Shown: positions 1-64,000, numbered from the stretch's first letter. The stretch: 64,000 bases of DNA from Macrostomum lignano (GCA_002269645.1 NIVC01002006.1:124001-188000); one strand, 5' to 3'. The notes: a model not told the origin generated them from the sequence alone. A program made the numbers and translations.

Positions 1-371
1 TTCCTCGGGCAGTTGTAGGCGTAGTGGCCCTTCTCGCCGCAGTCGTAGCACCGGTCGTTGGGATCGAAGCCGCGCCTTGGGCCGCCGCGGTCCCGACCGC
101 CACGGTCGAATCCCTTGGGCCTGGAGCGGCCGCTGGACATTTCCACGCGGGCCCGGACGCCGCAAATGGTGGACCCGTCCAGATCGCGGACGGCGTCCTC
201 GGCGTCGCGCGGATCGTCCATTTCAATGAAGGCAAAGCCGGGCGGATTGCGGGCGATCCACACCTGGCGGACCCGGCCGAACGACTTGAAGGCGCGCTCC
301 AGTTCGCTCTCGCTGGCGTCGCGCGGCAACTCGCCGACGTAGATTTTGCAATCAAGGCGCATGCCGGACAT
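1..371 (-). CDS. SRSF7: SR splicing factor, SRSF7 (9G8)/SRSF3-like; RRM + CCHC zinc knuckle; 3' part runs off window
   Basis: Manual translation from ATG at 371: [66 protein letters not shown]...[18 protein letters not shown]. Shows the hallmark [15 protein letters not shown]1 and a CxxCxxxxHxxxxC knuckle. Confidence 0.9.
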
Positions 372-416
372 TGCGGCTGATCGGCTCTGCGTGGGCGGCG
401 ATGCGTGAGGAAAAGG

Positions 417-925
417 TATTGGATCCGGTGAGGGAAGGGTCATGGATCCGGTAAGGAAAGGGTCATGGATCCGGTAAGGAAGGGTCATGGATCCGGTGAA
501 GGAAGGGTCATAGATCCGGTGAGGGAAGGGTCATGGATCCGGTGAGGGAAGGGTCATGGATCCGGTGAGGGAAGGGTCATGGATCCGGTGAGGGAAGGGT
601 CATGGATCCGGTGAAGGAAGGGTCATGGATCCGGTGAAGGAAAGGTCATGGATCCGGTGAGGGAAGGGGCATGGATCCGGTGAGGGAAGGGTCATGGATC
701 CGGTGAGGGAAGGGTCATGGATCCGGTGAAGGAAAGGTCATGGATCCGGTGAGGGAAGGGTCATGGATCCGGTGAGGGAAGGGTCATGGATCCGGTGAAG
801 GAAGGGTCTAGATCCGGTGAAGGAAGGGTCATGGATCCGGTGAAGGAAAGGTCATGGATCCGGTGAGGGAAGGGGCATGGATCCGGTGAAGGAAGGGTCA
901 TGGATCCGGTGAGGAAAGGGTCATG
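417..925. repeat. 23-bp minisatellite (GGATCCGGTGAGGGAAGGGTCAT), ~22 copies
   Basis: Direct tandem periodicity just upstream of the SRSF7-like ATG. Confidence 0.95.
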
Positions 926-2200
926 GATGGGTTGTGGGCCGACTCCGAAATGGTCATAGATCATGTCCCCAGAAAATGAGGCTACATGTATTATCTAGCA
1001 TTTATTACCAGTCACACTATTCAGAATATTTAATGCTATTTAGGCCACCCTTGGGGTATGGCAATTGCAAGTGTAAATAATAACTCAAACAACCGAAATC
1101 AAAGCAGATGTCACGGAGTACTTTTTATTAACTTTATAAGAAACGGGCGGACGCAACATAGAAATGCCGTTCGATAACAGGATCAACCAGAAACTTTTAA
1201 TCCTTGAAATCAAACTTGAATTTGGCAAAGCGCTACAAATATTGAATTCTTAATTCATAAGGATTATGGCTTATTGTACACACAGACATACGTACGAGCA
1301 AGTGTTTTCACAAAAGGCCAAAATCCAATTAGCAGGTTTAGTCTCCAACCAGTCAAGTTACGCACTAACGATAATAAAAATTCTACCTCAAAACACGACT
1401 AAAGAGAGGATGATGCCATAAGAGCGTGGGTAAAATGCATCGCAGATTAATAGGGTAATAATTACATGCTTGTCGCAGTTCGAAGTTCCGGGGAATTTTT
1501 TGTGGCTAGCAAATAGCAGTGAGCAAAATTACTAAAGCTAAAAAACACCAGTTTAGGATAGCCGATATGTATCGAAAAATACTTATCAAACCTAATCCGC
1601 ATTTTACTTGAAATCTAGTACAATTCCTACTTTCTTGTCCTAGATAAACGAAGAGAAGCACGTGATCAAGCTTCGCTATCACGTGACAAAACTGAATCAA
1701 ATGAATTTTTTAAAAAGTAGACACTCGACTTACTTATTCGCTGGCTTTTTGTCTGTTTTCTCCCACACATCCCCTTAATTTCATTGCTCATTCTCGCACA
1801 CTCCGCCTAGTGCTGCAATGTACATATTACATCAGTGTTGGCTATTCTTGCCACAGATAACAAATCAGTCACGTGACTTTCCATTAATAAAAGAACACCG
1901 CTAAATCTAGCTTCAAAATTGAACAGTAGAAAATATTTAGTAGTAGACTCTAAATGTACTTTTTGGTCTCTGTGAAACTGTGCGCGCAAAACTGTGCCTC
2001 TGACTACTGAGCTCGAACTGAGTAGTAGTTGATTTGATGACTCAGTGAGTAACCTACCAAGGACCACTGGAATGTAGCAACAGCCAACAGGACGTAAAAC
2101 CGAATGAACTGAACAGACAGATTGTGGTTGACAAAGTGGCTATTGAAATCATTTTTATAATTTAACGTATTTTCCCTATATTTCTACTGTTAGTAGAGTA

Positions 2201-2683
2201 TCAGCTAAGCGTGCAGTCACAGGCAGCACCAAAGTGCAGCACCAGCTGCCTGCTCATCTCATTGGCCAACTGCTCAACAGCCGGGCCAGCCGCGCCCGCC
2301 CAGGGACAGCCATAGGCAAAATGACCTTCGGCGCCGCAATCGAAGCAGGACTCAACCAGGCCGCGGCAATGAGCCGCGAGTTCGAGCCGAGCCCGAGCGC
2401 CGCACAGAGGCGAATCGTCCAGCCGATCGACAGCTTCCAGTGCGTCGCAATGATCGGACATTTCAACGATGACGACAGCGACTGTTGGCGACCAGACTGA
2501 CAGGACGCGGCCGAATCTGGAGAAGGCCCGCTCCAGATCTGCCGCGCTTGCGCCTGGCGGTAAACCGCTGACGCGGATCATACTACTGCCACAGCCGGTA
2601 GTATGCATAGTAGCCCGTGATCTGCGTGTTTTCATTACGGGGCCAAGGCAGCCTCTGGCAGGCGAAGCGGCTGAGGGAGCCAT
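2201..2683 (-). CDS. Divergent intronless SRSF7-like paralog (degenerate RRM + Zn knuckle, no RS domain)
   Basis: 160-aa ORF. LERAFSRFGRV..VW..EM.D..DA.EAV..LD...CG.RAR.E aligns by eye to the neighbouring SRSF7-like RRM; CFDCGAEGHFAYGC knuckle; stop follows with no RS repeats. Confidence 0.75.
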   Translation of the reverse strand: MAPSAASPARGCLGPVMKTRRSRATMHTTGCGSSMIRVSGLPPGASAADLERAFSRFGRVLSVWSPTVAVVIVEMSDHCDALEAVDRLDDSPLCGARARLELAAHCRGLVESCFDCGAEGHFAYGCPWAGAAGPAVEQLANEMSRQLVLHFGAACDCTLS

Positions 2684-3044
2684 GGAAGTTTGCCATGCAA
2701 GTTATTAATAGTAAAATTTAAAAGTGAACAGGTGAGAAATATGAAGCACCCTATATAAATCCGAACAGATAGAAAAATGCATAGTGCGATACGTCTCAAT
2801 TGCCGATGATTCAAGAGATCAAAATTCATCACAACAATTGTTACAAAATTGATTTATTTGCCAGATAGAATAATCAATACCATTACACAATGGCCTTCAA
2901 AACTGCATCCTATCACTTTATACTCGTAAGCATAAATGCTGGAGGCGAATTTAAGAACATTGGAAGCAAAAATATTGTCCAAGAAGTAAGCAAGCAATAA
3001 TGCGATCAACTTGTGATTATTGTGGGATCTATGTGATTTGTGAT

Positions 3045-4800
3045 TTAGGGATTTTTTAAGGATAAATGTGATTTATGTGATTTATTAAGACTTGGATTTT
3101 TATGGGATGCAATGTGACTTATGATGTGGGGATTTTCATGCGATCCCATGTAATTTATGATGTGGGGATTTTCATGCGATCCCATGTAATTTATGATTTG
3201 GGGATTTTCATGCGATCCCATGTAATTTATGATTTGGGGATTTTCATGCGATCCCATGTAATTTATGATTTGGGGATTTTCATGCGATCCCATGTAATTT
3301 ATGATTTGGGGATTTTCATGCGATCCCATGTAATTTATGATTTGGGGATTTTCATGCGATCCCATGTAATTTATGATTTGGGGATTTTCATGCGATCCCA
3401 TGTAATTTATGATTTGGGGATTTTCATGCGATCCCATGTAATTTATGATTTGGGGATTTTCATGCGATCCCATGTAATTTATGATTTGGGGATTTTCATG
3501 CGATCCCATGTAATTTATGATTTGGGGATTTTCATGCGATCCCATGTAATTTATGATGTGGGGATTTTCATGCGATCCCATGTAATTTATGATTTGGGGA
3601 TTTTCATGCGATCCCATGTAATTTATGATTTGGGGATTTTCATGCGAACCCATGTAATTTATGATTTGGGGATTTTCATGCGATCCCATGTAATTTATGA
3701 TTTGGGGATTTTCATGCGATCCCATGTAATTTATGATTTGGGGATTTTCATGCGATCCCATGTAATTTATGATTTGGGGATTTTCATGCGATCCCATGTA
3801 ATTTATGATTTGGGGATTTTCATGCGATCCCATGTAATTTATGATTTGGGGATTTTCATGCGATCCCATGTAATTTATGATGTGGGGATTTTCATGCGAT
3901 CCCATGTAATTTATGATTTGGGGATTTTCATGCGATCCCATGTAATTTATGATTTGGGGATTTTCATGCGAACCCATGTAATTTATGATTTGGGGATTTT
4001 CATGCGATCCCATGTAATTTATGATTTGGGGATTTTCATGCGATCCCATGTAATTTATGATTTGGGGATTTTCATGCGATCCCATGTAATTTATGATTTG
4101 GGGATTTTTATGGGATCCCATGTAATTTATGATGTGGGGATTTTTATGGGATCGCATGTAATTTATGATGTGGGGATTTTCATGCGATCCCATGTAATTT
4201 ATGATTTGGGGATTTTTATGCGATCCCATGTAATTTATGATTTGGGGATTTTCATGCGATCCCATGTAATTTATGATGTGGGGATTTTTATGCGATCCCA
4301 TGTAATTTATGATTTGGGGATTTTTATGCGATCCCATGTAATTTATGATTTGGGGATTTTTATGCGATCCCATGTAATTTATGATTTGGGGATTTTTATG
4401 CGATCCCATGTAATTTATGATTTGGGGATTTTCATGCGATCCCATGTAATTTATGATTTGGGGATTTTTATGCGATCCCATGTAATTTATGATTTGGGGA
4501 TTTTTATGCGATCCCATGTAATTTATGATGTGGGGATTTTTATGCGATCCCATGTAATTTATGATTTGGGGATTTTCATGCGATCCCATGTAATTTATGA
4601 TTTGGGGATTTTCATGCGATCCCATGTAATTTATGATTTGGGGATTTTCATGCGATCCCATGTAATTTATGATTTAGGGATTTTTATGGGATTTTGTGGT
4701 TTTTTATTTGAGAATTTTTTGGAATCCTGTCTGGTTTTATGATTTGGGGATTTTGCGATTTTGATTAGGGGATTTATGGAAGCACATGTAATTTATGATT
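3045..4800. repeat. 36-bp minisatellite (ATGATTTGGGGATTTTCATGCGATCCCATGTAATTT), ~47 copies
   Basis: Tandem periodicity that explains the 12-aa-repeat ORFs on both strands. Confidence 0.95.
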
Positions 4801-4915
4801 TGGGATAATAAATGGCGACAGAATATTACAACTGATTGATCACTTCAATCAGCAAGCATAGGTACGATACGCTCATATCAAATCCTCAATCAATTGTTTC
4901 TTCCTAAACAGCATT

Positions 4916-5791
4916 TTAGCCTCCAGTCTCAAACTCCAACTGGCATTTCGGCAACTTTGAGACCAGCTGCTCGCCCAGCCGGGCCCAGTCGGAGGCATCC
5001 AGGCTGGCCAGCTGACCAAGCCGCAGGTGCCTCAGGCCCTCGATGCGGGCCATCTCCAGCACTCCCTTCGGGGTCACCTGAGGACACTGGCTAACGAACA
5101 GCCGCTCCAGCCGGCAGTGATCAGCCAGGTAGGTGAACGCGGAATCGTCCAAGTAGGGGCAGTTCTTCAGCCGCATCGAACTCAACCTGCTCAGGCCCAG
5201 CAGGTGGGGAAACCCGGCCGAGCTTAGCGAGGCCGTGTCGGCCAGGATCTCCTGGATGCGCTGGTCGGGCGGCACGCCGCCCAGCTGGTTGTAGTCCGAC
5301 GTGGCGCCGCGATCGTCGGCCCACACGACTGAGGCGCCGTTGCGGAGCAGCCATTCGGCGCAGGCGCGGTCCGGGCCGACCTGCGGACAGATGAATGATT
5401 TGGGGATTAATTATTATGAATCAGGGTTAAGGATTAAATACTCGAGATCAATGATGGGATATATCGATTAAATATTAGAAATTAGGCTGAGAGGTAGTAG
5501 AGGGATTTGAGCTGGGGGAATTAGAGTGGTCTGACAAAGGGATCAGAGGCATTTGAGCTGGGGGAATTCGAGTGGTCTGACAAAGGGAGACAAGAGATGA
5601 GACGCCAAACGCGGCATTTCAACAGACACCTGTTTGATCCGATCGCGGTCCACTTTATTCCACACGCCAACCAGCCAAGCAAAGTAGCCGCGGCTCTGCT
5701 GCAGCAGCCCCGGTCCAAGCCGGCCGCCTGCACCGGCTGCGGCTTCTGCTAGAAGCAGCAATTGGCGTTTGTAAGCAAAAATGGCAGGCAT
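4916..5791 (-). CDS. ATP5S: Mitochondrial ATP synthase subunit s / factor B; exons 5791-5630 and 5380-4916 (~208 aa)
   Basis: FAWLVGVWNKVDRDRIKQ|VGPDRACAEWLLRNGASV...DYN matches the factor B motif (FN.VD..RI..VGPDRA..EWLLR.GA). Leucine-rich-like C-terminus; phase-0 GT-AG intron 5629-5381. Confidence 0.85.
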
Positions 5792-5859
5792 GCAGCAAAT
5801 GAAATTATGAATGCTTTGCGAAGGAATAAAACTTGAGGAATGAACAAGTGAAGATGAAT

Positions 5860-6165
5860 TTCTCAGGTAGGTCAGGGATCATGGGGAATTGCTCAGGTGG
5901 CTCAGGGATCATGGGGAATTGCTCAGGTGGCTCAGGGATCATGGGGAATTGCTCAGGTGGTTCAGGGATCATGGGGAATTGCTCAGGTGGCTCAAGGATC
6001 ATGGGGAAATGCTCAGGTGGCTCAGAGATCATGGGGAATTGCTCAAGTGGCTCAGGAATCATGGGGAATTGCTCAGGTGGCTCAGGGATCATGGGGAAAT
6101 GCTCAGGTGGCTCAGGGATCATGGGGAATCACTCAGGTGGCTCAGGCATCATGGGGAATTGCTTA
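5860..6165. repeat. 30-bp minisatellite (CTCAGGTGGCTCAGGGATCATGGGGAATTG), ~10 copies
   Basis: Tandem periodicity between the PNKP stop and the ATP5S start. Confidence 0.9.
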
Positions 6166-6558
6166 AATAATAAATGAAAGCAGGCTAGCAGTCAAAATGA
6201 ACTATTAGAATTTAAAAATCAATTTTTATGCATTAATTTCTCTCTCCAACGTCAATAAAGTCATAAACCGGCACCAAAATATGAAGCCATGAGTCATGAA
6301 ATGATAAAGCAAATTAAATGTACTCGCAATTAATGAAATGCTAAATGTTTCGGATGGGTAATTATGAGACAATAGCTAGCATGAATACAGGAATAAAAAT
6401 GATAATAGTGAACCTACAAAACTGAAAGAGCTAAAGATGCAAACTTATCAAAAAAATACATTTTGCGATTTCGATTGCAAATACCAGTACTTTTGTAAGT
6501 AACATGATGCAATATTGGCGTTGCAATCAGTAACCATAGCAACAACGGTAAGCGTATG

Positions 6559-9500
6559 CTATTTCTCCACCAGATACTGACAGTACAGTCTCCTGTGCTC
6601 ATCCACTTGAAAGCTCGGCACAAACGGCACCTTCAAAATGCGATCAAATCCTTCAGACAGGCTGGGCTCAACGAACTTGGCCCGCATCTGGTTGAACACC
6701 ATCTCGCTCACCGGCTCGCGTCGCTTCTTGCTGGGCGGCCCGTCCGCTGGATTGTCCGCGGCCTCCTCTTCCACAATGCGGCGGTACCGCTCGTTGTGCA
6801 GGCACTGGGCCAGGCTGCACTGCATCACCAGGCAGGCGGCCCCGGCTTTGCAACGGCGGGCGCACTCGATATAGCGCTGCCGGCTCTCCTTGTCCACACT
6901 GGTGTTGTCCACCTGCGGGTTGGGGTTGGTGTGGGACTGCACTCCCAGATCCTCAGTTGCTGGGCCAGCCTCCCAGATCCTCAGTTGCTGGGCAGCCTTC
7001 CAGATCCTGTTGTTGGGCTACTGACCTCCTATTATCCAAGCCCCATGAACTCTCACCAGCACAATGGCTCTGCCAGAAGCAGACTTGAGCGCAGTTTCGG
7101 CAGACTGCACGCACTTCTGCCAGGTGCCCAGCCGGTCCCGATTCACAACGCAGACAGCTGGACCCGCAGCGCCCTGGCCGGCCAGCAAGCGGCTGATTTG
7201 AGCGCACAGAGTGGACTTGCCGCTGGCCGGGTAGCCCACCAGCAGCACAAGCAGAGCAGCCGACTTGCTACAAGAAGAATCGTCAAGCAAAAACTGACGC
7301 AACTCGTCTGTAGGCCAGCAATCTGCGTGGCCATTTTTCGCATTAAGCAGAGCTGTGGGATCGAACTCCGGCATGCGGCACTGAGACAGCGGCACGGGGC
7401 GATGGCCCAGAAAGAACTCTTCGGGCGTGTGAAAGGCGCTCAAACGACAGTTAAGAGCGAATAGGCGATCCGAGCAGGAGAAGTCGGCTTTGCGGCCGCT
7501 GCGACCTGGCAGTTTGTATTGCATTTTTCTCATGCACATTTGTGCAGGGTGGAGATGTCGGCACAGAGCAATTGAAAACAGATACGAGTCAAAGAAGCGC
7601 ATTGATGGCGTATGAGTAAAGAGAAATTGCCTCAGAACAGAACATCACGACATGAAAATCCAAGACAAGGGAATCCAAGACAAGGGAATCCAAGACAGGG
7701 GAATCCAAGACAGGGGAATCCAAGACAGGGGAATCCAAGACAGGGGAATCCAAGACAGGGGAATCCAAGACAGGGAAATCCAAGGCGGAAATCAAGAGAG
7801 AGAAATACAGGACAGGGAAATCCAAGACAGGGAAATCCAAGACGGAAATCTAGAGAGGAAAAGAAAAGGGGATTTAAAACATGGAAATCAAGGATGGAAA
7901 TCTAGATATAGGAATCCAAGACAGGGGAATCCAAGACAGGGGAATCCAAGACAGGAAAACCAAGCGAGAAAAAACAAGACAAAGAAACCCAAAAAACCTA
8001 AAATTCTAAGGCATTTACAAACTAGGAAACTCTCACTAGAAGCAATTCCAGAGAAAAATCCCCTAAAACATCCGGACTGAATCCTGAAATGGTCTACACT
8101 TATATCAGGCCTCAGACACTGTGAATGGTGGTAGACGCAGATCATCATACCAAATGGTCAAGAGTAGCAATTAGGTCATCATATGGGCCTTAATTAACGT
8201 GTTACTCACATCTCCGAACAAGGATATATTTAAAAAACAGTAAGAACAGGCCTCAGACAGTAAATAGTGGTAGATGTGTCATCATACCAGCCGGTCAAGA
8301 GTAGCAATTAGGTCATCATATTGGCCGTCGTTTTAATTAAACTTTAAGAAACGTCTAATGAAAGTGTACCAGCTTTTAAATCCCAGGGGAAATTTTACAC
8401 GGGGAAATCCCATACGGGGAAATCCCATACGGAGAAATCCCATACGGAGAAATCCCATACGGGGAAATCCCATACGGGGAAATCCCATACGGGGAAATCC
8501 CATATGGGGAAATCCCATACGGGGAAATCCCATACGGGGAAATCCCATACGGGGAAATCCCATACGGGGAAATCCCATACGGGGAAATCCCATACGGGGA
8601 AATCCCATACGGGGAAATCCCATACGGGAAAATCCCATACGGGAAAATCCCATACGGGGAAATCCCATACGGGGAAATCCCATACGGGGAAATTCCATAC
8701 AGGGAAATCCCATATGGGGAAATCCCATACGGGAAGTTCTACGGTATACGGGGAAACCTGAGAAAAAAGAAGTAACAGAAATAGAAAAATGCAGTACTAG
8801 TAAATCTCACCTTTCCCAGTCTCAGCTGGTCTGCCAGCTGCGTCTCCAACGTAAAACGACTCAGCCGGATCCGGTCGGAGGCCCGCATTGAATTCATCTC
8901 GCTCCAGTAGGTGCCACATGCCAGTGCAGGGTTTGCGATATCGTTGACCGCGCACGCTAAGAAAAACTTGCATCGGTGCGCCCAGGCGAGCGGAAACTCT
9001 CTCAATCTGTTTCGTTATTAAGCGATTTAGTTCAATAAGACTCATGATTATATTTCAAAACTGATATGAAAATACTTTTCAATAATAGCTGCAGTTCAAA
9101 CATCACTATAAATCCAGGCCTCAGACAATGAAAATGGTGGTAGATGCATCTCGTCATACCAACAGGTCAAGAGTAGCAATTATGTCATCATATCGGCCTT
9201 ATAAGACATACATATAAAACAATTAACTTTGCATTAGTGAAATGACAGTTAAAAGTACAGTTCATCGAATTTATATTAAATCTTGCCCCAAAATTCTGGC
9301 CTCAGACTTTGTGACTGGTGGTAGATTCAGCTCATCATACCGACAGGTCAAGAGTAGCAATTAGGTCATCATATGGGCCATATAAATATAATCATTTATT
9401 GAGACACATGAGAAACGCAGACAGTGAAGGGCGATTTACGAAAGGCGGTGAAGGGTGATTCTCGGAAGGCGGTGAAGGGCGATTCTTGAAAGGTGGTGAA

Positions 9501-11201
9501 GGGTGATTCTCGGAAGGCGGTGAAGGGCGATTCTTGAAAGGTGGTGAAGGGTGATTCTCGGAAGGCGGTGAAGGGCGATTCTTGAAGGGTGGTGAAGGGT
9601 GATTCTCGGAAGGCGGTGAAGGGTGATTCTCGGAAGGCGGTGAAGGGCGATTCCTGAAAGGCGGTGAAAGGTGATTCTCGGAAGGCGGTGAAGGGCGATT
9701 CCTGAAAGGCGGTGAAAGGTGATTCTCGGAAGGCGGTGAAGGGCGATTCCTGAAAGGCGGTGAAGGGTGATTCTCGGAAGGCGGTGAAGGGCGATTCCTG
9801 AAAGGCGGTGAAGGGCGATTCTTGAAAGGCGGTGAAGGGTGATTCTCGGAAGGCGGTGAAGGGCGATTCCTGAAAGGCGGTGAAGGGCGATTCTTGAAAG
9901 GCGGTGAAGGGTGTTTCTCGGAAGGCGGTGAAGGGTGTTTCTCGGAAGGCGGTGAAGGGCGATTCTTGAAAGGCGGTGAAGGGCGATACTTGAGAGACGA
10001 AAAGAATTACGCAGGTGTGTTAGCAAGCAAGTTAGAAAATAATTTGCATTATAATACTAAATAATTTGTAAAATTCTGATGTACGAACGTACAATAAATC
10101 CGGCCTCAGACACAGTGAATGGTGGTAGATGCAGCTCATCATACCAACAGGTCAAGAGTAGCAATTGGGTCATCATACCGGCCTATCTAATAAGGAAAAC
10201 AGAAAAGAAAAGTTCCATAGCCTCAGACAGAAACAAGGTGGTAAACCTTCTCATCATGAGACACATCAAGAGTAGCAATTGAGTCATCATTGGCTATTCA
10301 AAACAAAGAAATAAACTGGCATAGTAGGACACATACTCACTTTGACTTTCAAATCCTCCACTCTCACTTTGCCAACCTCGACACCTTTCTGATTAGAGAA
10401 CAGTGCCACTTTGTAGCCCTCAGCGACCAGAGATTTCAATCGGCCAGGCACCTGGGGATAAATCACTTTCCAATCCGCCAGATCTTTGGCAAAAACTCGC
10501 CCAGACTGCGTGGTAATCAGCGTGCCGTCCATATCGAATCCGGCGATTTTGCGGCTGGGCAAACAGCCGGGCGTCGTGTAGACAAGAACTGCGCCGAAAT
10601 CGCGCCAACCAGTTGGAGTCGGCTTTAATTGGCTGGGAGAGTCGGATGAATTTGATTGGCTGGCCGAGTTGGAGGCTTCCAATTGGCTGGCGCTGGCTGC
10701 GCAGTCTGATTGGCTGGAGAACCGAGCGGCTGCTTGGCGCATTAAGTCTAATTGAAGATCAACCTGACTAGGATTTTCATCGCTATCTTGCTGGGCCCCC
10801 TCGCCCGCATTCAATTGCTCGAGTCTCCGCTTCTTTACCACTGGCTCCGAGTCCTCAGGTGCCAATGACACCTTCAGCAGACAGTCGTTGCCAAGTATCA
10901 AAGCGTCGCCATTGGCTAATCTCGCCGACTCGCCCATAGTCAATAGTTGACGCTGATCACCACCTTTGTCCTCACTGTTAGAGTTGACATACAACCTACC
11001 AGCTCCAACACAAGTCACTGTCAATGATTCTACACCGCTGCTACCGCTGTCTGTTTGTTGCAAATCTAATCTGGCTTGCTGACGAGAACAGGCCGCGTCT
11101 CGAATGTCGAACTGTGGCTGACGGCCGATGACAACGCTGCCGCCGCTGTCTATGGTGCAAACTGTTCTGCCCGTGCGAGGGCAAACCAAACTGGCGCGCA
11201 T
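6559..11201 (-). CDS. PNKP: Bifunctional polynucleotide phosphatase/kinase; exons 11201-10341, 9006-8811, 7505-7057, 6912-6559 (~619 aa)
   Basis: FHA (VIGR...D.ACSRQQ), HAD phosphatase (IAGFDMDGTLITTQSG, FSNQ, RKP.TGMW, FYVGDAAGR, DFSCSDRLFALN) and kinase P-loop (VGYPASGKST, NRD.LG.WQKC, VDNT). All introns GT-AG with consistent phases 0/1/0. Confidence 0.95.
7655..7945. repeat. 15-bp minisatellite (CAGGGGAATCCAAGA) in PNKP intron 2
   Basis: Tandem periodicity. Confidence 0.9.
8107..8190 (-). ncRNA. C/D-box snoRNA, U76/SNORD76-like, copy A (PNKP intron 2)
   Basis: Sense strand: AGGCC-cat-ATGATGA(C)-cctaaTTGCTACTC-TTGA(D')-...ATGATGA(C')-...CTACCACCATT...CTGA(D)-GGCCT, with a terminal stem. 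Confidence 0.85.
8249..8326 (-). ncRNA. C/D-box snoRNA, U76-like, copy B (PNKP intron 2)
   Basis: GGCC stem; C/D'/C'/D boxes and the AATTGCTACTCTTGA guide are intact. Confidence 0.8.
8385..8735. repeat. 15-bp minisatellite (GGGGAAATCCCATAC) in PNKP intron 2, ~23 copies
   Basis: Tandem periodicity. Confidence 0.95.
9116..9199 (-). ncRNA. C/D-box snoRNA, U76-like, copy C (PNKP intron 1)
   Basis: AGGCC/GGCCT stem; C, D' and D boxes intact; C' variant ATGACGA; guide conserved. Confidence 0.8.
9297..9380 (-). ncRNA. C/D-box snoRNA, U76-like, copy D (PNKP intron 1)
   Basis: TGGCC/GGCCA stem; all boxes and guide conserved. Confidence 0.85.
9440..9990. repeat. 24-bp minisatellite (GAAGGCGGTGAAGGGTGATTCTCG) in PNKP intron 1
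   Basis: Tandem periodicity separating the two snoRNA doublets of intron 1. Confidence 0.95.
10102..10183 (-). ncRNA. C/D-box snoRNA, U76-like, copy E (PNKP intron 1)
   Basis: GGCC stem; all boxes and guide conserved. Confidence 0.85.
10217..10297 (-). ncRNA. C/D-box snoRNA, U76-like, copy F (most diverged; PNKP intron 1)
   Basis: ATAGCC/GGCTAT stem (compensatory relative to GGCC). C, D', C' and D boxes and the AATTGCTACTCTTGA guide are retained. Confidence 0.8.
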
Positions 11202-11299
11202 GGCAGCTGCATGAAGACAAACGAAAGTTGAAAACTTGAGAAATTATGCGGACTGATGAAATAACTTAAAAAGGTCACATTCCAAGGACTTTTTTCAGG

Positions 11300-12068
11300 G
11301 CACAGATCAGATCCTACAACCTTCAGGGCACAGATTGGATCCTACAACCTTCAGGGCACAGATCGGATCCTACAACCTTCAGGGCACAGATTGGATCCTA
11401 CAACCTTCAGGGCACAGATCGGATCCTACAACCTTTAAAGCACAGATCGGATCCTATAATAGCCTTCAGGGCTCAGATCGGATCTTATAATGGCCTTCAG
11501 GGCTCAGATCGGATCCTATAAACTTCAGGGCACAGATCGGATCCTATAATAGCCTTCAGGGCTCAGATCGGATCCTATAAACTTCAGAGCACAGATCGGA
11601 TCCTACAACCTTCAGGGCACAGATCGGATCCTGCAACCTTCAGGGCACAGATCGGATCCTACAACCTTCAGGGCACAGATCGGATCCTACAACCTTCAGG
11701 GCACAGATCGGATCCTGCAACCTTCAGGGCACAGATCGGATCCTACAACCTTCAGGGCACAGATCGGATCCTGCAACCTTCAGGGCACAGATCGGATCCT
11801 ACAAACTTCAGGGCACAGATCGGATCCTACAACCTTCAGGGCACAGATCGGATCCTACAACCTTCAGGGCACAGATCGGATCCTGCAACCTTCAGGGCAC
11901 AGATCGGATCCTACAAACTTCAGGGCACAGATCGGATCCTGCAACCTTCAGGGCACAGATCGGATCCTACAACCTTCAGGGCACAGATCGGATCCTGCAA
12001 CCTTCAGGGCACAGATCGGATCCTACAAACTTCAGGGCACAGATCGGATCCTACAACCTTCAGGGCAC
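11300..12068. repeat. 28-bp minisatellite (CTTCAGGGCACAGATCGGATCCTACAAC), ~27 copies
   Basis: Tandem periodicity between the FHA-only ORF and PNKP. Confidence 0.95.
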
Positions 12069-12390
12069 AAATGGAACCTATGATACAAAAAATATTCACC
12101 CCAAGACTTTGAGAGCAGAGCAGAGATCAAAATCGCCAGGGCCTTTAGTGTGCAAATAAAAGTCCAAAACCTATTACGTATAGAGGTTGCTGAGAAATGA
12201 ATAAAACGTTGACACAATGAATCAAATAGACAAATAAAAACATCACGGCTTTCCTATCAAAAATCAAAAGTATCGAGAACATAAATGCATAAATTTTTCG
12301 ATATAAAAAATACATTTGCGGAAAATCAGATGTTCAAATCATGCTACTTAGTAAGTAGCGCAGTTCAGCGCATGGGCACAAGATGCCATG

Positions 12391-12888
12391 CTATTTCTGT
12401 TGCACGTCCATGCCATATTTGGCGCGCAATACCTGCACATCGGAGCGGAGACTTTTGCGCAGTTCGGCCAGCACCACCCGGTTAGAGATCACTGTGACAA
12501 TGAAGGCGCTGGACTTGCCCAGAACAAAATACTCGCCGTGTTTTAAATAATCGTACTGGCCGCATACCAAAGCGCGCGATCTGGCAATGCAGACGCCTTC
12601 GCCGACGTTGTCTAAAAGTACAAAGCAGCTGCACACTTGGCCTTGAGCAGCTTTGCAACCAACTGTGAAATGCGTCAGGCCAACTTGCACAGTTGAGCAG
12701 GCCATATCCTTCACTTTGGTGACATCGTCGCGGCCAATGAAAACGGTGCACTCGGGCAGGAGCCACAGGATTGTATCGCCAACTTCTTCGGTCAATGGAG
12801 AATAGTGAGATATAATGCAGATGCAGCAGGGTTTCACAGGTTCAATGAGAGCTTTCACTGGATCCTGCTGAGTCCCTTGCAAGTCCAT
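12391..12888 (-). CDS. Stand-alone PNKP/aprataxin-type FHA-domain protein (165 aa, intronless)
   Basis: VFIGR...DMACSTVQ...VGEG...LVCGQYDYLKHGEYFVLG aligns by eye with the adjacent PNKP FHA (VVIGR...DAACSRQQ...VGAG...LTMGESARLANGDALILG). Confidence 0.6.
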   Translation of the reverse strand: MDLQGTQQDPVKALIEPVKPCCICIISHYSPLTEEVGDTILWLLPECTVFIGRDDVTKVKDMACSTVQVGLTHFTVGCKAAQGQVCSCFVLLDNVGEGVCIARSRALVCGQYDYLKHGEYFVLGKSSAFIVTVISNRVVLAELRKSLRSDVQVLRAKYGMDVQQK

Positions 12889-15351
12889 GCTCCACCTGTG
12901 CTCTCCCTGCAGCAGGTATAGTTCGGTTTCTTACATGAAACAGGAGTTCATGCATGAAAATTAATGCAATTGTACCATCACTAACCAGTTTAGCTACGTG
13001 TGAGCCAAATTTTGTTTGAAATTTTCTTCGAGGGGGATTGACCACTAGAAATATTTTCGGGGGTATAGGCTGCCCCTAGGGAGGGATAAAAGAAATATAC
13101 TAGAAAACCAGATTTCAAAAAAATCTTTGCTATTTGGGGAGGGTAATCCCCCTATCTCCGATCCTCAATACTCATGACACATAAATCATGACACGACAAT
13201 AAATAACAAGTATGGCCTATAGTGAAAAATTAAAGATCAATAAAATTTGCTAAATCAAAAAAGCATTTTTAACTTTTAACTGTAACATTTACAGGTAAGG
13301 TCGATGATATATATGTAGGTCTTCAATAAAGTTTAAATTTTAATTCTCTGGTTCTATGTTTAGTCCCTAGTCTATTGTTCTATGTTAGAACTGGGAATTT
13401 TTTTTTTACTGTATTGGTTTGTTAATAATATAGCCACCTATATTTTTTCTAATGTTAAAATGATTTTATCAATATCATGAATAAAGAAAGTTAGACAAAA
13501 TCAAAATATTTAGAACCTGGTAGGATTAGAATAACAACTTTTGTTAGGAATAGAGGATGTTAAGATCTATTTTTTTATCTAATGTGCAAGCATATATATC
13601 TAGAAAAAATAGCTCAACCAATTATCATGGAAACTTGCATAATTAATTTTTGGTACACAGTATGCATTATGTGGCGCATACATTCTTGTTCTGAACCTAG
13701 AAAAGGCTGCCCCATGCCACTATATAGTTGTTTACACAAGCATAATAAATCCCATTTGTCATGAAAGTTTTAGTATTTTTGAAAAATTAAAAATTTTATT
13801 AAAAAAATTATGTTGTATAAAGCTGTTAATATATAATTTAACAATTATTTTGCAAGTATATTGTAATTCTGTAAAGGAAAACAGCTTTATAAAAAATGTT
13901 TGTAATTTTTTTAATTTATATAAATGTTTATGTTTAGGCCCATGCTCAAGTTAGGAGATTCCAGACTTACTATGGGTAAAACCCAGCACTCCAGTGCATT
14001 TTGGCTGATATACTTAGCATACAATTGAAAATATTTTTGGGAAAATTCTAGCATATATATAACATGATCCTGACTACAGGTCTAAGACTAACTTTTAAAA
14101 GTATTGTGGCAATTGTTTTGTTAAAGCTATTCTATTTGTAATAGATTTATTCTTATCAATAGATATAGGGTAAAAAACTAAAAAAATGATATATTATACA
14201 TTGAAATTAGTTAAAAAATTATATTATTAATATTGATTGTATTTGAAACATTTTGTAATATAAAAAACATGTATAATCTATTTACACATGGGCTTTGGCC
14301 AGTTGACCTAGCATAAATTTGAAGTTTATAACATTGTTTTTCCCTTTTGATAGAGGGTCTAGTTGTAGTAGCGGGCTACCACTGACTAGGTTGCATTGTG
14401 CAACTAAGCCCATGTGTAACTGCTTGTGGACCCAGGAGCTCCATGGGCAATTTGCTCATTGGAAAAATGCACTGTGGGCATTGGGCAAATCCCCTACGGG
14501 CCAATCTTGGCAGCAATTCGTCTGTGGGCAATTCTCATGGATCCAATGAAACTCTATACAATTAAAGCAGCACTTGTACTTTACACCGTACCCCAAAGTC
14601 TCAAAGATATTCCCTGCATACCATGAAACTTTTTAACCTTGAATGCCATACACGGAGATTATTTGGAAATCTCATGCGCACTACACACTAGACACCAAGG
14701 GCCTTATCTGCACTGCGTGCCATATCAGAGACCAGCAGAAGTTAAAATTGAAAATTTGCTTGTATTTTTTAGCACTTTGCTTAAGTAAAAGCAGCGAAGC
14801 CTATTTAAACAATTAAAATTCATTATTTTCCATGGATTGGATTACTTTTTAGTCTTTAATTTGCTGTGAAAGAAACAAAAAATTAATTTTGTATTTCAAA
14901 AAATGTTGAAATTAAGTTATTAAAAAAATTAAATTAAGATATTACCAATTCTAAATTTCTACAGTCCAGCCAAATCCAAACCTATGTTTTATTTCCGAAT
15001 CCATTTTGCACACAGCTACATGCCAAAATTTTTATTGCTTATGCGGCTATATACAAAGTCTTATTGCATGCAGTAATATACACAGTAGGTGCCCGTAGTT
15101 CAGATCATATATTAGTATATACCAGGTTTAATGCTGAAAAAAATTATAAGACCTTGTTTGTATGTTAGGTTTGTATGCCAATACAAAAAAAATTGTTATT
15201 TGACACAATGTATCTGCTGTTTTATGTACACTGGGATATAACCTGATATACACTGAAAAATGGTAAGACCCTTGTTGTATGCCAGGATATCCTGGTATAC
15301 ATGTTACCTTCCGAACTATGGTATAATACTAGGGTCAAAAACCCTCATGCA

Positions 15352-15649
15352 CATACATGCGCAACAGTCGGCCGAGTCGGCCGATTCGGCCGACCGATTT
15401 GGCGGCCAACCAAGGAAGTCGCAAAAATACCCACCCAAAAATTTACCCAAGTAGTAGTACTAAGTAGCTGACGAGGCATTTTGGCTTAATAAGACAGTTA
15501 TAGTTACTCCTGCCGTTTACCCAAAGTTGCGTTTATTTTGCTTTAGGGTTTTTTGATGTGTAAGTCGCATTTTTGGCCAAAAACTATGTCGCATTTTTGT
15601 TAAAACTAAGTCGCATGGCCGACCGAATTTTGGAGGTTGCGCATGTATG
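15352..15649. mobile_element. 298-bp MITE (hAT/P-like) with 14-bp TIR CATACATGCGCAAC and perfect 8-bp TSD CTCATGCA
   Basis: TIRs at 15352 and ending 15649; TSD at 15344-15351 and 15650-15657. Confidence 0.85.
15469..15522 (-). pseudogene. Degenerate ~54-nt 28S (LSU) rRNA fragment inside the MITE
   Basis: Reverse complement GGGTAAACGGCAGGAGTAACTATAACTGTCTTATTAAGCCAAAATGCCTCGTCA versus conserved eukaryotic LSU GGGTAAACGGCGGGAGTAACTATGACTCTCTTAAGGTAGCCAAATGCCTCGTCA (recalled). Confidence 0.75.
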
Positions 15650-15911
15650 CTCATGCATACCACAAATTCATGGAGAAAACAGCATCTTTGAGAAAGAGAG
15701 AGGGGACTAGGCCTATATCATGCAAATAACCAGTGTTGGGTACCATTAATGAAAATCTTAACTTCCGTTAATGGCAAGTGTTAGCATTAAATGAAAAAAT
15801 CTTAACTTTTTAACTCTTATTGTTTCAGTAGCATTAGTGAAAGGCTACATGAAAGGTAGTGAAAGCATTAGTGAAAGGCTAAGGCTACATAGCATTAGCA
15901 TTAGGTGCAGC

Positions 15912-16462
15912 AGAAAGTTACAAAAGATTAGCAAAGAAGTGAATCAAAGCAATTGATGCTCAGGGAGATAAGCTTTCCTACAGCTAGCTTTGGATGATCG
16001 TAAACCAAAGGTGATATATATATAAGCTACTAGTGAGCCAATGTACAATCTTTTCAATCTCAAATAAACAAAGTTAGTTGATCAGATCCAACTTCTGCTC
16101 TCTTTTCATTTGAAACTACTATTGGTTTTTATGTCTTAGTTTTGAACACGCCATTTTTGGACTGCAATAAGCAAAATATAAGGTGATCATAAACCAAAAG
16201 TGACAAAATAGATGGTGATTGTAAACCAAAGTGGCAAAATAGATAATGATCATAAACTGAAGTATTGCCATTATAACATTACAAATGTATTCAAATTTAC
16301 TTAAATGCCTAATTAATCTTTTGGTTTATGATGATGATCATGCAGATACAACAACTTTTTACTAATAAACTTTAATAATAAATTAAAATTGTAAACTTTA
16401 TTGCTTATACATGAGCATCAATTGCTTTGATTCACTTCTTTGCTAATCTTTTGTAACTTTCT
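15912..16462. repeat. Perfect 51-bp inverted repeat pair (15912-15962 / 16412-16462); possible MITE or foldback
   Basis: AGAAAGTTACAAAAGATTAGCAAAGAAGTGAATCAAAGCAATTGATGCTCA and its exact reverse complement 450 bp away. Confidence 0.75.
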
Positions 16463-16484
16463 AATGCTTGCAATCAAGCATCCC

Positions 16485-16640
16485 CCAGATAGCAAGCATC
16501 CCCCAGATAGCAAGCATCCCCCAAATAGCAAGCATCCCCCAGATAGCTAGTATCCACCAGATAGGAAGCATCCCCCCTCCCAGATAGCAAGCATCCCCCA
16601 GATAGCAAGCATCCCCAAATAGTAAGCATCCACCAGACAA
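16485..16640. repeat. 18-bp minisatellite (AGATAGCAAGCATCCCCC)
   Basis: Tandem periodicity. Confidence 0.85.
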
Positions 16641-16724
16641 TAAGTAGCTAGTACAACAATTTCCTTAAGCTCTATAGTGGCTCCTTTAAAATTGGCATGA
16701 CGCTTACTTTTACGTTTGAAATTG

Positions 16725-18335
16725 TGTATCTTTTATGTTTGACATGGTGGCTCTTTAATGTTTGACATGGTGGCTCTTTTATGTTCTACATGGTGGCTCT
16801 TTTATGTTTGATTCGGGGTTTTTTTAATGTCTGACATGGTGTCTCTTTAATGTTTGACATAGTGGCTCTTTTATGTTTGACATGGTGGCTCTTTAGTGTT
16901 TGAAATGGTGGCTCTTTAATGTTTGACATGGTGGCTCTTTAATGTTCAACATGATGGCTCTTTATTGTTAGACATGGTGGCTCTTTAATGTTCAACATGG
17001 TGGCTCTTTAATGTTCTACATAGTGGCTTCTTTATTTTCGACATGGTGGCTCTTTAATGTTTGGCATGATGGCTCTTTGATGTTTGACATGGGGTCACGA
17101 ATATACTTGACATGGTGACTTGTTAATGTTAGATATGGTGGCTCTTTAATGTTTGACCTGGTGGCACCTTAATGTCTATAATGATGGCTCTTTAATGTTT
17201 GAAATGGTGGCTCTTTAATATTTGACATTGTGGCTCTTTAATGTTTGACATTGTGGCTCATAAATGTTTGACATGGTGGCTCTATAATGTTCGACATGGT
17301 GGCTCTTTAATGTTTGACATGGTGGCTCTTTAATGTTTGACATTGTGGCTCATAAATGTTTGACATGGTGGCTCTATAATGTTTGACATGGTGGCTTTTT
17401 AATGTTTGACATGGTGGCTCTTTAATGTTTGACATGGTGGCTCTTTTATGTTCGACATGGTGGTTCTTTTATGTTTGACATGGTGGCTTTTTTATGCTTG
17501 ACATGGTCGCTATTTTATGCTTGACGTGGTGGCTTTTTAGTGTTTGACATTGTGGCTCCTTAATGTTCTTCATGGTGGCTCTTTAATGTTTGAAATAGTG
17601 GCTCTTTAATATTTGACATGGTGGCTCTTTAATGTTTGACATGGTGGCTGTTTAATGTTCAAGATGGTGGCTCTATAATGTTAGACATGGTGGCTCTTTA
17701 ATGTTTGCCATGGTGGCTCTTTAATTTTTGACATGGTGGCTCTTTAATATTCGACATGGTGGTCCTTTTATGTTTGACATGGTGGCTCTTTAATGTTTGA
17801 CATGGTGGCTCTTTAATGTTTGGCATGATGGCTCTTTGATGTTTGATATGGAGTCACGAATATACTTGACATAGTGACTTGTTAATGTTAGACAGGGTGG
17901 CCCTTTAATGTTTGACCTGGTGGCACCTTAATGTCTATAATGATGGCTCTTTAGTGTTTGAAATGGTGGCTCTTTAATATTTGACATGGTGGCTCTTTAA
18001 TGTTCAACATGGTGGCTGTTTAATTTTTGACATGGTGGCTCTTAATTGTTTGACATGGTGGCTTTTTAATATTCGACATGGTGCCTCTTTAATGTTTGAC
18101 ATGGTGGTCCTTTAATGTTTGACATGGTGGCTCTTTTATGTTTGACATGATGGCTCTTTAATGTTTGACATGAAGTCACATATATGTTGGACATGGTGGC
18201 TCTTTAATGTTCGACATGATGGCTCTTTAATGTTCAACATGGTGGCTCTTTAATGTTAGACATGGTGGCTCTTTAATGTTTGACATGGTGGCTCTTTAAT
18301 GTTTGACATTGTGGCTCTTTAATGTTTGACATTGT
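16725..18335. repeat. 23-bp minisatellite (ATGTTTGACATGGTGGCTCTTTA), ~70 diverged copies
   Basis: Tandem periodicity with a higher-order duplicated variant block (e.g. GTCACGAATATACTTGACAT at ~17095 and ~17853). Confidence 0.95.
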
Positions 18336-18431
18336 GCTTTTTGTGTTTAGCATTTTATGTTTTTAAGGTTTTTGAATAAAAAGTAATGTTAATGTTAAGG
18401 TTTTTGAATAAAAAAAATCTTTTTGCACTAT

Positions 18432-18492
18432 TAAGATTTGAACCCAGATTGCTGCATTAGCAGTCCAGTCTGTTCGCATCTATGCTATCTCT
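18432..18492 (-). mobile_element. Degenerate tRNA-derived SINE head
   Basis: Minus strand has a B-box-like GGGTTCAAATC and a weak A-box; no complete cloverleaf. Confidence 0.3.
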
Positions 18493-18779
18493 TGTCAATT
18501 GGAGAACATGAATTGTGGCACTTATAATTAAATTTTTATAGCAAATCAATTAGAGTAAAAAGTTATGACATAATCAATTTCTCAGTTAGCCAGTATCAGT
18601 CTCAATTTAAGTTAGCAATATGGTTACACAATTTAAATCAAGTCTTGTGTGCATTTTTTGGGCATTGTTTTTAACTGGTTGTGATGTAATCCTTATCACA
18701 AGTGGAATTCAGTCAGTCAGTTTTTTCTCTAGCATTCCTACAATGCATTTCAGGTCGAAGGAGCTGCTTGACCTTTGCA

Positions 18780-18980
18780 AAAAAGCATGTTTTTCGGATG
18801 TTTAATCCTTTTAATATTGAGCAATTTCTTAGCCAAGATGCATGTACCGTCCCAGGAAAATTTTTGATCAAATGGTGCAAGTTTGAAGAAAAATCGGTTG
18901 AGCCGTTTTTTCTGAAATCTATTGCATAGCTAGATAGATAGATAGATAGATAGATACAGACAACTCATTTTTAGTATATG
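18780..18980. mobile_element. Non-autonomous element end resembling Helentron/DINE-type repeats
   Basis: ...CAAGTTTGAAGAAAAATCGGTTGAGCCGTTTT...(GATA)n GATACAGACA...TTTTAGTATAT; similar in style to 25100-25630. Confidence 0.35.
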
Positions 18981-19495
18981 GGATTATTTTTGAAGAGCTT
19001 TTGACGTTGGTTAATATTTAACTACATGATTACATTAGCCTTGAACTTGGCTATTTTTTGTACGCCAACTGTGTACACTTCATGTTGAACCTGAATAGGC
19101 TATTCTATATGCCAAGATTGTCAGTGAGAGCAAAAATACTCCAGAAAATTCTGGCATAAAGGCCACCTTCTAGACTATGGCTAGCAATATCTAGTCATAC
19201 TTTCATATAAATAATGAGTGCCTAAACAATAAGATTAAGAAGTCACTTAATCTTAGAAGTCAAGAAGTAAGAGGCTATTAAATTAAGAAAATAAATGAAG
19301 TGAGCACTAGTTTAATTAATAGTGTTAGGTGCCCCACTTTTGTCAGCAGTTCCCTGTGCCCTTTGAGCTATTGACTGCCACTGGTCGAAGCTCTCCCTCT
19401 TTCTCTCCCTCTCCCTATCACTTTCTTTCTCCCTCTCCCTTGCCTCTCTCCCTTTCCTTTTACTTGGCCCATTTGTCATTTTGGCTGCCTGCGTT

Positions 19496-20098
19496 CCATA
19501 GTCCGGATCATGCTGGACTTATATTGGAGGAAAAATCCAACATTTTTTGGCACTTATGCCAGACTTACGCCAACCAAAAAAGGTCCCTCTGACTTACGCC
19601 ACCCAAAAAATGTCCCTTACAATTTTTGTAAATAGAATAAAATAGAATAGAATAGATGATTTACAATTAATCGGTGATTAATAAAATTCAGAAGTTGCAA
19701 CTGTTTAAAAATCTCACAAGTTGCAAATTTTGAATCAAGAATCAAAGTAAGCATCTTGAAGCTAAAAAAACTTTTGCTATCCTACAATAGATATTCTGCT
19801 ATCTCATTTATACAAACTGCAATATTTTAATGAACTTTGTTTTAATGCTGTTCTTTAACATCATAATTAGGCCCCCCTAATGCAAATGTGTAATGTTCTA
19901 TAGTGATACATTTGATTGTAAATGATCTCATTTGTGCCAACATTTACGCCACTTGATTTATACCATGTACTTATGCCAAGCACTTATGCCAAGGCACATT
20001 TTGGCCTATACTTACGCCAAGCACTTACGCCAGCCTCCAATCCCAAACCAGATTTACGCCGGAGATCTCCGGTATAAACGACATGATCCGGACTATGG
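19496..20098. mobile_element. 603-bp MITE with 17-bp TIR CCATAGTCCGGATCATG and 8-bp TSD CCTGC(G/A)TT
   Basis: TIRs perfect; TSD has one mismatch; internal subterminal ACTTA(C/T)GCCA repeats. Confidence 0.8.
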
Positions 20099-20892
20099 CC
20101 TGCATTTCCTCCCTTGCCCTCCTTTTTTGGTTCTTCCATCTTCCCAGTGTCTGAGCTTTTTTGCTAAGCCTGCTCTTGGTTTAATGTCTGTCTGGCCTCT
20201 CTTCCCTTTTCTTGTGTGGCTGCGATTGTTCTAGGCTTTAACTTAAACTTAGCCTTTACAAAATTACCATAAAAATATGGTAGCTTTTTTGCTTCTCCGG
20301 CCTAATAGTGACTAGGCCTATAAAAATAAGTTTGACTAGGCAATCTTATAGTTTTGCACATAAAAATTAATAAAATTATTTTCATTGAACATGTTTTATT
20401 TGTTTCTTATTAGACCCTATCTATTTTGTCACAGTCACTTACTAGGGCCTAAGCTTAAAGTTACTTAAAGTTTTTATTTTCAACAAAAATAATTTAATGT
20501 AGGCCTACGAAACTACAGGATAGACATAAGTTTCACTTCGCTTTTATAGGGGCCTACTTATAACTTATACTGACACTGTTACATTGACTAGGCCCCCTAC
20601 TATTGAGTTAAAATGTTTTAATTGAAGCCCCGATAGTGAGCTTAGTTGTCTAATGTGTTGACTGTAAAAATAAACATTTTGCTAGTTATACGGTCACAAA
20701 AACGATAACACAAGCCAAAAAATAGTAAAAATAAAAAACTGCAGGCTGCAGCCTAGTTTACGAAAAGTCTTCTAATTCTAAACTACTCTACTCTAAAGTT
20801 CTTTTCCTTTTGACAAGGTAAAACTTGATTGAAAGCAACCATCAATCACAATATACAATCGAAAAGAAGTCAATTTTTAACATGTTTTATAG

Positions 20893-22695
20893 TCTACAAG
20901 CTGTTGAAACCCGCGGATTTTGAACCCGGGGAATTTCAATCCCTGGAACTATTTTTGCATGTACTTGTATGTCGTATTCTAAAATCTGGGGTCAAACTCA
21001 AACAAAAACTTGTTAATAGTTAGGTTAGAATTAAACATAAAATAGAGTACATTCGTGAAAAATTAGGATTTGAGGCAAACATTTATATTGTTGGCTGGGG
21101 TGCTGTGAACAGGCAAACTCTGGCCTCTGCCTCTCCTTATGTCCCTTGGATCCTTAGAAACTTCGATCTTCTCTTCTGTTTCCTCTCCTCTCTCTCGTCT
21201 CTGTCTCTTCTCTCTCTCCTCTATCCCCTATTCTCTCGTCTATTCCCTCTCCCCTCTATTCTTTTATCCCTCCTCTCCTCCCTCCTCTCTACTCTGTACT
21301 CTCTCCTCTCTCTCCTTCTCAAGGATCTCCTCTCATCTCTTCTCTTCTTTCCTCTCTCCTCTCTCCTCTCTTCTATCGTCTCTTCCCTCACCTCTCTTCT
21401 CTCTCGTCTTTGCTCTCTTATCTATCTCTTCTTTCTCTTCCTTTATCTTTTCTCTCTTCTCTCTTCTCATTCTTTCTGCATGTTCTCTCCTCTCTCTTTC
21501 CCTCTCTCTCTCCTCTCTCTCTCCCTCTCTCTCCTCTCATCTCTCTGCTCTCTCCTGTCCCATCTCTCTTTCTCCTCTAATCTCTCCCCTGTTTCCTCTC
21601 CTCTCTCGTCCTTTCTCCTCTTTCCCCTGTCCTCTCGGTTCTCTCCCCTCCCCTCCTCTCTCCTCACTCACTTCTCTCTCCCTTGTCTCCCCTCTCATCT
21701 CTTATTTCTATCCTTTTTTCTCTCCACTCTCCCATCTCTCGTCTGTTCACTCTCATCTCCCCTCTCTCATCTGCCATCTTTACTCTCTTATACTCGTACA
21801 AGCTGTTGAAACCCGCGGATTTTGAACCCGGGGAATTCCAATCCCCGGAACTACTTTTGCATGTATTCTGAAATCTAAGGCCATACACAAACAAAAACTT
21901 GTTAATAGTTAGTAGGATAGAGGTAGACATAAAATGAAGCACATTCGTGTAAAATTAGGATTTGAGGCAAACATTGATATTGTTGTCTGGGGTACTGCGC
22001 AGAATGTCAGGCAATGTCTGTCTGACTCTAAAACATGTATGGGCAAACTCTGGCCTCTCCCTGCCTCTCCCTACGTCCCTTGGATCCTTTAAAATTTCTA
22101 TCGTCTCTTCTGTTTCCTCTCTTCTCTCTCGTCCCTCGTCTCTCCTCTCTCATCTCTCCCCTCTTCTCTCGTATCTTCCCTCATCTCTCTTCTCTTTCAT
22201 CTCTCTTCTCTTTCATCTCTCTTATCTCATCTCATGTCTCTTCTTTTCTCTCTCCTCTCCTCTCTCCTCTCTACTTTTTCGTTTTCTCTCTCCTCTCCTC
22301 TCTCCTCCCTACTCTTTCGTTTTCTCTCTCCTCTCCTCTCTCCTCTCTTATCTTTTCTCGTATCTTCCCTCATCTCTCTTTTCTTTCATTTCTCTTATCT
22401 CATCTCTTCCCTCTTCTTTTCTCTCTCCTCTCCTCTCTCCTCTCCCCCTCTTCTCTCGTCTCTTCCTTCTCCTCTCTATTCTTTTCTCTCTTCTCTTAAC
22501 TGTCTCCTCTACTCTCTTATCTCTCCTCTCTACTCGTTCCTCTCTCTCTCTCCTCTCATCTCTTCTTTCCTCTCTCCTCTCTCCCCTCTTCTCTCGTCTC
22601 TTCCCTCACCTCTTTTTTCTCTCTCGCCTTTGCTCTTTCATCTTTCCTTTCTTTTCTTTTATCTTTTCTCTCTTATCTCTTCTCATTTCTCTCTG

Positions 22696-22767
<72 letters not shown>

Positions 22768-23810
22768 GTCTTTCTCTCTTATCTCTCCTCCTCTCTCTAC
22801 TCTCTCCCCTCTCCATTCTCCTCTTTCCTCTCCTCTCTCCTCACTCACTTCTCTACATTTGTCTCTCTTCTCTCCTCTCGTCTCCGTAATCTCTTATCTC
22901 TTCTCTGTTCTCTCTACTCTCCCATCTTTCATCTGTTCACTCTCGTCTCTGCTCTCTCATCCCCCTCTTTAATCTGGCATCTCAGTCTTATATGTTCTCT
23001 CACCTCTCTCCTCTGTACTCTTTTCTTTCCCCTCTTTTGACTCCTCACTTTCCTTTCTCCTTACTTTTTTCTCTTCTCTTCCCTTTTCTATACTCTCTCT
23101 CCCTCTCTTCTCTCTCTCGAGTCTCCTCTCTCCTTTATCTCTCATCTCTCATTTCTCATCTCTCCTTCCACCTCTCTCATCTCTACAACCTTGGAGATGT
23201 AGAGATGTATCTTTATCTCTTCTCTCTTCCCCAGTGGTGGGAGTGAGGAGTGCCCATTTTTTTCGCGCCGCAAGCTTTTTTGTGTCAATCTTTTGTGTCA
23301 ACTCTCTGCTCTCCTCTCTGCTGTCTCCTCTCATCTGCAGCTCTCTACTCTCATCTCTACTCTCTCCTCTCGCTTTTCCTCTCTCCCCTCTTCTCCCCCT
23401 CTCTCTCATCGTCCTCACCCCCTCATCTCTCCTATTATCTTTTATATTTTCTTTTATCCCCTCTTTCGCTTCTCCTCTCTTCGAATCGTCTATTCCTTCT
23501 TTCCACTTTCATCTGCCCCTCAGCCATAAGCTGGATTCTTTATCTGGCCACTGACATGGTTGTTCTCATGCTTTGATCACGTCATCTTTCTTGCCAATTC
23601 GCAGCCCTGAAAGGAATTTGTGTATCTTCAGCTCTACTGCAGTTTGCATCAGTCTAACAACCAAGGAAATACGCATTTCTTAGGAGGCCATTTAAATTTT
23701 AAAGTACTTTTAAGAGAAACTTAAAATTTCCATGGTGTGCCTAATTTATTAGGGTTGTATTTCATTGCATCGCATCGCCTTTTCATAAATCTTTTGCTTT
23801 TACAAACCAT
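20893..23810. repeat. Two tandem units of a repeat with a conserved head (ACAAGCTGTTGAAACCCGCGGATTTTGAACCCGGGG) followed by long CT-rich low-complexity tracts
   Basis: Heads at ~20895 and ~21798; CT tracts 21100-21790 and 22040-23520; inverted homolog at 47745-49390. Confidence 0.75.
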
Positions 23811-23897
23811 GCTGGATTCCCTCGATTTGCCAATTGCCATCCACTGTTAAACTGCTGCAGAGTTTGCCAATACAGAGAGGAGGGCAATGGTTAGAAT

Positions 23898-24830
23898 TAG
23901 GGATTCCAATCCCGGGATCCCGGGATCCCGGGATTGGGGCCAAAAATCCGGGATTTGAATCCCGGGATTTTTTTGGGAATCGAATCCCGGGATTTTTAAT
24001 CCCGGGATTGCAAAAGACCGGGATCGGGATCCCGGGATTTCAAGGCCTTAATCCCGGGATTGGTCCGGGATTAGAACGACCTTTCAATGCCTAAATTAGA
24101 TAATTTAAAGTCTAAACGTTTATTTGAATAATAAAACATTTATTTGTTTTTGCTGTTTCTCAATGAAACGTTAAACATTTGCAAAGCTCCTGTCCTAATT
24201 GAGCTAAAAATTGTTAATGTGAACTGTAAATTATAGATAATTTTAACTTTTTTTTCGTTTTCTACCACGAGACGAGACTGAGGGCCTTTTCATATTGCTT
24301 GCTCTGGTTCCAGAACAAGAACCAATTTGTGAAGTATAAACTTTTTGTCTCCATAACTAGAGGGAGATACGTGCTATAAAGTTTTTATAATTGAATGACA
24401 GTCGCCAAGAAGAAAGTGAAAAATTGTGCTAAGTGAGGCTGTTAAGGCAGTCAAATATTAACAGAGTTTAATAGTTATACTGCTGTTTTTCTTGGAATTC
24501 CGAACCGATTCTGGTTCTGGAATTGGTAATATGAAAAGGCCCTGAGACTCTGAGAGTCGCGAGACCATGACTACTGCACGCGGCACGCCGCACAGTCCGT
24601 CTAGCAATTTAGGGATTCCAATCCCGGGATCCCGGGATCCCGGGATTGGGGCCAAAAATCCGGGATTTGAATCCCGGGATTTTTTTGGGAATCGAATCCC
24701 GGGATTTTTAATCCCGGGATTGCAAAAGCACCGGGATTCCGGGATTTTGAATCCCGGGATTTCAACAGCATCGGGATTTCGGGACTATTCAATCCCGGGA
24801 TTGTAAAATGTCGGGATTTTGGAATCCCTA
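23898..24830. mobile_element. Composite hAT-like non-autonomous element, TIR TAGGGATTCCAA, 8-bp TSD GTTAGAAT
   Basis: TSD at 23890-23897 and 24831-24838; second internal left end at 24610; rich in ATCCCGGGAT palindromes. Confidence 0.85.
24282..24542. mobile_element. PIF/Harbinger-type MITE (TIR GGGCCTTTTCATATT, TSD TGA) nested in the hAT-like element
   Basis: TIRs plus 3-bp TNA TSD; near-identical copy at 51081-51340. Confidence 0.85.
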
Positions 24831-25099
24831 GTTAGAATTTCTCACTAAACTGTTATGGCTAAACTTAGCCTCTCTCCACTCTCAGGGTGCAGAGAAGGCT
24901 ATAAATAAAGTTATTCCAAAACACTGTACATTTGCTATGTACATTCAGTCCTATCGCCTGACCCTTCGTCTGGCTCTGGGGGGAATGAGTGGAGTGAGTG
25001 AGTGGCACAAACAACAGAAAAAGCAGACAAACTTCACATGCTTACAGTTTCTTTTTTGGTTGAGTTACAGAGTTGAAACTTTACATTTAGATAGAGAAT

Positions 25100-25630
25100 G
25101 AGTCAATGAAGAATTGTGTCAAGTTTGAAGTCAATCGCTTTATTTGGAGCAAACTTATGGCAGCTGAAAGTTAGTCAATTTTGAAACCCTTTTACACATC
25201 TATGCCCAGATCGGGATCGAGAAAGAGAGGCAGGCGGGCGGAGGTTGGGGTGGTTGCTACGCTGAAAAAAGCAGCCTAACTTTAAAAGTGCACAGCGCCG
25301 TTCAGGATCAACTTTGAAACTCGAAATTTTACATGATTGTTCCAAAATAGTTGAAGATTATCTGTGTCAAATTTGAAGAGAATCGATAAAAGTGGAACGG
25401 CGCTATGGAGGATTTAGTGAAAAAATCGCGCATTTTGAGCAGTTTTTTGTACTTTTAGGTAGGAAGACTCAAATTTAGGAAATTAAAAGGTAGCCTAAGA
25501 CTTTCTCCGTAGTGAGTTTAGGGTGGGTGTAAAATTTGGTGTCATTTGGTTGAGCGGTTTGGGAGTCCATAGCGATCAAAATTGTCCACACACAGACAGA
25601 CAGAGTTTTGATTTTTATAGGTATAGATTA
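25100..25630. mobile_element. Helentron/DINE-like non-autonomous repeat
   Basis: Repeated TGTGTCAAATTTGAAG.AATCG motifs, ending ...GGTTGAGCGGTTT...CACACACAGACAGACAG...TTTTATAGGTATAGAT. Confidence 0.4.
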
Positions 25631-26989
25631 GATATAAGATACCATACCAGCGCGTAATTAGAGATTACAACGCGGCGAAGTCCCGTCCTGAGCCTGTTTG
25701 GTGACTCATTAGTCCTGAAAATTATAGCAATGTCTTTTTTAAATTCGTGGTCAAGAAAGACATACGTAAAACAAAGTACGTTAGTCACTTTGCTGTAATG
25801 CACAATTTTTTATTTTATTTTAAGTGTTAATAGCCTACTAACGCTATTACGCTGTACCTTAAATATAAGACGCAGTTTAGGCCTAGTTTACAGCTGCTAA
25901 CCAGTGCTACCTATGTTAATTTTAAACTTAATGAATTCAAGGAACATTAAATAACAATTAAAGTTCATCCGCACTTGCACTCTAGGACTTAGTGTTATAT
26001 TCTAGTTTTTACATGTAATATTTCAAGTTGAAATGACAGTAATTTTTAGCATTAGAAAAAATAGAAAAGTTAGGCCCCCCTCTTGAATAGCTCAAGGGCT
26101 TATGATGCATTTATGCTACTTATTTTTATATACACAAGACACTAGGGTTACATTCATATTATTGGCTTGGCTTAACAGTACTTTGGTAAAAAACCAATTG
26201 GCCAAAGTTATTTATATAAGATTTCAAGCATTAGTTTAACTAATGATTCCAGCACCTCTTTTATAAATTAGCACAGTTTGTATATATATCAATTTTGGAT
26301 AATGATTAAATTAATTATCATTTAGGCCTATTAATTAATTTTCAGTTATATCCAGTTTATCTTTTTATATCTAATTCTTATATCTAGTTATGCCACCCAA
26401 CTGAGAATTAAAAGGCCATTGAGCTATTGGTTTGACTGATAGAGGTAGGATAATAAAAGTGAATAAATATTGCCAGTTTCAAAGTCCTTGGAATTTAGGA
26501 CTTAAGCAATACGTATTTGACCTTGGTTCCGCGCGGTAAAAACCATGTCCAATATTGCATTGATATGTGTTGCACATTTCAATGCGGAATTCAATGCGGG
26601 ATTTCCCGCACTAAACTTAACTTGAGTTCTTAAGCCTATTCAATGCGGAATTCAATGTGGGATTTCTCGCACTAAACTCAACTTGAGTTCTTAAGCCTAT
26701 TCAATGTGGAATTCAATGCAGGATTCAATATGGGATTTCCCGCACTAAACTCAACTTGAGTTCTTAAGCCTATTCAATGTGGGATTTAATATGGGATTTC
26801 CCGCACTAAACTCAACTTGAGTTCTTAAGCCTATTCAATGTGGAATTCAATGCAGGATTCAATATGGGATTTCCCGCACTAAACTCAACTTAAGTTCTTA
26901 AGCCTATTCAATGCGGAATTCAATGCGGGATTCAATATGGGATTCAGTGCGGAATTCAACGCTCAAGGCTCAAGTCTTCTTGAAGCGCT

Positions 26990-28430
26990 ATTGGCGCAGG
27001 TGGAGACGGTATAGTGTGACACAGTGGTCGTCCTCGAAGACCTGAACGCAATTTTGCTTAGGTCTGAGCAGTCACTATTTGTGACACCACGCGAGAACAA
27101 CAACACCGAAGCGCTAGAGGACTTCCTGGAGAGACATGACATAGTGTTGGCAGGTTTGCGAACTTGTAGGGCTGCAAGCGAAGGCGGAGGAATGCACGCG
27201 GCCGGGATGCGACACTGAGCCAGGCACAGCTCAATCACGTGCTTGTGCATCTTCGTGAGCGCCGCTGCACCATCAACTGCCGCATTATCACACTGCTGGC
27301 TCTGCAGTCCAACCATAGGCTTTTCGTCTGCAACCTGCGTCTACGCAATCCGCTTTACTGTCCGCCGAAGCGGCCACCACAGAGCTTCTATCATGCACTC
27401 AAGGACACCCAGGGGCGTCGCCATTTCATCAGCGCCTTCGTCAGCGCTTTGCAACAAGTCCAGGCGCATTGAGTATATGCGGAGGTAAGTGCCGCAGTTA
27501 GAGCAACAACACAACAAGTTACACCCCAGAGTCAGCGGTGGGCTTCACAGGGTGCACCTCAGAGCGCGGGAGCGAAGGAAGGCCAGGCCACTGGCTTGGT
27601 CAGGGGCACCAGCATCGGCCAGCAGGCAGTCCGGGTACCGCCGCGTATGCGCCTGCCCACGCCGGAGGGCCGCTGAAAGCGTTAGCCGCAGTGTCTCCTG
27701 CGCCGGCTCGGGGCAGTACATCTCGGCGCGGATAAGGTGGCCTGCCAGCTGGAGCCGACAGCGTCGAAGCAGGTTGCTGGGGCGGGCAAGTCGGGCTCGG
27801 GCATACAGCGCCGCATTGGAGACGTGCTCGCCACCGCCAATCTCGGTCTTCTGGTGGTCAACACGCAGAAGACCTTCGTGCTCACCACGCCATCCAACAT
27901 CCAAGCCGACATCTTCTGCCAAGGCGCCAATGGGCAGGCGGCGCTGCTGCCACGCTGTCAGCAGTTCGTGTACCTTGGTGGTCTGGTGCCCAATGCCTCC
28001 AACAACCTGAGGCGTCGCCGCAGACTCACCCGGGCGGCCTTCAACTCTGTGAGGACTGTCCTACACTCTGCGGCCCTGCCAGACTGCCAGCGCTCAGTGC
28101 AGTTAGAGCAAGCAGTCCCAATGATGCAATCGGCCCAACAAAGGTAGCTGGTCTGGCAGGATAACCCTGCAATGCAAGCGAGGGCAAAGCTGGAGAGGCT
28201 CCGTCTCAGCAGGCGGCCAACCCGCGAGGCGGAGGCTCTGGCAGCTGTCTACCTGCAGCAGCAAAAGGCCGCTATTGATGATGCTATCCAGGCCGTCATC
28301 GACGCTGGACCCGACGCCAAAGGGCCTGGTCCGCCATCAACGCTCTGATGGGCGGAAGCGGCGCATCCCGCTACCTGGCTGGCGACAACTCCAGATGAGC
28401 GCAGAAATGGGCTGGTTGCTCGCAGCAGTA
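26990..28430. pseudogene. Scrambled RTE-like non-LTR retrotransposon fragments
   Basis: + EN motif (VVLEDLNA...ENNNTEALEDFLERHDIVLA; NHRLFVCNL). - strand C-terminus (HVSNAALY...RLQLAGHLIR...RRG) with a TTG-like tail near 27505. + RT end (VNTQKT...FVYLGG...RRRRRLTRAAF), then a + linker (WSAINAL). Confidence 0.7.
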
Positions 28431-28639
28431 AGTACAGCATGCTTGTGAAATATGAGCCAGACTAGGCCTACGAGCTGCAGTCTGCGATGTTTCACACCAG
28501 CTCAACCTCTTTTAGAACAGGCATGGCTGGAGATTCAACCTCCATGCTGCCCTACTAGCCGACCCAGGGGTACACATCCTGCTAGGGCCACATGGACAGA
28601 CTGGGTAATGGCGCCGGTCACCCTTCCGGAGCATTGGCC

Positions 28640-28830
28640 TTTGGCCTTAGTTGTTAAGGGTACAGATTTATCCCGGTGCACTTACCTGTGCGTAACCACC
28701 CTCTCCTCCCTCGTGCTCCCTCGTGGACTACTGCTCTAACTGTAAGTTTGAGCTGCTGGTGGTGGGCGACGTCAATGCCCCAACACTCACTGGGGCAGTA
28801 ATACTTCCAACAGCACAGAGGCCGAGGAAC
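28640..28830 (+). pseudogene. Second APE-endonuclease fragment of a different LINE
   Basis: ELLVVGDVNA.H..WGSN motif, frameshifted. Confidence 0.45.
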
Positions 28831-29105
28831 TCCTTGCTTACCACTGGGGCCCGTGCTATAGAATCAGGAGTTAGGAGTTAGGAGCTAGGACTCAAGAGTA
28901 CTCTTGACAAGGAGTGATTGAATTTTGTGTGCTATAGATTTCAGGAGTTGAGTTAGGAGCTATAGGAGTTCTTGCAAGGAGTGCAGCCTAGGAGTGGGGG
29001 TGTGTTCAAGGAGTGTTGCGCAATTGTTTAAGGATGATAGAGAATTGCCTGCTATATCACAATCCTAACTTTACAGTCCTTAAGGATTGAATCTCAGGAG
29101 TGAGA

Positions 29106-29625
29106 ATGCAAATTGCTCAAAAAATATCATTTGTGAGAGCCGTCGCTGCACGCATAGAGGTTCTCTTTGGTGCATTTAGTACAACCATAACTAAGAATGC
29201 GAAGATTGCTATGTGGCAAGACGTGATATTGGAATGCCATGAAAAGTTTGGCTTTGACCCAACTCTGCAAGGAAAGGACTGGCAATATGTCCGTGACAAA
29301 GTATGGGGAAATATGAAGAGCAATGTGCTGGTAAGTCAAAGTCGCACTACATTATCTTCTACTTTTATATTGACGATTTTTGTTGGCATAATTAATGCCC
29401 CCCCCCTTTCCTGTGTGTAACTACATTGTACACTATCCCCTGCTTCAGCTCAAGCGGGATAAGCTGAAGCAAACTGGAGCTGAGGGCACCATTGCTGGCA
29501 AGTGGACTGAGCTCAAAGCCTGCATCTTAGACATTCTTGGGCATGATTCACCATCTGTGGAAGGACTGGCTATGCTGGAGAGTGTTGCTCAACAACAAAG
29601 CATGCAGGAGCAGCAGCAAAAATAG
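29106..29625 (+). CDS. Myb/SANT-like DNA-binding protein of Harbinger ORF2 type; exons ~29106-29330 and 29449-29625
   Basis: EVLFGAFSTTITKNAKIAMWQDV...KVWGNMKS resembles Myb_DNA-bind_5. Phase-0 intron GTAAGT...TTCAG joins the exons in frame. N-terminus may be truncated. Confidence 0.65.
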
Positions 29626-31805
29626 CTGAGTTTAGTGCGGGAAATCCTGCATTGAATTCCGCATTGAATAGGCTTAAGAACTCAAGTTAAGTTTAGTGCG
29701 GGAAATCCCACATTGAATCCCGCATTGAATTCCGCATTGAATAAGCTTAAGAACTCAAGTTGAATTTAGTGCGGGAAATCCTGCATTGAATTCCGCATTG
29801 AATAGGCTTAAGAATATTAATTATCAATAAAGAAATGAAAATATATTTGGTTAAGTTTGTTTAGAATATATTCATTAATGCTCGATTATTTTTTGCAGAA
29901 AATTCCACATTGAATCCCGCATTGAATTCCGCATTGAAATGTGCAACACATATCAACGCGGTATTTGACGCAATTTTTATCGCACGGAACCAAAGTTGCA
30001 TACGTTAAGCAATAGAGATTTTCAATGCCATGCCCAAGGTGTTTTCAATTTCAAAGGGGAGCTCTTAATATAGGTCAGATGGGATTAAGGTCATTAGATT
30101 GGATTAGGATCCTATCTAACCTCTAGCTCTTAGACTTAAATCCTTATATAGATTTAGGGACTTAAGCAATAAATAGTTTCAATGCCAAATGCAAGATATG
30201 GCTAGGTGATAGGGATTAATGTTAAGATAAATGTTTTCACTTTCAATATAAGGGAAGGTCTTAAGTCCCTGGGGTCAGGATATTAAAGGCTTAAGTTAAG
30301 AGAATTGAAGCCAATGGGGAAACCACCTAGCATTTGCCACTATCAAAGAAGGCTAGATTGCAAAGGAGACTTCTTGGAAACCAACTGATAAGCAAGCCAC
30401 TACTCTCATAGATTTTGGTAAGAATTAGAGATTTTGTTACTTTAATTATAAAGTTACAGTAGTTATTACTTTTGTTACTTAAATATTATAAGAATAGATA
30501 TGAGAAAAAGGGGAGAAGAAAAGAGAATAGAGAGAAAAATGGAAAAGAAAAGAGGGGTGAGGAGAAAGTGAAGATAAAAAGGGCAAAGAAGAGAGACAAA
30601 AAAAGAAAGAAAACAGTCAGAAGGCAATCAAATTGTTATGCATTGAGTACCACAGATGCATTATACAAAACACTATTTATAGCTATATTCCTCATTCCTG
30701 TAGCTATAATAGCTAATAGTGAGAGGTGGCATACTGCAACTACACAAGAAAGTTTAAAAATGGTTATAGATAGTTTATTAGCTATATATTTTAATATAGA
30801 TAGGCTATAGGAAAATAAAATATTGTTATAGATCGTCATAAAGTCGTCATAGTCATCTATCGTCATAGATTCATAGAAGTCCAATCTAATTAAAAACATA
30901 ATTTTATACCAATGTAAAAAGCTGGAATCTAAAAAAAACTTATCAGGGCTTAGAACTATATATTTAGGCTCCTGGTATAATGAATCAAAGGCAGCTTAAA
31001 AAATTGCCATACATTTGATGTATATGGGGTCTTTTGCCTAAAATGCATTCTAGCATGCATATGCCACCTTGACTATTGCATTCTATCTTGCATTAGGTAA
31101 AGACAATTTTGATAGTAAAAGCCCTACTACTTCCTAGAATTCATAGTCAGAAACATTCATCCAAAGTTCCAAACCAAGAAACATGATAGACTATTGCAAT
31201 TTGTCTGTTTATATGCTTTATAAAACTGTTCTATGCTTGCAGTCAAGATCTTTAAATGGAAGCTTTAATAAATAAAAAAAGTTAGTTATGTTTTTACTTT
31301 TCTGTGAAATGCATTTAGTTTTTACTAGCACATTGAGGCTTTGAGCTCCCCATTGTGGGCATTCAAATGCAAAATTCAAATAGATTGCCCATTGAAAGCA
31401 TTAAAATGTCATTTTTTATATTTGAACCATTTCCAATTCAAATTTTTCAATGAAAGAAGTTTGCATGACTGCCCCAAAGAATTGATTTTTTTTAAAGCTA
31501 ATTTGAAATAAAAATTGACCAGATAGTTCTCAAAAAATCAATTACAGAAAGACAGTGCAAAATCTATGTAGGAAATTTAATTTGAAAAGCAGATATATAC
31601 TTAAAATAATATAAGTTTAATTAAATTGAAAGATTGTTTGCTCAGTGGAGTTGGCAGAATGGAAAGTAATGCAATAATGACAGTTGTTTGACAATGTCGC
31701 TTAAAGTGGGCCAGGTTGCTCTCAGCCCCCTGTCTCTAATACAAACATGATCTTACTGTCACACAATAACCATTGTTTACAAAACTGGTTCTTCAGACAG
31801 CTGAC

Positions 31806-34800
31806 ATGCTTGTGCACACTTGGCACAAATCTGGCTCAAGCCTCTGCTCCCTGCCTGCAGCATTGCTGCTATTGGCACTGGCTATTGCGCAACCAGCACT
31901 GCCCATTGTTGCTGCCGCTGCCAAGACTCCAGTGATTCTCATCCCAGGCGATGGCGGCAGCCAGGTTGAGGCCAGACTCGACGGCAAGCCCTGGGTGCCA
32001 CACTACTGGTGCTCCAAGACTACCAAGGATTATTTTCCCATCTGGCTGAACCTCGAGCTGCTCACTTATTTCACTATCGACTGTTTTGTTGACAACTTCC
32101 GATTGCATTTTGACAATGTGACCAACATCAGCCACAATGCGCCTAACGTGAGCATCCGGGTGCCAAACTATGGCGACACAGCCGCAGTGGAGTACTTCGA
32201 TGTGTCCAGGATCTCCGCTAGCGCTTATTTCAGTGGCCTGGTGGCCGCTCTGACCAAGCAGGTGGGATTTTTTCACTTAATTATGCCGCTATGCCACAAT
32301 CCCAATCGCATCTATTTTTGTCTGGCTTGTGAGTACAAGTTGCCCCGGACCATAGGCGTAGGAAGTTAGTAACGGGGAGGACAGTGGGGCCATGCTCCCC
32401 CCCCCACTTTTTGAGTGTCTGCGGCGCCAAAATGAGTGTTTGCGGCGCTAAAATGAGTGACTGCGGCGCTAGAATGAGTGCCTGCAGCGCTATAATGAGT
32501 GCCTGCGGCGCCAAAATGAGTAGAATGAGCGGAATTGCCTCAGCGCTGGCTGTGTGACGATATCGCCAAAGGCGTTGCAACAGGGTGCCTGCAGCCCTAC
32601 TGCGAGTATCTATATCTAACAAGATAATGACAGGCGCTAGTGTTGCCTGTAACAGATAATAAATAACAATTGATTACACCTGCCAGATGTGCAGCAGACA
32701 GCTCAGCCGCAGCTATTGTGCTGTGCATCTGAAGGCTGCGTACGGCTGTTCAGTCCAATGACTGGGGGGGGGGGGGTCGCCTTTACTAAGGGGGGACCCC
32801 TTTTACAGCTGGGGGAACTGAAGAAATTCAGATTTATGTGTCTTGCTCAAGGACACAAATTGTTCCGAGTGGGATGGGGAATCGAACCCCCGACCTTCAA
32901 GTCGTGACTCCGACGCTCTGACCACTAGGCTGCAACCCTCTGTTCCTCTGCTCGCGGCCTCCCAAGCACTAACAGAGTCGCGCACGATCTCTCGCCATTC
33001 GCAGCTGGGCTACACGAGAAACGTGTCAGTCCGAGGCGTCCCGTTCGACTTTCGCCGTTCGCCCCCGGATTTGGACGTGGAAAATTTCGACTCGAACTTG
33101 CTGCAGCTGATCGAGTCCACCTGCCGGGACAACGGCAACAGGCCCGCACTGCTGGTGGCCCACAGCTACGGCAACATTATGGCTCTGCGCTTTCTGCAGC
33201 GCCAATCGGCCGATTGGAAACGGCGCCATATTCGCGCGCTTCTGGCCGTGGGGGCGCCGCTGGGTGGCGCGGTGAAAACTGTGCGAGTGGTGTCCAGCGG
33301 CGATTCGCTCAACATTCCATTTGAAAAGCCGCTCACGGTGAGTCTTGGTTGATTACGGTTTACTAGTGAGGCGCACCAGCTGTTGAACTAATAATGTGCT
33401 GATGGCTTACATTTATGCGTTTGTATCTGGTCTGAAGTACTTGTCTAAGGCGATTAGGTACCTGTCTGTGTCTATGAGGTACCTGTCTGTGGCTATGAGG
33501 TACCTGTGGCTATGAGGTACCTGTCTATATCTATGAGGTACCTGTCTGTGGCTATGAGGTACCTGTCTGTAGCTATGAGGTACCTGTCTGTAGCTATGAG
33601 GTACCTGTCTGTGGCTATGAGGTACCTGTCTGTAGCTATGAGGTACCTGTCTGTAGCTATGAGGTACCTGTCTGTGACTATGAGGTACCTGTCTGTAGCT
33701 ATGAGGTACCTGTCTGTCCATGAGGTACCTGTCTGTGGCTATGAGGTACCTGTCTGTAGCTTTGAGGTACCTGTCTGTGGCAATGAGGTACCTGTCTGTG
33801 ACTATGAGGTACCTGTCTGTGACTATGAGGTACCTGTCTGTGTCTATGAGGTACCTGTCTGTAGCTATGATGTACCTGTCTGTAGCTTTGAGGTACCTGT
33901 CTGTGGCAATGAGGTACCTGTCTGTAGCTATGAGGTACCTGTCTGTAGCTATAAGGTACCTGTCTGTAGCTATGAGGTACCTGTCTGTAGCTATGAGGTA
34001 CCTGTCTGTGTCCATGAGGTACCTGTCTGTAGCTATGAGGTACCTGTCTGTAGCTATGAGGTACCTGTCTATGTCCATGAGCTACCTGTCTGTGGCTATG
34101 AGGTACCTGTCTGTAGCTATGAGGTACCTGTCTGTGGCTATGAGGTACCTGTCTGTAGCTATGAGGTACCTGTCTGTAGCTATGAGGTACCTGTCTGTGA
34201 CTATGAGGTACCTGTCTGTCCATGAGGTACCTGTCTGTGGCTATGAGGTACCTGTCTGTAGCTTTGAGGTACCTGTCTGTGTCCATGAGGTACCTGTCTG
34301 TAGCTATGAGGTACCTGTCTGTAGCTATGAGGTACCTGTCTATGTCCATGAGCTACCTGTCTGTGGCTATGAGGTACCTGTCTGTAGCTATGAGGTACCT
34401 GTCTGTGGCTATGAGGTACCTGTCTGTAGCTATGAGGTACCTGTCTGTAGCTATGAGGTACCTGTCTGTGACTATGAGGTACCTGTCTGTCCATGAGCTA
34501 CCTGTCTGTGGCTATGAGGTACCTGTCTGTAGCTTTGAGGTACCTGTCTGTGGCAATGAGGTACCTGTCTGTGACTATGAGGTACCTGTCTGTGTCTATG
34601 AGGTACCTGTCTGTAGCTATGATGTACCTGTCTGTAGCTTTGAGGTACCTGTCTGTGGCAATGAGGTACCTGTCTGTAGCTATGAGGTACCTGTCTGTAG
34701 CTATGAGGTACCTGTCTGTAGCTATGAGGTACCTGTCTGTAGCTATGAGGTACCTGTCTGTGTCCATGAGGTACCTGTCTGTAGCTATGAGGTACCTGTC

Positions 34801-36967
34801 TGTAGCTAAGAGGTACCTGTCTGTGTCCATGAGGTACCTGTCTGTAGCTATGAGGTACCTGTCTGTGACTATGAGGTACCTGTCTATGTCCATGAGCTAC
34901 CTGTCTGTGACTATGAGGTACCTGTCTGTAGCTATGATGTACCTGTCTGTGGCTATGAGGTACCTGTCTGTAGCTATGAGGTACCTGTCTGTAGCTATGA
35001 GGTACCTGTCTGTAGCTATGAGGTACCTGTCTGTGTCCATGAGGTACCTGTCTGTAGCTATGAGGTACCTGTCTGTGGCTATGAGGTACCTGTCTGTGGC
35101 TATGATGTACCTGTCTGTGGCTATGAGGTACCTGTCTGTGACTATGAGGTACCTGTCTGTAGCTATGAGGTACCTGTCTGTGTCCATGAGGTACCTGTCT
35201 GTGGCTATGAGGTACCTGTCTGTAGCTTTGAGGTATCTGTCTGTGGCAATGAGGTACCTGTCTGTAGCTATGAGGTACCTGTCTGTAGCTATGAGGTACC
35301 TGTCTGTGGCTATGAGGTACCTGTCTGTGGCTATGAGGTACCTGTCTGTAGCTATGAGGTACCTGTCTGTAGCTATGAGGTACCTGTCTGTCTATGAGGT
35401 ACCTGTCTGTGGCTATGAGGTACCTGTCTGTGGCTATGAGGTACCTGTCTGTGGCTATGAGGTACCTGTCTGTAGCTATGAGGTACCTGTCTGTAGCTAC
35501 GAGGTACCTGTCTGTGTCTATGAGGTACCTGTCTGTAGCTATGAGATACCTGTCTGTGGCTATGAGTTACCTGTCTGTAGCTATGAGGTACCTGTCTGTG
35601 TCTATGAGGTACCTGTCTGTGGCTATGAGGTACCTGTCTGTGGCTATGATGTACCTGTCTGTAGCTATGATGTACCTGTCTGTGGCTATGAGGTACCTGT
35701 CTGTGTCTATGAGGTACCTGTCTGTAGCTATGATGTACCTGTCTGTAGCTATGAGGTACCTGTCTGTGTCTATGAGGTACCTGTCTGTGGCTATGATGTA
35801 CCTGTCTGTAGCTATGATGTACCTGTCTGTGGCTATGAGGTACCTGTCTGTGTCTATGAGGTACCTGTCTGTAGCTATGATGTACCTGTCTGTAGCTATG
35901 ATGTACTTGTCTGTGAGCATAAGATGCCAACCATTGCCATGAGTCATAGTTAGTCACCAGTCTATGACAGATTCCCGATTCCCACGCGGTACCACCGCAC
36001 CCCGCCTGTAAATCTGCGCAGATCCGGCCGCTGCAGCGCTCCTTCACCTCGTCGGCATTCCTGATGCCGCAGGCGCCCCTTTGGCCGCCTGGCGAGCCCT
36101 TTGCCAGCCGGCCGGGCCGCAACTACAGCTCCTCGAACTATGCGGAATTCTTTGCTGACATCGGCTTTCCCGAGGGCCTGGCCATGCGGCTGGCGTCTCT
36201 GACCGACTTTGACGCGACGAAACCGCCCGGCGTTGAGGTTCACTGCGTCCACGGCGACGGGCTGCCGACCCCGGGCCGGTTCGTGTGGACCAGCGACGAG
36301 CCCGGGTGGGCCGATAGCCAGCCGGGCATTGTCAATGACAACGGTGACGGCACGGTCAACGAGCGAAGCCTGCAGGCCTGCGTCAAGTTCTGGTCGGGTG
36401 TTCAGAAGCAGCCGGTGAGAGCTGAGGGATCGGAATGATCAACCTACCTGCCTACCCAGATGCTTGAGTAGCCTCCAGCCTATCTACCCAGATGCTTGAG
36501 TAGTCTCCACCCTATCTACCCAGATGCTTGAGTAGCCTCCACCCTATCTACCCAGATGCTTGAGTAGCCTCCACCCTATCTACCCAGATGCTTGAGTAGC
36601 CTCCAGCCTATCTACCCAGATGCTTGAGTAGCCTCCACCTTATCTACCCAGATGCTTGAGTAGCCTGCAGCCTATCTACCCAGATGCTTGAGTAGCCTCC
36701 ACCTTATCTACCCAGATGCTTGAGTAGCCTGCACCTACCCATTTGCTTGGTCACGTCATTTCCTCTTCAACGTGTCACCCGCAGGTTCGCAGCTTTGTAA
36801 TTGACGGCGCCGAGCACGTAAAGATTCTGCGCCACGCCGCCTTCATCAACTATACCCTGACCCTATTGAGCACCTTTGACGCTGAGCAGCCACAGCCTCA
36901 GCCGCTGTTTTACTCGTCAAAGGCAAAGACCCTGCCGGATGAAAATGCCGAAGACCGCTGGTTGTAG
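31806..36967 (+). CDS. PLA2G15: Lysosomal phospholipase A2 group XV / LCAT family; exons 31806-32261, 33005-33337, 36022-36414, 36785-36967 (~454 aa)
   Basis: Signal peptide; PVILIPGDGGSQVEARL; WLNLELL; RGVPFDFRRSP; nucleophile AHSYG; GDGTVNERSL (Asp); AEH (His). All introns phase 0, GT-AG. Confidence 0.9.
32770..32945 (-). mobile_element. tRNA-derived SINE with CORE-like central domain in PLA2G15 intron 1
   Basis: Head with A box (TGCAGCCTAGTGG) and B box (GGTTCGATTCCC), then TGTGTCCTTGAGCAAGACAC...TCAGTTCCCCCAGCTGTAAAAGGG resembling the MIR CORE. Confidence 0.75.
33455..35910. repeat. 21-bp minisatellite (GAGGTACCTGTCTGTAGCTAT), ~115 copies, fills PLA2G15 intron 2
   Basis: Tandem periodicity; source of the many MRYLSVA / DRYLIAT ORFs. 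Confidence 0.97.
36445..36735. repeat. 32-bp minisatellite in PLA2G15 intron 3
   Basis: CCTATCTACCCAGATGCTTGAGTAGCCTCCAC, ~9 copies. Confidence 0.9.
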
Positions 36968-37607
36968 ATATACGCTGTTCTACTTTTGCTACCAATTAGT
37001 AGTATGCACTGCACATCGCCGCGAGTTTAGATCTTCAAGACTCCGCTAAATATTGGTGTATAATAAACAGCTTCACATGAAAATGCGCTGCACAGTGCTT
37101 GATTGACTATTTCGCTGCCTCTGGCTTATGCAGTGACCCGTTTTTCTCATTTGCTGTGACTGTTACATTTATTCAGACTGGGGTCCTGGCCTTCAATAGT
37201 GTACCCTACTATTTTATCGTCTGGCACGTACGTACTTTACACATTATGTACATATTATTGTACATAACGGAATTCCACTTCGTTAAGTTTACTCGCACAT
37301 CATGAGTATATGTACTGTATTGTATGTAACGCGAACTGTTATTCTGCAGTGTGCATAAATGACTGGCCTTGGTGGTCTGCTTTGCTTTGTACTGTAATAA
37401 AAATAATGAATAAAAATAAGCACTGCTGTCTTTTACCTCGCGACCATTTTTAAACCTAAAAATTAATAAATAAATTGTTAATAAATTAACAAACTCGCAA
37501 GCCATTGTTAAAATTTATCTTTTTTATTTTACTACTAATAGTAGCTTTAGTTTTCTATTTACGCGTAAGAAAATGCGCTGGCAATATGAGCGACCCGGCC
37601 AGTTCAG

Positions 37608-40600
37608 TCAGTTGTCCTCGTCTGACCCCCGCGGGCAGAAGGCCTCGTCAAACTGATCGGTGCTGATGCGACCTTTTCTCAGCTTCTTCAGCAGTCCGAC
37701 ATCGCGCTCCAGCTCGGCCAGGTCCTCGTCGTCAAGGCCGGCGCCGTCCGCTTTGCCGCCGGGCGCGCGGCGCTTTCGTTTGGCGGCGCGCGCTTCGCGC
37801 TCTCGACACCGTTCTATCCGCAGCCGGCGGTAGGCGGGCAGCGCCGACAGGTCGTTTTTGGGCTTCTCCTGGGGGACAGCAGGTGTGATTTATGGCTGAG
37901 GATTTGGGAATTCGGAATCTACGTGACCAAGAATGGGATCTGGGATCAGAAATTAGTGAATGGGATCTGGGATCAAAAATTAGTGAATGGGATCTGGGAT
38001 CAGAAATTAGTGAATGGGATCTGGGATCAAAAATTAGTGAATGGGATCTGGGATCAGAAATTAGTGAATGGGATCTGGGATCTGAAATAAAGAAATGAGA
38101 TCTCGGATCACAAATTAAATGGGATCTGGGATCAGAAATTTGTGAATGGGATCTGGGATCAGAAATAAAGAAATGAGATCTCGGATCACAAATTAAATGG
38201 GATCTGGGATCAGAAATTAAAAGAAATGGGATCTGGAATCAGAAATTACAAAACGGGATCTGGAATCTGAAATAACAAAATGAGATCTTGTAACAGAAGT
38301 TAAATAATGGGATTTGGGATCAAGAATTATAAAATGTAAGATTAGCAATCAAAAATATGAATGGAAAGGGATTTGCACGCACCTGCCGCAGCTGCTCCTG
38401 CTTCGCCCGCTGCCGCCGAACGCTCCGATCCAGATACGGAATCGCCCCGACGTCGACGTCCTTGACCGGGTCGAAGTCGGTCACGGCCAGCTTGCGCAGC
38501 TCGGGCATTCTGGGCAGGCGCAGCAGCCCGAACGCCGTGGCCAGCCGGCCGATGTTGAGGTCGCGCAGGCGGAACAGCAGGCGGCACTCGTGCTTCCTGT
38601 AGAACTGCACGTAGGACACGAAAGCTCGGACGGATTTCTCGCACAGCAGGCGGTCCCGACTGCACAGCTGGCGCAGCTGCGGGCCCAAGTCTGTCAGACT
38701 GTTGTACACCTGCTGTAGCTCCTGGCGCTCCACCTGATAAACGAGACGGGTGGACGAGTTGAAATGGTAGAGAGTTAACTGCTGCTGAGCTCAAACTAAT
38801 AGGCAACTATGCGAGCGGACACATTAATGAAGCCTTTCTACAGCTAGACGAATCTCAATACTAGATAGAGAAAAATCTCACTCTAGATAGAGATGATTCT
38901 CCCTATGATTCTCCCTCTAGATAGAGACGAATCTCAGTCTAGATAGAGACGAATCTCAGTCTAGATAGAGACGAATCTCACTCTAAATAGAGATGAATCT
39001 CACTCTAGATAGAGACGAATCTCAGTCTAGATAGAGACGAATCTCAGTCTAGATAGAGACGAATCTCACTCTAAATAGAGATGAATCTCACTCTAGATAG
39101 AGATGAATCTCACTCTAGATAGAGATGAATCTCACTCTAGATAGAGATGAATCTCACTCTAGATAGAGACGAATCTCACTCTAGATAGAGATGAATCTCA
39201 CTCTAGATAGAGATGAATCTCACTCTAGATAGAGATGAATCTCACTCTAGATAGAGATGAATCTCACTCTAGATAGAGATGAATCTCACTCTAGATAGAG
39301 ATGAATCTCACTCTAGATAGAGATGAATCTCACTCTAGATAGAGATGAATCTCACTCTAGATAGAGACGAATCTCACTCTAGATAGAGACGAATCTCACT
39401 CTAGATAGAGACGAATCTCACTCTAGATAGAGACGAATCTCGCTCTAGATAGAGACGAATCTCACTCTAGATAGAGACGAATCTCACTCTAGATAGAGAC
39501 GAATCTCACCCTAGATAGAGACGAATCTCACTCTAGATAGAGACGAACCTCACTCTCAATAGAGACCAATCTCATACTCATGAGACGAATCGAAGCCATG
39601 AGACGGATCTCAGCCATGAGACGAGCCCCAGTTGCTCACCGCAACGCCCTGGTTCAGTCTGAGGAACTCCACGTACTCCAGCTCGTGCGGCTGCAGCAGC
39701 AGCATGGCCCGGCCCAGCCGGCCAATGCGGGCGGTGCGGCCGCAGCGGTGCACGAAATGCTCGGCGCTGGTGGGCGGGTCCAGCTGCAGCACCCAGGCAA
39801 CGTCGGGCAAGTCGACGCCGCGAGCCAGGACGTCGGTGCAGACGAGGGCGCCGGAGCGGCAGCTGGCGAAGGCGGCGAACACGGAGCGGCGCTTCTTGCG
39901 CATCCGGCCGTGGATGGCGGACAGCGGCGGCAGGTCGGGGCGAAGCTGGCGCAGCGCCTTGGCCAGGTAGTCCGCTACGGCACAGGTGGCCACGAATACC
40001 AGCACCTGCGGGAGATTATTGGCAGCGATGTTACTCTAATCCCAAAAATCTACTCAAATCGCAAAAATTTTCCCAAATCCCACAATCTACTCAAATCCCA
40101 AAACTCACCTGAAATCCCCAAAACTCACCTGAAATCCCCACAACTCACCTGAAATCCCCACAACTTAACTGAAAACCCCAAATCCCAACTGAAATCCTCA
40201 TATCTCAACTGAAATCCTCATATCCCAACTGAAATACTCATATCCCAACTGAAATCCTCATATCCCAACTGAAATCCTCATAATTCAACTGAAATCCTCA
40301 TATCCCAACTGAAATCCTCATATCCCAACTGAAATCCCCATATCCCAACTGAAATCCCCATAATTCAACTGAAATCCTCATAATCCAACTGAAATCCCCA
40401 TATCCCAACTGAAATCCTCATATCCCAACTGAAATCCCCATATCCCAACTGAAATCCCCATATCCCAACTAAAATCCTCATATCCCTACTTCTTCGGAAG
40501 ACTAATTTAAACCAGACATCATCGCCAGTGACACGGAGCTCTAATTAACCTTCTGCTCAGCGGCATGCTCCATCAAAAAGGTGCACAGGAAGTCCAGTTT

Positions 40601-42009
40601 CTTATCGGCCGCAATCTCGCAGTAGAGGTTGGTGAGGCCGGCCGGCACCCTGGCCAGCTTCTCTGTCACCCGCACCGACACCGGGTTGCGCAGGCCGGCC
40701 CGCACCAGCTGCTCCAGCTCGCGAGTCTGCGTAGCGCTGAACAGCCCCGTGCGGCGCTGCTTCGGCAGGCGGGACAGCAGGGCGTCCAGGGCCGGGCGGA
40801 AGCCCTGCTGCAGCAGCCGGTCCGCTTCGTCCAGCAACAGCAGCTCCACCGAGCGCAGAGCCGAGCAAAGCCGCTCGCCGGTTGAGCAGCTCGACTCCAA
40901 CAGGTCGCTGAGACGCCGCGGGGTGGCTACGACTAGGGTGGCGCCCTGCGTGTTTGGGGGAGGCCAAGGCTTTGAGGATCTTGGGAATGGGAATCTTGGG
41001 AATATGGATTTTGGGAATGGGATCTTGGGAATAGGGATCTTGGGAATAGGTAGGCATCTTGGGAACAGGGATCTTGGGAATAGGGATCTTGGGAATGGCT
41101 GGATCTTGGGAAAGGGCATCTTGGGAATAGGGATCTTGGGAATGGCTGGATCTTGGGAAAGGGCATCTTGGGAATATGGATGGGAATGGGATCTTGGGAA
41201 TAGGGATCTTGGGAATAGGGATCTTGGGAATAGGGATCTTAAGAATAGGGATCTTGAGAATGGGATCTTGGGAATGAGGATTTTGGGAATAGGGATCTTG
41301 GTAATATGGATCTTGGGAATGGGGATCTTGAGAGTGGGGATCTGGGGAGTGGGGATCTCAGAAATGGGGATCTTGGGAATGGGGATCTTGGGAATGGGGA
41401 TCTTGGGATTGAGGATCTGGGGACCGATGATCTTGGGAATGGTGATCTTGGGAATAGTGGAATTTAATTATTTGACTAAGATTATAGAACTAGAGTCTTG
41501 TGAGTCATGACACAAGGCCTAGAGATCTTGGCATATTGGGAGTTTTAGCATTATCCCAGCCTCATAGTACTCACCTTAGCCAGAGCAGCATCAATCTCAG
41601 CCTGCGAGCAGCCCCTAGTGAGCAGCAGCTGGCCCCAGCTGCCGGGCTGGCGATGCCGCTCATAGTGCGGCATCAGGAGAGCCAGCACTCCGCTCACCTG
41701 CCTGGCCAGCTCAGCTGTCGGCGCCACAATCACGGCGCCGGTTTCTCCGCGGCCCCAAGGCTCCGGCCGGCGGGACAGCAGCTCCAGAGCCGGCAACAGG
41801 TAAGCCAGGGTTTTGCCCGACCCCGTCACAGCCTCCGCCGCTACATCCTTGTTGCTGAGCAGCAGCGGGATGCAGGCTCGCTGGACTGGGGTTGGTGCAG
41901 CGAAGCCAAGAGCCGCGATGGCGGATTGAGCAGCTGGGGACAGCTCGACTCTGTCCAGCTGCCAGCCGCTTGGCTGAGGTAGGGGCTGCTGCGATTGCTG
42001 CTCCTGCAT
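37608..42009 (-). CDS. DDX55: DEAD-box helicase DDX55/Spb4; exons 42009-41575, 40945-40550, 40005-39640, 38733-38383, 37868-37608 (~602 aa)
   Basis: Q motif (TPVQ), AVTGSGKT, PTAELA, DEAD, SAT, RGVD, HRCGRTAR, and the DDX55 C-terminal AFVSYVQFYRKHEC...ATAFGLLRLPRMPEL. All introns phase 0. Confidence 0.95.
37925..38310. repeat. 27-bp minisatellite in DDX55 intron 4
   Basis: GAATGGGATCTGGGATCAGAAATTAGT units. Confidence 0.9.
38850..39590. repeat. 22-bp minisatellite in DDX55 intron 3
   Basis: CTCTAGATAGAGATGAATCTCA units. Confidence 0.95.
40080..40490. repeat. 20-bp minisatellite in DDX55 intron 2
   Basis: CTGAAATCCTCATATCCCAA units. Confidence 0.9.
40975..41460. repeat. 15-bp degenerate minisatellite in DDX55 intron 1
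   Basis: GGGATCTTGGGAATA units. Confidence 0.9.
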
Positions 42010-42049
42010 GCAGAAGATAATGAGGTATAGCGATTTCTTTTAATAGCGA

Positions 42050-42430
42050 ATGCCAATTCCTTAGATAGTGAATGCCAATTCCTTAGATTGTGAATGGCAA
42101 TTCCTTAGATAGTGAATGGCAATTCCTTAGATTGTGAATGGCAATTCCTTAGTGAATGGCGATTCCTTATAGATAGTGAATGGCGATTCCTTAGTGAATG
42201 GCGATTCCTTAGTGAATGGCGATTCCTTATAGATAGTGAATGGCGATTCCTTAGTGAATGGCGATTCCTTATAGATAGTGAATGGCGATTCCTTAGTGAA
42301 TGGCGATTCCTTATAGATAGTGAATGGCGATTCCTTAGTGAATGGCGATTCCTTATAGATAGTGAATGGCGATTCCTTAGTGAATGGCGATTTCTTATAG
42401 ACAGTGAATGCCAATTTATTAGATAGTGAA
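42050..42430. repeat. Compound 18/24-bp minisatellite upstream of DDX55
   Basis: GTGAATGGCGATTCCTTA alternating with a variant carrying an added TAGATA. Confidence 0.9.
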
Positions 42431-43089
42431 TGGTGTCTACTAAATAACAGTGATCTTGAAATTAGTACATGTAAGTCGCGGTGAACACCAGGTTAAAACT
42501 TTGGCTGAAACAGGTACACCATTTATTTAATGCAGACATTTATTAATAATTTATTAAGCATTGCTGAAGCACTAACACCAGGACAGCCATTATAATCGCA
42601 TCACCGATAAAGGCACATTCATAATGTCGGTGAGCACAAGTTATAGATAAGTGAAGAATGCAAAATGCCCAGCAGCATATTTTAACAAATAAACTAACAG
42701 ACAGATGCCTAGATTCAAACAAAAAATAATGATAATAACAAGTGACTGAATGCGATTTTCACGGGCACAACAGCTAAGGAACTGATGGGGTGAATTTTCT
42801 CAACTTTAGATATAACTAAATATTTCACTATAATTTAGTAGCAGACCACTGGAACAGCACCTACAACACAGACAGAACCCACTGACCAAATGTTTAGTAA
42901 CATTTTTTTCTATAAAAGAACGCAAAACATCTAAAAAATGGTCAAAATTAATTCATGGTAAAATCTCGTTTTAAAATGTATGAGTATTAGCCAGAGATGA
43001 ATTTGGCGCACTGCACTACATTGAAGATTGCATTGGTTGAGCTTAAGTCTGAAGCCTGAATTTCATAAGGCCCAATAGAGAGTTTCTGT

Positions 43090-43266
43090 GATGCAGAGGC
43101 TCAATGAGGAGGTGCTGAGATGCCAGACTCAATGGGGAGGTGCTGAGATGCCATGACTCAATGGGGAGCTGCTGAGATGCCATGACTCAATGGGGAGGTG
43201 CTGAGATGCCATGACTCAATGGGGAAGTGCTGAGATGCCATGACTCAATGGGGAAGTGCTGAGATG
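43090..43266. repeat. 29-bp minisatellite interrupted by a MITE (resumes at 43860)
   Basis: CTCAATGGGGAGGTGCTGAGATGCCATGA units. Confidence 0.85.
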
Positions 43267-43859
43267 CCCTATAGGAAAAAGTTGTAAAACCGCGGACGGT
43301 GTCCGGCGCACTTTTGAAATTTTTCTAAAGCGCAGCGCGCGCACAGGCGCATCGCCTGCGCGCGCGCTGCCCTTTCTAACTGGCTGCTGCTCTAGCAAAA
43401 ACATATACATGGAAATGGGTATAATACCCCTGTTGAAGGGGCTTATACACTCGTAATTTATTAAGCTTAGAGATGTTCCGAGAATTCAATTTCAATTTTC
43501 CAAAATTTGAAATTTTTTAGAGCGAATTTCAATTTAGAAAAAAATTTAGAAGTGAAAATTTTGGTAGTGTCTAAAGAGTCGCTAAAAATAAACTGCTTTC
43601 TACTACATATACATGTATTAATTTTTGCTTAAGCAGTAAATTGAAAGTAAAAAAGTGAGTGTTGATCATACTAAACTTTGTTTTTCTGAATTATGATTTC
43701 GGGAAATTTCAATTTTGATTTTGGAAAGTTAGCAAATTTTGATTTCGACGAAACTGCAGATCTTTCGGAACATCTCTAATAATTCTAAAGCGCGGTAAAA
43801 TAGTTTGACTCTTTTCTAAAGCGCGCGTCCGCGGATTTTTAACATTTATTCCAATAGGG
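43267..43859. mobile_element. 593-bp MITE, ~30-bp TIR (CCCTAT...CCGCGGAC), 8-bp TSD CTGAGATG; nested hAT-like MITE at 43468-43778 (TIR TAGAGATGTTCCGA)
   Basis: TSD at 43259-43266 and 43860-43867; the nested element's TSD is degenerate. Confidence 0.8.
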
Positions 43860-44024
43860 CTGAGATGCCATGACTCAGTTGAGTTTATTGATAACAGGGA
43901 TTAAGGGAGCTCATTCTAACATGAATATTTAATTCAAATTAATTTCAAATCTGTTATCTGGCCAGGAAAACTTCCCATCTCGCTAATAGAATAATTAAAA
44001 TCGCAATGAGGCCCTCAAATCCGG

Positions 44025-47000
44025 CTACCAGACAAACCGCTGCTCCTCGGGCACCCCAGGCCAGAGAAACGGCCGCTTCAGGAACAGCCAGTAAACTGCG
44101 GCATTGACCGCGGCAAAATAAGCCGCCTCGGCCAGCAACCAGGGCCGACTGTCGTGCCTGACAGCGCTTAGTCTCCATAGCAACCAGGGAGCGATGAAAT
44201 AGCGAGGCTCTATTAGAGAGGCCGGCACGAGGGCCAGGGCGCTGCAGCCGAGCAGCGCCAAGCGGAACAGGCAGGACCGGGGCACGGAATGCCAATAGAC
44301 TAGCAGACAGCCAATGTAAGCCGGGATTAGCAGGTAGCGGATTAGCCAATGGCGCTGGAATACTCGCTGCCAAATATAGAATGTCAGGTGGCGATTGTCG
44401 GCTAGCAGGTAGGGATGCTCGTAGGTTTGGTACCTGGGAGTGCAGGGTTGGCCAAGTGTTAATAATAGAGCTCCATGGCTTTGGCCATAGACTAGAATAG
44501 GATAATTCAATATATGGAGAAATTTCATCCACCAGCTGATCAGCTGAAGTTTCTTGTCCCACTTTTCTTAGTAGAAAACTTCAGTATCTGCACCCCAGTG
44601 CCTCAGCTCCCCAGTGCCTCAGCACCCCAGTGCCTCAGCACCCCAGTGCCTCAGCACCCCAGTGCCTCAGCACCCCAGTGCCTCAGCACCCCAGTGCCTC
44701 AGCTCCCCAGTGCCTCAGCACCCCAGTGCCTCAGAAGTCAGAACCCAACCTCATTAAATAGCCGAGTTTATCTATGGAAAAATTAGACCCATCATTAATA
44801 TGAATATTTTAAAACTTCGTCACGAAAATTAAATACTTCTATCCACTCACCTGACAGCTAGACAGACAAGCGCGCTAAGCACCACAATTGGTAGCGCCAT
44901 TCCACGTATCCAGCGCGCTTTTAGCCCACCAGGCGCTCGCGCCGCCGCCCAGATGAGCCGAGCCGCCGCGGCGGGGTGCATAGCAACACAAAAGCCTAGA
45001 AAGTACAAAGCCTGCGGACTGTGTAGGCGGGCCTCGTGAGCCGACCGGTCGCCCAGAGCCACGCCGCCGTTCAGGCGAACAAAGACCGCGAATGCGACTA
45101 GGACTGCTACTAGAGGCCAGGATTGGAAAGCCACTCGGCAGCCGGTGACGAAGAACTGGAGTGGGTGGCCGAGGACGGCCGAAGCCTCCGACCATAGCGA
45201 CAGCGGCGGAGCGGCAGCTGAGTAGAAAGGAAAGAGGAAAAAAGTCATGGGACTTGTTTTGGCAATTTCAAGACTGTTAATTGGAATCAAAGTCCTCTGT
45301 CAACAAAATGCAAGTTAAGGTGGGTAATTAACGGGTATTCGTTTAATATTTAATAACGTTTGGAGTTGTTAGTAGCACTGTAAAATCCCGCAGAACCTGA
45401 CTTAAGTCCCCAGTTGCTTATCTTATTAAAAAAACAGAATTCTGACTTAAACACCCAAGAATCTCACTCAAATAACCCAGAATCTCACTCAAATAACCCA
45501 GAATCTCACTCAAATAACCCAGAATCTCACACTCAAATAACCCAGAATCTCACACTCAAATAACCCAGAATCTCACTCAAATACCCCAGAATCTCACTCA
45601 AATAACCCAGAATCTCACTCAAACACCCCAGAATCTCACTCAAATAACCCAGAATCTCACTCAAATACCCCAGAATCTCACTCAAACACCCCAGAATCTC
45701 ACTCAAATACCCCAGAATCTCACTCAAATAACCCAGAATCTCACTCAAACACCCCAGAATCTCACTCAAATACCCCAGAATCTCACACTCAAATAACGCA
45801 GAATCTCACTCAAATACCCCAGAATCTCACTCAAATAACCCAGAATCTCACTCAAATAACCCAGAATCTCACACTCAAATAACCCAGAATCTCACTCAAA
45901 TACCCCAGAATCTCACTCAAATAACCCAGAATCTCACTCAAACACCCCAGAATCTCACTCAAATAACCCAGAATCTCACTCAAATACCCCAGAATCTTAC
46001 TCAAATAACCCAGAATCTCACTCAAACACCCCAGAATCTCACTCAAATACCCCAGAATCTCACTCAAATAACCCAGAATCTCACTCAAATAACCCAGAAT
46101 CTCACTCAAATAACCCAGAATCTCACTCAAATAACCCAGAATCTCACTCAAATAACCCAGAATCTCACTCAAATAATCCAGAATCTCACTCAAATACCCC
46201 AGAATTTCACTCAAACACCTCACAATCTCACTTAAAATAATACTCCAGAATCTCACTTAAATATCTCAGAATTTGACCCAAATACCCCAGAATCTCAAGT
46301 ACCCAAGAATCTCACTCAAATACCTCAGAATCTCACTCAACTCCACCAGAAATTCACTCAAATCTAAAAAGAGTCAAGCAAGGTTCTCAACCAGCAGCCT
46401 CCCCGCCAGTCGCTCACCTTCGCTCCCCTCGTCCTCCTCCCGCCGCTTGGCCAGGCCGCGCAGCCGGGCCTGCCAGGCCCTGTCCAGCTCCATGCCCAGA
46501 AAGAACAGCAGCCAAACGGCGTTGGTCTGCCGGCAGGCCACTGCCAGACAGCCCAGCAACCCAGCTAGCAGGCGGTGCTCGTTGAGCTGCATGAAATAGG
46601 CGGCCAAGAGGCAGGCTGTAGAGGCCTGGTCGGTGTAGAACAGGCTGACAAAGAAGAACGACACTGGCAGAAGCGACACGCTGAAGGATTTCAACACGCG
46701 AACTCTGGGCTCCGGCAAGGCGCCGCTGTCGCCTGTGACGTCATAGTGCCGCGGAGACGACAGAATGCCGTAGACAGACAGGAAGCTGATTAGAAAGTAC
46801 ACTAAGTTGGTCAGTCGCAGGAAGAACACGCTGCATAACGAGTTGGTATCTGTGGAGGAGGAGCCGGTAAGCTTGCCAGCCAATCGCAGCACAGCAGCGG
46901 ACATCGCGTACAAACCCGGCGGTGTAGTGATCTTCGAATCCCATTCGGTGTAAATCCCTTGGCAATATTTCTGCGCCATTGGCACGTGAAAGATTTCGTC

Positions 47001-47138
47001 CATATAGGCACTGGGCTGCACGCGGTCCAGCTGCATGATGAGGCAGCCAGACAGGCCTATTGAGAACACCAGCAGCTCAGCAAGAAGCATCAAGTGGGAT
47101 CGATCAGGCTGATTGCCTGCAGCTGAGTTGCCCGACAT
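44025..47138 (-). CDS. ALG10: Dol-P-Glc:Glc2Man9GlcNAc2-PP-Dol alpha-1,2-glucosyltransferase; exons 47138-46418, 45217-44851, 44433-44025 (~498 aa)
   Basis: YMDEIFHVPMAQKYC, WDSKITTPPGLY, FYTD, RQTNAVW, NGGVALGDRSAH, HPYLLADNRH.TFYIW, EPRYF, QRFVW. Intron phases 1 and 2 are consistent. Confidence 0.95.
44590..44735. repeat. 16-bp minisatellite in ALG10 intron 2
   Basis: CCCCAGTGCCTCAGCA units. Confidence 0.9.
45455..46360. repeat. 21-bp minisatellite in ALG10 intron 1
   Basis: CCAGAATCTCACTCAAATAAC units. Confidence 0.95.
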
Positions 47139-47744
47139 AGCTGTGTTGTCCTGCGTTGTGAGCTCTGCGCCTTTAAGCTGCAATGTTTTGTGGAGATTCA
47201 ACTACTTTAAGTAGCGGCATCATGGCAGATCCAGAAGGTCAATTGTCAGGAGGGTCAGTTGACTGGAGTGGTAAAAAATGTCCTTTGTTGCCATGTCACT
47301 GATCATTCGAAGTTAAAGGGTACATCAGCTGAAGTGCTGGAATTATTAAAGATTAGACCAAACCAACTTCAGTTGCTCCTTGCAGCCTTATTAAAATAAG
47401 TTGATAATGGTATTCAATATTTTTTTCAATTTTTTTTGGCAAAGTACAATTTTACATGGTATGCCAAAAGCAAGGCACCTCATACTACTCATAGTCTATG
47501 AATACAAGCATATATGATACAAAACTAGTATAAAAATCTACAAACCTACAGACCTAGGCTTCAATCCTTTTTTAAAATGCAATTTGCTCTAAAATGTCAT
47601 TTTAAAACTATATTTTTTGGGTCAAGACACAATTTTGAATCTTGAAATAACCAAAAACTAAATTTTTAAGGTAAAAAATGACCTTGACTTTTAATTTATA
47701 TTTAGATCTCCATCATCAGATACAGCCATAGGTGCAATTTTGCC

Positions 47745-49390
47745 CATAGGTTTGTAAAAGCAAAAGATTTATGAATAGCCAATGTAATGCAATACAACCC
47801 TACTAAATTAGTCACACAATCAAAATTTTAAGTTTCTCTTAAAGTTACTTAAAAATTTAAATGGCCTAAGAAATGCATATTCCCTTGGTTTTTAGACTGA
47901 TACAGACTGCAATGGAGCTAAAGATACACAAATTTCTTTCAAGGTTGCAAATTTGCAAGAAAGATACATGATCAAAGCATGAAAACAACCATGAGAGTAT
48001 TATGTCCAACAAACTGGCTTTCCAAGCAAGGATGGGCAGACTTTTACCTCAAAGGCCAGATTAAGAATCCAGCTCATGGCTGAGGGGCAGATGAGAATAG
48101 AAAGAAGGAATAGATAATTTGAAAATAGGAAAGGCAAGAGAGAGAATAAGAGAAAAGATAGAACATAATAGGAGATATAAGAGTATGATGACAATAAGAG
48201 AGAGGGGGGAGAAGATAGGCATGAGAAGAAGGGAGAAAGGACTCAGGAGAAGCAAGATAAGAGAGATGAGATGAGAGGAAAGAGTAGAGAGGAGCGAATA
48301 GAGAGAAGAGAGTAGAGATAAGAGAGCAGAGAGCTACATATGAGGAGAGAGAAGACATAAGAGAAGAGAAGAAAGAGGAAAGAGGTGAAAGGAGAGATAA
48401 AAGAGTAAAGGGAAGAGAGAAGAGATAAGGTTATAGGGATGAGAAAGGTATAAGGAGAGATGAGAAATGAGATAAAAGAGATAAAAGAGAAGAGAGGAGA
48501 GTGGAGAGAAAAGAAAAAAGACAAGAGAGAAAGAAGAGGAAAGAGGAAGAGGAAAGGGAAGAGAAGAGAAGAGAAAGGAAAGTGAAGTAATCAAGAGGGA
48601 AAAGAAAAGAGTACAGAGGAAAGAGGTGAGAGAACATATTAGACAATAAAGATAACAGATGAAAGAGGGGGTAAGAGAGCAGAGATTTGAGGGGAAAAGG
48701 AATAAAAAAGAATAGAGGAAAAAAATGGGAGAGAAAAGGGGAAAAGAAGAAAGAGGAATGGAAAAAGAAGAGAAGAGAGGAGAGAGAGAGACAAGAAAGG
48801 AGAGACAAGGGACAAAAAATAAGAGAGGAAACAATAAAAAAAGTTTCAAAGGATTCAAGGGACATAGAGAGTCAGAGGCAGAGGCTAGAGTTTGCCAATA
48901 TATTTATTTTAGAGTCAGAATGCAGACAAACATTGCCTGAAATTCTGGGCAACACTCCAGCCAATAATATTAAATGCTAGGTTTTTTTGTGCAAATGGGT
49001 GCGAATAGCATCCTGGTCTTAAAAATCGCACCCTGAAATTTGACTCAGGGTGTGAAAAGTGCACCCAATTTTTTGCAAGGATGTGATGCGGGTTTTACAA
49101 TTTAGTGTTATGGACGTGCAGCGCATCTTGGTCTTGAAAATTGCACCCTGAAATCTAGCACAGGGTGCGAAATTGCACCCAAGTTATGGACGAAAAAAAA
49201 ACCCAGATTAAATGTTTGTCTCAAATCCTAATTTTATACAAATGTATTCTATTTTATGTTTAACTCTATCCTACTAACTATTATTAACAGGTTTTGTTTG
49301 AGTATAGTCTTAGATTTTAGAATATATACAAAAATAGTTCTGAGGATTAGAATTCCCTGGGTTCAAAATCTGTGGGTTTCAACAGCTTAT
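47745..49390. repeat. Inverted, diverged homolog of 21800-23810 (GA-rich tract plus conserved flanks)
   Basis: For example 48055-48105 is the reverse complement of ~23505-23550, 47850-47990 matches 23560-23700, and 49345-49390 matches the ACAAGCTGTTGAAACC head. Confidence 0.75.
48977..49206. mobile_element. 230-bp MITE with TIR CT(A/G)GGTTTTTTT and perfect 8-bp TSD ATTAAATG
   Basis: Absent from the homologous position in the 21.9-kb copy; internal GGGTGCG/CGCACCC motifs. Confidence 0.75.
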
Positions 49391-50614
49391 ATTATATAGA
49401 TAGCATTGTAAAAGCTTATATTATATAGGCCCTAAGCTAATAATGTTTAGGCCCCCTACTTAATAATTTAAGATTTAATCTATATATTAGGCCTACTTAT
49501 AGATAGTAAGATAGGCCTTATAGTTATTATACAAAATAATTGAATTTTGTTAGACTTAAAATTAATTTTAACTTTTCACTATTTTAATTTATAGATTTAA
49601 AAGTGATATCTATGCCTAGCTAACTAGCTTAGGCCCTTACTCTAGTTAACTAGACCTATCGTTATATTTATAGGTTTTAGAAAAGTGAGTAAATTTTTTT
49701 TTCAAATCTATCTATCAATACATAGTTATTAGGTATATTTCCTTTTTGAATTGTAATAGGCCTTAAAGCTTCAATATTATTATTATTGTTATTGTTAATG
49801 TATCTAACTTATATTTTGTTAGAAGTTTCTAGGCTTATAGGGGCCTAGCTTTAAAACTTACTAGTTTCTAAATCCTTTGTTAGAACTCAAAGGAAATTCA
49901 CAATCCATGAGATGAGAGACTTGATATACCAGTTTTTACTTTTATAGGCCTCCTAGTTTATGATTGATTGGCCTTAGGCCTTTTTTATAAAAATAAATAT
50001 AAAAATGGATTTTAAATAAAACATAGTTTATGCCAATAACCATAGCCTATGCCAATGAAACTAAACAATTATGGTACCATGCTAGGCAACTACAACTAGG
50101 CCTAGGCCTAGTCTTTTCATCTAGGCCTAGGCCTAGGCCTAGCTAAAACAGACACTAAGTTTGCACAAAATTTAAATAAGATGGCTAAATGTGAAGTTTT
50201 TACTTGGTCTAGGTAGGCCTAGCCACCTAGGTCTAGGATAGGCATTAAAAATTAGGCCTAGCTTTAGATACCACCTGTCTAACCTGCACATCATGTGTCA
50301 TCATCATAGACAAAATACTACAATATTACATGTACATGCATGCAGATGCAAACAGTGAATGTTGAATGTTGATTTTGATATAGCATTGCACCAGTTTGTG
50401 GTCTGGTCAGCAATCAGCATCAGCAGGGCATAGCAGCAAGACCATGTCACCATGCCTACGACATCAAGCAAAGTGTTTCTCATTTTAATCTACATTTCCA
50501 GTTAGGCCTGGCAGACTCAAAAAGAATTATAACCTAATTACTGTACTAGCACAGTAGTTGGTACATACTACCTGTATGAGTTTAATATAACTTCTTAGAA
50601 TCTGAGGACTCAGT

Positions 50615-51074
50615 GGTCACTGGTCAGATCGTCATATTCCATTTCGTCATATCAGATGACGAAGTTACCAGAAGCAAAGTAGCTTTGAAAAATAATATGA
50701 CAAAGTGACCAAATATTTAGTTATGCAGATGCTGGATACTTCGTCATCAACCAATTAATCTGTGTAAGATTCGAGTTAGTGTAAAAGTATTTTTTGCTTT
50801 TTTTTAACTATAAGGTGCGGCAAGCAGAACCGATCGATCGACAGGTTTTATCAATCGAGATGACAAAATGACTGGGATAATTAGTATTCCAAATAAATAT
50901 GTTTAATTGCTACATTAATTCACTTGGAAGTTAGAACTAATATGATTGGTGGATGACGAAATGACTCTCTTCAGGTAGTGCATGCTAATTAAGATGACGA
51001 ACTGACCCTAGCCGAGGTGAGCACCCCAGACACTCGAGATGACGAAATGGCAGATGACGAAATGACTAGGAACC
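50615..51074. mobile_element. MITE-like element with inverted ATTTCGTCAT/ATGACGAAAT subterminal repeats
   Basis: TCGTCAT motifs on the left are mirrored by ATGACGA motifs on the right; ends are imprecise. Confidence 0.5.
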
Positions 51075-51080
51075 GACTCA

Positions 51081-51340
51081 GGGCCTTTTCATATTGCTTG
51101 CTCTGGTTCCAGAACCAGAACCAATTTGTGAAGTATAACTTTTTGTCTCCATAACTAGAGGGAGATACGTGCTATAATGTTTTTATTATTGAATGACAAT
51201 CGCCAAGAAGAAAGTGAAAAATTGTGCTAAGTTAGGTTGTTAAGGCAGTCAAATATTAACAGAGTTTAATAGTTATACTGCTGTTTTTCTTGGAATTCCG
51301 AACCGATTCTGGTTCTGGAATTGGTAATATGAAAAGGCCC
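51081..51340. mobile_element. PIF/Harbinger-type MITE, second copy (TSD TCA)
   Basis: Near-identical to 24282-24542; flanked by TCA...TCA. Confidence 0.85.
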
Positions 51341-52937
51341 TCAGTGTGTTCTAAGAAACTTTGTTTCTTAGAAAAAATTGAAAGTTGACCCATGAGCTAA
51401 AATACAAACAAGCCTGATATAGCAAATGCTCTTTCAGCTTTGAAAATAAATAAAACAGTTGAACAGACAAAACATGAGCATTTATCTTGAACTATCGCCA
51501 TAAATTTAGTATACCCCATCTCGATCAGTACAAGTGTGTAGTTTTTGAGAAAGTCAGCCTTTTTTCTAGGAAAACAATGTTCCGTTTTCCGTATATAAAC
51601 TTTCTGCCGGTGCCCCTGTACGCATGAATTTCAGAAAAAATGCCCGTTTGTACAAAAATACATGTACAAGTAGAAAGGTTAAGCGATCTTTTTGTAGAAC
51701 TGGCGGTAGTAGTTCGGTTGTTATTGTCTTGGACAAACTACATACATATAAAAAATTGTATTTCGAAAAATGTATAAATTCCTAAAGCAGCAGCTTTGGT
51801 GCCTCTTGCTCTAGCGCCCCCAGACTTGCTACCACTACCACCTTTTGGTGCCCCTGGCCCCTTGGTATAATTTAGGCAGCTTTAAATCGAATGACGATGC
51901 GAAAGGTGTGTACCAGATTTAAAATGAATTTATGTCCCTGGCTGCGGTGTGCACGTACATGTGTACGACGTAAATGAATTGAGACTTCGCATTAGCAAGC
52001 TTACACTCGCATTATCAGACCAATTTCTGCAGCTGTAACAGTGTACTGCTGATGAAATATAGTTTGATGCGTTTAAATTGCCAGTAGAATAGCCAGACAA
52101 AGCCATACGCACGTATAGTACCAGAACCGCTCTTGAATAAGTACGCATACATTCAGCTTGTAAGGTGATTTATCAAATCGCTCGATGCTTGCATCAGTTA
52201 CACCAGGTTACCAAAATCATTTACAATCGGTACGTCTAATGGAAGCTGGAAGATTAAACTGCTGACTGATGGGACTTCCACGGCTTAGATGGTAGATGAA
52301 TAGGGCTAAATTATTGCGGCTATCACTACTACATGAATTGAATTACAGCTAATTGCATTTAAAATTTCATAATTCCTGAAAATTGCAATCCATTGTATGC
52401 ATTTCGCATTTTAATAGCATTTAGCTTCAATTTTATTACTTTTCGATTGATTAGGCCATCGATATAAATTTTAAAACCGCGTTTTACATGCCAGTGGTAC
52501 ACATAATCGAATTTGCTGCATTTGCATTTAATTTTAAACAATAAATTAGTGAATTGAGGGTGGCCATACAGACGACACAGTAAAAGGATGAGAAAGATAA
52601 TGGAAAATGAACGAGTTACATGCAGGCTACAACATAAAAGTACAATACCATTAAGCGGCATATCAAAAGTTGTAGGTCAGCGCACTAGCCTATGTAAAAA
52701 ATCGAAACTTGCGATAACTAAAAACGCTTGCAATGTGACTCGTGCCAGCAATTACTTTGGATGCAGAAAACATGAAGATAAAAGTCATTAGATTGGTTAG
52801 AATTCGGTAAAAAAAGTGGTTCATTATTGAAATTTAGAGAAATCAAATGCTGAGTGGAGGCGAGTCGAGTCCTGGAAGTGCAACGGAGACTGAAATACCA
52901 CACGGATCAGCTCCAGTTTCACCTTACGGTTTGAACT

Positions 52938-54086
52938 CTACTGCACAGCGCAACTGCGGTTGTCGCCGGACCTTGTCGTGCTGTGGCCGTTAGCGGTTGT
53001 GGCTCCGGCGGCGGCGGCGGCACCAGTCGTAGAGTCGGCAGTACTAGCCGTCTGCCGCGGCAGCGATGCGGAAGTGCCAGCCGCCTGCTGCTGCTGACGC
53101 CGCTGAGTGCCCACGTGACGCAGCTCCCGCGTTAGCGAAGCAATTTTAGCGCCGGCGCCGCCAGCGCTGCCGCCAACCAGACCGACGAAGGTGCGGCGCG
53201 ATTTCACAGCGCTAGAGGGCAGCGGCGCGGCCAGTCGGAGCAGGCCGTTGCCGGGGAAGCTGGCGACCACCCGGTCGAGCGGAACGCCGGTTGGCGGCGT
53301 CACTTCGCGGCGATATTCGTGGCGCATCGTAGAATCCAGGGAAGAGTTGTCTGTAGCAAAATAGCTGGCAGTCACCAGCAGCCTGGTGGGCGCAGCTGGA
53401 GCATCAACTCCCTCCGGGGAGTTCTCAATAGTGGTCACGGACACTTCCTCGGGCTGGAACTCGGGCAGCGCCAAATCCAGGGACCACTTGGCACCGACTT
53501 TCTTCTCCTTGATAACGAAGCCATGGCGCTGCTTGCTGTCTGACAGGCTGCTTCTTGGCCAGACGTTGCGCAGCGAGAAGGGCTGTTGAGTTGGCTGCTG
53601 CTGATGAAGCAGCAGCTTCTTACTCAGCTTCGTCGGCGTGGTTGTAGCAGAGGTCTTGACCTCGCGTTGATCGACCTGCAGAACAATGCAAGTCTCTTCG
53701 ATCCAGCAGCGAGCGGTGTCCAGATCCAGCTGGTCCATCTGCAGCTGGGCTCGACGCACGATGCGAACAAAATCGCCCTCCTGCCAAGGAGACGCGGCCT
53801 CGGCGAGCACCCAGAAGATGCCGTTGTCATCAAGCCTAACGGCGACATCGTCCGGTCCGAATTCCGATCCGAGCGGCAATACCAGAGTCAAGCAGTTGTC
53901 CGAGTTTTCAAACCCGCAGCAAGGCTTCTTAGCTTCGTCGTTTGCATCGGTGTTGGCGCGGAGGCCGCGACTGATGGCAACACGATTCAGGGCCCGACGC
54001 AGGCTGGCAGCGTCCAGCTGCGTGTCAATGGAGTAGGCGAACTCCTGACCAAGACGGCGAAACAGGTTAGTGGGACGAAGAGTCAT
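52938..54086 (-). CDS. Small heat-shock protein with two alpha-crystallin domains (p40/Tsp36-like), 382 aa, intronless
   Basis: Domain 2: WSLDLALPEFQPEEVSV...HEYRREVTPPTGVPLDRVVASFPGNGLLRLAAP. Domain 1: LTLVLPLGSEFGPDDVAVRLDDNG...VRRAQL. Confidence 0.75.
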   Translation of the reverse strand: MTLRPTNLFRRLGQEFAYSIDTQLDAASLRRALNRVAISRGLRANTDANDEAKKPCCGFENSDNCLTLVLPLGSEFGPDDVAVRLDDNGIFWVLAEAASPWQEGDFVRIVRRAQLQMDQLDLDTARCWIEETCIVLQVDQREVKTSATTTPTKLSKKLLLHQQQPTQQPFSLRNVWPRSSLSDSKQRHGFVIKEKKVGAKWSLDLALPEFQPEEVSVTTIENSPEGVDAPAAPTRLLVTASYFATDNSSLDSTMRHEYRREVTPPTGVPLDRVVASFPGNGLLRLAAPLPSSAVKSRRTFVGLVGGSAGGAGAKIASLTRELRHVGTQRRQQQQAAGTSASLPRQTASTADSTTGAAAAAGATTANGHSTTRSGDNRSCAVQ

Positions 54087-56348
54087 TGTGAGACTGCTTT
54101 GTGAGGCTTAGATAAGCTTGATAGACACGTCTAGGTCTTCCTAAATAAGATAATTGGAGCTGGAAAATGAATCCAATTGCAGGGTATCCGAACACTTATA
54201 TAGCCTAAGCCCCGAGGCTTGAGCCCCCTTATTTCTATTTCAGTTTTCGAATACAGCTTGTGCACGAAGTCGCACAATTGAAGAGAGAAGAGGGGGATAG
54301 AACTCACGCAATGCAGACCAAGCAAGTTGGGCAGTTTGAGGCGTTAATTGCGCAACCTTTGACGATGTGTTGGGGTGGTTGAGGGACGGTCGCACGATAA
54401 AGTCATGCAGCACGCCGTCCACTTGGGGGTGGGGAGGGGTTTTCCCCGGGGGGGGTTGAGCGGGTGGGGTTGTGGACGCTTGCACGATAAAGTCACCCTC
54501 TACCTAATGGTGGGTGCCTGGGGGTAGGGTTTGGGGGGGGGACAGGCTGGCACGATAAGGCATGACCATGGTTTTAGTCAGCACGTTATCTCGGCGTGAC
54601 CGTCCTAGCTAGAACGTTTGTGCGCACAACCATTTCAAGATTGCACAATCTGCAGTAAAGGCCGTAGTGAAGACTTCTTATCGATCGATCGATATTTTAA
54701 ATGAAATGAAACAATAGCGCGTGCTTTGAGATACTAGAATTTCTAGACTGTGCCGACATTGAGTCATTCAGAAGCAAGTGGGTTAATTCTTTGCGCAGAG
54801 TCAGTGGCAGACGCAGCATTGAGCACATTGCTTACTTTGCTATTCGATAAAAAATAACTGACGTAGTTATGGCGTCAAGGGGACAAAGGCGCGTATTGAT
54901 TATTAAACTGGATTTTTATTGTTTGTAATGCAGCAAGAGTAAAATTATAAAAAGGCCTCCACCAAAGATTCTTCATTTAGCAAAGCTATTAGGATGACAT
55001 CGGGCGAGGAACTCTAGTGGTAGAATCTGCTTCATATCATATCTGCGTAGCTACTAGCTCCCAGTAATTCGGTTAGATTAGATATCCAATTGCATTACAT
55101 TGTTATGCAAGCAAAGTCCTGACAGTTTTGCCATGTTAAAACAGAATGCAACTGCGTGGCAACAATACACTCTGCACTTTTTCATCTGTAAAAAATGCTG
55201 TAGGTTGTACGACGCAAAAGCAACAGACTTTTTGCATCTGGCTACAGGGAGCTATGGATGTTATTCTTTTTTGCTTTTCGATGAGCTGTGTATGCATCTT
55301 CCTCACTGAATGACGGATGTCAAAATTAGTTTTTTAGTTGCCACTTCCTCTTTCAGAACAGCTATACTCTTTGTTGTGCAAAAAATTAATTAAAACACCA
55401 ATCCTAACTATTCGCGTCAAACTCAAATGTCTGCTTCAAAATTTCCCTTAAATTAAATTTGTGTAGTGGGGGTATAGCCATTCCGGCCCCAGAAATCCAG
55501 ACTTTCTAACAGTTCAGGATTCGGCATCATTCGGGATCCCGTGATTTCAAGGCTTTAATCTTTGAAATTGTTGCGGATATTAAGTCTATTTTTTTTCACT
55601 GGGATAGTGGTTTTGTTTTTTTAATCCTTTTTTTAGAAATTTGTTACAAAATAATAAAAAATGAATGCTAAGCTGTTACGCTGGCATCACAATAGTTTAT
55701 TTTTATTAATTGTCAACTGTTGACACCCTTGCTGGTTTGTTATATTAACATCTGAGTGTGCGAGCTATTAGCTAGGGTGCTGTGGTTGTCGTGAGCGCAC
55801 AAAAGCACAACACGCATTTTCGGCAGGGCCTGGCAGTAGTGGAAGCAAGATTGATTCGAGTATGACATCCAGACTCATCATTAGATCCCAAACAATTGGG
55901 ATTTGTTCGCATCGCCATCGAATGAGCCATTAAATCGGTGACTGATGTACAAAGCGACAGCAATTTGTCGAAAACGGCGAGCTGTTCGACAGAGAGCCGA
56001 CGCCGGCCTACAGCTGTGTTGGCCATCGTATTGGATTTGAAACGGAGGCGTCAATGTACTGTCAAAGAAGAGGCTTAAAGAAGGGTATAAAGGGGCTTCA
56101 GGGAATCGAATCGTGTTAGTGCACTGCTTGAGGCGTCATCTTTGAGCACTGTTTGGTAGCGCTCTTGTAGCGGCTTGCGATCCACTAAAGTTATTTTGGC
56201 AAAGGCGCAGCCCGATAGCTCGAGCTTTCCCGTACTAAAATTCCGGCTGGCTGGGAGAATTTTCCCCAATCAAAAGCGATCCCGAGAAGATATAGAAAGG
56301 GGCCAGAAGATCGGAAGACACTGGACCCGCGTTTTCTACCGTCAAGAA

Positions 56349-57113
56349 ATGTCTCGACGAAAATTGCAATTACTGACGTGCCTAGCTCTGCTAAATCATC
56401 ACCTGCTCGTGTGCTGCATCGCGGAGGCATGCAAGCCGCCATTTGAGTCCATCGCCGGTTTCTGCCTGTACATCGGAGCCGACCTCCGGCTCACTTGGCA
56501 CGAGGCCAACGAGCACTGCGCCGCCTTCAACGGCCAGCTGGTCACGTGCTACTCAATTATCAAAGTCCTCGACGCTATCAGGTCATTAAACCGGCTGACC
56601 ACCAGCAAGCCCACCTGGACTGGCATCAACGACGAGCGCTCCGAGCGCGGCACCGCCCGCGATGGCTGGCAGTTGGGACCTTCCAGCGCCGGTGTCCTGC
56701 CGGCCAACGACAGCCTGTGGGTGGCCGGACAGCCGGACAACTTTGGCGGCAACCAGAACTGCGCGGCCATCCAGTCTACTGGCCACCTGCTGAACGATCA
56801 TACCTGCAGCTTCCAGGTGAGCCTCATGTGCGAACCGGCCAGAGGTGCCTGGCAACCGCGTCACCTGTCACCGACTGATCCGGAGTTCTTGGCGTGGAAT
56901 GCCACCGTGCAATTGTCCGGCCTGGATTTGCAAGGCTGCGCTTTCAAAGCCGGCGCCCAGCTGAACTGCGCCAGATTTGCCCACCGAACTGGCGGCAGCG
57001 GCGGCGAATGCGTGCTGGATGGTTGCTATGGCAACCAAGGCAACTGGTCAACGAAATTGCTGATGCGGCAGGATGAATGGAAGATTTTCCGATTCGAGAT
57101 CAACAACCTGTGA
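56349..57113 (+). CDS. Secreted C-type lectin domain protein (~254 aa), intronless
   Basis: ATG 56349 followed by a signal-like segment; C-PPF...GFCLY; TW.EA..HC; WTGI; W..GQPDN.GG.QNC; LND..C....LMCE; Cys-rich C-terminal extension. Confidence 0.85.
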
Positions 57114-57154
57114 TTGAACAATGCGATCTCCGACTGTTTGACAGCGAAATTAAG

Positions 57155-57450
<296 letters not shown>

Positions 57451-58127
57451 AATGCCCGTTTATCTTTGGTACAGCAGCGCAATGCCTTCAAATGAGATTA
57501 TAATAATTACAACAGAAGTGCCCAATCCGCAAAACAAAATGATTCAATTTAGTTGATTTTGCTATTTAAATATTTTTGACAGTTTGCAGTCCGAAGCTCA
57601 GAGAGGTTGTGGCTCAGATAAGAAAATCTCATCAGATATAGCTATAGATGGCCGCATGTACTTTGAAATTGTCTTTCTTTTTGAAGAAAAAGAACACGGA
57701 TATTCATGCGAAAACGGCATGCTTCTCAGCTGAAGCGCTCTCTTGAGTAATTCTTGCGAACTTGAGTAATTCCTTGAAAGCTGCTGCTCAGTGTTTTGCA
57801 GGGTGAAAGCATTCCTCGTAAAGGCCTCCTGAATGGCATTCAAAAAAATTATTATGTTAATCGACAGCTCGTACTGCGCCCCATGATTCAATTGTCCATA
57901 CTCCATAGGAAGGCTGGAACGAAGTGCAGAGGCATTTCAGAGTAAGTTTACAGACAGACAGGCTCGGTCATAGATATAGATGTCGAGTACAGGCTGCTCT
58001 TTATTTTTCTTGGCTTGAAGCTTACTATACTCGTACGTGTAGAAGCTTAGATATAAAAAGAAAGACATGGAGCACGACTCACGACTGAGCAGAAAAATTA
58101 CGTACTATTAGAAATATTAGAAATCTA

Positions 58128-58670
58128 CTCCCCTTCCTCTACTCCCCTTCCTCTACCCCCCTTCCTCTACCCCCCTTCCTCTACTCCCCTTCCTCTACCC
58201 CCCTTCCTCTACCCCCCTTCCTCTACTCCCTTCCTCTACTCCCCTTCCTCTACCCCCCTTCCTCTACTCCCTTCCTCTACTCCCCTTCCTCTACTCCCCT
58301 TCCCCTACTCCCCTTCCCCCACTCCCCTTCCCCTACTCCCCTTTCCCTACTCCCCTTCCCCTACTCCCCTTCCCCTACTCCCCTTCCCCTACTCCCCTTC
58401 CCCTACTCCCCTTCCCCTACTCCCCTTTCCCTACTCCCCTTCCCCTACTCCCCTTTCCCTACTCCCTTCCCCTACTCCCCTTCCCCTACTCCCCTTTCCC
58501 TACTCCCCTTCCCCTACTCCCCTTCCCCCACTCCCCTTCCCCTACTCCCCTTCCCCTACTTCCCTTCCCCCACTCCCCTTCCTCTACTCCCCTTCCTCTA
58601 CTCTCCCTCCGCTACTTCCCCTTCCTCTACTCCCCTTCCCCTACCCCCCTGCTCCCCTACCCCTAGTCCC
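58128..58670. repeat. ~13-bp C-rich minisatellite (CTACTCCCCTTCC)
   Basis: Direct; G-run-rich on the minus strand. Confidence 0.9.
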
Positions 58671-59911
58671 CTACTCAGCTTCTCACCTAAATGAGTACTC
58701 AGCAACATCCTCCACTCAGTGACCAAGATTGAAAACTCTTTAGCGAACTGCATTATATTTTCCATATTCAGAAAACGGCACCTTGGCTTATTTTGAACTC
58801 CATTTTTGCAAGCAATTCCAAGCAAGTTTTACAGGCAGTCAGGCGAATAAAAGCAGACCCGCAAACAGACGTACGTCTTCATGTATAAACAAAGTTTTCA
58901 ATAACCGCTCAAATGCTGACTCACTGTAATTGTTGTTGTGGTTCTGCGACCGTCTAGAGGCTATATCTATATTTAGCTCATAAATAGTCGACTCACTACA
59001 GAGAATTTGAGTAGAGATCTCTTAAGCCGCGCATTTGAATACCGAGCTGCATCAGTATGCAATTATACATTACATTGCTACCTGACAGTCTTAGCAGAGC
59101 TGGGAGAGCAGTGTCTCAATGTGAAATCATTTAGCTACTCGCAGCTAAGCATTTTAACTTTTTGTGTCTTTAATTTCAGCAATGAGAAAGCCAGGAAAAA
59201 TATGACGGGCTGCAATGCAAAGTCGAGGAATGTGGATTTACAGGCATCATTCAGATGGAATTCTTATTGACGTTTCTCGCATTCAACTTTTCCCATCATT
59301 AGACATTTTGCCGAGTTCGAATATCGAAATTCGGATCGGTGAGTTTCGGGATCGAGAAGATTTGGGATCTGGGAGATTTGAGATCGGGAAAATTTGGGAT
59401 TGATGAGATTTGGGATTGGGGAGATTTGAGATTGAGGATATTTAAGAGTGGGGATATTTGTGATCGGGGAGATTGTTAATTGGGGAGATTTGTGATTGAG
59501 TAGATTCGGGATTGGGGAGATTTGGTATCGGGGAGATTCATGATTGGGGAGTTATCTGGATAGAGTAGCACAGAGAGCAGCGCACGCAGAGCTTTCATGC
59601 GACATCACAACCAAGCCATGATTTAACACTGCAGATAAATTGAGCACACCTGTCAGTTTATAGGAGTCTGCGGTCTGTTTACGGTGCACAATGTGTAAAC
59701 TTATGGTATTTGTCTCAATGCTAGCAAACTAATTACTAAGCAGGTAGGAAATAACAGCAATAGAATAACATGTCCTCTCACGGCAGCCAAACAAACAATA
59801 GGGAGTATAAATAGGCACCTGGTAAAACACTGACAAACTTCTTCATCAAATTCATATTGACAGGAGTCGGTTCTTTTTTTCAGATCGAATTCCTCGACTC
59901 TAACATTGATC

Positions 59912-62900
59912 ATGTCCAAGCCCTGCATCAACTGCTGCAGCTGCATCTGCCGTTGCATTCTCATTGTGACCAACATTGCGGCCATTGTGAGTTGCTGCTT
60001 GCAGTATCTGTCAATATGCTTGTTAATTGGCTGTCACAATCTGTTAGAGTTCTTACAGTGTCGGTCAACAAGGTTAATTTAGTGCGCGCACATGCACACT
60101 GTGAACATCATCTTACAGTCAATTTGTGACCAAGTGGCACACCTTGCTTTAACTATCACTCTGGTACACCTGCTGTAGTTATCAATCTGGTACACCTGCT
60201 GTAATTATCAATCTGGTACACCTGCTGTAATTATCACTCTGGTACACCTGCTGTAGTTATCAATCTGGTACACCTGCTGTAGTTATCAATCTGGTACACC
60301 TGCTGTAGTTATCAATCTGGTACACCTGCTGTAATTATCAATCTGGTACACCTGCTGTAGTGATCACTCTGGTACACCAGCTGTAGTTATCAATCTGGTA
60401 CACCTGCTGTAATTATCACTCTGGTACACCTGCTGTAGTTATCAATCTGGTACACCTGCTGTAATTATCAATCTGGTACACCTGCTGTAGTTATCAATCT
60501 GGTACACCTGCTGTAATTATCAATCTGGTACACCTGCTGTAATTATCACTCTGGTACACCTGCTGTAATTATCAATCTGGTACACCTGCTGTAATTATCA
60601 ATCTGGTACACCTGCTGTAGTTATCAATCTGGTACACCTGCTGTAATTATCAATCTGGTACACCTGCTGTAATTATCAATCTGGTACACCTGCTGTAGTT
60701 ATCAATCTGGTACACCAGCTGTAATTATCAATCTGGTACACCTGCTGTAGTTATCAATCTGGTACACCTGCTGTAGTTATCAATCTGGTACACCTGCTGT
60801 AATTATCAATCTGGTACACCTGCTGTAGTTATCAATCTGGTACACCAGCTGTAATTATCAATCTGGTACACCTGCTGTAGTTATCAATCTGGTACACCTG
60901 CTGTAATTATCAATCTGGTACACCTGCTGTAGTTATCAATCTGGTACACCTGCTGTAATTATCAATCTGGTACACCTGCTGTAATTATCAATCTGGTACA
61001 CCTGCTGTAGTTATCAATCTGGTACACCTGCTGTAATTATCAATCTGGTACACCTGCTGTAGTTATCACTCTGGTACACCTGCTGTAGTTATCAATCTGG
61101 TACACCTGCTGTAATTATCAATCTGGTACACCTGCTGTAGTTATCAATCTGGTACACCTGCTGTAGTTATCAATCTGGTACACCTGCTGTAATTATCAAT
61201 CTGGTACACCTGCTGTAATTATCAATCTGGTACACCTGCTGTAGTTATCAATCTGGTACACCTGCTGTAGTTATCAATCTGGTACACCTGCTGTAAAATG
61301 CCCTGTAAAAGTACACCAAAATCCCCTTGTATCCCCAAGAAGCCTACAAGTGACTGAGGTGTTTTTTACTAGCGAGTTATCAAAATGGGAATTTAATTCA
61401 CTCTACCATCGATTCAGAAGTTACAGGATACGGGAGATTTGGGATTGAGGAGAATGGGATTTGGGGAGATTTTGGGTTGGGGAGATTTTGGATTGGGGAG
61501 ATTTCGGATCTAGGTAATTTGGGTTTAGGGAGGATTTGGGATTGAGGAGAGTTGGGATTTAGGAGAATGGGTTTGGGGAGATTTGGGATTTGGGGAGATT
61601 TGGGGTCGGGGAGATTTTGGATCTGGGAGATTTAGGATCTGGGAGATTTGGGATCCGGGAGATTTGAGATCTGGGAGATTTGGAATCTGGAAGGCTTGGG
61701 ATCTGGGAGACTTGGGATTGGGAAGATTTTGGATCTGGGAGATTTGTTACCGAGAAGTTTTGGCACCGAGGCCTCAAAGGGCCATGCAGTTTCGTAAAAC
61801 TAAAACAGTATATTTTTCCAGGAAATGAATGTCTCATCCTGCTACTAAAAGTAGTAGTCGAATTTTCAACCCAAACCAAAACGATTGCAGCTCATCGGCA
61901 TCGCTCTGATCCTCCTCGGCGTGCTGTTCACCTTCGGCTTCAGCCTGTTCAGCAGCGTGCTGGAATCCAGCATCAAGTCGGCAACCAGCGACATCGCGAC
62001 GGCTTTGAAGTCGGGATTCAACATTGACTTGGACGTGTACGCCCTGCTGAAGAACATCAGCGCAGTCACTGGGGGTCTCGGAGCTGCGCTCATGGTGATT
62101 GGAATTCTGGTGCTGCTGCTGAGCTGCTTTGGCTGCTGCGGAGCCTCCTGCAAGGCCCAGTCATGCCTGGTTATTGTGAGTCCCATGAGCTCATTGACCT
62201 ACTCATTGGGAGTCCCATGAGCTCATTAACCTGCTCATTGTGAGTCCCATGAGCTCATTGACCTGCTCATTATGAGTCCTATGAGCTCATTGACCTGCTC
62301 ATTGTGAGTCCCATGAGCTCATTGACCTGGTCACAGTAGTGTATCACTATCACCCTTACGATACTGGCACCCCTGCTGCTAGCGCCTACTTCAAAAAAAT
62401 AAAATGGCACTCCCCCTAAAAATGACACTTACCCAAATTAAAAATGGCACTCCCCCAAATTAAATGGCACTCCCCCAAAAAATGGCACTCTCCTAATGCA
62501 ATGGCACTCCTCAAATAAAAATGGCATTCCCAAATAAACTGGCACTCTCCCAAATAAACTGGCACTCTCCCAAACGCGCTCCCTTTTAAGAAGTCCTGAC
62601 TGCATAGCTCGCAAATTCAGCTCACGAATCGGAAATAAAAATTAATATTCTAATTAATATTTTAGTACGGTTTCATCGTCGCTCTGGTCTTCCTGGCACA
62701 AGTTATCGTGGTCATTGTCTGGTTCGCCAGCTCGGACACGGTGGGTTCCAATTAGTTTATGTTATCTGATATTAATAATGACAGTGACATGCGAGATCAC
62801 CGGTATGAACGATTATGTTGAACCTTTGCATTCATCCCCATCTTTCACCTTTGCATCCAAGGTGTAAACCATCGTATCCAAGGTGTAAACCATCGTATCC

Positions 62901-63435
62901 AAGGTGTAAACCATCGTATCCAAGGTGTAAACCATCGTATCCAAGGTGTAAACCATCGTATCCAAGGTGTAAACCATCGTATCCAAGGTGTAAACCATCG
63001 TATCCAAGGTGTAAACCATCGTATCCAAGGTGTAAACCATCGTATCCAAGGTGTAAACCATCGTATCCAAGGTGTAAACCATCGTATCCAAGGTGTAAAC
63101 CATCGTATCCAAGGTGTAAACCATCGTATCCAAGGTGTAAACCATCGTATCCAAGGACCCTTTTTTAGAAAAGTATGCTTGATTTCATTATTGCAGCTAA
63201 GAAAAATTCACTCAATTCTATTTTCAGTTCAAGTCATCCGTAAAGTCAGAAATGGAGCAAAGTCTCAAAAAGTTCACTGGAATCAGCAGCAAGAATATTC
63301 AGACCCTGTTACAGAATCTGCTGCAGATCTTTGTCGGCTGCTGCGGCGTAAACAATGGGACGGATTTCGAAACTATGAGCCCGAAATGGAACAGGACCTA
63401 CTCGATGTCCGAATCCAGTTTTAATTACACCTTCA
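59912..63435 (+). CDS. Tetraspanin (partial); exons 59912-59986, 61891-62175, 62666-62740, 63228-63435; continues off window
   Basis: [25 protein letters not shown]|[10 protein letters not shown]...[16 protein letters not shown]...|[16 protein letters not shown]...|...[17 protein letters not shown]. Shows TM1-3, GCCGA and the EC2 CCG motif; GT-AG introns. Confidence 0.9.
60160..61295. repeat. 26-bp minisatellite in tetraspanin intron 1, ~43 copies
   Basis: CTGGTACACCTGCTGTAGTTATCAAT units. Confidence 0.97.
61430..61745. repeat. Degenerate GGGAGATTT-type repeat (related tract at 59365-59550)
   Basis: Direct. Confidence 0.75.
62176..62330. repeat. 32-bp minisatellite whose unit begins with the splice donor GTGAGT
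   Basis: GTGAGTCCCATGAGCTCATTGACCT.CTCATT, ~5 copies. Confidence 0.85.
62855..63156. repeat. 21-bp minisatellite in tetraspanin intron 3
   Basis: ATCCAAGGTGTAAACCATCGT, ~14 copies. Confidence 0.95.
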
Positions 63436-63461
63436 GTGAGTTCCTACTGCAGTCGAGAGTC

Positions 63462-63965
<504 letters not shown>

Positions 63966-64000
63966 AATAAGTGCAACAACACTTTTAATTTAGATCTGAC

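Follow-up and report, generated by a model that had tools for sequence, protein, structure and literature searches.

Six probable U76-type box C/D snoRNA genes in the PNKP introns of Macrostomum lignano

Two introns of one gene in a 64,000-nucleotide stretch of the Macrostomum lignano genome (GCA_002269645.1 NIVC01002006.1:124001-188000; hereafter the window, which is the whole stretch analysed) contain six short elements that resemble one another. An earlier note, made from the sequence alone, had read them as U76 (SNORD76)-like C/D snoRNA genes. We asked whether these elements are genes or passive repeats and, if they are genes, which family they belong to and which rRNA nucleotide they would guide. 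We conclude that they are very probably box C/D snoRNA genes encoded within introns, belonging to the U24/U76 lineage and showing the architecture of U76 (SNORD76).

The host gene is PNKP (6559..11201, minus strand). Its four coding exons (10341-11201, 8811-9006, 7057-7505, and 6559-6912) encode a 619-aa product with FHA, 3'-phosphatase, and 5'-kinase domains. The earlier note had named the same host, and the assignment is borne out by Pfam matches to FHA_2, PNK3P, and a P-loop kinase domain, by PDB 3zvl as the best solved-structure match (4e-80), and by 100% identity of the spliced product to M. lignano BOX15_Mlig031906g2. Four copies lie in intron 1 (9007..10340, 1334 nt, GT..AG) and two in intron 2 (7506..8810, 1305 nt). 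All six are on the minus strand and sense to PNKP, and the gene model confirms their proposed intronic placement. Intron 1 also holds a minisatellite with a 24-nt unit at about 9400-9995, between copies 2 and 3, and the intron 2 copies are flanked by minisatellites with a 15-nt unit at about 8380-8760 and about 7600-7970. No U76-like snoRNAs were found in the PNKP introns of Lingula, Capitella, or Lottia; the sole weak match in those searches was coding sequence rich in GATGATGA.

Each copy is 78-82 nt long and has the same layout. Read 5' to 3' on the minus strand, a stem strand (GGCC or ATAGCC) is followed by ATGATGA, a 14-nt spacer ending in (T/C)AATTGCTACTC, and TTGA, and then by 8-9 nt, ATGA(T/C)GA, a block of the form T(C/T)TACCAC(C/T), CTGA, and the closing stem strand. 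The order of stem, C, D', C', and D boxes given in the earlier note therefore holds in all six copies, and its six positions agree with ours to within 1 nt. The spacings are typical of C/D snoRNAs: 14 nt from C to D', 8-9 nt from D' to C', and 22-26 nt from C' to D. The AUGAUGA C box and CUGA D box are invariant across the six window copies and a seventh paralogue found elsewhere in the genome, and C' is AUGA(U/C)GA and D' is UUGA across the family. The terminal stem comprises 4-6 bp and is 100% paired. Its outermost pair changes in a compensatory manner (G-C in five copies, A-U in c10217, and U-A in the seventh paralogue), in a stem alignment that contains one chance row. In five copies the stem is 2 nt further from box C than in a canonical kink-turn.

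The most divergent copy in the window, c10217 (10217..10297, minus strand), starts 43 nt downstream of the intron 1 5' splice site and is 64-70% identical to the other five. Its terminal stem is ATAGCC/GGCTAT, and its parts are the C box (10284-10290), D' guide (10271-10281), D' UUGA (10266-10269), C' box (10251-10257), ACCACC block (10237-10245), and D box (10223-10226), all on the minus strand; it scores 72 bits against model R1. The remaining five are of the GGCC type, are 80-88% identical to one another, and also lie on the minus strand. In intron 1 these are c10102 (10102..10183), c9298 (9298..9379), and c9117 (9117..9198), the last with a degenerate C' box, ATGACGA, and ending 110 nt upstream of the 3' splice site. 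Intron 2 contains c8249 (8249..8326, 78 nt) and c8108 (8108..8189), and the latter has its C box at 8176-8182, D' guide at 8163-8173, D' at 8158-8161, C' at 8142-8148, accessory block at 8127-8135, and D box at 8112-8115.

To place the target, we located the rDNA in the species' own genome with a 108-nt yeast-like probe. The flatworm 28S departs from a 23-nt yeast-like pattern at more than 2 positions, and a search of the same genome with this pattern, allowing up to 2 mismatches, accordingly gave no match. The recovered sequence was confirmed as LSU rRNA (2899 bits) and reads CUUGGUGGUAGUAGCAAUUACUC at the target site. The D' guide UAAUUGCUACU forms an all-Watson-Crick duplex of 10-11 bp with this 28S at one site in all seven paralogues (for example, 10 bp for the guide CAAUUGCUACU of c10102 and 11 bp for that of c9298); the earlier note had already paired the guide with conserved LSU rRNA. 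The duplex is unique within 18S, 5.8S, and 28S, where the next best sites have 9 pairs or fewer or are rich in G.U. With UUGA as D', the canonical +5 rule pairs the U of UUGCU with the A of GUAGC, which is the equivalent of yeast A1449 and human A2350 proposed earlier. This nucleotide is A1714, counting from the start of the Rfam LSU model, and its neighbor is G1715. Yeast experiments predict that a C before UUGA can shift the site by 1 nt to the neighboring G (PMC5389607). Since the guide ends in such a C, the exact methylated nucleotide is ambiguous between the A and the adjacent G.

The guide also follows a change in its target. The M. lignano 28S has GCAAUUA where the yeast probe sequence has GCAAAUA, and the UAUUUGC of human SNORD76 is replaced by UAAUUGC in the M. 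lignano guide. In comparison with human SNORD76 and human 28S, an rRNA substitution is matched by the compensating base in the flatworm guide. At this A site the guide is U24 in yeast and Arabidopsis (PMC3511168) and U76 in human (PMC6466398); the site is ancient. Conservation among copies does not extend to the sequence next to box D, and a search for a second target of this sequence gave best sites that differed between copies, none of them conserved.

Upstream of box D, the CUACCACCA block is complementary to UGGUGGUAG, the rRNA adjacent to the guide duplex, as had been suggested for a second conserved element. In c8249 the block reads CUACCACUA and the pairing is kept through a G.U wobble. 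Extra base-pairing elements as described by van Nues et al. (2011, EMBO J) likewise involve a conserved block beside the methylation duplex, and the 2-nt overlap in M. lignano falls within the 1-2-nt overlaps with the guide duplex described there (PMC3116282). The human snoRNAs named in the consulted passages of PMC3116282 do not include U76. The block could just as well be left over from an ancestral U24 D guide.

Conservation follows these functional parts. Among the six window copies and the seventh paralogue, invariance is seen in 38/42 columns of the functional parts (boxes, D' guide, and ACCACC block), as opposed to 4/34 spacer columns (Fisher p = 1e-12), even though the three lineages are just 64-70% identical overall. 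The previously noted contrast between constant boxes and drifting spacers is real, and this selective conservation is seen directly in the sequences. Genome-wide, we searched with the RF00069 family model and an exact composite pattern; with a single copy as query, blastn had detected neither the seventh paralogue nor the two c10217-type copies. The pattern TGATGA-N(2-9)-ATTGCTACTCTTGA had 21 matches in the 764-Mb genome and 0 in the reversed control, which excludes chance, and C box, guide, and D' are exact in 21/21 genomic copies. The whole set occurs in three near-identical genome copies with seven paralogues in each. The seventh paralogue lies outside PNKP, upstream of a MORC-like gene, so the earlier idea of a family relocated to PNKP and amplified six-fold is supported only in part. 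Multicopy snoRNA families and host-gene mobility are well documented (PMC3511168, PMC8178906). Retroposition of the copies was considered and rejected, as their flanks have neither poly(A) tails nor target-site duplications.

We then compared the copies with human SNORD76, whose layout had been given in the earlier note. Published primers containing TGACAGTTTATTTGCTACTCTTGAG and GAGGATCTTAACCACCATTATCTTA agree with that layout (PMC5390076), and its annotation to 28S-A2350 with GAS5 as host was confirmed (PMC6466398). The box C/D layout is alike, a 13-nt UUGCUACUCUUGA comprising the 3' part of the D' guide, a C, and the UUGA D' box is identical, and the human RNA pairs with these same rRNA positions over 11 bp. 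In both, box D has a ACCACCAUU block 9-11 nt upstream of it and there is no functional D guide. For the human RNA we take this distance to be 9 nt, its last two nucleotides and the position of box D being our assumption. A published reverse primer covers 7 nt of it (PMC5390076). There are also differences: the human snoRNA exists as one copy in non-coding GAS5, whereas M. lignano has seven paralogues per genome copy, up to four in one intron, hosted by a DNA-repair gene and a site upstream of a MORC-like gene; the human guide has UAUUU, whereas M. lignano has UAAUU, matching flatworm rRNA; and the spacers are unrelated. Neither PNKP nor the MORC-like locus is a GAS5-type host or shows its synteny, which weakens orthology by position only, because many snoRNAs do not keep the same host (PMC3511168). 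The architecture of the PNKP copies matches human SNORD76 and not U24.

The relation to U24 nevertheless requires consideration, as the copies might be U24 (SNORD24) orthologues proper, in which one ancestral snoRNA serves both the C1437 and the A1449/G1450 equivalents, as in yeast. The Rfam check of the window that had been proposed gave a divided answer: no match reached the gathering score, but SNORD24 (RF00069) was the best family of all six copies, at 23.6-35.9 bits against a cut-off of 41 bits, with c9117 highest (35.9 bits) and c10217 at 34.3 bits. A 2012 survey lists U76 without an Rfam family (PMC3511168). Matches to DsrA, microRNA, CRISPR, and IMES families in a permissive Rfam search were minisatellite artefacts far below threshold. 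The M. lignano copies cover the same rRNA helix region as U24 and share the UUGCUA and ACCACC motifs of the SNORD24 model consensus, with ACCACC forming the 5' part of the D guide in U24, and the U24 D' guide directs the homologous Am in yeast and Arabidopsis (PMC3511168). However, U24 has the guide ACCACCAAGAUC abutting box D and targeting yeast C1437 / human C2338, and this guide is absent from the PNKP copies. In every copy the ACCACC block is 9-11 nt away from box D and AAGAUC is missing, so the C1437 equivalent cannot be placed by the +5 rule, and the varying sequence next to box D has no shared target. Moreover, a separate U24-type cluster elsewhere in the same genome (the C1605/C1474/C3194 cluster) does have a D guide, AUCACCAAGAUCG-CUGA, and one of its members scores 42.3 bits, above the SNORD24 cut-off. 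We regard true U24 orthology as very unlikely and the least probable of the alternatives.

Somewhat less improbable, though still unlikely, is that most copies are non-functional products of passive segmental duplication in a repeat-rich genome, with one or two active at most. The similarity of the five GGCC-type copies and their setting among minisatellites would fit such an origin, as would the D box mutated to CTAA in the counterpart of c9117 in both other genome copies and the ATGACGA C' box of c9117 itself; from these sequences, some copies may be redundant or decaying. In addition, only c9117 is near a 3' splice site, the others being 291-1210 nt away. Substitutions between the near-identical genome copies were fewer in snoRNA (6/487, 1.2%) than in other unique intron sequence (20/679, 2.9%), but the difference is not significant (p = 0.07) and is a trend only, the genome copies being too similar for the test to be informative. 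Against passive duplication stand the invariant functional columns across three otherwise nearly randomised lineages, the compensatory stem changes, the exact retention of C box, guide, and D' throughout the genome, and flanks without a poly(A) tail or other mark of retroposition. Alternatively, the clusters could act mainly in cis or as composite RNAs, through sno-lncRNA formation or modulation of PNKP splicing, with rRNA methylation secondary. At least two snoRNAs per intron is the arrangement that yields mammalian sno-lncRNAs (PMC11028025), it is present in both PNKP introns, and the intron 1 minisatellite sits exactly between two copies. Yet between genome copies this minisatellite differs in its number of units and has diverged by about 10%, comparable minisatellites occupy snoRNA-free introns elsewhere in the window, and the constraint on the rRNA guide is strong. 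We consider a mainly cis-acting or composite role very unlikely.

For genes of box C/D snoRNAs of the U76 type, the sequence leads us to infer expression, processing, and methylation as follows. The snoRNAs would be transcribed within PNKP pre-mRNA, and the 4-6-bp terminal stem would close a C/D kink-turn that recruits SNU13, NOP58, NOP56, and fibrillarin. RNAs of ~80 nt would be released from spliced introns by exonucleolytic trimming together with endonucleolytic cuts between copies, the latter being needed with four copies together in intron 1 and two in intron 2. Once in the nucleolus, the D' guide would pair with 28S AGUAGCAAUUA, and fibrillarin at C'/D' would 2'-O-methylate the A of GUA*GC, although the neighboring G or both are also possible. 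The block upstream of box D would pair with the adjacent rRNA as an accessory element rather than as a second methylation guide. The predominant mode in animals is one snoRNA per intron (PMC11028025); several per intron departs from it, and efficient processing is not guaranteed. Rice intronic snoRNA clusters (Liang et al. 2002, NAR 30:3262) and Drosophila H/ACA clusters (Huang et al. 2004, JMB 341:669) are cited as having several genes in one intron (PMC3089462, PMC5932544), which, on those citations, implies processing of a poly-snoRNA intron. What sets the M. lignano cluster apart is that its members are isoforms of a single C/D snoRNA and that the host is a protein-coding gene of a flatworm.

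The shared introns raise the question of whether the copies are separated endonucleolytically or form sno-lncRNAs. Because several C/D snoRNAs share each intron, it is conceivable, albeit with little probability, that splicing yields stable snoRNA-capped lncRNAs acting as protein sponges or coupling PNKP expression to ribosome biogenesis. One example could be c10102, the 24-nt minisatellite (about 25 units), and c9298, spanning about 0.9 kb. If true, no sno-lncRNA system outside vertebrates would precede it, and the animal concerned is a flatworm model that regenerates.

We found no snoRNA survey of M. lignano in the literature. Our results leave current concepts unaltered and make a fairly ordinary addition to a well-known RNA family, while giving a conserved guide of rRNA modification a well-supported annotation in a flatworm that serves as a model for regeneration and stem cells. 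They add an animal protein-coding gene to the cases in which isoforms of a C/D snoRNA cluster inside single introns, and they show cleanly how a guide can co-vary with a substitution in the rRNA that it targets. The sequences also suggest that the split of an ancestral U24 into C-site (U24-type) and A-site (U76-type) guides is not restricted to vertebrates.

Repeat finding and alignment independently recovered six dispersed copies of ~80 nt within window positions 7800-10600, which formed a sensible snoRNA layout on the minus strand only. Each copy opens with the 5' arm of a terminal stem, followed by AUGAUGA, 14 nt ending in (U/C)AAUUGCUACUC, and UUGA. After a further 8-9 nt come AUGA(U/C)GA, U(C/U)UACCAC(C/U), a variable tail, CUGA, and the 3' arm of the stem. 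The C' box is degenerate (ATGACGA) in c9117, a copy named, like the others, by its start in the window. An earlier note had described these elements as U76/SNORD76-like C/D snoRNA genes in sense orientation within PNKP introns, and its coordinates and motif string were right, the six copies being re-found at 8108-10297. The host assignment was also upheld. Four exons on the minus strand, bounded by canonical GT..AG sites (10341-11201, 8811-9006, 7057-7505, and 6559-6912) splice into a 619-aa PNKP protein with FHA_2, PNK3P, and P-loop kinase domains, which matched mammalian PNKP crystal structures at 4e-80 and was 100% identical to the M. lignano protein BOX15_Mlig031906g2. All six copies lie in sense within its introns: c9117 (9117-9198), c9298 (9298-9379), c10102 (10102-10183), and c10217 (10217-10297) in intron 1 (9007-10340), and c8108 (8108-8189) and c8249 (8249-8326) in intron 2 (7506-8810), all on the minus strand.

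Long minisatellites with units of 15, 24, 28, and 30 nt crowd the introns and intergenic DNA of the window (C2006:124001-188000 within the 764-Mb assembly), with tracts at 3045-4673, 5805-6128, 7600-7970, 8380-8760, 9400-9995, 11266-12100, and 16400-18250. These repeats generated false open reading frames and weak, spurious matches to Rfam (DsrA, IMES-2, and microRNAs). Downstream of PNKP, neighbouring exons at 1-530 and 2201-2701 (both minus strand) each encode an RRM and then a CCHC zinc knuckle, as in SRSF7-like splicing factors, and appear to be tandem paralogues. An exon of an LRR protein lies at 4916-5410 (minus strand).

We located the rDNA with a yeast-like probe, and Rfam called LSU rRNA (2899 bits), SSU rRNA, and 5.8S rRNA there. 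Its intergenic spacer also holds a full-length U1 spliceosomal snRNA gene (C4853:16919-17081, or 4920-5082 of sub-stretch L044; 151.7 bits), which lies between the 28S and the following 18S and is co-oriented with the rRNAs. The assembled 28S, 18S, and 5.8S were scanned, snoscan-style and ungapped, against the D' and D guides of the six copies and of a seventh paralogue outside PNKP. This check, which the earlier note had proposed, returned a unique duplex of 10-11 bp (UAAUUGCUACU : AGUAGCAAUUA), all Watson-Crick and at an identical 28S position in 7/7 paralogues, where the 28S reads GCAGAUCUUGGUGGUAGUAGCAAUUACUCAAG. Runner-up rRNA sites for the D' guide were shorter or G.U-rich. No conserved D target was found in the 28S, 18S, and 5.8S scan, the best sites for box-D-adjacent sequence being weak and different for each copy. 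The predicted methylation site, the A of GUA*GC in GGUAGUAGCAAUUA, is the partner of the fifth guide nucleotide from D' (UUGA). Measured from the C targeted by U24 (GAUC*UUGG = yeast C1437), this A corresponds by our count to yeast A1449, the target named earlier. Its human counterpart, 28S-A2350, is listed for SNORD76 (PMC6466398), and the homologous Am in yeast and Arabidopsis is guided by U24 (PMC3511168).

Overlooked earlier was that the C ending the guide and the U starting D' create a C|UUGA junction. As shown by van Nues and Watkins, C|UUGA acts as a 5-nt box and shifts methylation away from it by 1 nt (PMC5389607). If the junction behaves in this way here, the modification may fall on the neighbouring G (equivalent to yeast G1450) or on both nucleotides. 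Yeast U24 is a comparable case.

Guide and rRNA also appear to have changed together. The flatworm 28S reads GCAAUUA versus GCAAAUA in yeast, a sequence that human shares. Correspondingly, the guide reads UAAUUGC in the flatworm versus UAUUUGC in human SNORD76, as given by the published qPCR primer TGACAGTTTATTTGCTACTCTTGAG (PMC5390076). The predicted 11-bp duplex is kept over the same positions in both species with a change on both partners, which provides independent support for the target assignment.

The earlier note had also suggested that a second conserved block pairs with adjacent rRNA, and this complementarity was borne out. The CUACCACCA of the ACCACC block can pair with 28S UGGUGGUAG, a stretch that directly precedes the guide duplex on its 5' side and shares 2 nt with it. 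The pairing comprises nine Watson-Crick pairs in four copies and nine pairs including one G.U in c8249; c10217 and the seventh paralogue have seven plus one G.U. It fits an accessory 'extra base-pairing' element, a class reported by van Nues et al. to stimulate methylation up to five-fold, with overlaps of 1-2 nt (PMC3116282). Equally, the block may be a conserved remnant of the D guide of U24, a reading compatible with an accessory role.

The Rfam models bear on whether the copies are closer to U76 or U24. SNORD24 (RF00069) was the best family for 6/6 copies at sub-threshold scores (23.6-35.9 bits versus 41), and none of the six reached the gathering score in the whole window. U76-named families were absent among the Rfam matches of the window, and U76 had no Rfam accession in a 2012 survey (PMC3511168). 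The predicted architecture is that of U76, in line with the SNORD76-like layout described earlier: the 13-nt UUGCUACUCUUGA of human SNORD76 is identical in the flatworm copies, and both set the ACCACCA(U/C)U block off from box D, by 9-11 nt in the flatworm. We take the human distance to be 9 nt, which assumes where box D lies and what the final two nucleotides are. The human reverse primer, reverse-complemented GAGGATCTTAACCACCATTATCTTA, gives 7 nt of it (PMC5390076). In U24, by contrast, the corresponding ACCACCAAGAUC adjoins box D and serves as the guide for the C site.

U24-type genes exist separately in M. lignano as three-member clusters at C1605:69263-69850 (L038 4764-5351), C1474:120165-120744, and C3194:28316-28896. 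Their D guide, AUCACCAAGAUCG-CUGA, targets the yeast C1437 equivalent, and one member scored 42.3 bits, above the SNORD24 cut-off. The genes occur one per intron with very short exons between them and no long ORF, suggesting that the host gene is probably non-coding. Their D' guides look degenerate or variable. Together with the U76 architecture of the PNKP copies, these genes indicate that M. lignano divides predicted labour between U24-type and U76-type guides as vertebrates do.

Genome-wide, the exact pattern TGATGA-N2-9-ATTGCTACTCTTGA (C-box tail, guide, and D') matched 21 sites, while the reversed control matched 0. Three PNKP loci (C2006, C3151, and C611) accounted for six sites apiece; their ~97-98% identity outside minisatellites implies homeologues or haplotypes, and minisatellite copy numbers vary among them. 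The remaining sites, one each at C1301:83847-83926 (L037 4846-4929), C70:668216-668295, and C713:422854-422933, represent the seventh paralogue. It has a TGCC/GGCA stem, precedes the start codon of a MORC-like (GHKL-ATPase) gene by ~860 nt, and may occupy a 5'-UTR intron or an outron. A 28-nt-unit minisatellite follows; its unit GGCCAGCCTCCCAGATCCTCAGTTGCTG, directly downstream (L037 4980-5680), also occurs in reverse orientation in PNKP intron 3 (6913-7056).

Pairwise identity separated the paralogues into three old lineages, namely five GGCC-stem copies (80-88% identical to one another), c10217, and the C1301 copy, with 64-70% identity between lineages. Across the seven, 38/42 columns in the boxes, D' guide, and ACCACC block were invariant, versus 4/34 in spacers (Fisher p = 1e-12). 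At the outer end of the terminal stem, the pair is G-C, A-U, or U-A depending on lineage, a compensatory change. This combination is the expected signature of selection on an RNA, as previously argued, rather than of a passive repeat. An under-powered comparison of near-identical genome copies gave 6/487 substitutions in snoRNAs versus 20/679 in unique intron sequence (p = 0.07). The D box of the c9117 counterparts in C3151 and C611 (L039 5888-5973 and L040 5410-5495) has changed from CTGA to CTAA, which suggests that this paralogue is decaying there.

Only c9117 lies near its 3' splice site (110 nt), the others being 291-1210 nt away, and endonucleolytic cuts between copies would be needed to free individual snoRNAs. 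Two snoRNAs in one intron can also give rise to sno-lncRNAs (PMC11028025). Intronic snoRNA clusters occur in rice and among Drosophila H/ACA genes, as cited in PMC3089462 and PMC5932544.

A U76-like element was absent from the PNKP genes of Lingula, Capitella, and Lottia, the three species examined, which implies that PNKP hosting is lineage-specific. The proposed relocation to PNKP with six-fold amplification is supported only in part, as the family also resides outside PNKP, upstream of the MORC-like gene. Retroposition was rejected since the flanks carry no poly(A) tail, pointing to spread by local DNA duplication. Movement of snoRNAs between hosts is well documented (PMC3511168). Overall, the original observation was confirmed and its interpretation supported with corrections, expression and methylation being predicted from sequence. 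Mildly unusual is that snoRNA isoforms cluster inside single introns of a DNA-repair gene and that the polyploid-like genome carries this arrangement three times.
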